Positions 1 to 64,000 of a DNA stretch of 64,000 nt are shown piece after piece. The position numbers were made by a program, and so were the translations under genes. This stretch comes from Octopus vulgaris (lineage: Eukaryota): positions 126,108,001 to 126,172,000 of the forward strand of contig OX597815.1 of the NCBI GenBank assembly GCA_951406725.2. Reading direction: 5' to 3'. The first letter of the stretch is position 1; every line of letters begins with the position of its first letter. The notes under the pieces are model-generated. The model was not told the origin of the DNA and did not search any database. It worked only from the letters and a program-made list of their open reading frames with translations.

Positions 1-1187
1 ATCTGGAAGACCTGGTCTTTTATTTGTCTGTGACGAAAGACACTTCTCTTGTACCGTTCTGACCTCGTCTGGAGAATTCTTATTTTTCCCGTCCAAATAA
101 TTCTGAAGACTACGGAATAAATGATAATCAGATTGGGCAATGTCTGGCAAATATGGTGGGTGAGCATTGTCCCCCATTCAAACTGCTCCATCCTTTGGAA
201 TGTCATCCTCACTGTATGTGGCCGAGCATATTTTGATGGAAGAACACATTGCGTCTTGAAACCAAAAATGTTTTCTTCCCTTCTAGCGCTAACTTAAGCC
301 GCTCACGCTGCTCGCTCTAGATCTGCTTTGCTATTGTTTGGTTTTGGTTTAAAAGTTTAAAGTGGACTAAACCTTTCATATCCTGCCAAGCAGATAACAA
401 CACCTTACTTGGGTGAAGACCTTCTTTAGCCTGGGGTACCGGTTTTTTTCCCTTTCCCTACCCACTGTCTTCGGTGCTTGACATTTTTATAGAGAACCCA
501 TTTCTCGTCACCAGTCGCTATTCGGTCCAGAATGGTTCATTCGTGAGACGGGACAACAAAGAAGGGCACACATTGATTTCTGCAGGCGATTAGACATATG
601 AAGTTTGTGAGGAACACATTGACCCAATTTGCTGACATTTCCGAGAGTACGCAGGTGTGGATGAATGGTTGAACGACCAAATCCAAGCTTCTCTGCTAGT
701 TGCTCAACAGTTACGATGAGATTTTGTTCCAGCAGGATTTGCACAACTTCCTCGTCGAGCGCTGCAGATCTTCCGGGATGAGGCTCGTCTTATAGGCTAT
801 AGTTTCTGTCTCGGAATTTCTGACACTGGCTTTTATTGTCCGATCCCCATATACTGCATTAATATTCCTCACACTTTCTGTTACTTTGTTGTCTTTATTT
901 AACTCATGACTCAAAATATGCCGAATATGCTCCTTTGTCACTTCCATTATCGGACTGCACTCTTCAAAACTGCCACAGTCCAAGTAATGTCTAAAATGAA
1001 GCAGGACCACTTGATTCGAGCATGTAGATGATTTAGATCTCATACAGAAGCAGTTGTTGAAGCTGAAGGTGGCTTTATTTGATAACATTATAGAAAAGAA
1101 GGTTTATTTTTATCCTCATAGCATTTTTGATAAATAAAATTGTTTTTTATAATCATAAATCTGTCCTCAAATATCTTACGCACCCTG
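1..1187 (-). mobile_element. Decayed mariner (DD34D) transposon, runs off the window start; transposase ATG near 947
   Basis: Minus-strand translations give MEVTKEHIRHILSHELNK, LGQCVPHKL (WVPHEL-like), IATGDEKWVLY (~480-525) and HPPYLPDIAQSDYH (YSPDLAPSD-like, ~120-165), with frameshifts. Confidence 0.9.
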
Positions 1188-1212
1188 TCTATGTGTGTGT
1201 GTGTGTGTGTGA

Positions 1213-1243
<31 letters not shown>

Positions 1244-1264
1244 TGTGTGTGTATGTGTGTATTT

Positions 1265-1505
1265 ATTATTTGTGTCTGTCGTTTTTCCCTCCACCATCGC
1301 TTGACAACCGATGTTGGTGTGCTTATGACACCGTCACTTAGCGGTTCGGCAAAAAGACCGATAGAATAAGTACTAGTCTTACAAAAATAAGTCCTGGGGT
1401 CGATTTGTTCGACCAAAGGCGGTGTTCCAGCATAGCCACAGTCAAATGACTGAAACAAGTAAAAGAATAAAAGAAAAACAAGTAAAATAATAAAAGAATA
1501 AAAGA
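1265..1505 (+). mobile_element. 3' body and tail of the bipartite tRNA-derived SINE (family A)
   Basis: cttgacaaccgatgttggtg...cttagcggttcggcaaaa...ggcggtgttccagcatagccacagtcaaatgactgaaac-(taaaaga)n; the same sequence recurs at 23780-23960, 49100-49295 and 53237-53400(-). Confidence 0.85.
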
Positions 1506-1517
1506 AATTATATATAT

Positions 1518-1575
<58 letters not shown>

Positions 1576-1929
1576 TCATCATCATCATCATCATCATTAT
1601 ATTTATTGCTGTTGTTTATGTGATCACCGTTTGTGTTGCTATGATTACGTTGTATTTTTATTAATGTTTTTCATTAACATGGACACAAATTTCTATCATT
1701 CTCTCAAATGCAAATAATTCAGCTTTACTTTCAAAAGCTCTTGAATTCGTATTAACCTTGTGATCTGCCATATATTTTCAATGGATTTCAAGTGATGAAT
1801 ATCAGAAGAAATCCATGTCTTTGACGAAGAGTTTTTAGCTAATTTAGTAGAATGATCGGAATCAGCAAGGTGCTGCTTGTATGTGTTATATAAGATAAAC
1901 TAATATTTACAAACAAAACACATCCCAAA

Positions 1930-2187
1930 TTCTAGGCTTCCTGTAATGGTGCAATGCAGGATGTTCAAGAACATTCAACGGTGTTACGGCTAGATCACCT
2001 AATACCTCGCTGCAAAATTCTAGCCACTATACATTCTTTATTTTCTCTCCTTGTTTCTTTCTGTGTTGCTTTCTGTGGACGAGCGTAGGCTCGAAACGTT
2101 AAATACTTTTTCACTTTCCGAGCGTTATACTAATACATCTGTTTGCTGTCTACACCACCTGTTTGTTGTCTGTTTTTTTGTTTACAC
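1930..2187 (+). mobile_element. PLE-like terminal repeat fragment with a minimal HHR-like motif (family G)
   Basis: ctgtggacgagcgtaggctcgaaacgtt at 2073-2100, followed by the family tail ccgagcgtta...ctaatacatctgtttg that also occurs at 27760-27897, 53447-53570 and 56536-56650. Confidence 0.6.
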
Positions 2188-2195
2188 CACGGAAT

Positions 2196-2246
2196 TTTGT
2201 CAGTGAACAGGTTGCGGTCTCAAAGCGACGAAAATACTTTGACAAA
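2196..2246 (+). ncRNA. Hammerhead-like motif with a G3:C8 variant core
   Basis: Stem I tttgtca/tgacaaa, core GUGAACA(+G), stem II gttgc/gcgac, GAAA, short imperfect stem III, UU. Confidence 0.5.
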
Positions 2247-3019
2247 TTAAATTTAAATGTTGAAGTGAATCTAACGGATTTTGTGTGTTTCTTAAATGGC
2301 TTATAAATACCTTCCACGCTGCAATTGTTTTCGTTCCAGCACACGATCTCAGATCAGATCACTTGCTATGCAAGTACATCTCCGTAATGTTCATAAAGAA
2401 AGCAGTAAACTACAGGTTGTCATTTTATCCCCCCAAGAGAGAATATGAAAGATAAATTCAAACTAAATAGAATTCGAAAATAGAACATGAAAAGAAATAA
2501 TAAGTAACTGTGTTGTACTTTATCTGACAACTCTCTTACACCAAATATTTCTATCGACAATTTGCAAAAATATTAATAAAGAAATTTAAAGAAATGGTTC
2601 GGAAATGATATATTAGCTGACGTTAGAAAAGGATATTTGACACAAAATTCGCCGTCAGATAATGCAAAGCAAAACTATATTGGCTGCCCAGGGAATTCAT
2701 TACGCCTACCATAATGTAAATACTGATTACGAGAGATATCGAAGGAAAATGTCAACGAAGATGTCACTCCATAGAATTTCATTGTTTCGTTGACAAACAT
2801 TTACATTCACTCATATCTATGTGTGAGAATGGTTGTGTGTGTGTGTGTGTGTGTGTGTACATACATACATGCATGCATGCATACATACATGCATGCATAC
2901 ATACATACATACATACATATACATACATACATACATATACATGTATACATGTATGTATATCATATGTATATAGAAAATTGGACAGATAAGTAGATAGATA
3001 TAAATGGACGCGCACACGC

Positions 3020-3062
<43 letters not shown>

Positions 3063-3104
3063 TATACATACACACACACATACATATATATATATATACA
3101 CACA

Positions 3105-3324
3105 CAAGGAGATGCTGAAAAGTCCTGGCTTTGGGTAAAAGAAAATACAAGAGGATCCGTTATGATTTTATCCAACATATTTTTATCCCAGATTCACTCA
3201 CTTTTGCAGCCTTTCTTCATTTTTCTAAGCCCTGTAAAACAATTCGGAAGGCTGGACCTCCAACCAGGGGTCCTCTAGCCAGGCCGTTCAAGATACCCTT
3301 AAAGCAAAGGACTTTTCAGCACTC
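3105..3324. mobile_element. Mariner-derived MITE
   Basis: Imperfect TIRs tgctgaaaagtcctggcttt ... aaagcaaaggacttttcagca; a diverged, inverted relative lies at 24065-24270. Confidence 0.7.
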
Positions 3325-3561
3325 AGATGAGACCTACACTGAACTAAATATCGTGAATGGTATCAGATTAAAGTTGTGGAGATATTTTTATACATTGGGA
3401 GTACATTATAGATCTCTAGACACATAAATCCACTCACGATTTGTAAAATTTGTAGGGCGTTTAGTGTGACAGAAAAGAGTTCAAGGTCAGATATTGAGAA
3501 TCATCAGTCGAAGAAAAGTCAGTGTTACTAAGATATGTTTTACTAAGACATGTCTTAGTAA

Positions 3562-4170
3562 TACTTTTATCTTTTATTTGTTTCATATAGAGATTGAAAC
3601 TAAGCTGGAGCACCGCCTTTCATTGTAATTGGACTTCTTTACTGTTACTGGTGAAATAGCGAGTTGGATAGAGTTGCTTTTCTTTGTGCCTGCACCGGCG
3701 ATGTGGCTTCGTCTGGTAGCTGAGATAAAAATGTGTCCAGACGCTCTTTGAATACCCCTCTTCTACGGCTCGGAAATTTCTGAAGCTGTTTGGTTGAAAG
3801 CTGAATAATCATGGACTCTTGAAACCAAAACCACCACAATACTGGGGCCTTATTCTAGATAGAGAAGACTGGAGCTTTGATACTACGCAGTGCCATTCAA
3901 TTCAGTGTTTAGCATAGCTTTCAATTTATAAGTCGTGAGCTAGACCTTCCAGGATCTTCCATAAGTATATTATCTTTTCTCTCGGGAGTAGATCTTAAGT
4001 TGCTTTAGTCCCTCTCGATTCTTCATCTGTTTCACTGGGTCAATCTTCTTTGTATAGTGGTGCTGGATTGCCTCAAGTTCCGCAACCTATTTGACGCTCT
4101 TCGGTGATCACACTTGGTGGGATAAGTAATCCAGACGACTGAGAACGGACGTTTTTCGTAAAAGTAGCAT
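3562..4170 (-). mobile_element. CR1/L2-group LINE 3' fragment
   Basis: ORF 3645-3839 has FKERLDTFLSQLPDE...NSL; upstream degenerate LDY..P...IEAIQHHYTKKI; 3' tail ggcggtgctccagcttag...gaaacaaataaaaga. Confidence 0.8.
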
Positions 4171-4199
4171 AGAGAAAGACTTTTATATTGTCTCTACTG

Positions 4200-5500
4200 A
4201 ATAATATAGGACTTTTGTTGTCTTTGTGGAGGCATTTATTGAGTAAGGAAAAGTATTGTCTTGCTACACTAGTTACACGTTCTTGTTCAACGATCGATTG
4301 AACCAGATTATGCTTCTTTCGTTGGGGCTGTTTTGTTTTTACCTGTAAAGCGGGAATTTTTCTATTGTATTTTTAATGAGACTATGCATGAGTGCCTAGT
4401 TGTATTTGTTTTTGAGTATGTAAAAATGTACTTCATCAGAGAGAAAAAAGACTTCCTGTACGTCTACTAATTACCATGGGTGTTTATTTAATAGCGTTTG
4501 GTGGGTGGTTGCAATCTTAACGCATGTAGACATATTGATTTTAAGGTTATTTATGATTCGTAGAGTTATCGTTGTGTCCAGAAAGTTGAAGGTCACTAAG
4601 CTGGTCTACTGTTTTTTATGGTTAAAAAATGTTTAAGGTGGCAACGATTTTTCCCAAGTGACTAAGCTGTGCATTAACTCCAGCTTTCAGAAACCATTAG
4701 GTCATCTCCCTATATAGTCCCATATTAGTATTGTCCATATTTATTCTAGTTCTCTAATGAGAATAGGCCCACAGCGTCACATACAACTGTGCTGTCATAA
4801 TTCCCTTTGAAAATTGATACGTCTATAAATGTTTTGACCCAGAATTTCTTGATGCCAAGTAAGATACTATTGTGTCGAGCACATCTGATATTACAAATTT
4901 GTGGATAGATGCGAACTATAAGGTTTTATGGGACAGATGATAGAGCGATAAAAATCTTTGATACTAAATAGGATATATTTTCACCCTCAGTCTGTTTCAG
5001 ATTCTGTGAGAATTTTTTTTTATGTGGATTGAGTCCAGTATATTTTATTGGCCAGGTCTAGTTCTCTTTCCGCAGGGTTATTTAGCCCGTTTTACGCAAT
5101 GCTATTAAAGTTATAATTGTGGTATTTGAGTGTTATGTATACGCTTTTCGTTCCTCTGCCTTTGGCCCCACTGTGCATACAGCATTGGTTGCTATTTGTT
5201 TTACCGTTGTATATGCCCTTGTGACAGTTTTTATAGATTTGCATTACGTTGTCAAGTAGTACGTTATAGTGTTTTTACCCTCCGCATAAATAGTTTCTTT
5301 TGTCCCCATATACGATGTTCTTGGAGAAGTTTATTGTGCTTATATCCTTTTCCCAGCTTTTGATAGAATTTGCCAATTGTAGTTCCAGATTTTAAAGATG
5401 TCATTATGTTTAATGCATCATGTACAAATACGTTTAAGCATATATGGACAATGGACATTTCCTAGTTTTAGAAACTATTGTTTACGTTCGTTTCTGTTCT
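4200..5500 (-). mobile_element. Decayed Penelope-like reverse transcriptase
   Basis: Minus-strand peptides GNYDSTVVCDAVGLF, MGLYR(DD), NFLDTTITL, NHPPNAIK and SIIWFN match PLE RT/thumb motifs (MGSYDGAEVCELVGL, GLYRDDG, SNHPP, IIWFNPP). Heavily frameshifted. Confidence 0.7.
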
Positions 5501-5551
5501 TAGAAACGCTTTAGTAGTCGTGAAAGCAGGATTTCTACCTCCACGAGGGAG

Positions 5552-5595
<44 letters not shown>

Positions 5596-6369
5596 ATGTT
5601 GATGCTAACTGGAGCAGAGAGTGAATTTCAAGATAATTCTATCTGCTTTTACAATGAAGGGAGACAGCATATGGTCGTCCGATCTAATAGAAATAGTTGC
5701 GAAATATGCCTCCAACCACTCGCTGACAGCTTCATCTATACAAGGACATAGTGAATCATGTACACTATATATCAACAAAAGAAGAAAGGTAAACAGCTGT
5801 AACAACAACTCGATGATTAAGGGTAACTTGGAGCTAAACAATAACAGTATCAATAAGCCTAATACATTTCGTATTTACTTGAATATAAATTGAAATTGCT
5901 AATACAAAAACATTTATATAATATGGAACATATAATTTAAATATAATTTAAACTTATAATACCATCAACAACAGCACCAACTCTCACTAGCCTCTAATTT
6001 CAAAATACAAAGTAGAGTGGAACACCTAGTCATGCGCAAGGACCACAAGGACAACGATTTATTCAAACCCAAAATATCCACTAATAATCCATGCGAAAAC
6101 TGAACTGAGCATAATTAGCAAACACATTCTCGGCTCAATAAATTTCAAGATTAGAAGTGCTACGAAATAACCGCAGTGGAACAACATCAGCACAGCAATT
6201 AAGTGGTTCAATGGCATAGAAAATAAAGCGGTCTTTATGGTGATTTATCCACTTCAATAAAATGGAATTTTCCCATTAATTTAAAATTCCATTCTCCAGA
6301 AAGCCTTAGAATTTAGTAGGACAATTACGATTATTACTGACACAAATACCAGCATAGTAACGAATACGT

Positions 6370-6555
6370 ATTTCTTTACTACCCACAAGGGGCTAAACAC
6401 AGAGAGGACAAACAAGGACAGACAAACGGATTAAGTCGATTATATCAACCCCAGTGCGTAACTGGTACTTATTTAATCGACCCCGAAAGGATGAATGGCA
6501 AAGTCAACCTCGGCGGAATTTGAACTGAGAACGTAACGGCAGACGAAATACTGCT
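6370..6555 (-). mobile_element. Nin/Deu-domain-like SINE (family B)
   Basis: Reverse complement reads gttcaaattccgccgaggttgactttgccattcatcctttcggggtcgattaaataagtaccag. Other copies at ~8890-9075, 15090-15650, 17860-17970(-), 29325-29475, 61215-61860 and 62403-62600. Confidence 0.75.
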
Positions 6556-6679
6556 CATAAAGTATTATCACTAATTTCACTAGTTTCTTTTGGCGTATGA
6601 ATAACACACACACATTACCCTTCTCAATCTTGCTCTCTCTCTCTCAATGCATACATACGTACACACATACGCACACATG

Positions 6680-6721
<42 letters not shown>

Positions 6722-7159
6722 CACATATGATAAGGAGAGTGAAATTAGTACAATTTTAATATTCATTACAATTGTTTCTTCCGTTTCTAATTACATTGAA
6801 TGTGTATGATTTCGTGTAAAAGATTACGTAATCTGTAGTTGAATAGGCTGGAGAGGCACTTCATCAGACAAGCACTGAGCCGTGCATGGTGCCTGGTACG
6901 AAATTCACTCTTCTCTTCTGCCTTACCATATATATTACTTTTTGAAATACTTACACATTAGTTCTACCACTGAGATACCCGGAGTTCCTACAACAGTAAA
7001 CTTGTAATTCCTCTAAGTTTCAGTATTACAGTGTGTCTAGCCAGAAGTTCGCTTCGGGAGGTGCATTTAGAATACACCGCTTTTAAAACCCAATCAAACC
7101 TACACTGTGTGTGTGTTTGTGTTTATGTGTTTGTGTGTGTGTGTGTGTGTTTGTGTTTA

Positions 7160-7201
<42 letters not shown>

Positions 7202-7801
7202 TATGTATATAAAACACATGTGCAAACTAGAAACAACCAAATTTCACGATTTTTCCTCTTTATAAATTTGATGATTATACAATTGAAAGACAATGTTTCA
7301 ATAAAAAAATATCTCCTTCATAATAAAATACTAACTATGTTTAAATTCCTCCGACTGAGAAAGGGGGACAATCAACACCAACACTGCTGTGACCATTACC
7401 AAATCACTACAATGGCTGCTACTAGTTAGATGGTTTATCGCTATAAGACACTGGAAGCCCTAGCTGTTGCTGTTGCTGTCCCTATATCTGCTACTACCAC
7501 TAACATCCCTACCTGCCATTACTTTCACTGGTTGACCGCCACTGCCGTCCACTCTCAACTAGCAACAATTAGAATGAAACGAAATACAGCACTACGTAGT
7601 CGTAATGAGTAAAACTTTTAAACTTTCTGTACTGATATTACGAAAGATTAAGTTGATTTATTTCAACGTATTTTTCTTTTTATTTCAGCATGATTAAATC
7701 GTCTCAAAGTGATAGAAACCGGTAGCTGCTTATTTGAAAATATATATACCGTCTTTCTTTTTACTATATTAAGTTCCTAAAAGCATTTTATTATTTTTCA
7801 G

Positions 7802-7874
<73 letters not shown>

Positions 7875-8889
7875 AGACATACATGTGTATATGTGTGTAC
7901 GTAAATTATATAATTAGATTCTTTCAATCCATTGTCTGAACTGTTCTTTCAATCTATTGTCTGAACTGGTACTTTTTTTATCGCCCCCAACGGAATGAAA
8001 TGCAAGAATGATCTCAGCGTTATTTGAACTCAGTGTACAGATAGTTTGAATAAACACTCCTCGGTACTCTAACCGATGCTCTAATGACTTTGTTACATTA
8101 ATTGACAAACAATACATTAGCACTTGGCGGATGAATAAACTCTAAACTGTGGTAGAATGACTGATTAATGATTAACTAAGTATTTATCAGCCGTAAGCTT
8201 TACAATGGTTCAGATACCAGGAATTAGTAATTCGGTAATCGCTTCTATGGAGTGTCTAAATGTCTCTGGTGAGTTAAAGAGATTATCGTTGAATTAAAAT
8301 TTCATGCGATATAATTTCATACTGTGTAATTAAGAAGTCATAAACCAAATTCGTCCTTCGTTTTATTGAGAGGGTAACAATGTGATTTGAGAGTATTTAG
8401 TTTCATTTTGGTCGAGCTATCGTGTAGAGGCCCTAGTCTCTAGCATTACTTAGAACTATCCGAAAAAAGCACCTGCAAGAAAATGTTATATTATTTATGA
8501 AATGGACTGTGTCAGTTCCCAGACAGTGCGGCATTCACTGCCATGAAGTTCTGAAATAGTCAAACCTAGTGTTTCTCGCGGTTGAAACGGTTGAAATGGG
8601 GCGGATAAATTCCATTATTCAAAATTTTTGAAATTTATTCTCCACCATGACAAAGAAAAAAAGAATGATATAACTGAAAATTCTATTTTGGCGGGAGTAG
8701 CAAAACATTTCACTAAATTTTTCCGGGTTAGGTTCCTCGTATTTGTGTACTTTAGAACTAATGGTCTAAGTTATGTCTATATGAAAAATATCGAACGTCC
8801 AAACGATGATAGGTTGTTCTGAAGTGGAGTAGAAGAAGGGAATAATGCTGGTTTACCAACGTGTGTACAGCAGAAAAATGTGGTGAATT

Positions 8890-9075
8890 GGGAGGATCAT
8901 TTAGCAAGGCAGACAAAATGCTTAGCCGCATTATTTCCTGATTTTTACGTTCTGAGTTCAAATACCGCTGAGGTCAACTCTGCCTTTCATCCCTTTGAAT
9001 CGATAAAATAATGTACAAATCAAGTAATGAGGTTGAGGCAATCGACTTGCCTCGCCTCTCAAAATTACTTGCCTT
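8890..9075 (+). mobile_element. Family B SINE copy
   Basis: aaatgcttagc...tacgttctgagttcaaataccgctgaggtcaactctgcctttcatccc...gataaaataa. Confidence 0.7.
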
Positions 9076-10574
9076 TAACGGATCAGAAGGATTGTCGTGG
9101 TTTTGGTCTCTTCCATTACCCATGGGCCCTGTGAGTCCTTAGGTTCGAGGAAAACAAATACGACTGAACAGACAGACATTGTTACATGCAGCCTTATACC
9201 AATACACAGGATGTGTCAAATATGAATAAAAGAAGCAAGAAAATGTGCATTCAGGAATCATAATATTTTTAATTAACTGAACTGGAAATTTTCACAAGTA
9301 ATGGAAATTTAATAATATTGCAGCTGGAATTTGGATTGAAAGAAAAAATGACATATTGAATTTAATTGAAACGTAAAAATATATCCACCTTTTTAGATTC
9401 TACATCACTTTAAGAAGAAAATTTGATATGGAACTTCTTGCATCTACTCCCTGTGATGAATTTATTAAGTTCACATATTCAGGAGTGGTGTACTTTTTTC
9501 AATCACATATATGCCTACGTTTTTATTCACACTTTACGTGTGTGTAGGCATTGTCTGCACATGTGGCTGATAATAACGATAAGTGTGTGTGTGTGTGTGT
9601 GGTTTGTTTGTTGGTACTTCTAATGATCTGCTGATAACTGACTTCTCAAGGTTAGACAATGAAAAAGGTGTTAACTTTTAATTGAAAGAATGATGTATCC
9701 AGCTTCAAAATATTTATAGCCATACATCCTAAAAAGCTAATTTTTCATTTTGCTCTTCCTTACGTGGGAACAAATATCGAGGGAATGCTATGGAAATTTA
9801 GAGTATTGTTGCTTGGACGACTGATGACATTTTTTTATGAAAATCTTTCCTTTGATGCTGCTCTTCGAATTTATTAAATTTGTATTGGAGAGATGGCACT
9901 TTTAATGCTTTTCTGTTAGCAAATTAAACTACACTTATGGGGGAAAAAAAAACTTCCGCATTTTCCCTTTCCCTCCTCCTGCCACTTTTCTCCCGTCACC
10001 TTTTCCCTTCCTTCTTCCGTTTTTCTCTTTCTGTCATTTTCTCCTCCTCTTATACTTCGGCTCCGTTCCCTCTTTTCTCCTCCCCTTTTACTTTCTACTC
10101 CGCTACTCCTTCCTCCTCCCCTCATCCCATTCAAACTCGGGCAGACGATAATACATCAAAATTACATTGGCATTTAAAATACTTGTAAATGGTTATGGCG
10201 TTCCCCATTATCCATTAGTGGGTGTCAATTAGAGGATTAGTTGTACATATGTCAATGTCTGTTCCTAATCCTTCAGATATCGTTAAGAGGACGAAAGAAA
10301 AAAAATCTTTTTTTCTTTGTCACTCGAGTAAGACTATTTTAACACAAATCTATGATCTCAAATCAAATGGTTAACGTATTTTCTACATAGACAATGTGAA
10401 AGAATTCATAGCATGTCGCTTGCCCAATGACACAATGAAAAATCTGTGAGCGTAATTTCAGTTCAAGACCTACAAGTTACTGTTTATTTCGCGCGGCTGT
10501 CTCCACTATTGATGTGAAATGTTTGTGCATTAGTTTAATCATGTTATTGTAATCTTTACATTTTTGCCTTTTCA

Positions 10575-10920
10575 GCTCATGGATTACAGCCTAAAACTTC
10601 ATTTCTCAAAACATTCTATTGTACCAGACTGATATTTAGAGGTCCTCAACTGTTCAACTACTTACCTAAAGAAATCAGATATATCGAAGGAACTTCTATT
10701 GAAGCATTCATAAAAAAACATTGGAGAAATTCCTGAGGATGGTACTTGACCAGTTAATTATTAAAGGATACATTCAAGAAAGATCAACTGCTACAATCTT
10801 AATCATAGACCAACTTCCTGCCATAAAGCGACAACAAAACTGATAGAAAATATGATAAAGGGTGCTCCAGCTTAGCTGCAATCCGACTGAAACCGTTAAA
10901 AGAATAAAAGAACAAAAGAA
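10575..10920 (+). mobile_element. CR1/L2-group LINE 3' fragment
   Basis: Translates to FRGPQLFNYLPKEIRYIEG...LEKFLRMVLDQ; tail ggtgctccagcttagctgcaatccgactgaaac-(taaaaga)n. Confidence 0.8.
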
Positions 10921-11322
10921 AGCGAAATTTAGCTTTGGTCCAGTTCGTCTTAGTTTCTTAGTAATAACGCCCTCCTAATTTAAAACTGTCACAAAAGAAC
11001 ACACAAAAAGAAAAAAAACATCGTACGACTATATTGTACATTTCCTGAGTCTTTATTAGATCTGTTTGTATTGTAGTCTCTGTGTTTAGTGTACCTCATA
11101 CTTCTAGATGCCAAAGGGCTAAAGAAAAAGTAGTTTTAGCAAACATTCTCATCGAAGTAATTGTATCTGCACGTAAAAGCAAATGGCATTACGATTTAAC
11201 TGGTGAAGCCTTTCCTTTAATTGGCTAGCACACATTATGAAAGTTTTATAAGTCACGTTTTAGTCTGTTATCTCAAGCATTAACTAACAGTAAACCGAAA
11301 ACACATATCTACCTATCTGTTT

Positions 11323-11621
<299 letters not shown>

Positions 11622-11622
11622 T

Positions 11623-11678
11623 AAACTTAGATAAACTTAGATATGTTTCGACCAATGATTGGTCCAGGCCATGTCTAA
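11623..11678 (-). mobile_element. Severely 5'-truncated LINE 3' end, same family as 19668-20450
   Basis: cttagatatgtttcgaccaatgattggtccaggccatgtctaa is nearly identical to 19686-19728. Confidence 0.8.
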
Positions 11679-12001
11679 AATGGGACAAGAACGCAAAGCA
11701 TCCAGACAGTTAGGTGATACAAAAAAGGGACAACAAAGTATCCAGATAGACGATACAAAGAAAATAAGGACGAGTCATTCGGAGTTTACTTTCCTCATTC
11801 GAGTTCCAGATTATGCTTACAATTTCGGCTGGTTATACTCGTGATTACTCCAATCTGGCCAGCCCCAAGGAAAAACTAAGCTAAGATCATTAGATTCCTT
11901 GGAAGACAGCAGCAAATATATACGAAAACAAGGACGAAAAGAAAAACGGAGAAGGTTACACAAATACAAATAACAGGACATAACAACAGGTGAGAGAAAG
12001 A

Positions 12002-12084
<83 letters not shown>

Positions 12085-13034
12085 GCACAAACACAACACA
12101 CACATACACACATACAAAGGAAAAAAGTGGCACAAGGACGACAAAGAAATTTACAGGAAAGTAGAAAACAGTATGCACACAGAAGACGTAGACAAGCTCA
12201 ATTCTTCACTATTTCAACATTTTTTAAAATAAGATCGAGACAAATAAAATAAAAGAATGACGAAGTCTGTAGACCGAGCAGTAAATAAAGACAAGTTGTG
12301 AGGAATACAGAAAATATAATAAAAAGAAAAAAAACATACAGCAAAGACAGTAACAGAAAAACAAAACTGATACAGATATTAAATTCATAGGTCTTTCAAA
12401 TTAGCTACAGCGAGAGGTCGAGCTGGGCCAAATAACACTAACAGAAAAGAGATTGGGGCCTCTTGGCTTTGAGAAAAATATTTTAAAGGTTAGACAATCC
12501 AGGTGCTGCGCTCAGCTTTCAATGAAATGTGTAGTTTGAAAAGTTATACATATATATAGCTGTGTATGTGTGTGTGTGTATAAATGTGTATATATAAATG
12601 TATGATGAATGTATAAGTGTTTGCTTATGTACGTATTTGAATGTACGTTTGTGTGTGTGTGTGCGTGAATATGTGTGTGTGTGTGTGTGTATGTGCATGT
12701 GTTCGTGTGTGTGGCTGGCGACGTACGTGCCTTAGTATGCAGTTAAATTACGTGTTTGTTCTTTATGTTTAAGTCAACTGTGATCAAACAAATCCACAGC
12801 AGAATGTTAGTCGATCGAGCGACAAAAAGCTACGATTTGCAAAGGGGCTGATGTTTCTTCGTTTGACCGGCGTTCAAACCATGACCATCTCATGTTATTA
12901 TTTATTTATTCATTGTCAGCATAGTGCTTCCAGAACAGCAATATCTCCAGGTGTTTTTCTGTCTGATGACAACAGCATATAATTTGGAAGTTACTTCATT
13001 GCTTTTTCTAACAGTTTAAGTAACAATATAAATA

Positions 13035-13303
13035 GAATGGAACCGCGGTTTACGAACGCTTCTTATCACGTACAAATTGGCTAATGAACAATTTTTTCAA
13101 CATAAAACCGAATAACAAACGTTACCTCGAGTAACGAACACGCTAGCTAGCAACAACAATGGGCGACAAGCTTCAGTATCAATAGGAGAGCGTCAGTTGC
13201 TGTCTAACTTCCGCTTAGTGCACATCCCTACTCGGTTTACGAACATTTTGGGTAACGAACGACCTGCAGGAACGCACTATATTCGTAAACCGAGGTTCCA
13301 CTG
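13035..13303. mobile_element. Tigger/pogo-like MITE
   Basis: TIRs (ga)atggaaccgcggtttacgaa ... ttcgtaaaccgaggttccactg flanked by TA; internal subterminal repeats of cggtttacgaac. Confidence 0.8.
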
Positions 13304-13974
13304 TATACCAGTTTTTGTTTCGGAAGAGGTGATGCTTTTTAGGATTGTGTTGTTCTTGTGACGCGGATTGTTCTAAATGTAAGTGAGAGCTTGAATGCTT
13401 AATGGCAGGGGGCCTGTGACTTTGCAACAACAAACAGTACGTTCCACGCCAACGGGTGATATTTCCTTTTGAGAACTCGAGTTTGAAGTTTCAAGGGATT
13501 TCTGGGTCCATTATCTGTGAATGATTTAATGATGATTTTATGTTCTTTGTTTGCTGTGGTTCCTTGGAGAGAAGGAGAGAGAGAGAGAGAGAGAGAGATA
13601 ATGAGAGCCAAATCAGTTATGGTATAGTGAATGATGGATTTAACGTTAGACCTGATCTTGGAGGAATGAAAGGTACTTCGGCCATGGTCATCTTGTCTTT
13701 TAACTATATTGGTAACTATATTATTCAAGGTCCTTCCTTTCTCAGGATGATGGCGTGTGGTTTGATAGAGATTGGGCTGCTTTTTCTAAATGGTTGAGTG
13801 ACCGTGTCGAAGCTCCCTCGTTCAACGCTTTTCTTCGATGTCATATGAGTAAACAAACACAAGCACAAACACACGCACACACACATACATATATACACAC
13901 ACAAGCACACGCACACAGAGGTAACAGCATCATCAGGACAAATGAAATTCTTTCCTGAAAAGAAAGAAAAACCA

Positions 13975-14221
13975 ATGTTGATGATGATGATCATCATCAT
14001 GGTGATTATCATAGTAACATTATAGGGTGATGATGATGATGTGTATTATGATGGTGATGCTGTTGTCGCGGATTGAGTGCAGATGATGATGATGGTGGTG
14101 ATATTGTTAGAGGCGGTGATAATGTTTGAAAGTTGCGTTCGGAGGTGGTGTTCATTTTACGGATGATGTCTGGCGGGTTGGCCATGCTGGTCGGCGAATC
14201 GGGTAGAATAATGTTGAAAAC

Positions 14222-14286
<65 letters not shown>

Positions 14287-14670
14287 TTGATGATGACGAT
14301 GACGACAATGACGACAACTGCTACGATGATGACGACGACAATGATAACGGTTATGAATGATATTGATGACGACAGTGGTGATTATCATGATATTGATGAT
14401 GTTAATGATGACAGTAAAGACACTGCTGCTGCTGCTGCTGCCAATGATGAGGAGGAGGAAGAGGAGAGAGAGGACGCTAGTAGAGAGTTCGGTGACGGTT
14501 GTGATGATGACACATGTGGTGGTGGCAGTGGTGGGTATGGTTGTGATGGCGTTGATGATGATGATGATGGCAACGACAATGATGATGTTTATGACCACAA
14601 TGATGACGATTATGATGGCAATTATGCCGACGTTGATGACGATGACGACGACGACAATAAAGAGCAAGAG
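13975..14670. repeat. (GAT)n/(GAC)n-rich low-complexity tract
   Basis: Long degenerate trinucleotide repeat that gives poly-D/M/S/H ORFs in several frames. Confidence 0.9.
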
Positions 14671-15089
14671 TAGCATTTGCAATAAATAAAATTAAAAATG
14701 AGTGAAATGTGTGCATATGGGCAGTGAAATACGGGAATAAACAGAACCGAAACAAGAGGTAATTTTCATTAACCTTTGGCAATTCTTTTTTTTTTTTTTT
14801 TTTCTGTTTCCCTTCTTTTCTCAGTCTCCCACTTTTTTCTTTCTCTTTTTTTTTTCTGATTAGAAATTAACAGAGGCATTCTGTTATTTCCGAAAATTTA
14901 ACACGGAAGCAATTATCCTTTTTTCCATTAGTATTTGCTTCATTTTTATCGTTTATTGTTATTTTTATTACCATTATCGTTATCATAAACATGATCATAC
15001 AGTAATAATTAATTAATTATCATCATCATTATCATCATCATCACCACCACCATAATAATAATAATAATAATCATTTATGATTATTGCTC

Positions 15090-15650
15090 TAAAGTGGCAG
15101 AATCATTAACGCAGTGGTCAAAATGCTTAGCAGTATTTTGTCCGTCTTTACGTTGTGAATTCAAATTCCATCGCGGTCGTCGTTGGCTTTCATTCTTTTG
15201 GAGTCGATAAAAAAAGTACCAGTTGAGCACAGGAGTTGATACACTCGACTAAAGTCTCGCCCCCACTATCGAAATTGCTGGCCTTGTGCCAAAATTTGTA
15301 ACCATTATTATCATTGTAGCTAGTCAAGGTAGCGAGCTGACAGAATCGTTAACACGCCGGACAAAATGTTTGGCAGCATCTCGTTCGTCGCTACGTTCTG
15401 CGTTCTAATTCCGCTGGGGTCGACTTTATCTTTCATGTTTTCGGGGTCGTTGAAATGGGAACGAGTTGAGTACTGAGGTCGATGTAATCGTCATCAAACG
15501 CCCCACGAATTATTATTTAAGGTGGGGATCTGGCAGAATCGTTAGAGCATCAGACAAGTTGACTTGCAGCATGTCTTCTAATTGCTTACGTTCTGAGTTT
15601 AAATCTAGACGATATCAACTTTTCTTTTCATCTCCCGTGTTCTATCAAGT
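15090..15650 (+). mobile_element. Three tandem family B SINE copies
   Basis: Repeated (gg)cagaatc(g)tta...tacgttctg..ttcaaattcc...gtcgactt...tttcat units. Confidence 0.7.
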
Positions 15651-18059
15651 AATGTAAGAATCACGTTCTCAAGGCGATGGTACAAAACTGCTGACCTGAT
15701 GCCTAAATTAGGAATCAGTTTTCTTCTTCTTCTTCTTCTTCTTCTTCTTCTTCTTCTTCTTCTTCTTCTTCTTCTTCTTCTTCTTCTTCTTCTTCTTCTT
15801 CTTCTTCCTTATATTCATTATTGCTGACTATTCTTCTCTTTTCTTTTCTATATTTTTTCTGGTATTGCCCTTGTTATTATATTATTGCCATTGCTAATTG
15901 ATAGTCATTTTTTTGTTGTTATTATCATGGCTTCGAAACTCAAATCACCATTATTTATTCATTTCTGTTTTGTTTATTTATTTACTTTATCATTTCATGT
16001 CAGTTCGGTCAAACTCTCTACTTGCCTAATTAACAAGATACATCATTGAATGAATCGGTTCTGTGATGTTTTGAAACATGAGATCTTTGCTCTAACGAAA
16101 ATAAAGAGTAGCAAAAAAGTAAAAAAGAGAAAAAAAAGACATTCAAAATCACCCGTAGGAAAAATTTAATATTTGTAAATGGGTGATATCTTTGAGAAAT
16201 GTCATATACAATAGTAATAGTGTTTCACAACTCTGTGTGTACTTTAATGACCTACAAACATTTCAGGCCATCCATATTCATCATATGCTTCTCCAAAACA
16301 TCTCAGAGATAAGAATGATATGAAACAATAAACAAACATAAGTAGATTAAGTAAGATGGAAGGGTAAAAGCAAATAAACAGGCATTCCTGGGAATAACTA
16401 TTTGCTATGTGCATATTTGTATATGATATATCAATGGACGAACAACCGGAATATATGAATGTATCTATGACATGCACACACACATAGGCAAACACATACA
16501 TATACATATATAAGCGTGGGCTTACGTGTGTGTGTTTGTGTATGTGTGTGTGCGTGTGTGTGTGTGTGTTTGTACATACATGTATGCATATATATATATA
16601 TATATATTTGTGTGTGTGTGTGTGTGAATATGTTTGAATAAATGTATATACACGAGTATGTGGGCATATATATGTAAATACATACATATATGCACTTATA
16701 CATACAAACATGCATATACATGTATGTACGTATGACATTTGCGATCCTTGCAGCAAATACTTGTGCAGTCCTGTCTAAATATACGGCAACGTGTATCGAA
16801 TTAATTATATTCTTCTATTTATATTCTAGTGAAATTAATTCAGGCGCTACATATCACTGCACTTGCTGGTGTGTAGCTGTAGGTCATCTCAGATCAAGCA
16901 TATGTATGATTAAACCGTTCCGGTCATTTCGCTCTTCATATTATTTTCAGAGAGTACATCTAAGTTTGTATTATCCGCCGACGTACCTCTCTTTGTGAAC
17001 AAGGAAATGTACTGTTTGAGAGGAATACAACTGATGTTTCTATCAGTCAAACAACTATTAAGAGGTTCCTATGCTGGCTCGAAAATACTTAAGTTACATA
17101 ACATGACGGGTATAAATTAGAAGCTAATAAAATTGCCGCAATGCCACATGTTTCCGAGGAGTATAAAATCAATCGAATGGATTTAATTGCTACTTTATTT
17201 TATCAATCTTCGAAAGGTAAATTTAAACTTAGTGAAATTTGAAATCAGAGAGAGAAGGGATGTAAAAAAAAAAGGAGAAACCTTTTTGAGCGACGTTCTA
17301 AACTATAGCGCTAACCCTGGTATTCCTGCTTTCATAATTCGCTTAGCGATAAGCTCATAAAAATGTAGCTATTTCACTCAGCCAAAAGGCCGTAAATTTT
17401 TTCGGGAGCGAGAAGTTATTCAGTTATAATCAATAATTGGTTGGGACATTATTTTATCGACCTTGAAAGGTTGAACAAATGATTTATCTTTGTACAATGT
17501 TACATATCTTAAGAAAGTATAAAACGGTCGATTAACTCAACACCAGTATTTGACTGGTACTTTGTTATAGGATAAAAAGGAAAGTGAAACTGTGGAGAAT
17601 TTGACATTTTAATGTAAAGGGACTTAACAAAATACGATAAGGTGTAAAGCATTTACGCCAACACTGTATATTGTTCGCTATTTCAAAACTCTCAGATAAT
17701 GTTTTTCTCGAGTCTTTTGACCCATAAAACCGGTTACCTGGTTTCCATAGGGTATGAGTAACCGAGAGCAGCCCACACCTACAAGTGGATAACCAGCCAG
17801 TTGCAGAGTTCAAGGGCAAACATTTTGAGGTAAAGGATCTAGTCGTTTACATCACGTCAGGACGTAACAGCTACTTTACTTCATCGACTCTAAAGAGAAG
17901 AAAAGCTGACCTCGACAGGATTTGAATTCAGATTGTGAAGAGCTAACGATTCTGCCAGCTGCCACCTTGCTCAAACATATTCTAATACAATGATATATAA
18001 CAATTGTAATGATTGCTATCTTTTGTTTATCTCAGTGCTACAAGGGTTTCGTCTAAAGA

Positions 18060-18500
<441 letters not shown>

Positions 18501-18639
18501 CTTGTGCTTATTACCGCAGACACTCACGCAGACACGCAATCGCGCATACGCGCACGTATACACACACATACATACATACATACATACATACATACATACA
18601 TACATACATACATACATACATACATACATGTACATTGTC

Positions 18640-18862
18640 TGTTACCGATTTCTCATTCTTTGCATTTTTTCCTTTGTTCTTTCCTGTAAAGAGCTATGCA
18701 CGAAACGTTAAACTCTCTCTTTTCACCGAGTGCCAAGCTAATATACTTCTTGTGCACGTCCTCACGTTCGTGACTTTTCTTCTTTCTTTTCGCTTTTTAT
18801 CCTCCATTTATTTGAACTGTTTGTTTATTTGAATTGTATACACACACATTATATATATATAT

Positions 18863-18901
<39 letters not shown>

Positions 18902-19120
18902 AAGTTAATTCAAACATGAAAACACAGAAAAAAAGAGAAAAAAACACAGCAACGCGAGGACGTGGAACAATTAAAGTATTATTGACGCTCAGGAAAGAAG
19001 GGAAGGAGGGCTTAACGTTTCGAGCGGAGCTCTTCGTCGGAAACAAGGAGAAGGAAAGATCCCAAGAAGGGAAGACAGAGGAAAAAATATTTTTGCTGGT
19101 GGTGCTCAAGAGATCACATG
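18640..19120. mobile_element. Two family G PLE-like repeats tail-to-tail around (TA)n
   Basis: Plus copy 18640-18840 (gagctatgcacgaaacgttaa); minus copy 18900-19120 (ccgacgaagagctccgctcgaaacgttaa). Confidence 0.6.
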
Positions 19121-19337
19121 TTGATATATATATATATATATATTCATGTTCTTATATCTTATTTCATTTACACTTTATATCATATTATTTTTATTATAAT
19201 TTCATTATCTTTTATTTTTTTTTATATTTTGAATTTTGAATATAAACATTATCCCATCCAAGTCTAATAAATCACTGTAACCACGACTTTGTTTTCGGAT
19301 GTAAAGTACTGACAACTGGAATTTTTATCTTCTACAA

Positions 19338-19407
<70 letters not shown>

Positions 19408-19412
19408 CATAT

Positions 19413-19454
<42 letters not shown>

Positions 19455-19667
19455 TGAAACTTCACGAATTAAATTTAGGAAGGCTCATATTAGTAATTTA
19501 AAAATCTTAAACTCAACATGATTTATCATTGTCCAGTATATTGTACTTTTTAAAGAAGAAGCGAAAGTACATGAGGCCGTTTCTGCATTATTCCTGTATA
19601 TAAACAATCATTACAGTTATTACATAACATGAGCACATAAATGTTTAAAATGTTATTCATCAGCTAC

Positions 19668-20450
19668 TTAGATAACTTAGATAACTTAGATATGTTTCGA
19701 CCAAAGATTGGTCCAGGCCATGTCTAACTTAATAGCACCACCTGATAGGATTATTCGAATCCTGTTTAAGTCAAGTTTTGTTCAAGTAGTGAGTTCTTGT
19801 TGGGTGAGTTGCATCCAATTATGGGTGGCTTATCTGGTATTCTTTGAAGGAATCTATCCAGACTCCGTTTAAAGTTGATGGGATCCTTTTCCTCCTTGAT
19901 CTCCCTCGGGACAATGTTAAATAGGGCAGGGCCTGTTGAGGAAAAGAAATTATGTTGCAGTGTACATATATGTTGTGATCTTGAATTGGGCAGGGGACGT
20001 ATGGCCCGTGGTCCCAGTCTTGGATGAACCTTGAAGCTAATGTTAAGGTCGTTTGGGCAAAGTTGGCGGTATATTCTCCACACCGTACAAATGATGTACC
20101 GCTCACGGCGACGCTGGAGGGAGTAAAGTTTCAAGGCTTTAAGGCGATCCCAATAATCGAGAGCAGCCATGCCTTCAATTCGTTTAGTGAGTGCCCTCTG
20201 GGGTGACTCAATCCTGGAGATGTTTTGTCTTGTATGGGGAGACCACATTTAGCAGCAGTATTCAATGTGTGGTCGTACAAAGGAGGAGAAAAGTGGTATG
20301 ATGACACCTTGTTCTCTGTACCGGAAAGTTCTTAAGATCCAGGAACTCATCCTACGAGCTATATCGACCTTCTTGTTAATGTGTGCACTCCAACTGAGAT
20401 CGTCATCAACAATTACACCCAGGTCTCTGGGTCTTCGAATACACTTCAAA
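19668..20450 (-). mobile_element. 5'-truncated CR1/L2-group LINE: ORF2 C-terminus, 3' UTR and (TATCTAAGT)n tail
   Basis: ORFs 20249-20449 and 19766-20248 are in frame, separated by one stop: RDLGVIVDDDLSWSAHI...VRPHIEYCC*-WSPH...LYSLQRRRERY...GPALFN. Confidence 0.92.
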
Positions 20451-21251
20451 TGACCAGAGACCTATTCACCTTCAGTTACAAACATAAAATTTGCAAATTC
20501 ACAATACTCTAACGTTGAATGTTTAAGTACTGACTAACTTAACCTTATGAAATTAATTATTAATTTCTTGCATTGTCTCCCTTTATATTGGTGAGTTGCC
20601 AACACTTGTTCCTAGGGTTTGGGTTTCTTTCCTTAGCTGATAGGCAAATTTCGGTTAATTTAGAAATTTTTGCATGTTGAGTAATGAGACAAAATTTTAA
20701 TTAAATCGCTCGATCAACCACTGCAACTGAATCTCGTAGGGCCCGAGATTCTGCATACAACAAAGAAACAAAACTATAATGCGGCTTATTGTTAAACGGA
20801 TTAATTTGGCCATTCTTTTCTTATGACATTCTGACTGGTCCCGTTTGCTTGAATGCCGAATATTCAAGAGGACTTTCAAGGTGTTGAGTTTTATTTCCAG
20901 CATCATAGAACGCCTGTACACTAATATAATAATGTAAGGGCCTACCTTAATAAGACTTTGCGAAACAGGAGAATTGGACGAAGAGGTTCAGTAGAATACC
21001 CATCGTCTTCACAAGAATTCCTAGTACTTAACTTTTTTTTAACAGTACTACACCAGCATCAGTCGATGAACTAAGGCAAGCATTGAAAATGCGTACAAAT
21101 ACCGAACGAAATTATCCTTGTGTACGATATCATTGCTTTTAGCTGTCAACAGTGCCTACACCAAAACAGTTTGAAAACAGGGTTCATAAAAAAAATTAAA
21201 CTCTCTCTGTAGATTATTTTATTAAGCACTGACTTTTTATAACTATTCACC

Positions 21252-21294
<43 letters not shown>

Positions 21295-21371
21295 GGATAT
21301 CTAGTTTATATGATATGATATAATATGATATATATATATATAAGTGGCTGTGTGGTAAGAAGCTTGTTTCC

Positions 21372-23565
21372 TGCGCATGCGTGTTGTCAGTGTTGTTCGT
21401 ACTACTGAACAGAAGTCACCACGCAGGTTTGAAGCTGGTGAAATAGTGATTAAAATGCTCAACTGTAAGGTAATACTTTTGTTTTTTGGGTCCAGTGGGG
21501 GTTTGTTGTTTGCCGTAATTATTTTTTTACAAACAAGAAGTCCTCACTGTTTTCTGGACTCTGGTCTGCCTACAGTAGAGTGAATAGTTTTTCTCACTTA
21601 ATTGTGAGAATTGTTGTTTGGGAGCGTATCTCGCTTCCAAAAATTCGTTCAGTTTAAGTAAATAGTTTTTCTCGCTTAATTATGAGAATTGTTTTGGGGT
21701 GTATGTCACTTCCAAAAATTTGTTCACTTTTAGTGAATAGTTTTTTTCAAAAATTGTGAGAATTCACCGAAGACACAACTTTTTTTACCAATTATTGTGA
21801 AAGCTGTGTTCCAAGTTGTGGCTTTCCGGATTCAAGTCGGATTACCAAATAGGCCTGGATTACCGAGTGGCCAGAATATTTTTTGCTTGCTCATTTTTTT
21901 TTAACTGTAGACTGTTTTCTTTCCTTCTTCAATCTTTTTTGTGACTTTCTTTTATTGAACTATTTTCCTTTTTCTTCCTTCCTATTTGTTGTGACTTTCT
22001 TTTGATTTCTTTCTTTTTCTTCCTTCATTTTTTGAATTTTTATCTGAACTTTTTTGGACTTTTTATTTTAAAAAGACATGGCAAAGAACAGGGACAACGT
22101 TTTGGAGTGGGAAATTGTCCCACCCAAACAGCGGTTGAAAGACTGTGAAGACCACTGAAAGACTGTCGCTCGACACCATCACCATATTTCAAAAGAATGT
22201 TGTCGAAAGGGAGTTGGCAGAGTATCTGCCAACTATTAAATTCATCTCCAGGGGTGTCAAATATGCAACGGTGTGGTTGCTATTTGACACCCCTGAGGAG
22301 GCTCGCAAATTTTGTTTCTTCCCACATATTGTGAGAGGAAGTTGACGAGGGCTTGGGTCTGTGGTTTGCCACCCAGAATAGAACCTGAGTGGATAGAGGA
22401 CACTATCCACCGGGATTTGGGTGGCAGCGGAGCCAAGCTCCTCAATGTAAAAATTTTACCTTCGGCTGATTGGGTGGGGTCAAAAGCGGTTTTGACCTTG
22501 TGGACCCAAACAGTCAAAAATCTGATATTTCCAGATGTTTTGAAAATGGCCGAGTGCAGGTACCCGATGATTCTTGAGTGTCGCCCCTCCCCAAGTGTCA
22601 TCGGTGCCTGGTGCATGGCCATATAAAGAAAAACTGTTCCCAGGAACAAAGTAAGGTCCTAGAGCAGTTGGTTGAGACCTCTGCAGAAGAGGGAACGGAG
22701 TCAGCCGAGGAGGAGGACTCCTCCTCAAAGAAGGGCCGCAAGAGGAAGAAGGTGAGCAACAATGGGTGCTCACCGAAGGATCCTAGGGATGAGAGAGGGG
22801 AGGCGAATCTCCCGGTCACGGACGAGACGCACCCTCTCTCAGATGAGAAAAAAGAAAAGAGGAAAAGGAAGAGAAGTGGGACATTGCCTTCAGTTGGTGA
22901 CATAGTAGAAGAATATTCCGAAATCTCATCGGTGGGGGTTGTGCCACCGGTAGGGGAAGAGACACCGTTGGGGGAATTGTGCCGCCGACGGTAGAAATGA
23001 CTACTTCGTCCTCGGAGGAAGACGAATTATTGGTCTTCTTCTACAGAGGCGAGGAGGTGGAGAAGGTGTTTGAAAAGTACCTTTAGCCTGCACACGGAAT
23101 CCCGAATGGCCTCCGCAGATAGCTGTGGAGGTCATAACGTTGCCCGTGTTGCGTAGGCTGAAGGACTCAATGAGGAATATCTCTTGTGGCCGTGCGACGC
23201 CGTCACGTCACTCGCTTTGTGCTTGAATGAGGCGTGGGTGAATGCGGAGGATGAGGTCACAAGCGAAGCTGGGGAGGAATATGGATAAGAGGTTGAAAAG
23301 CCTCATTGAAAGTTACTAGTTTGGAAAAAAGGTAAGAGGCTTAGTGCCTCATTTTGTTATTGAATATTGTGAACAATGTAAGAGGTTTGCTGCCTCACGA
23401 ATAATATAAGAGATCAATGTTCTCGGGAAAGAACGATCGGTGGGCGCCGCTTTTTCCCCCCATTAATCATCCTTTTCATTTTCCATTTCATATACCATTA
23501 TGTCTGTGTCAAGCCCGCAGCTTCCTTTCTCTATGTAAGGCCTTTGTGGCCAATATAATGAAATA
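21372..23565 (+). mobile_element. Non-autonomous L1/Tx1-like (ORF1-only, HAL1-like) retroelement with a 15-bp TSD
   Basis: TSD aagaagcttg(t/c)ttcc at 21357-21371 and 23566-23580; ~75-bp tandem repeats in the 5' UTR; ORF1 relic with a zinc knuckle; AATAAA at the 3' junction; no RT/EN coding seen. Confidence 0.8.
22078..23086 (+). pseudogene. Frameshifted ORF1/gag-like protein (RRM-like region, CCHC knuckle, acidic/basic tail)
   Basis: ATG at 22078; IKFISRGVKYATVWLLFDTPEEA, PTYCERKLTRAWVCGLPP, and KCHRCLVHGHIKKNC (CX2CX4HX4C) spread over three frames. Confidence 0.75.
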
Positions 23566-23957
23566 AAGAAGCTTGCTTCCCAACTACATGGCTTTAGGTT
23601 TAGTCCTATTGTGTGGCAACTTGGGCAAGTGTCTTCTGCTATAGCCTCGGGCCGACCAAAGCCTTGTGAGTGGATTTGGTAGAGGGTAACTGAAAGAAGC
23701 CCGTCGTATACACACACACATATATATATACGTCTGTCTGTGTGTATGTGATGTGTGTATGTATGTATTTTGGTGTCTGTGCTTGACAACCGATGTTGGT
23801 GTGTTTATGTCCCCGTAACTTAGCGGTTCGACAAAAGAAACCGATAGAATAAATACTAGGCTCACAAAGAATAAGTCCTGGGGTTGATTTGTTCGACTAA
23901 AAGGCGGTGCTCCAGCATGGCCGCAGTCAAATGACTGAATGTATTTAAAGAATAAAA

Positions 23958-24011
<54 letters not shown>

Positions 24012-24064
24012 CAGAAATAGTTTGGTGAAACTTTATTTAAATTTATCGTGTCATCTACTCTCAT

Positions 24065-24270
24065 ATGAGGGGTGGGGTACTGAAGTTTCCTGGCTTTAGG
24101 GGTTTTGCGAAAGGTCTGATTGGCGGCTCAAACTTCAGAGTTCTTTTACAGGGCTTAGAAGGACTGCTGAAATAATTTTTTTAATCTGAGGAGGGAATAT
24201 GTTGAATAATTAACTGATCCTCCTGTATGTTCTTTTAACCAAAAAGCAGCACTTTTTTAACACCCCTTTG
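24065..24270. mobile_element. Mariner-derived MITE related to 3105-3324
   Basis: tactgaagtttcctggcttt...ttttacagggcttagaa...gatcctcctgtat, a reverse-complement match to the 3105 copy. Confidence 0.6.
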
Positions 24271-25155
24271 TTTATACATATGTATTTCTCTCATATTGTG
24301 CCATACTTTTTCTCTAAAACCAAACCTCAGTAAAGGAGAATAATCCAAAAGAAAAAAAAATTGTTTTTGAAAAATATCCACTACATAAAACGACTCCATT
24401 TTAGTCACCCCTTTCCGATAGAAGTACGCCATCACAAACTAAGGATCAGCTTCCACTAACATCTCCATAGCTACATCGGAAAAAAAACATTTGCAATCAA
24501 ATCAGAAAGAAATAGCAAATCACAATTTCCTCCTGTAGCAATTCTTAATTTAACTGTCCTCTTTTTAACAAATAAAATAAACATAACAAATCTAACTTCT
24601 CAATATTAAAAACGAGTAAGACAGTGAATTAAGGAAGATGTAGCACACATCTTTACACACTGATCCCCAATAATGCCATAAGGAAAAAGAATGAATAACA
24701 TTACAATGACAAAACATATATAGCAAGTGTGAGTGTAGGTTGTTCTGCATTTTAAATGGATGTTCGACATTTTCTATATTTAATCGACGGTTTCCACTGT
24801 TTTGTTTTAAAAGTTATTCAGGAAAATATTTCAATTTTAGAGCTTAATTTCTGATTATTCAATGGATTTTGGAATTTTAAACTACTGCTGAATATGTGAA
24901 TATCATTTATGTTTTGTCTAGAAGATATCAATTGCTCACAAATTACTAAACTAAATATGAAAGAATGAATATATAAACGAACTCGTTGAGAATAAAAGAT
25001 GAAGACCAAACCATTAGTCGCGCACGCACACACATACACACACACCACATGCTCACGCAACAAAGAATCAGACACTCCCTCGCACACACAACACGCTCAC
25101 ACAACAAAGAATCAGACACTCTCTCTCACACACAATCGTACACACACACATACAT

Positions 25156-25190
<35 letters not shown>

Positions 25191-25669
25191 CGCACAATTT
25201 TGTGTAGGTGTATGTTCTGACATTTGTCTGCAACAGATGTATGCAAATACTTGTTAGAACAATGAGATACAACTGATGTAAACAGAATTGACAAAGACAA
25301 TAGACCTTATCACATTTCAATACTGTTAAGACGATCAAAGTATAAAAAAAATATAAAGACAATACCCGTCTTCTAAGTACAAAATACTCTACAATAAAAA
25401 ATTAGCAACAGACTTTATAGCAATTCCACATGCAACTGTCGGTGTTTTCAAACATTACTTGTATACATTGATATTTATTTACTTATATATTTATTTATTC
25501 ATTTATTTCGTTATTTATATTTTGCTTTCGTGTTAAAATGCTTTTAACAAAGCAATATGTTGCTTCATACGACTAGGAACCGACAGTTAAATGGAAAATT
25601 TTACATATACACATAAACATACGCGCGGACAACCTCCCACATGCAGATACATGTACGTATAAGCAAATA

Positions 25670-25716
<47 letters not shown>

Positions 25717-25813
25717 GCAATCACCCCACTTTGAATTATATGGATAATACTATACTAAATTCTGGTGCTTTTAACTTAAGTACCATATTCAACTGAATCT
25801 AAATTTTACTGAA

Positions 25814-25894
<81 letters not shown>

Positions 25895-25902
25895 GTGTAT
25901 AT

Positions 25903-26150
25903 AGAGCAATACATAGGCCAAACAAAAAAACAGTATACGTAAAAGAATGGCTCTGCACAGATCCCAGATCAAAATTCTCCAAAACAGAAAAATAGCATTC
26001 AGCCAACACATTGACATTTGCGCCAATAACAACAATCCAACCTTCAGAATTTTTCCCCTCAATCAATTTAGGGACGATACAACCTGGAGCCAACGAATTG
26101 GTAAAGATACTCTCTTTGTTACAAAATACTGACCCCTCTTGAACGCGTCT
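25903..26150 (+). mobile_element. PLE GIY-YIG endonuclease C-terminal fragment
   Basis: EQYIGQTK (frameshift) RKRMALHRSQI...FSQHIDICA...FRIFP...RIGKDTLFVTKY*PLLN. Confidence 0.8.
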
Positions 26151-26971
26151 ACAACAAACGACATATCCACCACGGCCTTAGAATAACACAAATACACACG
26201 CAAATATTAAAAATGAGACACGCAAGTGATTCCCAAGAATTCATTAAAAAACAGTCCCAATCACTGCTATAATCCATAACGAGCCAATTTTAAGTCAATT
26301 GAGCAGTTAACACCTTACTACTTTCATACAACCTACATTCCTTCTTATTCTCCCTTCTCTTTCTTCTTCTTCTTTGTCTTCATCCTCCTCCTTCCTAACT
26401 TTACCTCTATTGCTGTTTAGAATAACACATACGCAAATTTTATAAACAAAACATTCAAAAGAGATGTCCCAGGAATTCAACAGTTACTACTACCATCCAC
26501 AGCAGGTCATTTTCGGGGCAGCTGACCTTTCAACATTCTACTGTCACGGCACTCCCACATTCTTCTTTTCCTTCTTCTTCTTCTTCTTCTTCTTCTTCTT
26601 CTTCTTCTTCTTCTTCTTCTTCTTCTTCTTCTTCTTCTTCTCTTCTTCTTCTTCTTCTTCTTCTTCTTCTTCTTCTTCTTCTTCTTCTTCTTCTTCTTCT
26701 TCTTCTTCTTCTTCTTCTTTTCCCTACCAAGAATTCACAAGGACCTCGAACCCACAAGAGTAAACAAGAAAGACAAGAAAGACAGAGACAGGCAGAAACA
26801 AGAAAAATGCCACTTATATTTGAACACTATGCAAATATTCTTTTAAAAGAACTTTTCTTTTAATTTTTCCCAAATTTAATTGTTTTCCATACTTACAGTT
26901 GAAAAAGTCTCAATGACTGAAACCGGTACTGAAATGTTTTTTATAAAATTATTTTCTATTTGGACTTTTTT

Positions 26972-27042
<71 letters not shown>

Positions 27043-27754
27043 TATATGTATGTATATATATGTATTTGTATTTCTATGTAGATGTATATATGTATATATA
27101 TATATATGTATGTGTGTGTGTATATACACATGCATACATATATATATGAACTTATGTGAGTGAATATATATATTCATAGTTCACACACACATATTCATTG
27201 TTGTATTTTTGTTAAATGTTTCAAATATATTTATGTAACGCTATGCCATCCTGAATTTTGTACTCATTTGTAAAATATTCTTTGACTAATTTTTATGCGA
27301 CATTTATTTTTGTCTCTTTCTCTTTCTTTGCTTCTTTTTGCCTTCTTTCCACTCTCTATCTCTCTTTCTCTCCCTAATACTTTACTTCTTCCTACGTTCT
27401 GACTTTCTATCTGCCGTTCTCTAGTCTTCTGTCCTGCAGGACATTTTCATTTCCGTTTGGGTTTCCCCATTGTCAGTCTGTCTTGCGGCCGCACAGCTTT
27501 TTTGTTGTATATATTTTATTCCGTAGTGTTTGTTTTCGTCATTGTGCTGTACATTGGTTAGCTATTCCCAGTGACTTTTTTGCCACTGGCGCCACCAAGA
27601 GTGAACAATATCAACATTAAAAGCGCGAAAGTGTGATGATCTTTTGGACATTGACTGATGAGGAATAAGTAACGAATTTTCTGTTTGTTATATTTTTGTA
27701 ATATTTCTTTTCGTTGTGTATTTATTAAATTGTTCAAATATATGTATACTGTTG

Positions 27755-27892
27755 TTTCTTTCTGTGTTCCTTTCTGTGGAAGAGCGTATGCTCGAAACGT
27801 TAAAGACATCTTCACTTCCCGAGCGTTAAACTAATACATCAGTTTGTTGTCTACACCACCTGTCTTTGTCTTTTGTTCTTTTTGTGAATTCT

Positions 27893-27897
<5 letters not shown>
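27755..27897 (+). mobile_element. Family G PLE-like repeat ending directly in (TA)n
   Basis: cttt-ctgtggaa-gagcgtatgctc-gaaacgtt-aaag, followed by the family tail and ttctccc(ta)n. Confidence 0.65.
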
Positions 27898-27946
<49 letters not shown>

Positions 27947-27993
27947 ATATATATATATATATAAATAAAGGGGTTTGTATGATTGTATATAGA

Positions 27994-28034
<41 letters not shown>

Positions 28035-28132
28035 GTATGCATGTATTTCTCTCTTTCTCTTGCTGTACATACATACACACATACATACCTACATAATACA
28101 TTCATACATACATACATACATACATACATACA

Positions 28133-28163
<31 letters not shown>

Positions 28164-28499
28164 GTATATATATGTATATAGAAATGGCTTTATATTATAT
28201 TATGAAATTATGAAGGGCGAAAGACATTTATATAGCATATGTGCTCTACTGGGACATCAAGTCTATTCGATCAGAGATCAAAATATAGACTCTGTAGATA
28301 TTCATAGACGAAACCATTTAAGACGACCGTAGAGATTTACCTATGTAGGATGGTGTTGGTAATTTAGAGTAATTCTGATTATTAGTGGGCGGTAAAAATC
28401 TAATAAAGTAAAAAATATTTTTATAAATAGCAACGACAAGGGAAAAGAATGAAGAGAAGCAAGAAAAAAATAATATACTGAAAGTAATGTACTATTGCA

Positions 28500-28578
28500 A
28501 TCGGAATTTAAACGGGAAAAGATCATAATGCTTTATGATCTTTTCCCGTTTAAATTCCGATCATAATGCTTTATGATC
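28500..28578. repeat. Perfect 29-bp hairpin with a duplicated apex
   Basis: atcggaatttaaacgggaaaagatcataa-tgct-ttatgatcttttcccgtttaaattccgat, then gatcataatgctttatgatc again. Confidence 0.9.
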
Positions 28579-28873
28579 AGTCTTAAAATGACCAGTGACA
28601 ATTTAAAAGGGTAAATAAATATTTATATTGTGAGGGGAGTGTCTAAAGTGTGTAGGTGTCGTATGCTAATTTCTGTATGAAGGTGTATATGTGTGTGTTT
28701 TGATGAGATGTCCGTGTGTGTATGAGTATGCCTGTTCGTGTGTATGCAAATGTAGGCCGATGCCTTTGTGTGAGTGAGTGTGTGTGTGTGTGCGTGTGTG
28801 TTCGAGTGTTTGCGAATGTCTGCATATGCTTGTCTATGTGCGTGTGCGTGTATCTACGTATCTATCTATCTGC

Positions 28874-28944
<71 letters not shown>

Positions 28945-29865
28945 CCTATCTATCTATACATACATACATACATACATACATACATACATACATACATACA
29001 TACACACACACACTATGTGTACAGGTTTAATTAAAGTTTTATAGAACATTTGGTATTTGATGTTTAATACAAAAAAAACCCATTTTTTTTTAATAACTAA
29101 ATGAAGCAATGCAAAAATCTAAATAAAATAACATACAATAAATTTGATGCACAAAATCAGGGCTGAATAGATCAAAGGATAAAAGCTTATGAGAAAATAC
29201 CGGAAAAAACGTGTGTGCTTGTGTGTGTGTATGCGTGCGCGCGCGCGCGTGTGTGTTTGTGTGGGAGGGTGTCTCTCTGTCCCTCCCTCCCCACCTCTCT
29301 CTATCTACCTATCTACTTACACACAAGCTAGCAGAATCGTTAGCATGCTGGAAAAAATACTTAGCGATATTTCTATCAACCGTGGTTGATTTTGCCTTTC
29401 GTAATATTCGGGGTCGATAAATAAAGTACCAGTTGAGCACTGGGGTCAGCATAATCGACTTACCGACTCCCCTTGTGCCACACACATACACATTCTCACA
29501 CACTCACACACCCACACACACACACACACACATATATACAAAGAGACAAAGCGGAGAGAGAATTATATATAGTCGCTTATATTTCTAATCAGCAGAGTTG
29601 AAAAGGTCAGAATTTAGTTCATTTATTGAATACCAACAGCACGTGTATGAAATATTTTGGTTGGACTTGTATTTAGTTCAAAAGAAATCTTGAAATGCAG
29701 TGAATAGTTCCTTGAAGAAGCGGAGTAAGTAATTACCACCCAAATGCACACTAAAATGCAGATTTTTTGTAATGTGCACTAACTTCCTGCAGAAACCTAT
29801 GTAGGTACAAACGTGATTAACTGCAGAAAACTGAATATATAAATTTTTGTTCTCCTTAATTATAA

Positions 29866-29900
<35 letters not shown>

Positions 29901-30210
29901 TGTATGTATGTATGTATGTATGTATGTATGTATATAAAATTCAATTTTGGGGGATTAATCGATATGCAGGTATTCTACTTCAAATGATACAAAAATAACC
30001 TAATAAGTATATCTGACAGTAAACTCATGGCATCAGTTCGCACGTCACGAAATAATACTTAAAATATGTAACCAAAATTACCATCAGGGTATATAATATA
30101 TTTCATTAATTATATCCTACTTCAGTTAATACTTATATTCATTAAATATGAAGGAACTACACGTGTTTCAGTATTGGAAGATTACAATATATATACATAT
30201 ACACAATTGT

Positions 30211-30263
<53 letters not shown>

Positions 30264-30908
30264 CATATATGCAATCGTCAGATTTACAATTATTCCAACA
30301 CATCTTCAGGTTCTATTTCAAAATATAATATATCTAATTTTACATCCCTTTAAAAATAAGCAATATAAGTAAGCATTAATGATTAAAAATGAAAGATTAA
30401 AAATTAAGAATAAAAATTATACTTTGTAATATTAAGAATTAAAATTTATGAATTATGCATTATAAATATGAATTAGTATATATATCAATCATGTAAAATC
30501 AAGTATGTGTCGAATACAGAATGTGAGATATAAGATTAAACATCAGAAGAAAAATGTCTGTTTAAATGTGATGTATAGCAAGACAAATTCAAACACATGT
30601 TTTCGTCTCAACACATACCCATGCGAGCATTGACGTCGCACAGTAATATGTATACGCAATTGCAAAAATATACAGTAAAGTAGAATTTACATCTTTCTCA
30701 CCACGTGTTATTTATCAAAATATCGTCGCGGTGGATGCAACTTTGATCCGGAGTTAAATTGTTATATAATATTTATATAATAAAGGATAAAATCATAGCA
30801 CGAAAATAAAAACCTTATAGGTAAATTTTCTAAATATAATATTAATAATTATATACATAATTATAACAAGGAATCGGCAATACGCCTCTCCACGCGCTCA
30901 AAATAGAC

Positions 30909-30946
<38 letters not shown>

Positions 30947-32974
30947 CATGTCTGAAACTCAAAGGCCACCCTTGTCGATTTTGCCTTTATTTATATATAC
31001 GGTGTCGATAAATGAAGTAGTAGTTGAGCAATGGAGTCAACGTAATCGACTTGCTGACTCCCCTCTTTTTTAACTTTTTTAGTGGGTATTCTATTAAAGT
31101 TGATTGTGTTTTAAACAAGTTTTGCGTACAACATTGTTTTGCTACATATTCTACACCTATTATCTCCATAGTCCTTCATGGAGAATTCTGAATTCAGTGC
31201 AGTTTTTTGATAAATCATTTATCTACGTCATTCCTAATGTTACACGTATTTCATGAATAATAATATGCGTTAATTAAAAAATCTTAATAAAGAGATTACG
31301 TAAAAAATTGCATAGCACATGTAAATAACCTTTAAAAAATCATATTAGACTTCAGACAGTATTATGGTATCAACAAACATAGCTACTGTAGTTATGATCA
31401 TTCATACTGTAATACTGTCCAGTTCTTATTACCATCCTTAAAGATTATTCACGTGTGTTACGCTGTCGCTGAAGATTTCATATTGTAAACTGTATATGCT
31501 TTCCATAATTAACACACACATACACACACACACATACAAAAGTGTGTACACAAACACTTTTGTATACATGTCTATTTATGAATAAATGTATGTCTATGTA
31601 TACACATGAGTATACGAGTCAGAGGCAGGAGAGTACTACTGTCCCAAATCTCGGTTAGCAGGAAGCAAATATCGGACAGACATCAGAATGATTCCAAATT
31701 AACTGCTGAAAAGTTAACCAAAATTCTTGATAAACAACGTTCCTAAATTTCTTTCCATTATTTGTTCATAGATAGAAAAATTAACTCAACGATATCATTT
31801 CTTCCAGTTACCTCCTTTGTTACACTGCGGTCTCATTTTCGTTAATTACTGGAAATCCACGAACTTTCTAGTCATCCTATATTTAATCTGTAACAATGTT
31901 TGTATGACTTCTGCGATGCAAATCTGAACTCGCTCACGCTGAGATCTGTTTCCTAGTCTCGTCGATCAGCACTATAGTGGTCAATCACCCCCAAAACACC
32001 GCTATACCGGTCTCCCACCCATTGCTTCTTCTTGTCAGATACCAAATCCAAATGATGTACGCTAAATCTCACTAGAAAAAGGAAAATATAGGTTTTATCG
32101 TGAACGTATCAAATGTGTTGATTGACGTATCGAATGCAGCAAGTAAACAGATTCTGATTGCAAAGGGAAAACACTTTGGTATTAGTCACGCTATTTTTAA
32201 GAGAAGACATTTAGCACCAAGTCGTTCAGATAAAGACAGGAGTGTTGATGCTAAAAACGATATGGCTACGTAGCTAAGTATTTCGGTTTGCAACCACAAG
32301 CTTCTTGGATCAGTTCCATTGTCTTCAACTACATATCCAGGCTGACCAGTGCCTTGTGAGAAAATTTAATTAGCAGAAACTATGGAGAAATCCGCCATAC
32401 ATACAGAAAGACAGACAGAGAGACAGACATACTTCGAAGCGACAAGTCGCGTATTTAGCGTAGGAGACTATATATCAAAAATACGATGAATACTATCTCC
32501 AATTTTGGAGCCACAACTATCAGCCTTATAAAATAACTGGTTAATCTTCAGATGAATTAACTGGGGGAGCCTTTTATTCACGATAGTAGTGATTATCGAC
32601 TGAAAATTAGCATACAGAGTTTCTACAAACAACATGGCTGTACACAACATCAACAGCACAATCGAGGAACAGAACGAAAGCAACAGCTCAACAGGTATAC
32701 TCATGAGAATACATACATAAAACATACAAATCTGCACATACATAACACATACATACATACATACATACATACATACATACATACATACATACATACATAC
32801 ATACATACATACATACATACATGCATACACACGGACGTACGTATATACAAACAAAAATACCCTGTTGTTGCTGTTGAAATTCCAATGAAGGAACCTTGGA
32901 TCTAGGTTAGAAACCGGTTTTGTTTCTATTGGCAAGAAATCTTGAAATAAACTGAATAATGACATACATACATA

Positions 32975-34251
32975 CGAGGGGCGTTCAATAAGTAATGCCC
33001 CCGACCCACTTCCCATAGCAGTAGAGCAACGAAACTTGGCACAGTTATTGGTCTTTTTCTACATAGGAACCACCCAGAGTTACGCATTTCTTCCATTGTT
33101 TGATGCTGCTCTGGAGACCGTTTTTGTAGAAGACCCCAGCTTGGTCCTCCAACCACGACGTGACTTCAGAAATCAAGGCTGCATCATCTGGGAAACGCTT
33201 TCCTTTCAAAAACAACTTCATGATTGGGAAGAGGTGTAAATCAGAGGGTGCAAGGTCAGGAGAGTAGGGGGATGGGGGAGGAGTTAATAGCCGCACGCCT
33301 GTGCTTCTGATCTGGCGACACGCGAGTTGTGGACCGGAGCGTTGTCCTGCAGGAGGTGGATGCCTTTGCTGATCTTGTCCCGCCTCTTGATTTTGATAGC
33401 TTCTCTTAATTTCCTCAAAAGTGAAGCATAATAGGCTCCTGTAATTGTGGTACCATTTGCCAGGAAATCTGTCATCACTACTCCGTCCTGGTCCCAGAAG
33501 ACTGAGCATGGCCTTGCCAGCGGAGGGCTGCACCCTTGCCTTCTTTGGAGGAGGTGAGTCACGGTGCTTCCACTGCATTGACTGGGCTTTGGTCTCTGGA
33601 TCATAGTGATGGACTTAGGTTTCATCCTGTGTAATCAGTCTTTTGAAAAATTTTGACTCATCTTCTTGGCACATCTCCAAATTCATCCTCAAGCACTCGA
33701 TGCGTTCTTGCTTCTGGAAAGGTGTGAGCAGCCTGGGAATCCATCTGGCAGACACCTTTTGCATATGCAAATGGTCATGAATGATAGTTTCCACAGACCC
33801 GGTACTAATCTTGACCTCATGGGCTATTTGGCGAATAGTTATGCGTCGATCTTCCAAAATGGCAGCATCAACTTGACGGACAGATGCCTCATCAATGGCA
33901 GAAGGGGGCGACCAGATCTGGGAGCTGTTTCCACAGAGTTCCGACCATGTTTGAATTTACGAAGCCAGCATTTTACAAGGTCATATGATGGGGCATCATC
34001 ACCATAAGTTACTTTCATTTCATCAAAAGTCTCCCGTGGTGTGCGTCCTTTCAAATACAAAAACCGGATCACTGCTCGACACTCAACAGGCTCCATTTCA
34101 CACTTGACTCAGTTCAAATACCTGTAAATCAGAAACCACAATTAGTTCAGGGCTGTAATCTATAGAGATATAAATAATTGCACATGCAAAATTTCAGCTA
34201 GATCAAACAACTGCAAGTGGGTCAGAGTCATTACTTATTGCACGTCCCTCG
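32975..34251 (-). mobile_element. Full-length mariner element (irritans-like), ~1.28 kb, TA TSD
   Basis: TIRs cgaggggcgttcaataagtaatgcccccgacccact and cgagggacgtgcaataagtaatgactctgacccact, both flanked by TA inside (CATA)n. Confidence 0.95.
33045..34096 (-). pseudogene. Frameshifted mariner DD34D transposase
   Basis: MEPVECRAVIRFL..., WIPRLL, ITQDET, LLQDNAPVH and YSPDLAPSDLHLF split over four ORFs. Confidence 0.93.
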
Positions 34252-34301
34252 TACATACATACGAACATAAATACATACATACATACATACATACATACAT
34301 G

Positions 34302-34378
<77 letters not shown>

Positions 34379-34437
34379 ATATGTGTGTGTGTGGATATAT
34401 ACATTTATACATATATATATATACATATGTATGTATG

Positions 34438-34482
<45 letters not shown>

Positions 34483-34779
34483 CTATATATATATATGCAT
34501 GTATACGTATATATGTATGTATGTACGTCTTTGTGTCTGTAACCGTCACCCACCACTTGACAACATTCCGCTACATAGTGGGATATAAACAAACGTAAGA
34601 GGCGATAAAGTAATTACTACATTTTAAAATAAACACGGAGGTCGTTTTGTACGATCAGACCGTTTAAGGTGGTGCTCCAGCATGGCCGCAGCCCAATGAC
34701 TGAAGCTAAAGATTAAAAGAATATAACCCATACAACTTTACAGACTAACGCCAAATGCATTTTTGTTAATGGTGTGTCA

Positions 34780-37350
34780 AAATTCTTTGAGTTTCTACAC
34801 AGCCGGGATCTTCCTAGTGACAAAATTGATTCTGAAGTGAATGTGAGCCCTAATACTTTCGCTTGTGTCACTTTCTCCATAGCACAACCTCGTTGAAATT
34901 GGACCAAAGCAATCAATTGTAACCTAATATAAACCAAAAAAATTGTCAACGTCTCTAGCTTGGGAATTTTAACTGGACAAAATTCTTGGAGAAAGGTTTT
35001 TGTTATGATTAAATATGAGTGGCTTCTATAGATTTAAAGTTTGTCATTTGCATAATTATAAGAAGCACAAATATCAAACTTTAATAATTATAGTAAATGT
35101 ATCTGTAAAAGTGAAAACACGGAATCATAAGATGCAAACAGTGCTTGACATTTGTAGGTGATGGATAGATAATTGGGTAAATGCGAAGCATAGTAAAGTC
35201 GGTGTTAGATCAATAAAATTCTATACACAAAACGTAAGTAACGCGGAAACGGGAGGACTTGATATTTATTATGGAAAGTCTTTATTTACTAACTCAAGGA
35301 TGTCATGCCGAGTCACTGATATTAACAATGGTAACATTCTTTTTAAGTTCTACATCTTCAGTTCAAGGAGAAATGCAGAAAAATCAGTTTGATGCACATT
35401 GTGCAAAACGAAATTCTTAAAATATCATGGCTTCGGTTGTTTTAGCATAGGAAATTATGGGAAAAAGTGATTCGGCTATTTCATCATCATTGATGAAATG
35501 TACGACATCAATGGAGTTGAACCACTGCCATATGCCTCGGCCCTAGAGGCACCTATGAAGGAGAAATCAGAGAATCTTTCATCACATGTTATACAACGTC
35601 TTCTACAGAAGCAAATGTTCTTTATGAGTTACTCATATATGTATTCTGGAAGCTGGAGCTAAAACATGACAAAATCATTGGAAAAGGTTTTATTAACACA
35701 ATAAATGTGAACTGTTTATAGGGGTTCGGCTACAAGAATAAAGCAGTGTTCTCCGTTTGCTATCTATGCTCATTGTTAAAATCACTTTCTAAATCTTACT
35801 ATCCAAGAAAGAAATAGTGATGCTGAATTATTTCTGTAACGATTCAGGAACTACTCAGTCTTTACAATTTCTGAAAGCCAGGCACAGACGACATGTACGC
35901 TTTAAAGCACTACAACACAGAGACCTAATCTCAAAATGTATATGGTTGTTCCTTAGATATGAAGAAATAAAACCTTAGTAGAGTGATTACCTCATATCGG
36001 TAAGACATTCTTGACTTGGCAAGGGATTCAGACGTCCAGAACATATGAGAAAAGCAATGCATTATTGAAAATTACGTATGGTTTTAATATGATCAAGCAG
36101 ACTCCAAAGAGGCTGGTGCTGGTCTGCGTCGGCAAGACTTATATTAAGCAGTAAAATCGATAAAAGAGCACAGTGGAGTTGTCTTTGGGAAAGGAAAATA
36201 AGATACTTCGGAAAGGGTCATACTTATGGGGAAAAGTTGAAATGAGAGAAATTAATGAGTGACAGCAGATTTTGTTATCTGAATTGGATTTGCTGAAAAT
36301 AATACTGTCACGCACAAACAACCCCAGCAAATAGAAGGACTTTAGACGTGATAACAGTGAGAAGGATAAGTACAGCAACCGCGGAAATTTGCCAATAAAA
36401 TTTTGAAGACGCTAATATATTGGAGAGTAAGGTGAAAATATCAAAGAAGTTATACGAGATACATGGTTCTCATTCAAGGAAGTAAACATTCCATGGAGAA
36501 AAGGATGCCAATTGTAAGTCATCGTTAATGACTCGACCCAAAATCACCTCTGGCTCAAACTGTTAATGTATATATATATACCTATTATATCACTCTGAAT
36601 AAGGTTATTGTGAAAAAAGAGGATCACGATATAATAGTAATGATCAAAATATACTTTGCATTCTCGTCAATATTATCATTAATCCTAAAGCATTAGATGA
36701 CTTTATGAGCGCTATCAACTTGTTGCATCACATTATGGTATGAATCGAGATCCAAAGACGGAAAAATGCAACCTCTATCAAGTGTGACACGAAATATGCA
36801 TACCCATCAAATTCAGAGGCAATTTCAAGTGGTGATGTTGCAAACTTTTGCAGCATTGATTTTTTTGACATATTGCCTATCTTCAACAATATCGACAGTA
36901 TCTTTGCAATCATTGTTACCAATGGGGTGTCAGGTGAATTCGTTCGTTCTTTCTACTTGGCACTCCATAATCATATGTCTGAAAAACGGTAAAATTTATT
37001 CAAATTTCAGAAGCGATAAACAAAAATTGTAGAAGAACAGATTTACAAAAGCCATAAAAGCACCTTTTTTTTTTCGTGTTAATTCAAATAATGCTGGAAA
37101 GGATTAAAATAAATCAGGGAAAAGATAACAGACAAATGAATTATTTTGAGTTCTGCAGGGCGCTCCTTCAATGACCTCAAACAATTTGAGACACATGCGA
37201 AAAGTGTAATGTATAAAACACTACTAAACAGAATGGAAATGCTAGATATACAGCCAAGTATAACAAAATTGTTAGGTTCACAAAAAAGAGTGGCAAAAAA
37301 CCTTGAAGATTCATATTGCGTAATTCATGTTTTGAAATTAGTACTTTAAA
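34780..37350 (+). mobile_element. Decayed hAT transposase (ZMYM1-like)
   Basis: VQNEILKI (~35400), IIIDEMYDINGVE (~35485), AIYAHC*NHFLNL (~35760), and SSAGRSFNDLK...TLLNRM (hAT dimerisation domain, 37146-37349). Confidence 0.7.
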
Positions 37351-38016
37351 GTATGCAAATTTAGAAGTCAGTTCAGATTCCCTGCACCATTCTAAACAAA
37401 AGGTTTCGTGCGGTCATACATGCGTGTATATACACATAAACACACACACACACACACACGTGTGTGTCTGAGCAAGTGCACGTACGTGTTTATCTGTATT
37501 TATATATGTTTGTATGTACGTATGTATGTATATATGTATGTACGTATGTATGTATATATGTATTCACACATGCACAAATATGTAAGTATCGCAATTACTT
37601 TATGTAATGCTGCTGATTGCGTGGGAAAGTATCCTCACGTCTTCAGTAAGGGTTTCGTTATTTAGAATTTCTATTTGCCCTACATGTACACAACGCTGCT
37701 ATTGCTCTCTCTATAATGATGTAATGCATTTATTTATTTCTCCACCACATACATATCTAAGAAATAATTAATTCGGAAGATAAAATCATAACGATGTACC
37801 AATCTATAGAAAATTGAAAAATGATAACATACTCAATGATAAGAGAGATTGCTTCTTCACAAAACACGCATTTTTCTATATTACTGGATTCAGAAAATGA
37901 GATATCTGTCTCTCGGAGAAGTATTACATTCTATTACCGTCTATTATTGATAAGTAAACTAAAGTGAATTCAACAGTTTTGTGAGTTTCAAGCAGGTAAC
38001 ATGACGCTTTCAAGTT

Positions 38017-38048
<32 letters not shown>

Positions 38049-38545
38049 TGAGGTCTGATCAATAAATATCTGGACTGTTGCCATGGTAACGAAGCTAAAG
38101 CAGGGAGAGTGAAGCAGCCTGGCAAAGATTAACCTTGAACTCTGCTGTACATGCGCACTAAGTTTTAACGTTCTAGCTCACTTCCGTTGTTTACAGAAGT
38201 GCTTGGAAGGTAGTAGTGTAGCGTGTGATCGTTGCATTGACCATGACATGGCGATACCTGCTCGGAAGCCTACGCAAGGTTGCAGAAAAGGTATGGAGAG
38301 GAGTTTATAAGTTACACACAAGTGCATGTGTGGGTCAGGCGTTTCCAAGATGGCCGAAAAATGTCGATGTTGACGAACGTTCTAGGAGACCTGCAACCAG
38401 CAAAACTGAGAAAGACATCGTAGATGTGTGTGCACCTGTAAGGGGAAATCGTCGAATCACCATCTGTGAGATATCAGAGGGTGTGCAGATTAGTTTCGAT
38501 TCAGTTCAGTCCATTGTCACTGAAGATTTGTGTATGAGATTTAGG
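38049..38545 (+). mobile_element. 5' part of a mariner element
   Basis: TIR-like tgaggtctgatcaataaatatctggact; DERSRRPATS...NRRITICEISEGVQISFDSVQSIVTEDLCMR (HTH region). Confidence 0.8.
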
Positions 38546-38616
38546 TATATATATATGCCACAGAAACCAGCAACACGGCCCAATTGGTCTATATGATTCT
38601 GGAAGGATCTTTATCG

Positions 38617-38676
<60 letters not shown>

Positions 38677-38814
38677 TGTCTGAACATCTAAACAACTTTA
38701 TTTGTTGCAATGGTACTGATGTAGTGTTCACTATATTGTTAGAGTTATAATTATACATCTACCTATCTCAGTATATACATACAGAAATAAATAAATGTGT
38801 GTGTATGTGTGTGT

Positions 38815-39102
38815 ATAAAACGAAACTCCAACAACTATTCTGCCTATATGTCTGTTCAAACCTTTCAATGCAATGCATGCCAGAATATTTGCAGGTCTAA
38901 CGGAGGCCTCAAAAGACATTTTAAGATCCACAAAGATCCGAACTTATCTGCAGCTCTTGGTGATCCAAATCGGATATGCAATCTATGTGGGTGTCCTTTC
39001 AAAACATTGTCTGGTTTAAAAAGCCACATCAGATGCCATGATGGTTCTAAGGTGTAGGTACATGAGGTGGTCAAACTCTGCATAAGGAGTAGACAACCAC
39101 CA
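38815..39102 (+). mobile_element. RTE-like LINE 3' end with two C2H2 fingers
   Basis: CNACQNICRSNGGLKRHFKIH and CNLCGCPFKTLSGLKSHIRCH, a stop, a short UTR (tggtcaaactc...caaccacca) and then a microsatellite. Confidence 0.65.
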
Positions 39103-39542
39103 TATATATATATATATATATGTATGCATGTTTGTATGTATATATGTGTGTGTTTGTGCATATGTATGTATACATATATATGCATATGTATACATATCCA
39201 TACACATCCATATACATAAGCACAGGCACGTGTGTGTGTGTGTGTGTGTGCGTGCGTGCATGCGTGCGTGTACGAGAGTGTACGTGTGCATGCGTATGTA
39301 TGAATACATGTCTGCAAATATATATTTCTATAAATTATATATTTGTAGAAAAAGTGAGAGAAAGAAAAGCGTTGGACAGCTTGACACTTCCATACATAGA
39401 TTGCTGGACATATGCGAACATATATGTATATATATATGCAAACGTTTTCTCATTTACACTTGCATGAATGCCTCACAAACATCCACATACACACGCACAC
39501 TCTCCAATGCATATGTCAACAGACTCATTAGGAAACAGAAAT

Positions 39543-39676
<134 letters not shown>

Positions 39677-39812
39677 GAAATGGACACAAACAATCCAAAA
39701 ATTGCAAGAAAACTATAAAAAAGGAAAATAAATGAAACATATGCAGTGTTAGATAAGAAATCAATACTGTCAACATGTCCAAAGTTTTGGAAACTTCTTT
39801 TCAAACACACAC

Positions 39813-39991
<179 letters not shown>

Positions 39992-40102
39992 TATATACAC
40001 GGTATACAGATATATACGCATATACACATATAGATAAATAAATAAATAAATAAATAAATAAATATATGTATGTTTATGTATGCATGTATGTATATGTATG
40101 TA

Positions 40103-40143
<41 letters not shown>

Positions 40144-40795
40144 GTATGTATATGCATGTGTATATACATGCATACACATATGCACACAATATTGTGGAAA
40201 TAATAGATGTGAAAAAAATTTGTGGGCAAAAAATTGTATGAAAAGTTTTCAAGATACTTCAAACTTCATCATGACAGCTTTTTACTTTCACATAAACATA
40301 CACCGAAACGCACACGCACGCATACACAAGCACACACGCATACGTCCCATGAAAGCACACATATACACAATCACACATAAAAGAAAGAACTGTAGAAAAC
40401 TGCACGTCAAATGAGAACACTAAAGAAAAATAATTGAACATGAGAAAGCAGCAGCAGCCGTAGTATTAGCAGCAGAAGTAGTAGTAGTAGTAGTAGTAGA
40501 AGTAGTAGTTGTAGCAGCAGCAGCAGTCGTTCAAGGATTTGGACCTGGAGATCTCCATTTCTAGCGACTTCGAGGGCCACCTCCCAGTGGTGTCGGGCGT
40601 CAAGGAAGAGCCCTCGACTACAAGACGATCAAACTTTTCTTTTCCAAGGTCTGGGGTCTCCCCCCCCCCCAAGCCCTAGACCATCACCTAATCACTCTTA
40701 CCCGTCTTGTTGCTCAACAGCAACAACAACAACAGCAGCAGCAGCAGTAGTAGTAGCAGTAGTCGTAGAAGTAGTAGTAGTAGTAGTAGTAGTAT

Positions 40796-40865
<70 letters not shown>

Positions 40866-40928
40866 TTTAAGAGCAGCAGCACCAGCACCAGTAGCAGCAG
40901 CACCAGCAGCAGCAGCAGCACCAGCAGC

Positions 40929-40967
<39 letters not shown>

Positions 40968-41479
40968 CCAAAAATGTGTTTGCTTCTTATTGGTTTTGGA
41001 AGCCAGCCCGTCGAATTCAAAACTCCAGCCTTCTTAATTTTGTGTGACATTTGTTCTGCTTAAGGACCACCTGAAGAGTACACTCTTCTATGGAATACTC
41101 AACCACTTTCCTACTCATTCAGTAAACAGTTTGTTCAGCTGATTGAACACCTGAAAACTCATCGTCGAAACTGCCGGAGATCCATTAACTTTTAAAACAG
41201 TTATTGTTACATTTAAAGGTTAAATTTCCCTACACACACAAAAAGAAAAATACAAACAAACAAAAAATTAAAAGAGGCTAGAGTAAATGGCAAAGCATCT
41301 GAACACTGCACTTTTAGCTAAATGCTTCGATTCTGGTATTGAAAGGCATACCGAGCTAATTCAGCGGAAAATGTTGGGTACCATCATTACAAATAGATAG
41401 TGTAAGCGGGTTAAAAGACAAAGTAAATATGAAATAATAATAGATATATTATAATAATATTTTAGAAGTGACATTGTTG

Positions 41480-42250
41480 CCACGTTCTAATGGAGAAATT
41501 GACCGTGACCATTTATTTTATGCTAAAGAAAGGTTCAGAAACTGTTAGATAAAATTCGTTAGGAGAGGTACAACGTGTTATAGCCACATACAGTTTTCGG
41601 TAGACTTTTATGGTCACGTGATATCCGATTCCTAGAAGGCAGTAAAACCTACTCTGAATGTGTGCTGAACACCCCAACGAAGAAGTGAAATGGTATGAGA
41701 AGCTGGTAACTACATCTTGAATATAAGAGATATAGAGTGGTTGCACGAGGGGCGTGCCATACAAGCCTGGAAGATCAATCATATCAGCATCATTTCAAAC
41801 TTGTTAGGCACTATTATAACAAACATCTGCTGAAAGATGGTACAAGACTGGGAATTTTCCCAATTCAAGAAATGGGTGTAAGAATAGGGACACTTTAGAG
41901 GAAGGATGCGATAAATGCTATCCAATAATGAATGACCCATAATTCTATTAAACATTTTTGTCAAGTAGTTAGTTACCAAATTCATGGTTGTTCTTAGTAG
42001 TGCTGCCAGTACTGCAAACAAGCTGTGTCATTCTAGTAATATTCATTCAGAGCTAGCTACAGTTCATATGTTAGGCTGTAGAGAGAATTGAATTTATAGT
42101 TTGCTCTAATGAGGCTCTGTAACTTTGGATCAATCTGTAAGCAGTCATTCTCAAAGTGGACAGTGGAAAGATACAGAGGAACAATAATGAAAAAAAAGGG
42201 CCGTTGAAGAGTGATAGAGTGGTTCTTCTGCGTAGCGGCATACGATATAA
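41480..42250 (+). mobile_element. Possible highly decayed LTR-type integrase
   Basis: Weak motifs only: AIQAWKINHISII (WQxDyIG-like) and GHF near 41890 (DNGTHF-like). Confidence 0.3.
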
Positions 42251-42585
42251 TCATTTATTTATATTTATATAACTTTAAGCAGTGTTTTATTTATATTTCG
42301 TGAATGCATGTTGTACATATATAGACTAGGTTCTGATCTATATCTGTAAACCACCCCTATCTTATCGGAACTATTTCGACAGGGTGCAAGCATGACCATG
42401 TGGTTAAGAGCTAATGTCCCCACTCAGCCTTAAATGGCACCCACGGACCATGTTTTCTGGGTTATTTCCCTTCATCGGCACAGGATAACAGTTGATTTAG
42501 AGATAGCAGTACAAGGTCTTGTTCGAGGTATGCACTTTTAAAGTGACACACAGTTACTGGTCTCGTAAAGAGGAAAACCATTAGC

Positions 42586-42847
42586 TTAAACTTCTGAGCA
42601 AGAAGTAGTAACAGTGCTACAGAGTAAAATCTATTTGCCAACGTAAGTTGACAGTCCTGATTAGGAAATAACCCAGAAACCATCATCCAAAGGTACTTAA
42701 GGCTGAGTGGAGACATTAGCTCCCTTGTTCGTGGTATAAGGACGCAGCTGTGCGTCGGTAGCCAGTTGGAAATGATGTTTTCCTACGTTGGCAAATAGAT
42801 TTTATTCTGTAGTACTGCTACTACTTACTTCTTGCTCAGAGGTTTAA
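42586..42847. mobile_element. MITE/foldback-like element with ~60-bp imperfect TIRs
   Basis: ttaaacttctgagcaagaagta...aaaatctatttgccaacgta (42586-42645) versus tacgttggcaaatagatttt...tacttcttgctcagaggtttaa (42784-42847). Confidence 0.75.
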
Positions 42848-43434
42848 AACTGCATATGTATATATATATATGTACGTAAATGTAAACAATGCGAATGAGT
42901 ACTCAACACCGTATTGATGAACAAAGATTCTATATTTGTGTATTAAGACTACCATTGGTTTCATGTTAAGGGAATATTTTAATATCTTAACAATTCTTTT
43001 AAGTCGATCACATGGAGGGATAGTATTCGTCTCCATTTTGGATTAAAATCCGAAAAAATATGGGAATTCACGATAAAAACTTGCGAGAAATTTTGGTAAA
43101 CAAAACAAGATATTAAGGGGGACAACACTTGGGCAACAGGTTTTGAGTGATTATCTTCTTTGGGTTTAACTTTTAGGGAAAATTGTGCTGAATGAACTTT
43201 GTATATATTATGTTATATCCTGGGCATATGTAGTATTCGTATGTTTGCGTGTCAGGGAAGTATATCACAAGGGCATGTGTCTTCTGTGCGTAGAGTTCGT
43301 ATGATGTATACATATAATGTTCACGTTCAGATAAAAACTTGTTCTGGTAGGACCGGTGGAGTGGGTGATGGTTCCTCTTTGAGATGCTGGAGTGTAAAAT
43401 AGTGCTTGTGAATGTAGGGAGAGAAAGTTTCATC

Positions 43435-43730
43435 CCTCTTTTGCCGAACCGCCAAGTTACGGGGATGCAAACACAACACCGGTTGTCAAATGATGGTGGT
43501 GTGGGGAGGGACGAACGAATACAGAAAGACACACACATACATAGATATACATTATAATTACGTATATATGTATGACGAGCTTCTTTCAGTTTCCGTTTAC
43601 CAAATCCACCCAGATGACTTCGGTCGGCCCGAGGCTATAGTAGAAAACACTTGCCCCAGGTACCATGCAGAGATATTAAACCCGGAACCATGTGGTCAGG
43701 ATACAAGTTTCTTACCACAGAGCCATGCTT
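43435..43730 (-). mobile_element. Family A SINE
   Basis: ttttgccgaaccgccaagttacgggg (body) and cttctttcagtttccgtttaccaaatccac...ggtcggcccgaggctatagtag (head). Confidence 0.8.
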
Positions 43731-44438
43731 TGATATGCACACACACGTGAGCACACACACACACACACATTGTTAAAGAGGACAACAAACGTTAAGGCAA
43801 GGCAAACATCTCAAATCGTATATATTATTTTAAATGGAAAAAAATTCCGTTACAGCACTTACCCATCGTACCTGATTGTTATGATCACCTGTGAACTAAA
43901 CCCCCATACTTTGTATATATATATAAAGAAACATTGATCATAGAACAAACATCAAATTCGAATCGATGGCTTTATATATAACACCATACCTCCAAACATT
44001 TGATCATATATAAATATTACCATGGTTCTTAAACATATAATATATAAATATACAAAAAAAAAAACAACAGAAGGTAAAAATATATATGCGAATAAAAATA
44101 TAAATATATAGAACGGCTTATCAATGAAGGCTAAAATACAATCGACTAAAAATTATAAAACGTATCATGCTATTAAAAATCTAAATAAACTAAAATAAAA
44201 TATCAATCAACTAAAAAAGTGTTTACTCCCCTAACACAAAAGAGTACGTTCCAAAATGTTCAATTCATTTAACCATGGTAGGTTTGAGTCCAGGAGCAAA
44301 AAGAGTTCCACAAAATCAAATCAAACACACATATGGGTATTTCGGGAGTGAAATCTGCCTCAATTACATTTGAACACTTCCCTTTTGCAGTCCTATAAAC
44401 CCTTTTGTTTCCACAAGCAGACAAAACTTATTTTTGCC

Positions 44439-44498
<60 letters not shown>

Positions 44499-44504
44499 AT
44501 ATAT

Positions 44505-44840
44505 TCGGAGACCCCTTTCGGTCACGACACAGACCATGGAATTGCACCTAGAAAGTTACCCTCCTAGACACAAGTCCGGGCGAGGTTATTTATGGAAGAC
44601 CAGCAGTCGCCCATGCATACCAGCCTCCCCTCTCCACGCCACCAGTGTTATCCAAGGGAAAGACAAAGGACGATACACCTTGGCACCAGTGACGTCGCAA
44701 CTCATTTCTACAGCTGAGTGAACTGGAGCAACGTGAAATAAAGTGCCTTGCTCAAGAACACAACACGCAGCCCGGTCCGGGACTCGAGCTCACAACCTCA
44801 CGATCGTAAGCTCGACGCTCTAATCACTGAGCCATGCGCC

Positions 44841-44843
<3 letters not shown>
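44505..44843 (-). mobile_element. tRNA-derived SINE with a V/Meta-like central domain
   Basis: Minus strand: A box tggctcagtgatt, B-box-like gagctcgagtccc, then gttcttgagcaaggcacttt...ccagttcactcagctgtagaaatgagt. Confidence 0.8.
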
Positions 44844-44886
<43 letters not shown>

Positions 44887-44960
44887 CATATACACATATA
44901 TATATATTTATATATATATATGCATATATATGTGTATATATATGTATATATATATATATG

Positions 44961-45017
<57 letters not shown>

Positions 45018-45071
45018 GTATATATCGATATATATATATATGTATATATGTGTATGTGTGCGTGTGTGTGT

Positions 45072-45235
45072 GGAGGTGCAATGGCCCAGTGGTTAGGGCA
45101 GCGGACTCGCGGTCGTAGGATCGCGGTTTCGATTCTTAGACCGGGTGTTGCGAGTGTTTATTGAGCGAAAACAATGCGAAGCGCATTGTGACCAGCGATG
45201 TGTAGCAACATCTGATAGCCTGGTCGGTCACGTTA
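45072..45235 (+). mobile_element. tRNA-derived SINE, head-to-head with the previous element
   Basis: tggcccagtggttagggcagcggactcgcggtcgtaggatcgcggtttcgattc (A and B boxes, tRNA-like head). Confidence 0.75.
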
Positions 45236-45242
45236 TATGTAA

Positions 45243-45291
<49 letters not shown>

Positions 45292-46399
45292 TGTGTGTGA
45301 GTGTGTACATGTATCTTCGTATATATGAACGTAGCAGTTCAGCAAAAGACCCATTAGCAAAGTACCAATCTTAGAAATGGGTACTAAGGTCGATATTTTA
45401 GGCTAAACTGTTCAGGGCGATGGTTTAATATGATTGCAGTTCAATGACTGAACAAGTAAAAGATGAAAAAGAAGAGATAAAAACGATCGCAAAGTTCCGA
45501 GACACGCACTGATAGGTAACATCCTCGGTCCCCAACACTGTAGAAGATTACTTTATTATTTTGAAAGGAGTCGAATATAAAACAAAAAATAACAGTGATA
45601 TTCAGCTGTTATGTTACTACCGAAGAGCTCATAACAGGATGAAATCACTTAATTTATTAGTGATATAAATACGAGTGCTTTTATGCACAACGACTCTATA
45701 TGAGAGGTTCTTTCTAAGTAAATAATACAGTATTTGATGATTTAACAAAACACCCATGCTAAGTTGGACATAAAGATTTCCATTTATGAAAAGTTATATT
45801 ATTTTAAAAAGAATTTAATTTTTGTATTAGATCACTGTTAGTGTTTATAAGAATCAGAACCATTGTTTCAGTTATCTGTTACAATAGGCTTATAATTAAT
45901 TGATTAACAGGATAGTCTTCTGCGATATCATCACACATTGTCTGCATGGACTTAAACGCGACTAGAACCTGAATAATTTCTTTCTATCCACTGTCATAAA
46001 AAGAGAATTGTAAACAAATTGATTTCTTTGTGAAACTGTAATTCACTAAAGGCCTTTTCAATTATTATACAAATCAGCTGTAAAAGTCCTCCTTCTCCGT
46101 TCATATATTTTTTGACTATTTTCGCAGGAATAATTTAACTAATTTTTGTGTCAAAATTTATGATTTCAAATGTTCCAAATGTAAAAATGCGAAAAAAACT
46201 CAAATGCTATAAAAAAAAGTTATTGTTTTCACATTAAGTTATGAAAGCACTTGGAGATGATTTTAAATGGAGTTTCAAATGAGTAACTGTTCCAGTTTTA
46301 TGCAATTTACAGCTATTTTTAAGCCATAATTTACTGGTGTAATTTAACTTTACGAGGAATTCATTAGATTTTATAGTTTTACTACTTTATTTAGAAAAA

Positions 46400-46810
46400 G
46401 CACATTCTTCTTGCTTTCGTCATTGAACTTCGATCATTCTGGAACACTGCCTCGAAGGGTTTAGTAGAACAAATCAACCGTAGTGCGTATTTTAAAGTCT
46501 GGTGCTCATTCTGTGAGGTCTTTTCCTGAACCGCTAAGTTACGGGAATGTAAGCAAACTAACACTGATTGTAAAGTGGCGGGTGGAGACGAGTGCAAATA
46601 CACACGCACACACGCACATATGCACGCACACACACATATATATGTAAATGTACGACGGACTACCACATTATTTCCGCTTACAAATTCACTCGCACGCTAT
46701 TGGTTGACCCGGGGCTATAGAAGACTCTTGTTCAAGGTGCTCTAAAGGTAGGAGAGAACCCAAAATCACGTTGTGGTTTCAAAGCGAACTCCTGTACCAC
46801 ACAACAAAGC
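46400..46810 (-). mobile_element. Diverged family A SINE
   Basis: gaaccgctaagttacggg (body) and ggttgacccggggctatagaagactcttg (head). Confidence 0.7.
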
Positions 46811-47814
46811 CTGCTGAATTTTAAAATTATTTTTGCTTTCAGTTCAGTTCCTAAATTTGATTTTTTACACTTGTATATTTCATTACTGAGGTTAAAACTG
46901 ATTTTAACAGGCATAATTTATCAACTCGTATTTGTGCCGAAATTTGATGTAGAATACCAGATTTGTAGTTTGTATCATGAAAGTATTTACTGATATGATA
47001 AAAAATATATAAAATGTAATAAGTTGGACGATTGTTTATGCTTTATCTAATCTATGGCTATTATGAAGGATTGATTTACCAAACTAACATCCTATATTTG
47101 TAGGAAAACAAGATTTGAAAGCTATGCTATTCCAACCCAATACTTTAAGTTTATTTTTTTCCCCATCTTTTATACATAATAATTGAAACAGAAGCCTTTG
47201 TAACAGATTATAATTTACGCTCAATTTACAATTGCATTAGTAGTGCTCACTGGAAACTAATGATCCCGAGAAACGCTTGTTATATAAAGTTTCTATATAC
47301 TTCCAGCAATATGTTTGCATGAAATTGTGTGTTGTAAATAGTTCAATCAAATTTTGGAGAGAAAAAAATAACGACAAAACACATGATCTAATTACATGTT
47401 ACGTATATGGGAACTATTGGTGCTATCGATTACTTTAGCTAAACATATTCTTATATATAATCCATATAAGAAGGGAAATAAAGACAAGGACGCTCTTTTT
47501 ACGAACCAGGTGTTCGCTTCTCAACCACAATATTCTGGGTTCTGCATGTCACCTTGAGCAAGTGTCCCCTACTATAGCTTCGGGTCGACCAAAGCCTTGT
47601 GAATGTATCTGGTAAACAAAAACTGAAAGAAGCCCGTAGTATATACATACATACACACATACATACATACATACATACATACATACATACATACATACAT
47701 ACATACATACGTACGTACGTACGTACGTACGTATGTATGTATGTATGTATGTATGTATGTATGTATGTATGTATGTACGTACGTACGCACGCACGTATGT
47801 ATGTATGTATGTTT

Positions 47815-48370
47815 GTGTCAGGTCACTTTCGAGTGCTACTGGTAACATGTAACCCAGTACAACCTGTTGCATGGTCGGGTCGTCGGCGACTAAACCGGCC
47901 ACCCCACCAAGCTTGCTTGGTTAGGAGGGTGTTTATTGGACACCCTGCGGGATGAAAAAGAAAACCCGTCAAAGGGTGGAGGAACTCTTGAGAGTCAACG
48001 GCCATCCAATATATGTCTTAAGGCTGTATCATGCGCGGGGACATAGAAATAATCGTACTGAATACCCGATCAAGCGGTTAAACCTTTGGGAGCGAAGGAC
48101 TCCTAGCCTTTGTTAGGGCATCCTTCTAGGAGAAGGTAACTCTGGTAACTGGGATAACTCCGACATAAATCCTGCGGCTCAGTGGTTACCGATGATGTTG
48201 ACTTGTTCTTCTTTTCGGATTATGGCTGCTGTTGCTTAGTGAGTGGGATTGACTCAGTGCACAGACTTTCCTCACTTAAAAAAAAATCTTCTTGCACAGG
48301 CATTGCACGATAACAACATTGATTTAGCTTCGTGCAATGGCCATACTCGATAACGAGGGGGCAGCCACCA
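47815..48370 (+). mobile_element. Non-coding RTE-derived short element
   Basis: RTE 5'-UTR-like motif ggcatccttctaggagaaggtaactctg; 3' end tggccatactcgataacgagggggcagccacca-(tgta)n resembles the RTE-like end at 39067-39102. Confidence 0.55.
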
Positions 48371-48675
48371 TGTATGTATGTATGTATGTATGTAACCACA
48401 TGTGAATCTTTGGCGATTTTTTCTCCTCCGTCTTCTTTTTCTATTGGACTTTCCTCTCTTTGCTTCCTTGAGCATCTGCTAAGACTTTACTGCTACGTCC
48501 TCTTATTGTTTCTTGTGTTTGTTCTTCGTTTTTTTATTATTTTCTATGTGTACATAAGGATATGGGTATACTATTTTTTATTTATCATGAATGAGAAAAA
48601 AACAAACGGAGAACAGACATATAGACATTAATTTATTAGAACATAATACAATTCTAAACAATAGGAAACTCAATT

Positions 48676-48787
48676 TTACCTACAATTGTTTCCATGCTCA
48701 ATTAAATCAATTTGGGAAATTAAATTAAACTAAATTAAGTTAAATTTCCATATCAAATATCGTTAATTGGGTATCTCACCAGGGGAA
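48676..48787 (-). ncRNA. Degenerate type I hammerhead
   Basis: Minus strand: ttccc-CUGGUGA-long AU-rich stem II (caattaa/ttaattg)-GAAA-caattg-UA-ggtaa; A6 mutated. Confidence 0.45.
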
Positions 48788-49009
48788 GAATTTGATAGAA
48801 AGGAGCTACATTCCGATGTGTTGTTTGACCCTTGATAGACTCAGATATGTGCGTTTCAGCAACTAGTGTATTTTTAAAAAACCGTTACTTATGTATATGT
48901 AAATGCAAACTTGTTTAATGCATTTGTGCGCGTGCGTGTGTAATGTTTTGCAAAAACAAAAACAAAATATCTGTTAGTTAGCTTAAACGATATTTCGATA
49001 CGATTACTT

Positions 49010-49051
<42 letters not shown>

Positions 49052-50099
49052 TGTATTTATGTATGCCTAAGTGAGTGTGCCTTTGTGTTTGTATTTGTCC
49101 CCATCACCACTCAACAACCATGTTGGTTGGTTTCGCCACCGTAACTTAGCGGTTCGGAAAAAAACCCCGACAGAATAAGTACTAAGTTTAAAAGAGAATA
49201 TTGGGGGTCGACTTGCTCGACTAAACTCTTTAATTTGATACCACAGTATGGCTGCCGTTCAATGACTGAAACAAGTAAAAGATAACTGATAAAAGATCCA
49301 TTTTTGTCTTAACCTACATAAAAATCAAAAATTCTCTTATAGAAAGCTAGTAACTTCAGTTTTCAACATATGCGATTGCTATTGTTAATCCTTTAAATTA
49401 ATATCTCGGGATGAAGCTGAAAATTCGTCATAATTATTTTATTTAAGTAATTATTTTATTAAAGTAATTTTTGTACGATAATAATGTTTGAATATAATTA
49501 CCCAAATTATAGTTACTGTTGTTACTGTTATTGGAGGTGATGGTGGTGTCGTTGTTTGTTCGGTTTATACTTTTTTTATTAGTTTCAATGCTTTGTTGTT
49601 TCCCGTTATGTAATTCTAAGTGTTTACGCTTAAAGTGTTCTCTGTTCACTTTACACCCTACATGTTTTGAAGTCTGTTTTCATATTTTAAAATAATTGGT
49701 CGGGGGCGTATTTGTTTACGTCATAGAAGCTACAACAACGGCGACATTTGTGGGCATATATTCCTCCTACCTCTGAACATATTTTGAAACAGGAATAGCA
49801 ACTATACAAATGGTTGTTGTATAAAATATAGTAGATATATCAGTAAAAGTGTTTCGACAGATATTTCTTTCAATTCTAGAGTAACAGAATGAACGTTCAA
49901 ATATTCCCAAGCTTATCGCAGTAAAACGAACCGAAAACTTACCTTTTTATTTTCAAATAATCCTAAATGAAAACTCTAAACTGCGTTCACGATCATGAGA
50001 AGCAACAACAATAAATATGTATTGCTTTTTCGTACAACATATCATGATGCACCTAGTCTCATCATTAATGAAATTAACTGGGACATTAGGTATTTCAGA

Positions 50100-50560
50100 T
50101 CTTTTAACAAACAGACACCGTTACCCATGATTTCAGGATCCCCAGTACTTACAAGATCCTATTATCGATTGATTGAATCATCAACTATATCCACTGGACA
50201 ATACACCAAAACGTTTTGTAAAAGAAACATAGGAAATGGTAGAAACATTTATGAAACAAGGAGCAAGACAACGACCTGACAACAACTAAACCAGCCAGAT
50301 GCAACAACCAATGATTGGGGTAGAAATAACTGTATGCTTATGGATATCACGATCTGTTTTAACCAAAATAATGCTCGAAATGAAATGGAGAACTTGTCAA
50401 AATATAAAGTATTGTAATAAACAGGGCGTGTGACCTGGAAATAGAAAGAGCACCAGTATTAATGCACTGGGTATGATAAAAAATGTATTAATATAAAAAT
50501 CTTATAAGCCATACCAGAGATCATAAAGTTACACAGTCCAAAATGTGACTAGTTACAACG
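50100..50560 (+). mobile_element. Decayed RLE-type (R4/CRE/NeSL-like) LINE C-terminus
   Basis: MISGSPVLTRSYY, a PD-like motif, LMDITI, NLSKYK, PVLM.ALG.IK resemble HIISGCPVL...PDI...LID...KLSKYK...PVVIGALG. Confidence 0.55.
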
Positions 50561-50737
50561 CCAAAACTCAGATTAATATCACAAATCAAATAATAAATTT
50601 TCTATACACAACACATACCACACACACACAGACGCACGAGCACACACATTTTCTTTCTGGAGCAAATATATACTCTCTGAGCGCAAAACACAGCTTTTCT
50701 CTAGCTCTTTCCTCCACCGATATATAGGATATATATT

Positions 50738-50779
<42 letters not shown>

Positions 50780-50838
50780 CCTATCTCCTATGTATATATA
50801 TATATATATATATACCCCTATCTCCTATGTATACACAC

Positions 50839-50878
<40 letters not shown>

Positions 50879-51291
50879 ACATATTATATTCGTATCTCTC
50901 TTCTTTTTCTCCGGTGCTACTTTATTCTTTCTATTCGCTTATCCCTTAATTATGCTTCGCTGTTTTCACATTGCTTTTACTCTAAATTTCATTAACGTAA
51001 TAATTCTTCGCTCAACCACGAAATTAATATTAATGTATAAAACTCTGGCTTTGATCAGCCCTTTATAACTCTCTGCATCAACCAACTTGTAAATATAATA
51101 ACCACAGTTGTTTGGATATGAGGAAGCGTGAAACGTGAAATAAACATTTCAATTCCTTCAGTTAATACTCTCATTATATCTACTTTATGTCTTGAGTACT
51201 TTTTCTAAGCTTGCATGCACATTGATGCACATACATAACTACAAATGCACACATACATTTATATGAGTGCATATATTGTTTGTATGTATGC

Positions 51292-51326
<35 letters not shown>

Positions 51327-51920
51327 CATACATTTGTAGTGGATGCGTGGATGTATTAATAAATACATAAGTGTTTTGTAATAAATTAAAGATTTATTTT
51401 CACTACATCAATTTGTAAGCAATGCTACACATCGCTTGTACAAAATGCATATTAAATAGTGGTTGCAAATAATACATATTAAAGGAATGCATAATACATG
51501 ATACACATTAAAGCAGAATATGTTTGATGGTGTGTGTGTGTGTGTGTGTGTAAATCATGCAGGACAGAGTCACCTTTCTGAATATTCTTTCGTCGTCCTC
51601 ATAAATGCGTGGCGTTCTCTTAAGCGTTGGTTCGGGTTCTCTGCAGATACCTATTTCTCCGTTCTATTTATAACATCTCAAATAGCCAGAAAAATAGATA
51701 TACCGCAAGAGTGTTATCGCGTACAGTAGGTCGCTGGTCGTCCTGTTAAACTTCGTCTGACCTGCTCGGGTCAGAGGTCGAAGGGAGACGATCCATCATT
51801 TTTTGTCAGAACAAAGAGATTCTGATTTCGCGCCTTTTTGTGCATTGGTATTTTACGACCAATGATTCTTGGGTCTGATTTCGAATCCAAGCTTCGAGAA
51901 GGAAGTGCTAATTCTTACAC

Positions 51921-52692
51921 ATTTATAAAAATAGGGTAAAGTAAAATAGTTTACTTTACTACACACTGAGCTTTTTAGAAATAGCAGCCAAAAATTTGGC
52001 TATTCCTTCAACTGCAAGAAAAAGTCTCCCAGACAATGCATACTCAGAAATAACTCACATAGGTATAAGGGAAAAATAACGAAAGATCACATCCATATAA
52101 GATACCCGAGGACATATAAGATACCTGTTTCTGGATTCGTGGGTTAAACGCCAACATTTCCTTCATCAGCTCAGAGATTTCTTCTGATTTAGATTTGAAA
52201 GTACTAAGAATCAAACATACCCGTCCGATATATGTAACATCGGACAAACCATGCCAGACCACCAGTACTAGCGAATCCAAAAATACAAATGAGATCTATT
52301 ATTCTCCCTATCCACCCACGTGAGTCAAAGAGTAGTACATTTCTACAGAGGCAAAACTGTAGTTCAAATTCTTGGGGAGAAAGCATTATATTGTCAATAA
52401 AAAAGGGTAGAATTAATTAATTATTAATTAATTCGACCGAGCAGTGTTCGGTATGTAAAAAGACCATTTACGGTATATTTGAAATATTAATTTATAAATA
52501 TAGGGTAAAGTAAAATAATTTACTTTACCACACACCGAGCTTTTTGGAAATAGCAGCCAAAAATTTGGCTATTCCTTCAACTGCAAGAAAAAGTCTCCCA
52601 GACAATGCATACTCAGAAATAACTCACATAGGTATAAGGGAAAAATAACGAAAGATCACATCCATATAAGATACCCGAGGACAGCCTGTTTC
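51921..52692 (-). mobile_element. Head-to-tail partial tandem (569-bp period) HHR-bearing element, PLE pLTR- or retrozyme-like
   Basis: ~190-bp direct repeats at 51921-52114 and 52490-52683; HHR at 52105-52176(-). Confidence 0.75.
52105..52176 (-). ncRNA. Type I hammerhead with an altered stem III
   Basis: ctgag-CUGAUGA-a-gga...tcc-a-GAAA-ca...tg-UC-ctcgg; predicted cleavage after position 52111. Confidence 0.55.
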
Positions 52693-52750
52693 TATTTATT
52701 TGCTTGTTGTTGATACACCAGTCTTCGTCTTTTGTTTTTCTATCAATTTC

Positions 52751-52788
<38 letters not shown>

Positions 52789-52949
52789 TACTAATAACCA
52801 CTATAAGCTGTAGTGGAGAACAGTTCACACGTGTGATGAGGCTGACCAAAGGATTTTATATTTAGATATATCTGGGGTACTTATATGTACTCATGATTTT
52901 CGCTGCGGCTGTCTTCCATGGGCGCATGTAAGTATTTCATTTATGTATT

Positions 52950-53025
52950 TTCGTATTTTCTACTGAAGAGGAAAAAATCCATTATGAGATTATTTCCGAA
53001 ATTGATTCAATATAGAAATAACGAA
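52950..53025 (+). ncRNA. Canonical type I hammerhead ribozyme
   Basis: Stem I tttcta/tagaaa (extended by ttcgt/acgaa), CUGAAGA at 52963-69, stem II ggaaa/tttcc, GAAA at 52998-53001, stem III ttga/tcaa, AUA cleavage after 53012. Confidence 0.8.
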
Positions 53026-53165
53026 CTTTTAAAAAAAGTTCTATTGGCTAACTTTCCCCGATTTCAGCTCTACGTGTTTTTTGTAGCGAGTAAATAAAAT
53101 GTGGAAATTGACGATTATCAGCATATTGGCATAGAAATAATTTTCTTTAGCCCTTGTTTATAAGT

Positions 53166-53236
<71 letters not shown>

Positions 53237-53238
<2 letters not shown>

Positions 53239-53567
53239 TTTACTTGTTTCAGTCATTTTACTGTGGTCATGCCGCAGTCAAATCGACCCCCTGGACTTAT
53301 TATTTGTAAGCTCGGTGCTTATTCTATCGGTCTCTTCTGCCGAATTGCTAAGTTACGGGTACGTAAACACACTAACATCGGTTGACAAGCGATGGTTGTG
53401 GGGTGGGGAGGGAGACAACCACAGACACAAACACACGCACACATATATGTTGAAAAGCGTAGGCTCGAAACGTAAAAGACTTTCTCACCTTCCCAAGCGT
53501 CAAACTAATACACCTGCTTGTTGTTTATGCACCTGTCTTCGTCTTTTGCTTTTCTCTAAATTTCAAC

Positions 53568-53627
<60 letters not shown>

Positions 53628-53812
53628 CATATACATATATGTGTATATATATACGACGGGCTTCTTTCAGTTTCCGTTTACCAAATCCATCACTAGGTTC
53701 TGGTCGGCCCAAGGCTTATACTAGAAAACATCTGCCCAAGGTGCCACGCAGTGGGACTGAACCCGGAGACGTGGTTGGGAAACAAGCTTCTTACCACAGA
53801 GCCACACCTACG
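53237..53812 (-). mobile_element. Family A SINE with a nested family G fragment (53447-53570)
   Basis: Tail cttttacttgtttcagtcattt; body; head gacgggcttctttcag...aagcttcttaccacagagccacacc. Confidence 0.85.
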
Positions 53813-53833
53813 CCTGTCTGTCTGTCTATCTGT

Positions 53834-53902
53834 CTGTCTGTCTGTCTGCCTGTCTACCATAGAACGTACTTACCGATGTACTTATATCTCTCTTCTCAAT
53901 CA

Positions 53903-53964
<62 letters not shown>

Positions 53965-54033
53965 TGATTGAGAAGAGAGATATAAGTACATCGGTAAGTA
54001 CGTTCTATGGTAGACAGGCAGACAGACAGACAG
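53834..54033. repeat. Perfect ~200-bp palindrome centred on (TA)n
   Basis: tgtctaccatagaacgtacttaccgatgtacttatatctctcttctcaatcactctgtg-(ta)n-exact reverse complement. Confidence 0.92.
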
Positions 54034-55159
54034 CCAGATAGACAGACAGACAGACATACATACAGACAGACAGATAGATAGATAGATAGATTGATAGATA
54101 GATAGATAGTGTAGCATACCAGTGCTGTTAAAAATGATATAAAATTGATGTCTTGTTAAATCCTTGTTATTAGATTTTTTTTCTGAAACGGTACATTTAA
54201 AATATACTGTTGTAAATTGCAAAATAAAGTATGAGGAATATTTGTGCCGTTAGTTATCCATCGACTGCCATTTAACTTTTACACATATCCATATGTGTAA
54301 ATATATAAATATATAAATACGTGTAATATTTACTTACATATACACATATCTACAAACATACATACTTATCTAGGTATGTATATGTATAATATATAAGCAT
54401 ACTAACGCAGGCGACCTTAAATCTTTAGTACAAATCTTGATAAAATTTGAATTGACATTTATATCTACGTTCGTGTTGCGAACTAATTCTTCGGATACAG
54501 AACGGAAAGATTTTTAATTGACCATGGCATTATTTTATTTACTAAAAAGCACTTCACAAGCACTTCCAAAACGCAGAGAGAGAGAGAGGGAGGCAGAGAA
54601 AGAAGCACATAAGGAAATATGTGAACCAGAGAGGGAGTCATGTTGTAAACTTTACTACGGACTCCTGCATTTCCTTCTATCCGGCCCGTTCCTTATTTAA
54701 ACTTATCTTAAACTTTCCACTGTCTACTCGCTCTCTCTCTTTCCCTTTCTCTCTGTCTGTCTGTTTCTCTCTTTCACTTTCTCTTTCGCTGTCTTTCTCT
54801 CTCTCTCTCTCCCTCTCTCTCTCTCCCCCCTCTCTCTCTCACACGAGCGCCCGCGCCCGGACACACTTAAAAAAACCCATTTATTTTATTCTCCATTCTT
54901 ACTCACTGTGAGAATTGGAATATAATTCTAATTCTCCTAGTTTTTACGCAGTATCTCTCACGAGTTTTTCCTTGTTATAGTTGCTGTTGTTGTTGTGCTT
55001 CTTCTTCTTCTCCTTCTTCTTCTTCTTCTTCTTCTTCTTCTTCTTCTTCCTCGTTCTGTCTCTTTCTTATTATTCTGCAGGACGCTACGTTCTCTCATTC
55101 TTATTCTCTCTTTCTTCTTCTCCCCTCCCTCCCCCTCTCTGTATATATATATATATGTA

Positions 55160-55198
<39 letters not shown>

Positions 55199-55211
55199 AT
55201 ATATAAGCATA

Positions 55212-55255
<44 letters not shown>

Positions 55256-55443
55256 TAGTTGAATGAATTATCCTAGTATGGATAATTCGGTTAACCGATA
55301 CCCGGGTAGCAAATTCACTTCAGAAAACACGGTTGAAGCTACATGCCAAGGGCAGAGATCACGTGCTTTCGTGTGGAAATTTGTGTGTTTTTTTTTTACT
55401 ATAAATAAATGAAAGAATGGAGTTGAACGACGATTTAACAAAA

Positions 55444-55542
55444 TTCCTTTATTCTCGACATATGTTTCGAAGACTGCATATTCCTAATTCCGAAGGAATA
55501 AAGGGTGCATTATGCCGCCTTCTCATCAGGAAAGACAAGGAA
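55444..55542 (-). ncRNA. Canonical type I hammerhead ribozyme, minus polarity
   Basis: Stem I ttcctt..tttc/gaga..aaggaa, CUGAUGA (plus 55523-29), stem II gaaggc/gtcttc plus gcata/tatgc, GAAA, palindromic stem III catatg, GUC (C17 = 55457). Confidence 0.85.
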
Positions 55543-55617
55543 CTTTTGTCAGCATCATGACGAACAAAATCTTTTAGATGACTGTCCACACGGAGTCCAT
55601 AGTGATAATGTGTGGGC

Positions 55618-55917
55618 ATATGCTCTAAATTTTCAAAATCCACCCCCACCGCACGATCTTCTCAGCAGCAAATATAAACTGCTGATTTAATTTCAAAATT
55701 AGACAAAAAATCATTAATTAATAAATATAAGGGTAGCAAAAAATTCTAGAAAAAATTCTCCGGTACTGCTTCTTGTCTCTTTTTTCTAGAATTTTTTGCT
55801 ACCCTTATATTTATTAATTAATGATTTTTTGGCTAATTTTGAAATTAAATCAGCAGTTTATATTTACTGCTGAGAAGATCGTGCGGTGGCGGTGGATTTT
55901 GAAAATTTAGAGCATAT
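55618..55917. repeat. 138-bp inverted repeat with a 24-nt spacer
   Basis: Arms 55618-55755 and 55780-55917; about 3 mismatches by eye. Confidence 0.92.
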
Positions 55918-55969
55918 AGACTCGAGGCGTCTTTGCCGTCGCCTCGTGGACATATACTTGTCCTAGGCT

Positions 55970-56063
55970 TCTCTGCTGATGAGACACGCCAGTTGTAAAT
56001 AAATTTAATTTAATTTAATTAATTTGTTTACAAAGTTTGTCGAAACTATGCATAGTCCAGAGA
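55970..56063 (+). ncRNA. Canonical type I hammerhead ribozyme, plus polarity
   Basis: Stem I tctctg/cagaga, CUGAUGA at 55976-82, stem II gaca/tgtc with a long AU hairpin (tgtaaataaatt/aatttgtttaca), GAAA at 56042-45, palindromic stem III ctatgcatag, GUC cleavage after 56057. Confidence 0.88.
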
Positions 56064-56268
56064 TGAAAAGAGTAAATGTTTTTATTTCTTTTTCAATTTC
56101 AGAATTACAACTGTTTAGCGGTTTGAATTTGGCTGCTCTTTCTAGTGAGTCAATGGCCTATCAGGGCCATTCCTTATATTGTTGAATGTATATTATATAG
56201 TATTTGACTATCTTTTCTTTCTCACTAAACCGCTAGTAGCGGAGAATTTTTTGCTACCATTATATTTA

Positions 56269-56316
<48 letters not shown>

Positions 56317-56879
56317 ATCCAAACATGAAAACACAACAACGCGAGGACGTGGAACAAGTATAGTGTTATTGGTCGCTCAGGAAAGGAAAGAAATCCCTCC
56401 GAAACTATATTTCCCTTTCTCTTCACGATCTAGCAATATCTATCGCTTCTCTCTCACTTCGATCTTTAGCAGGTCGGTCTCCCACCCTTTTCACATCAAC
56501 TAACATTAACGGTTTTTTTTCTCTCCTCATCTATTGTTTCGGTTGAAGAGAGTAGGCTCGAAATGTTTAAGATTTCATCCATATTTCGTGAGCGTTAAGC
56601 TAATACGCCTTGTTTGTTGTTCTTGCACATCGTCTTTGTTTTCTTTTTTATATATGTGTGTGTGTGTGTGTTTGTGTTTGGTTGTTGGTGTATGTGTGCA
56701 TGGGTGGGTTGGTGTAATTTTCTAGGAAAGATGTAGCTTTGATAAACGTGGATCCGTCAATGAACTTGCTTAAAGTGCAACAAATTCTTGTATTCATAAC
56801 GTTTGAACTCCTTCTAGCATTTAAAACGACAATTATTTACATATTGCTTTCTTGAATAGGATATGAAATGAAATCTATG

Positions 56880-57730
56880 TTTGGTGTTTCAAATAGAATA
56901 TTAGACGTATCAATTCTTCCGAGCAAATTAAACAGACATTTTAAAACTAAGTTCTACTATCTTCACGTAAAAGATAATGATTATTTTATAAGCGTATCAG
57001 AACAATGAACATATGAGGTAGGTATTTTTAAAACTATAATAGCAATTTTTTAAAAGACTCAAATTGCCTCTTATGAAATATTGTAAATATTTTCACAAAA
57101 AAAAAAAGAAACTAAATAAAGTGAAGTCTCATTCTTTAGTAGCATCAATTATTTTGCCTGAATGTAAAAAGTTTGTTAGTTCTAGATCAGGTGAAACAAG
57201 AAATAAAATTTTCAATCTCAGTTCTTAGGTGAATTTTGGAAATATCTGCTGACATAGAAGAAACAAAATGCTTCAGCATTCAAATTTTTCTTAGCAAGTT
57301 GATGAGCCATCATTACAAAGAAAGCACAGCTTCTGGCATTTTAGAGATCAAGTAATAGATACCGGTTTCTTTTGTTGTAAAAATACCCGAAACTACAAAA
57401 ATTGAGATTTTTCAAATTTTAAATTACTGCATCGGAAAAGTGAAAATATTATGGAAGTCTTTTGTTGGTATTTGTGCCGGCATTGTTTCGTCTATGGTAG
57501 GGTGTATGAAACCGCTTATAGCATTTGCTACAATGCAAAACGGGATGTTATTGCAAGTTGTTTTCTTTATAAGGCCTTGATTGCAAAGACTTTTGTTGTT
57601 GAAATGAATTAAGTTTTAGATCATGTTGTCGAAATGCTTGATTTTTATCAAATCATACCATTAAGAATCATTTGATAAAATTTGCATTGATGTGAAATAA
57701 CAGCACGTAAGTTTATTTTTATGCTCTGGA
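56880..57730 (+). mobile_element. Decayed hAT transposase (Buster/Charlie, ZBED5-like)
   Basis: LPSKLNRHFKTK, IASYEI, IILPECKK, ISADIEE, QVDE, VGIC..SMVG; many stops and frameshifts. Confidence 0.7.
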
Positions 57731-58834
57731 GTAAAAGGACCTTCATAAAGGGTGTGGTGTGGGCGTAGAGTTCCTCTGTCGTGTATATGAACTCTGAAAA
57801 GAGTTCAATTAATAAAAATCAGTTTTATGAATAGCTTCAATGTTAATTTCGTAATTATAGCATAAAATATTTTACATACACGTTTGAATTTGTTATCAAT
57901 AATGGATTCAGTCCGCTGAAGAACTCTGCAGAAAACCTTAGAAAGGTATATGAAACTGCACCAATTATTGCAATACTGTAAACGGGCTTTCCTGAACATA
58001 TGACAGTACCTTAAACCAATTACTTGGAATAATGATGTTACTTGGAATGATGATGTGTCAGTATCTGCTTCTTGCCTCTTTGTGAAGTCAGAAATTGATA
58101 CATTGCGAAGTCACAAATTGGTACTTTGTCTTTGTACATGCTTTGATGAATGCATGATATAATGTTTTTTGCAGAAGACCTAATACTGTTATAAGACTAT
58201 TTTCTGCTGACAGGTTTGTCTGACTGAGGAGCGGTTAACACTTCTTGAAAGTGTTATTCCTTCATTCAGCTTGTTCGAAGTTGCTAAAGCAATTGTTAGG
58301 ATTTACTGGCAGATATTGTCACCACAAAGCTGTTTGATGATCTCTCATCTAGGTGTAACTCGGTCAACTTTATATTCGATCTCAATAGATCACTTTACGG
58401 CATTCCTTTTTACTTCATTGCTTTTGAATTATAAACGTGTTGGACTCTCTCATAGAACATCAATAAATTTGTACCAACTTTCTTGACTTTCACTTGTTTT
58501 AATTCATTTAGTTTCTACCCTGTTCCATGAATTAACTATATATTTTCTTTATTTATTTTTATTGATTGCTGTTTCAACATAGGTTTTCTTTATTACATTT
58601 CAAAACACAAAATATTCATGTAAACTCCAACAACGCTGTTCCTATTTTAGCTAACCGTGAACCATTCGAAGTAGGAAACTTTGTCAGGGAAATCAACTGA
58701 ACGACCTCCAAGGACCGCCCAGAAAGGTTTACCAAGGCTTGTAGGGCATTTGAAAAACCTCAGTAGATCTTGAAACCTGAGCAATACAGTCTTACATCTA
58801 AACTTGGACTCATAATTGAGAAGAAGATGATTAA

Positions 58835-59276
58835 ATATATATATAGATATGCCATAATATACATCTGGAAGATCCTAGAAGGACTTGTCCCAAAGTTTGG
58901 CATCGAGAGCTACACAAATGCCAGAACTGGGCGCCACTGCATAGTGCCAAGGACTCCAAATTTGCCATCAAGATGTAGGACAAGATACTGTGATAGCCTT
59001 GGCTTCCGAGGCCCACAGCTCTTCAATATCCTCCCGAAGAACCTAAGAGACCTGCGTGGGGTGGATGCAGATGTCTTTAAAATAAAACTGGATCTCTTCT
59101 TGTCAGGTGTCCGAGATGAACCAACTTCATGGCAGGAGGTGCAGATGAGGGCAGCTGCATCGAACTCTCTCATGCACCAAATGACAATTGCTAAAAAGCA
59201 TTCGTGAAGTAAAATCATATAGCAACACCAAATGGCAGTGCCCCAGCATGGCTACAGCTTGTGAGCTGAAACTAAA

Positions 59277-59286
<10 letters not shown>
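58835..59286 (+). mobile_element. CR1/L2-group LINE 3' fragment
   Basis: RYAIIYIWKILEGLVP...NARTGRHC...FRGPQLFNILPK...FKIKLDLFLSGVRDEP; tail gtgccccagcatggctacagcttgtgagctgaaac. Confidence 0.9.
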
Positions 59287-59313
<27 letters not shown>

Positions 59314-59317
<4 letters not shown>

Positions 59318-59554
59318 TGACGTACATTTGCCATTTCAATATGGCTAACCCCTAAGGGTGGATGCTACTGTAGTTTTTAGCCCCAGGAGGACACACTCCT
59401 CCAGCTGGCCATAGACACACTTTTTGTGTCCTGTCAGTATTTGCAAAGGGAAGTCATCCTTCCCGTCTTCAACTTATGATACACACGGACTCGAGTTTCG
59501 AGGTATTGACCTCTCGGGGTTAGCCATATTGAAATGGCAAATGTACGTCACGAT
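59314..59554. mobile_element. MITE-like element with perfect 38-bp TIRs
   Basis: atcgtgacgtacatttgccatttcaatatggctaaccc at 59314-51, reverse complement at 59517-54. Confidence 0.85.
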
Positions 59555-59594
59555 GTGTTACCGCTACTGTAGATAACTCACTTTGATATTTATC

Positions 59595-59665
<71 letters not shown>

Positions 59666-60599
59666 CACCATCTTAATGAAATAGACGGAAGAGATAACTC
59701 TACAGATAAACTAATATCATTTGAGAAAAATAAGGTAATTTTAAAAAGTAAAGCTAGAGATGGTAAGCTTCAAATATTTCCTTTAGTAAACAAAATCCAC
59801 AGAAAGGATAACTGAAGGTTTGGCAACTCCAGAAGAGAAGCGTTTTACTTTCATCATTAAAGATAGAACAATCTGCATAGACTGAAAATCCTTTCTTGGA
59901 AATTCCAACTGATATTTGTTTGAAATTATCCGAAGGAAAAGAATTGGTTTCGATATCCAATGACTGCGAAGTGAATATACAATATGACGAGCTTCAACAG
60001 AGAAAAATATCCTTCCGGTAGCTAAAATTAAATTTTAGTTGTTTTTGATACAGTTCTTAACATCGTATTTAAATGAATTAGAATATTCTTCACTGACACA
60101 AAATAAATGCCAAATGAAAACACAAATGAAATTATTCAAAGCATTATGGCAGAATGGAATGTCTGTTTATCGGACTTGCTTTCCCAACTTTGAAAAAAAT
60201 CGCTAAATGACATCACGTTCATATTTCACACAGAAATGGCTGATAAACTACAGTGAGCAACAATTTTACAAATTTGTATAAATTTTAGATTTCAAAATAT
60301 ATTTCTTTTTAATCTTTCCAAGCAAAATGCACTAATAATTTAGTATTTGATTTTAAGTGCACCATGAAGTCAAAAATATTAAGAATCACTATCAGGTGCA
60401 ACAAACATCCGATAAAATAAAACAATTCACACAGTGCATTTTCTGCACAACCAACACTCAATAAAATATCACAACATACTCTTCTCCATAAACGACCCTC
60501 GACACCTTAACGTTAACAACTCTTAGAGTTCCTATTTTTATACAGCTGCAATCCAATTATATTACAGAAATCACAAAATAAAAACCATAAATTCCGTAT

Positions 60600-61130
60600 A
60601 ATCAGTGAGCACGTGAGGGTCTGGCAACATTCCAGTTACCAAAGGCGAAGGCTTGGTCTCCATTTGACTCAGGTCACTGTTATCAACTGCAAAATGGTGT
60701 CATACGAACAGTGCCATATATTCACAGTTGTTGTCGACTTGGATTCTCTGCAGATGTGTCTCCAACAGTGTTGTGCCTGCATAATATTAGCGACGACGGT
60801 ATCTCGTAACTCCTTTCCTTATAGTAAGTGTTGGTAGCAGATGGACCCTTCGGCGGATAAAAAAGTATTATGTGGGATGACGTCAGCAGCTGGGGAGCTG
60901 ACCGAAACTTGGGGCTGACAGGAAGAGGAAGGGGCAGGAGTGATGCGCGCGCAGACAGGGGAGGATTGGTCCTTTTTTCAATCGGGGCAGCGGACAGAGC
61001 TAGACGTGTGAGCGCTTTGTCAAAGTAGAGGAAAAGCAGCTGCTATTTCTAGCGTTCGGATCAGGCCATGTGGAAGGGCGTGTTACCGCTGGAGAGGTCT
61101 ACGTCGACGAAGAGACGGTAGGTGTCTCTA
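60600..61130. promoter_or_regulatory. GC/CpG-enriched non-repetitive island, candidate promoter
   Basis: CRE TGACGTCA at 60878-85, ATTGG (CCAAT) near 60965, TGACTCA near 60665, CACGTG near 60610, minus-strand TATAAG near 60818-23. Confidence 0.4.
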
Positions 61131-61214
61131 TTTCAAATCTCCCGTATGCACCACATATTAGATCAACAATCAATTTTCTTACTTCTGCTTCTTTAGCTAA
61201 CATAATGAAGGGAG

Positions 61215-61860
61215 GGGATTAGTCGTCTGGTACTATATTTTATCGACCCCCAAGAAGATAAAAAGCAAAGTTAACCGCGGATTCGAACTCATGATTTAAA
61301 GAACCGAAAGAACAACCTCAAAGTACCGCAGTATTTGTTCTATTTCAAGGCGGCGAGCTGGCAGAAACGTTAGCACACCGGACGAAATGCTTAGCAGTAT
61401 TTCGTTTGCTTTTGTGCTCTGAGTTAAAATTCCGCCGAGATCGACGGAATTTCGGGCCTTGTGCCGAGGGTAGAAAAGAATCGTTAGCATGCGGAGCAAA
61501 ATGGATAGCGGTCTTTCGTCCGTCGGTACGTTCTGAGTTCAAATTCCGCCGAGGTCGACTTTACCTTTCATCCTTTCGGGGTTGATAAATTAACTACCAG
61601 TTACACACTAGGATCGATCTAATCGACTGCCCCCACCCCACCCCCAAAAAAATTTCGGGCCTTGTGCCGAGAGTAGAACGGAGTATTTGTTCCATCGCTT
61701 TACGTTCTGCATTCAAATGCTGACGAACTTAATTTTGGATTTCAGCGTTTCTGAGTTGATAAAATAAATACTTGTAAAGTATTGGGATCTATGGAATGGG
61801 AAACATTTTTCCCCTCAAAAATTGCTGGCCTTCTGTCTAGATTAGACTAAATTAGAAACC
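61215..61860. mobile_element. Cluster of family B SINE copies
   Basis: Minus fragment 61215-61295; tandem plus copies from 61347 (ggcggcgagctggcagaaacgttagc...). Confidence 0.75.
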
Positions 61861-62402
61861 ACAATTATTTAGGATCTTTTAATCTTCTTGAAGTTGCTGT
61901 TGTTGTTAAGGCAGAAAAAAAAAAGCAATATCAGTTGGCTATTTTACAACCCATTGTATTCTAAATTCCATTCGTACCAAGATTTATTTTGCATTTCATT
62001 CTTCTGAATTCAATAGAATATCACTTGTTAAGTTTATCTCTACAGATTAGAGCCAGCACTGGTTTTTGATACGACGTTTCGTATCCGAGACGTCAGATAT
62101 AAACAAACAATGAAATCGAAAAAAAATTAGCGTTGGCTATAATTTCTATAGAATATCTGTAGAGATGACCTTAACCAGTGATGTAAAGTGCACCGCTAAC
62201 AACAGAACACGGTACTGGCTTATAAAAATGTTTAATATACTTTATAGTTGCACATTGAAACGTTAATGACATAACGAAATGCCGCGTCCCAACAAGTCAT
62301 TAATCAACAAAATATATCAGTCGATATAATACAGTGTATTTCCACTCTGCTACATACACCAAGAGCAAAACGTTGCCTTCTGCCATTATTAGCACTCATC
62401 TT

Positions 62403-62600
62403 AAGGCGACGAGGTAACAGAATCGTTAGCACGCAGGACGAAATGCTTAGCTACGTTCTGAGCTCAAATTCCTCCGAGTTCGACTTTGTCTTTCATCCTC
62501 TCGGGGTCGATGAAATAAGTATTAGTTGCGCACTGTGGTCGATGAAATCGACTATGCTCCTCTCCCAAATTTGAGGCCTTGTGCTTATAGTAGAAAAGAA
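62403..62600 (+). mobile_element. Family B SINE
   Basis: cagaatcgttagcacgcaggacgaaatgcttagc...tttcatcctctcggggtcgat...ggccttgtgc. Confidence 0.8.
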
Positions 62601-63284
62601 TAATGTAAAACCCATGTAACAATTGTTAGAAATTGTTAATGTTATTAGGCGTAATAACAACAACACCTTTCCTTGAATCCCGCATCGCTTTGGTGGGCGG
62701 TTCTGTCCAGTTTAACCCTCAATACAAACTACATGCTAAAGATGCTGTGTAGGCGTCTAACGACTGAAAAATTCTCTCGGCTGATTCCTGAATATATCAC
62801 TTCTATGGTGATTGCAAAGTATCTAATAAGTTTTCCCATTATCTCGACAACTGCAGATCAATCAGATATTAATCGTCACTAAATTCTTTGAATTCGCGCC
62901 ATAGTAACATACTGTTATGCCATCGATTGTTCTTAATTCTGCAATTTACGTAATTATAATCTTTAGTACCGATAGTCATGCAAACACACACATGCTTCCA
63001 CATAGACATACATATTTGGGCGTGTACATGGATGTTTGTGTATGTGTGTATGTGCGCGTGTATCTGTGTGTGTGTGTGTGCGCGCGCATTAATGTTTCTT
63101 GTTATATCGTATTATATGTAAAAATATTTTAATATTAAACTGAAGGATTATTCAGTACATTTTAGTAGAGTACACGTTTACTAAACTTTGAAAAAGAAAA
63201 GCATGAAAGTGTCTTCAAATTTAGTGGCGAAGGTGCGCAAGCAGTAACATAGAAGTCACATTCAAACTTTCCTTTTAAGAGTTT

Positions 63285-63349
<65 letters not shown>

Positions 63350-64000
63350 GTAGACAGATAGAGAGAGCGAGAGAGAAAGAAAAAGGAGATAAAGAGAGAG
63401 ACAAACACAGATATGAGTGTGTACGAATGGGGACGTTTTATGTAATGTATGTTTACAAAAATATATAGGATATATATGTTACATATGTGTAAGTATGTAT
63501 GTGTGAGTGCGTACGTGCATTGTGTGTGTGTGAGAGAGAGAGCGTATGTGTGTGTATGCGCGCGCGTTTACGAAACTTTCCACTTCACTGACTAAAAAAA
63601 ACACGTCTTACGGCTTCGCGATTTGTTCTTTCATAACGAGCGTTTTCATTCAGGCATGTAATTGATCAGAAATCCGTGATATTTGTTTTAAGACAAAGAC
63701 GTTATTCCCAATGTTAGCCATCGTTTTGAAATTATACAATCAAAGGAATAGCTAGCAAACCACGAAAGACTGAAAGAAAAACAAAACACAGTATTTTCCA
63801 AAAGAGTATGGAAACCTGTAATTTTATCAGGTAAGGTAAAGAAGAAACTCACTTGAGGTTAATACACTCACTCAGACATGTGTGCGCGCACACAACGCAC
63901 AGGCACTCACGTACAAATACATTCAGATAAACATAGGCGGTGTTTATGTATGCGTCTTGTCTGAACATAAATAAGGATCTGAGTTAAGAAATAAGGAAAG

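What the first reader, a model, noticed from the sequence alone, without database searches (positions are those of the whole stretch)
51921..52692. 569-nt tandem unit whose repeat boundary coincides with a hammerhead cleavage site
Seen: ~190-bp direct repeats 569 bp apart. On the minus strand both begin at GUC|CUCGGG (C17 at 52680 and 52111). The downstream site has a full core (CUGAUGA...GAAA). The upstream site keeps only GAAACAGGCUGUC. The unit shares the motif taccc(t)tatatttat.aattaat with the arms of the 55618-55917 inverted repeat. Inference: cleavage at successive sites would release a ~569-nt non-coding monomer, as in retrozymes, and this copy looks like a reverse-transcribed >1-mer.
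Basis: partly seen in the sequence, partly recalled or inferred. Interest (0 to 1): 0.7.

Follow-up and report, generated by a model that had tools for sequence, protein, structure and literature searches.

The report
Hammerhead retrozyme-like insertion, 1.4 units long
This 773-base non-coding stretch of an animal genome holds one whole and one half hammerhead ribozyme motif in direct repeats, and is likely a small Penelope-dependent mobile element (retrozyme-like) copied back into DNA for about 1.4 units, a known kind of element with a few unusual details.

Summary
The repeat is real: 194 nt, 97% identical, 569 nt apart, with cut sites at 52680 and 52111. The title claim fails. Homology runs 13 nt past the cut, to 52693, inside the ribozyme core. 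The unit is 561 nt; the downstream copy gained 8 nt by re-copying nearby sequence. The motif shared with the 55.6-kb foldback is at chance level.

The insert (52693→51921, minus strand) has no RT or endonuclease frame. Its repeat and interior pair with each other far better than with random DNA (−32.4 against −7.2 ± 3.7 kcal/mol; 0 of 200), and pairing spans the internal junction. It therefore looks like one folded RNA unit read 1.36 times, with a possible 6-bp target duplication. The hammerhead is of the Penelope (minimal) type, has an extra A before GAAA, and is predicted to be blocked by a 12-bp helix.

Best reading (0.65): a non-autonomous Penelope-dependent element of the non-LTR retrozyme kind. 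Main rival (0.2): two truncated 3′ ends of an ordinary Penelope element. No second copy could be reached, so family status, expression and cleavage are untested. Two further hammerhead-like repeats lie just upstream.

The parts
51921..52693 (-). Whole insertion, 773 bp, about 1.36 copies of a 561-nt non-coding unit (35% G+C)
52490..52693 (-). Upstream, 5'-truncated repeat (204 nt), starting inside the hammerhead core
52674..52693 (-). Hammerhead half-site: AGAAA, near-palindromic helix III, C17 at 52680, 3' arm of helix I
   Evidence: helix III self-duplex -10.0 kcal/mol, no hairpin alone
52133..52489 (-). Single-copy interior (357 nt), predicted to form 90 pairs with the repeat part
52272..52283 (-). 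Predicted anti-ribozyme strand; 12 bp (one G-U) with 52139-52128, covering the 3' strand of helix II and GAAA
   Evidence: pair probability 0.97; 5 of 300 shuffles
52105..52175 (-). Complete type I hammerhead motif, minimal/Penelope type: helix I 52175-52170 with 52110-52105, CUGAUGA 52169-52163, extra A 52162, helix II 52161-52133, extra A 52132, GAAA 52131-52128, C17 52111
52113..52125 (-). 13-nt re-copy of 52106-52094 inside helix III (net gain 8 nt)
51921..52132 (-). Downstream repeat (212 nt); ends 190 nt 3' of the cut; 5 substitutions, all in its last 57 nt
52694..52699 (-). ATAAAT abutting the 5' end; candidate target-site duplication of 51926-51921, which also matches the element's own sequence
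   Evidence: hexamer frequency 0.13% per position
52701..52755 (+). Neighbour: 3' fragment of a second hammerhead-like repeat family, head-to-head with the element, ending in (TA)n
52957..53018 (+). Neighbour: separate well-formed type I hammerhead motif (C3 52963, G12 52998, H17 53012)

Best explanation
The stretch 52693-51921 (minus strand) is a non-coding insert made of about 1.36 copies of a 561-nt unit carrying a Penelope-type hammerhead motif, and is likely a non-autonomous, retrozyme-like retroelement that was reverse-transcribed by a Penelope-like element's enzyme from a circular or tandem RNA. Shown: the anatomy, the absence of an RT or endonuclease frame, and the junction sequences. 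Predicted: one strongly self-paired RNA in which a 12-bp helix locks the ribozyme off, and a near-palindromic helix III that would work as a dimer. Inferred steps: (1) A tandem donor is transcribed, and dimeric hammerheads cut it to 561-nt monomers that can be ligated to circles. (2) A PLE RT/GIY-YIG protein nicks AT-rich DNA and starts internally, 190 nt 3' of the cut site, probably primed through ATAAAT microhomology. (3) RT passes the ribozyme once, where the 13-nt re-copy arose then or later, continues for a further 0.36 unit and stops 13 nt beyond the second cut site. (4) Repair leaves a 6-bp duplication. This copy is probably dead or nearly so. It has one core, which could in principle cut both sites (the upstream one in a type III arrangement), but each active fold costs 4.5-11.9 kcal/mol.
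For: Repeat-to-interior pairing gain is -32.4 kcal/mol against -7.2 +/- 3.7 for random window DNA, 0 of 200 as low. The 45 nt after the internal junction pair with the 51 nt before it (-8.5 kcal/mol; 5 of 1477 random window pieces; only starts 191, 193 and 198 among 334 starts in the unit), so the junction lies inside a folded domain, as expected for a continuous circular or tandem template. The unit folds at z -10.2 linear and -10.7 circular on the ribozyme strand, and -5.3 on the other strand. The hammerhead motif is far above chance and fits the PLE minimal consensus CUGANGAH G..C GAAAN-palindrome-NUH (PMC4209133). No RT or GIY-YIG Pfam match was found in 80 frames of the window, including the two longest of the unit. 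A 5'-truncated partial tandem, an internal RT start downstream of the ribozyme and AT-rich targets are PLE traits (PMC11167929; PMC8557442). Animal retrozymes are argued to be non-autonomous PLE derivatives of 51-972 bp (10.64898/2026.07.22.740005). Two other hammerhead-like repeats lie within 300 bp.
Against: Only one copy could be seen; no second copy exists in the window. Strong folding alone is not rare here: 3 of 38 control windows fold as far below their shuffles, and 2 of 38 are as strand-asymmetric after correcting for skew. The hammerhead fold is not the minimum-energy fold: 196 of 200 shuffles fold at least as well, and helices I and III have probability 0.06 or less in five nascent-transcript folds. 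Rfam gave no hammerhead match. The extra A before GAAA breaks the usual C11.1-G12 step; AGAAA appears in 1 of 56 rows of the published alignment. One circle read twice should give identical repeats, but they differ by the helix III change and 5 clustered substitutions (P about 0.002-0.004). The short AT hairpin right across the junction is not significant (521 of 2953), and the 51-nt window for the junction test was chosen after seeing the fold. In the anole PLE, RT starts at a site not homologous to the target, unlike the microhomology proposed here.
Confidence: 0.65

Rival explanations
1. Ordinary PLE partial tandem: two independently 5'-truncated 3' ends (204 nt and 569 nt) of an autonomous Penelope-like element, joined by a template jump. 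There is no natural 561-nt unit, and the fold is that of a structured 3' UTR.
For: The hammerhead is of the PLE minimal type, not the canonical retrozyme type. The repeat length of 204 nt matches pLTR sizes (193-218 bp in Adineta, PMC3846280 passages). Two templates would explain why the repeats differ. Repeat-to-interior pairing is also possible in a linear 3' UTR.
Against: The truncation would have to land within about 10 nt of the one point where the downstream sequence pairs with the end of the repeat (3 of 334 starts). The 357-nt interior has no endonuclease-like frame.
Confidence: 0.2
2. A one-off deletion derivative of a PLE, or unrelated DNA captured between two pLTRs and moved in trans.
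For: Capture of unrelated sequence between pLTRs with target duplications is described in Adineta. No second copy was seen.
Against: The interior is not unrelated filler: 90 predicted pairs with the repeat, and 0 of 200 random pieces do as well. It also supplies the 5' half of the ribozyme.
Confidence: 0.08
3. Local DNA-level duplication or an assembly artefact that doubled about 200 bp of one old repeat.
For: 137 nt are identical and then 5 differences fall in 57 nt, a mosaic that gene conversion or haplotype merging can make. The 13-nt re-copy looks like a repair or slippage scar.
Against: The copies are 357 nt apart, not adjacent. The upstream copy keeps the simpler, palindromic helix III, so it was not copied from the present downstream copy. 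Pairing spans the junction.
Confidence: 0.05

Closest known systems
Metazoan non-LTR retrozymes (PMC7229834; 10.64898/2026.07.22.740005)
   Same: Non-coding, G+C under 50%, type I hammerhead, head-to-tail organisation, strongly self-paired predicted circle, no LTR or primer-binding site seen, likely PLE-mobilised.
   Different: Only 1.36 units and one complete ribozyme. 561 nt against about 170-400 nt for the tested invertebrate circles, though within the 51-972 bp of the 2026 survey. The ribozyme is minimal/PLE-type rather than canonical. It is predicted to be blocked by self-pairing, which PMC7229834 describes for plant retrozymes, viroids and only some mussel circles.
Penelope-like elements with pLTR hammerheads (PMC4209133, PMC11167929, PMC8557442)
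   Same: Minimal hammerhead with an extra base after A9, G10.1-C11.1, long helix II and palindromic helix III; 5'-truncated partial tandem; about 200-nt direct repeats; 3' end well downstream of the cut; AT-rich site.
   Different: No RT/GIY-YIG ORF between the repeats. Extra A before GAAA (1 of 56 published rows has AGAAA). No inverted copy of its own family at the 5' end; a fragment of another family sits there instead.
Non-autonomous Chlamys PLEs such as MRC1 (PMC8557442, passage)
   Same: ORF-less elements forming pLTRs and head-to-tail insertions.
   Different: Most Chlamys elements lack canonical hammerheads and occur in green algae; similarity to an autonomous partner could not be tested here.
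Plant LTR retrozymes and hammerhead viroids
   Same: Predicted circle size near 600 nt, and a ribozyme locked by a complementary strand (comparison as stated in PMC7229834 and the PMC5680766 abstract listing).
   Different: Type I rather than type III motif; no LTR ends or primer-binding site seen; animal host.

Membership tests
non-LTR retrozyme | Type I hammerhead motif in the repeat unit | tested here: met
   constrained fold -8.1 (native) and -7.3 kcal/mol (circle junction)
non-LTR retrozyme | Two or more consecutive units with complete hammerheads (the 2026 preprint's 'active' class) | tested here: not met
   one complete motif and one half-site; it would fall in that paper's monomer class
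non-LTR retrozyme | Non-coding unit of low G+C | tested here: met
   35% G+C; longest stop-free frame inside the element 83 aa; the two longest had no Pfam match
non-LTR retrozyme | Highly self-paired predicted circle | tested here: met
   z -10.7, 68% paired; 3 of 38 control windows fold as strongly
non-LTR retrozyme | Canonical hammerhead (4-bp helix II, loop 1-loop 2 contacts) | tested here: not met
   long interrupted helix II, extra A on both sides; no Rfam match. Mussel retrozymes also lack most of the contact bases
non-LTR retrozyme | Target duplication longer than 4 bp when present | tested here: inconclusive
   6-bp ATAAAT at both ends, but it also matches the element's own sequence
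non-LTR retrozyme | Multi-copy family with tandem arrays | not testable with these tools
   no host genome collection; window, GTDB, plasmid and phage searches negative
non-LTR retrozyme | Expression as monomeric linear and circular RNA; self-cleavage | not testable with these tools
   no reads or assay
autonomous Penelope-like element | RT plus GIY-YIG ORF between the pLTRs | tested here: not met
   357-nt interior; no RT or GIY-YIG match in 80 frames
autonomous Penelope-like element | Minimal hammerhead consensus in the pLTR | tested here: met
   fits the PMC4209133 consensus except for the extra A before GAAA, seen in 1 of 56 rows
autonomous Penelope-like element | Partial tandem with 5'-truncated upstream copy | tested here: met
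autonomous Penelope-like element | 30-40-bp tail from two RT start sites | not testable with these tools
   needs many copies; both repeats here end at the same base
plant LTR retrozyme | Type III hammerheads in LTRs, PBS/PPT, 4-bp duplication | tested here: not met
   type I topology; the repeats lack TG...CA ends, read directly from the sequence

The most novel reading that the evidence does not exclude
A new, large (561-nt) animal retrozyme family that keeps a PLE-type minimal hammerhead with a two-sided A insertion in the core and switches it off in the circle with a built-in 12-bp anti-ribozyme helix, like plant retrozymes and viroids. This locus would be a snapshot of rolling-circle reverse transcription (internal start, slip at the ligation junction, stall at the lock helix), beside fragments of two other hammerhead families that share the same PLE machinery. 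It would be an intermediate between pLTRs and classical retrozymes, and, if the host is an octopus as I suspect from recalled repeats, the first described in a cephalopod.
Probability: 0.3. Interest if true: 0.6.

Novelty: new member of a known kind. Interest (0 to 1): 0.37.

Why it matters
Non-LTR retrozymes and hammerhead-bearing pLTRs are known, and their link has been argued in print, so the kind is not new. If the family is confirmed, it would give a test case for two open points: whether PLE enzymes copy circular RNA for more than one turn, and how animal retrozyme circles avoid cutting themselves. It would also test whether a core with an added A before GAAA still cleaves.

Tried and rejected
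Link to the 55618-55917 foldback: rejected as chance.

Rfam: no match at gathering score in the window; no hammerhead family among 74, 3 and 10 weak matches.

Relatives in DNA collections: GTDB exact 21-mer gave 0. A two-part core pattern gave 35 prokaryotic loci, none with homology beyond short matches (4 hits, best E 0.12). Plasmid and phage blastn gave none.

Protein searches with the two longest frames of the unit gave none, and 0 of 5 frames were found by exact look-up. A control frame from an abundant SINE-like repeat also gave none, so these negatives say nothing about copy number.

Host identity: an atlas search of a mariner remnant shows only animal-type clusters. Octopus is my recollection of its repeats and was not confirmed.

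The short AT hairpin across the junction is not significant. No tRNA gene was found in the window. A-to-I editing as the cause of the two G/A differences opposite C was considered and left as speculation.

Full report
Setting. The window is eukaryotic, about 35% G+C and rich in microsatellites. It holds mariner transposase remnants whose nearest atlas clusters are animal. Its SINE-like and simple repeats look to me like those of an octopus; this is recalled, and no call confirmed it.

Observation. The direct repeat is real: 51921-52114 and 52490-52683, 194 nt, 97.4% identical, 569 nt apart. GUC|CUCGGG lies on the minus strand with C17 at 52680 and 52111. The alignment shows that homology does not stop at the cut: AGAAACAGG is shared at 52693-52685 and 52132-52124. 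The upstream copy therefore begins 13 nt 5' of C17, between helix II and GAAA, and the spacing there is 561. The apparent boundary is caused by a change in the downstream helix III, where 9 nt replace 1 nt and make a 13-nt repeat of the sequence just 3' of the cut. The contiguous stretch 52693-52133, closed into a circle, rebuilds a complete hammerhead with the short helix III. The motif shared with the 55618-55917 foldback is at chance level: E 0.09, and 20 of 26 matches against 19 of 26 at unrelated AT-rich sites.

The ribozyme. Helix I has 6 bp (two G-U). CUGAUGA is followed by an extra A. Helix II opens with G10.1-C11.1 and has about 10 interrupted pairs. A second extra A precedes GAAA. 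Helix III of the upstream copy is a near-palindrome that forms no hairpin alone but self-pairs at -10.0 kcal/mol. A descriptor that I relaxed to allow these features found 2 motifs in the window and 0 in each of 30 shuffles. The motif fits the consensus for PLE minimal hammerheads, which are thought to work as dimers and cleave poorly in vitro (PMC4209133, text parts 1-2 of 4). In that paper's supplementary alignment 1 of 56 rows has AGAAA; by row order it is the Cotesia bracovirus PLE (supplement parts 1-2 of 3). Against activity: the hammerhead is not the minimum-energy fold (196 of 200 shuffles fold as well), helices I and III have probability 0.06 or less in five nascent folds, and Rfam gives no hammerhead match.

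The unit as one RNA. The 569-nt cut-to-cut sequence folds at -179.7 kcal/mol, z -10.2; as a circle z is -10.7 on the ribozyme strand and -5.3 on the other. Controls temper this: 3 of 38 tiled windows fold as far below their shuffles, the three showing longer perfect helices of 14-55 bp against 11, and 2 of 38 are as strand-asymmetric after correcting for skew. Two tests are more specific. First, the 204-nt repeat and the 357-nt interior gain -32.4 kcal/mol by pairing together (90 pairs), against -7.2 +/- 3.7 for 200 random pieces, none as low; the interior is not filler. Second, the 45 nt after the internal junction pair with the 51 nt before it at -8.5 kcal/mol, matched by 5 of 1477 random window pieces and by only 3 of 334 starts in the unit (191, 193, 198). 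The junction thus behaves as natural continuity. The left window was chosen after seeing the fold, and the short AT hairpin right at the junction is not significant (521 of 2953). A 12-bp helix (52283-52272 with 52139-52128) covers the 3' strand of helix II and GAAA, with probability 0.97 and 5 of 300 shuffles reaching that length. Forming the ribozyme costs 7.3 kcal/mol in the 561-nt circle. In transcripts of this locus the single core could pair with either cut site; the cost is 4.5-11.9 kcal/mol for the upstream site and 10.0-11.2 for the downstream site.

Ends. The 3' end (51921) lies 190 nt past the cut, in AT-rich sequence. ATAAAT abuts the 5' end (52699-52694) and forms the last 6 nt at the 3' end, where it also matches the element's own sequence; this hexamer occurs at 0.13% of positions. 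One base further on lies a 5'-truncated piece of another repeat family in head-to-head orientation (52701-52755), so co-insertion of the two is an alternative.

Unexplained. All 5 substitutions between the repeats fall in the last 57 of 194 nt (P about 0.002-0.004). Four are at paired positions, and the downstream base weakens or breaks the pair in each, though the fold was computed with the upstream bases. A single circle read twice would not give this. A tandem donor with unequal units, a template switch, later conversion or haplotype merging would. Circle and oligomer templates cannot be told apart here.

Coding. The longest stop-free frame inside the element is 83 aa. Of the 93 frames of 100 aa or more in the window I scanned 77, leaving out 16 in simple repeats, plus 3 shorter frames in or beside the element; none matched RT or GIY-YIG.

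Relatives. No second copy lies in the window. GTDB, plasmid, phage and protein searches were negative, and a control frame from an abundant repeat also failed, so they are uninformative. Viral and metagenome collections stayed unchecked.

Mechanism. The most likely account (0.65) is a non-autonomous PLE-dependent element with a 561-nt RNA unit, inserted as 1.36 units. PLEs form 5'-truncated partial tandems (PMC8557442, passages). The anole PLE nicks AT-rich DNA and starts RT internally, downstream of its hammerhead, using mostly uncleaved RNA and without target homology (PMC11167929, parts 1-2 of 4). Animal retrozymes are expressed as self-paired circles of about 170-400 nt, mostly with an unblocked ribozyme (PMC7229834, passages, parts 2 and 4 of 6 and section 14; supplement unreadable). 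A 2026 preprint argues that they are non-autonomous PLE derivatives of 51-972 bp, and found cleavage in 1 of 9 tested dimers (10.64898/2026.07.22.740005, parts 1-3 of 5; supplements closed). The main rival (0.2) is two truncated 3' ends of an ordinary PLE. Capture of unrelated DNA between pLTRs (PMC3846280, passages) and local duplication are weaker.

Membership. It works like a non-LTR retrozyme and carries a PLE-type ribozyme. It is not an autonomous PLE (no ORF). It fails the two-complete-units rule for an 'active' retrozyme and lacks a canonical hammerhead. Copy number and expression are untested, so I file it as a likely new non-autonomous PLE or retrozyme-like member, not a proven retrozyme.

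Novelty. Searches for hammerhead + Penelope + Octopus (4 of 5 listed), hammerhead ribozyme + cephalopod + circular RNA and retrozyme + octopus (2 of 3 listed) showed no title or abstract on a cephalopod retrozyme. The O. vulgaris repeat annotation lists 31 recently active PLE families and does not mention ribozymes in its main text (PMC13282606, part 1 of 3 and passages; PMC8967140 passages likewise). Its Zenodo library and unread supplements may already contain this sequence under another label. Verdict: a real feature of a known kind, with some unusual details; interest 0.37.

Noticed in passing
window 52957-53018 (+), within 52785-53165: A second, well-formed type I hammerhead motif (6-bp helix I with an extension, long helix II with one mismatch, near-palindromic 4-bp helix III, cut after UA) in a 380-nt piece between two (TA)n tracts; probably the 3' end of another PLE family.
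   Followed up: partly
window 2051-2183, 27752-27931, 53448-53601, 56537-56649, 52701-52755 (+): A repeat family with a minimal-hammerhead-like motif whose core has U at position 6 instead of A, ending about 90 nt later, mostly at a microsatellite; five pieces in 64 kb. The descriptor passed only the copy at 27774.
   Followed up: partly
window 51921-53601: Three different hammerhead-type repeats, a SINE-like piece and several (TA)n tracts are packed within 1.7 kb, suggesting an insertion hot spot.
   Followed up: partly
window 51930-51977 against 52499-52546: All five substitutions between the repeats cluster in the last 57 nt, after 137 identical bases; two are G/A opposite a predicted C partner.
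   Followed up: partly
window 55618-55917: Foldback with 138-nt arms, 98% complementary, 24-nt spacer; MITE-like. No significant link to the element.
   Followed up: partly
window 53809-54058: Near-perfect palindrome with 125-nt arms centred on an (AT)n tract; may be a real inverted duplication or an assembly artefact.
   Followed up: no
window 42501-43069 and 22101-22669: Other strongly folding regions: an imperfect long inverted repeat at 42.5-42.85 kb and a G+C-richer segment with many short hairpins at 22.1-22.7 kb.
   Followed up: no
window 714-1103 and 33045-33956 (-): Broken mariner-type transposase remnants (Pfam HTH_48, Transposase_1).
   Followed up: partly
window 51550-51920: The 3' flank is single-copy in the window, richer in G+C and CpG than its surroundings and has short open frames; possibly an exon or promoter-proximal sequence. 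One frame had no Pfam match.
   Followed up: partly

What the first reader, a model, noticed from the sequence alone, without database searches (positions are those of the whole stretch)
55444..56273. Two different canonical hammerheads on opposite strands flanking a long inverted repeat (ambisense, viroid/retrozyme-like cassette)
Seen: a minus-strand HHR (55444-55542) and a plus-strand HHR (55970-56063), each with intact CUGAUGA, GAAA and GUC and a palindromic stem III. They point outward from a 138-bp near-perfect inverted repeat. The two HHRs differ in sequence, so the second is not simply part of the inverted duplication. The inner arm end (agaattttttgctacc.ttatatttattaat) recurs as a direct repeat at 56243-56273, giving a unit of about 455 nt with one HHR. 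No meaningful ORF is present. Established: palindromic-stem-III type I HHRs occur in Penelope-like elements and animal retrozymes, and HHRs in both polarities plus a rod-like fold characterise viroid-like circular RNAs. Inference: either a non-coding self-cleaving RNA element active in both polarities, or an inverted chimera of two related PLE/retrozyme termini.
Basis: partly seen in the sequence, partly recalled or inferred. Interest (0 to 1): 0.85.

Follow-up and report, generated by a model that had tools for sequence, protein, structure and literature searches.

The report
Two retroelement ends joined head-to-head
The two hammerhead ribozyme motifs are real, but each belongs to its own repeat family (the end of a Penelope-like retrotransposon and a small non-coding repeat), and their join occurs once in this genome, so the stretch is likely an ordinary pair of neighbouring insertions in a TA microsatellite, not a viroid-like RNA.

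Summary
In detail: both type I hammerheads, the 138-bp inverted repeat and the 31-nt direct repeat are where stated.

The cassette reading fails. [quoted passage not shown] The right half (family A, 197 matches) is a roughly 460-nt tandem, retrozyme-like unit. The A|B junction is found once in G000. Contigs from three public runs cross it, so it is not a misassembly.

Outward-facing ribozymes on opposite strands are routine here: 21 B pairs and 7 A pairs among the first 100 listed matches of each. They arise because insertions carry an inverted arm, as published for Penelope-like elements. Same-family head-to-head insertions never showed two 'long' ends (0 of 25). This locus does, which favours two separate insertions. 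One cut per strand cannot release a unit-length circle.

The scan holds no look-alike stretch; one note describes a similar parasite in another genome. Ordinary; interest low.

The parts
55141..55253 (.). left (TA)n tract, target abutting the 3' end of family B
   Evidence: sequence; B 3' ends are followed by (TA)>=4 in 28 of 29 loci
55255..55614 (-). family B: 5'-truncated pseudo-LTR end of a Penelope-like element (3' UTR end, hammerhead, then the start of the next unit's 5' UTR as a 'long' end)
   Evidence: 40 scored copies 95-98% identical; upstream GIY-YIG-type and RT coding sequence in longer copies; the same tail lies 55 nt before the ORF start in L099
55451..55535 (-). type I hammerhead of family B; predicted cut after 55457
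   Evidence: intact core in 28 of 29 B loci
55610..55618 (+). 9-nt word matching family B's own sense strand, read as a miniature inverted arm of the B insertion (inferred)
   Evidence: the word lies in the sense strand of 23 of 29 B loci; only 9 nt, so chance is not excluded
55618..55762 (-). inverted arm of the family A insertion (unit positions 1-138 plus the last few bases of the preceding unit); outer end at an ATAT word; no ribozyme
   Evidence: inverted own-family arms in 20 of 28 A loci
55763..55779 (.). 17-nt filler between the two arms
   Evidence: no 11-mer match elsewhere in the window or in the loci held at that time
55780..56273 (+). family A: one roughly 460-nt non-coding tandem unit plus tail ('long' end); retrozyme-like
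   Evidence: tandem ribozyme spacings of 456-470 nt in six pairs
55970..56063 (+). type I hammerhead of family A; predicted cut after 56057
   Evidence: stem II pair is A-T in 24, G-C in 24 and mismatched in 3 of 51 copies
   Evidence: present at the 3' end of most A copies
56274..56312 (.). right (TA)n tract, target abutting the 3' end of family A
   Evidence: A 3' ends are followed by (TA)>=4 in 26 of 28 loci

Best explanation
The stretch holds two different repeat-family copies joined head to head between (TA)n tracts, and they likely arose as two separate Penelope-type insertions into the same microsatellite. Shown: the left copy is the ribozyme-bearing pseudo-LTR end of a protein-coding Penelope-like family (B); the right copy is a roughly 460-nt non-coding tandem unit with its own ribozyme (A) plus an inverted partial copy of itself, which makes the inverted repeat. 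Inferred: the element's endonuclease cuts (TA)n; both target ends prime reverse transcription at TA-like words in a tandem RNA, one at the family's 'long' end and one at an internal site; the two cDNAs join at their truncated 5' ends. A is likely mobilised in trans by a Penelope-like RT. Each hammerhead would serve its own family's tandem precursor, likely as a dimer through the palindromic stem III. The composite itself is predicted to be inert: a read-through transcript would be cut at most once per strand.
For: The junction 62-mer has 1 candidate in G000, the window itself; a 146-nt junction query gave only half-matches elsewhere among 40 scored of 1,067 candidates. No A copy in any B locus and no adjoining B copy in any A locus, among 57 identity-ranked places and 60 pattern-picked loci, duplicates and the window included. 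On C1 the closest listed A and B ribozymes lie 33.7 kb apart. B continues upstream into RT and GIY-YIG-type coding sequence. Both families end in (TA)n and carry inverted own-family arms. Among 25 same-family head-to-head loci: 19 long+short, 5 long+other, 1 short+other, 0 long+long. The window is long(B)+long(A), and A has its own inverted arm while B has a possible miniature one. Craig et al. (PMC8557442, passages) describe partial tandems, inverted 5'-truncated copies, a tail on one end only and (TA)n targets.
Against: No (TA)n is left between B and the A arm beyond A's own ATAT. Both halves have the same low count of private changes (A 4 of 494, B 2 of 356, Fisher p = 1.0), which fits one event as well as two close ones. 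The chance expectation of A and B sharing one TA tract is only 0.14-0.9 per genome, before asking for head-to-head contact (rough, TA-tract density taken from this window alone). B's miniature arm is 9 nt. No parent PLE was found for A. No cleavage or expression was tested. Pfam and PDB sequence searches did not recognise the ORF; its identity rests on motifs read against PMC8557442 and on ESM Atlas neighbours.
Confidence: 0.72

Rival explanations
1. One integration event used two RNAs. The left target end was primed on B RNA and the right end on A RNA, with a template jump from B to A near the junction. Still a one-off and inert, but it would be physical evidence that the B-type enzyme carries retrozyme A.
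For: No TA spacer at the junction; equal private-change counts; low chance expectation for independent co-insertion; the overall shape equals the standard two-ended insertion of both families.
Against: Two long ends, never seen in 25 same-family loci (0.75^25 = 0.0008 if the two ends were independent and equally likely long or short). A already has its own second arm. No other mixed A-B join was found in the loci held.
Confidence: 0.18
2. The window form is a later rearrangement of an older complex locus. The second form seen in public contigs (A sequence joined at 55572 in place of the rest of B) could be ancestral, with B's ribozyme part added afterwards by insertion or conversion through the shared 43 nt.
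For: Runs X1 (depth 75.2) and X3 (depth 57) hold a joint 55572 to 55895 on opposite strands with 7 letters that fit both sides; X8 holds the window form; X3's junction contig has depth 130.6.
Against: The second form can equally be derived (template switch across the palindrome, or a new A insertion) or lie at another locus; contigs of 75-146 nt cannot place it. It is absent from G000.
Confidence: 0.07
3. A functional ambisense, viroid-like circular RNA or cassette that self-cleaves in both polarities.
For: Both cores are intact and fold as predicted; the inverted repeat would form a long hairpin; a contig of one run guessed to be RNA crosses the junction at depth 5.4 (RNA status is a guess).
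Against: Single copy; one ribozyme per strand, facing outward, with no terminal redundancy of the whole, so no unit-length monomer can be released. The A unit has no ribozyme on its minus strand and folds as a branched, not rod-like, circle (65% paired). Opposite-strand pairs are routine by-products of insertion. Some runs hold a form in which A sequence replaces the B ribozyme side at 55572.
Confidence: 0.02
4. Assembly artefact.
For: Palindromes and (TA)n tracts are hard to assemble (general knowledge; also noted for PLE insertions in PMC8557442).
Against: Contigs cross the B|A junction in X1 (55572-55652), X3 (55573-55644, no differences) and X8 (55555-55644), three studies. Only X1's has 31 or more letters on both sides; X3's and X8's have about 29 on the right. 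The arms differ at 3 positions. No listed contig spans the spacer or the whole stretch.
Confidence: 0.01

Closest known systems
Hydra-clade Penelope-like elements (Craig et al. 2021, PMC8557442; passages read)
   Same: [quoted passage not shown]
   Different: The unit of the related young family is 3.6 kb against 'generally <3 kb'; RW is present but not RWK; no CxCX5C linker seen; long Asn/Ser-rich linker; the long and short ends differ by about 145 nt rather than a 30-40 nt tail. No tree was built.
Animal non-LTR retrozymes (Cervera and de la Pena 2020, PMC7229834, passages; Li et al. 2026, bioRxiv 10.64898/2026.07.22.740005, parts 1-3 of 5 read)
   Same: Family A is a non-coding, low-GC, head-to-tail unit with one type I hammerhead per unit, found as monomers and dimers.
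   Different: The unit of 456-470 nt lies just above the 150-450 bp range quoted; stem II is long; no long arrays among the 100 listed matches; no parent PLE pseudo-LTR found; circular RNA not shown.
PLE hammerheads with a palindromic helix III (Cervera and de la Pena 2014, PMC4209133; passages read)
   Same: Type I topology, palindromic helix III and predicted dimer dependence.
   Different: Helix III words are longer here (12 and 8 nt) and helix II carries 53-59 nt. Activity untested; that paper reports low in vitro activity for metazoan PLE hammerheads.
Viroid-like circular RNAs with ribozymes in both polarities (search listing and abstract starts only)
   Same: One hammerhead on each strand within about 600 nt; a long hairpin is possible.
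   Different: Single genomic copy made of two repeat families; no terminal redundancy; no unit-length release; the fold of the only tandem unit is branched.
Twin priming of L1 (recalled; search listing only)
   Same: An inverted 5' segment is primed from the second target end at a short internal homology.
   Different: Here the arms often overlap the direct copy, making inverted repeats, and end at fixed TA-like sites rather than near a poly(A).

Membership tests
Viroid-like ambisense circular RNA | Ribozymes of both polarities on one repeating unit that can be cut to unit length | tested here: not met
   One ribozyme per strand, from two families; the composite has no terminal redundancy; the A unit has none on its minus strand
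Viroid-like ambisense circular RNA | Unit propagates as a whole | tested here: not met
   Junction found once in G000
Viroid-like ambisense circular RNA | Rod-like fold of the unit | tested here: not met
   Circular fold of the 455-nt A unit is multibranched, 65% paired, -121.8 against a control of -92.8 +/- 8.8 kcal/mol; the long hairpin is the A inversion
Viroid-like ambisense circular RNA | Circular RNA of both polarities in cells | not testable with these tools
   Only contigs available; no listed holder is on record as RNA
EN+ Penelope-like element (parent of family B) | Single ORF with RT and GIY-YIG endonuclease | tested here: met
   [quoted passage not shown] Pfam and PDB gave no hit, so this rests on motifs and the Atlas
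EN+ Penelope-like element (parent of family B) | Pseudo-LTR with hammerhead; partial tandem and inverted insertions | tested here: met
   B's tail lies upstream of the ORF start in L099; inverted arms in 12 of 29 loci; a related family forms 3,624-nt tandems
Hydra clade | DKT motif; CxxC and CxH around conserved E and N; (TA)n target | tested here: met
   Read in the ORFs against the description; TA target in 28 of 29 loci
Hydra clade | RWK motif and CxCX5C linker | tested here: not met
   RW followed by L; no such linker seen in the ORFs. Filed as Hydra-like, not as a member
Hydra clade | Placement in the RT tree | not tested
   No reference set was held
Animal non-LTR retrozyme (family A) | Short non-coding tandem unit with a type I hammerhead in each unit | tested here: met
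   Two intact cores in tandem in 2 of 28 loci; six same-strand pairs 456-470 nt apart among 100 listed matches; no ORF
Animal non-LTR retrozyme (family A) | Derivation from a PLE pseudo-LTR | tested here: inconclusive
   PLE-type ends and inversions, but no A copy held continues into a PLE ORF
Animal non-LTR retrozyme (family A) | Self-cleavage and circular RNA | not testable with these tools
   Needs bench work or raw stranded reads

The most novel reading that the evidence does not exclude
The locus is a single integration event in which the two ends of one cut (TA)n target were primed on two different RNAs, a Penelope-like mRNA and a retrozyme RNA. That would be a fossil showing directly that a Hydra-like Penelope enzyme copies retrozyme RNA in trans and can switch between them. 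The fixed pairing of one long and one short end seen here would be a usable clue to the unsolved Penelope integration mechanism.
Probability: 0.18. Interest if true: 0.45.

Novelty: new member of a known kind. Interest (0 to 1): 0.17.

Why it matters
As a cassette it does not matter: it is a single composite of two repeats. It does carry a warning for motif scans. In genomes with Penelope-like elements, opposite-strand hammerheads facing outward around an inverted repeat are common by-products (42 of the first 100 listed B matches lie in such pairs) and mimic the viroid-like signature. The two families themselves may be undescribed; my searches for hammerhead+Penelope+octopus and retrozyme+cephalopod returned no paper on them, but Repbase and subscription journals were not searched. 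The young, intact, tandem relative (L097/L098) and retrozyme A would make a practical pair for testing trans-mobilisation.

Tried and rejected
Rfam: no hammerhead in the 12 kb scan, only sub-threshold hits in narrow scans; the miRNA hits reflect the hairpin and the (TA)n tracts.

Pfam and PDB searches of the PLE ORF gave nothing useful.

A conserved in-frame TAA in 4 of 4 long B copies first suggested recoding. It was rejected: among 30 RT hits the codon was AAA 20, TAA 5, AAG 3, TTA 2, so it is a nonsense allele of one sub-lineage.

Parent of A: PLE ORF pieces near A copies (L111, L019, L022) are separated from A by (TA)n and unrelated DNA; the 1,526-nt repeat at L127-L129 is a local duplication with a satellite.

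Expression: no RNA holder listed, which is no evidence either way.

Script faults: the core classifier for B was faulty (0 of 41) and was redone; end typing for A mislabelled tail matches and was corrected. Duplicate loci were dropped before counts: L018; L115, L128, L136, L149, L156, L162, L166, L172 and the window's own L139. In one search, 16 of 26 A loci and 10 of 25 B loci were single-direction and are not among the 25 head-to-head loci.

The candidate counts 5,472 and 3,409 are not copy numbers; exact-word counts were used instead.

No host-gene context was established: 87 open frames in the window gave mariner-type transposase fragments and one zinc-finger frame near 38.8 kb, and nothing near the feature. 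Supplements of PMC8557442 (family lists) were not opened and may already hold these families.

Full report
OBSERVATION. A structural scan finds the plus hammerhead (core at 55976, cut after 56057) and the minus hammerhead (core at 55529, cut after 55457), plus a third at 52963-53012, against 0.02 expected per resampled window. Both fold with stems I and II formed and stem III open. Their stem III words are self-complementary and pair between two molecules at -16.1 and -7.2 kcal/mol, the layout described as dimer-dependent in PMC4209133 (passages). Rfam models score them below threshold, probably because of the long stem II (inference). The inverted repeat (138 nt, 3 mismatches) and the 31-nt direct repeat are confirmed. 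The whole lies between two (TA)n tracts.

TWO FAMILIES. The window is C2:126,108,001-126,172,000 of a 2.8 Gb assembly; that this is an octopus-like animal is my guess from size and repeat content, not a tool result. A search with the whole feature returned, besides the window, only half-matches. The right half, family A, has 197 exact matches to a 22-nt ribozyme word; the left half, family B, has 1,337 to a 23-nt word; reversed controls gave 0. A and B share no significant similarity. The junction is unique in G000: 1 candidate for a 62-mer across it, and only half-matches for a 146-mer. No adjoining A-B pair was seen in 57 identity-ranked places (L026 has two short, 75-76% B-like fragments 170 nt and 1 kb from A) or in 60 pattern-picked loci.

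FAMILY B. Longer B copies continue upstream through a 3' UTR into a GIY-YIG-type domain and an RT. The RT piece has 6,882 candidates in the genome. Fetched relatives show open frames of 741-934 aa followed by B-like hammerheads, and one young family stands in 3,624-nt head-to-tail units 99.9% alike. In L099 the last 130 nt of B lie just upstream of the ORF, 55 nt before the ATG, so B is a pseudo-LTR: the end of one unit and the start of the next. The DKT, CxxC and CxH motifs and the (TA)n target match the Hydra clade as described in PMC8557442 (passages); RWK and the CxCX5C linker do not, so I call it Hydra-like. Pfam and PDB did not recognise the ORF; the Atlas places its middle part beside RT and HTH_animal clusters at 0.93-0.96.

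FAMILY A. A copies are monomers, partial tandems and dimers of a 456-470 nt unit. A stem II pair is A-T in 24 and G-C in 24 of 51 copies, with 3 mismatched; this may be one change inherited by two sub-lineages, so it is modest evidence for selection. No copy held runs into a PLE ORF. This fits animal non-LTR retrozymes (PMC7229834, passages; bioRxiv 10.64898/2026.07.22.740005, parts 1-3 of 5), which that preprint argues are non-autonomous PLE derivatives; there only 1 of 9 tested dimers cleaved.

WHY TWO POLARITIES. 3' ends abut (TA)n in 26 of 28 A and 28 of 29 B loci; an inverted own-family arm stands upstream in 20 of 28 and 12 of 29; intact cores on both strands occur in 3 of 28 and 10 of 29. 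Among the first 100 listed exact matches, 7 A pairs and 21 B pairs face outward within 4 kb, and 1 B pair faces inward. Craig et al. describe this inverted, tailed architecture for PLEs. Ribozymes in both polarities around an inverted repeat are therefore the ordinary footprint of these insertions. Arms end at TA-like words inside the element (A position 420, B position 221), which suggests priming by both target ends (inference).

ONE EVENT OR TWO. Each family has a long and a short preferred end. In 25 same-family head-to-head loci picked by pattern there were 19 long+short, 5 long+other, 1 short+other and no long+long. The window has B-long and A-long. A has its own second arm, ending at an ATAT word, and B has a possible 9-nt one. 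I therefore prefer two insertions (0.72). Against this: no TA is left between them, the private-change counts are alike (4 of 494 and 2 of 356), and chance sharing of one tract is expected 0.14-0.9 times per genome (rough). A single two-RNA event stays open (0.18). The order of the two insertions cannot be told.

REALITY AND VARIATION. Contigs from X1, X3 and X8 (three studies, two organism labels) cross the junction; only X1's meets the 31-letter rule on both sides. X1 and X3 also hold a second form in which A sequence from 55895 onward, on the opposite strand, is joined at 55572 through 7 shared letters, in place of the rest of B. It is not in G000. The simplest reading is two alleles of a rearranging palindromic locus (inference); a second locus is not excluded. 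The contigs give no evidence on expression.

THE VIROID-LIKE READING. One outward-facing ribozyme per strand and no terminal redundancy cannot yield a unit-length RNA. The only tandem unit, A, has no minus-strand ribozyme and folds as a branched circle. The composite does not propagate as a unit. I put this reading at 0.02.

VERDICT. Real motifs, two probably undescribed members of known kinds, joined once. Paper searches for these families and for mixed twin-primed PLE insertions (listing only) found nothing specific; Repbase, supplements and subscription journals were not seen. The scan's own index had no look-alike and one related note from another genome. Interest 0.17.

Noticed in passing
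window 52963-53012 (+): A third hammerhead-like motif (CUGAAGA core, GAAA, AUA triplet; stems 6/5/4), unlike A and B; probably the end of another PLE-type family.
   Followed up: no
window about 51900-52720 (-): A 569-nt tandem unit that shares the tail motif (28 nt, 89%) and a 17-nt word with family A and carries a damaged hammerhead-like motif; likely a sister retrozyme-like family.
   Followed up: partly
window 53809-54058: Near-perfect palindrome with 125-nt arms centred on a (TA)n tract, 98% complementary; foldback at a microsatellite or an assembly effect.
   Followed up: no
L097/L098 = G000:C1:119,513,000-119,528,999: Young head-to-tail array of a 3,624-nt PLE with an 899-aa open frame, units 99.9% alike, its own hammerhead, and an inverted 946-nt arm; several other places show 899-aa open frames at the same score. 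Probably a recently active family.
   Followed up: partly
L062-L065; L067-L096: A sub-lineage of family B shares one premature TAA in the RT region (4 of 4 long copies, 5 of 30 RT hits), so it was likely amplified in trans.
   Followed up: partly
25 loci among L114-L173: Head-to-head insertions pair one long end with one short or other end; the two preferred ends differ by about 74 nt in A and 145 nt in B, more than the 30-40 nt tail in print.
   Followed up: partly
window 55572 and 55895 (contigs of X1, X3): A second form of the junction region with A sequence replacing most of B; allele or separate locus unresolved.
   Followed up: partly
L057, L080, L095: Further hammerheads of other families near unrelated hits, so the genome holds several more ribozyme-bearing repeat families.
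   Followed up: no
window 511-1103, 33048-34108, 38791-39054: Mariner-type transposase fragments (HTH_48, Transposase_1) and a C2H2 zinc-finger frame.
   Followed up: no
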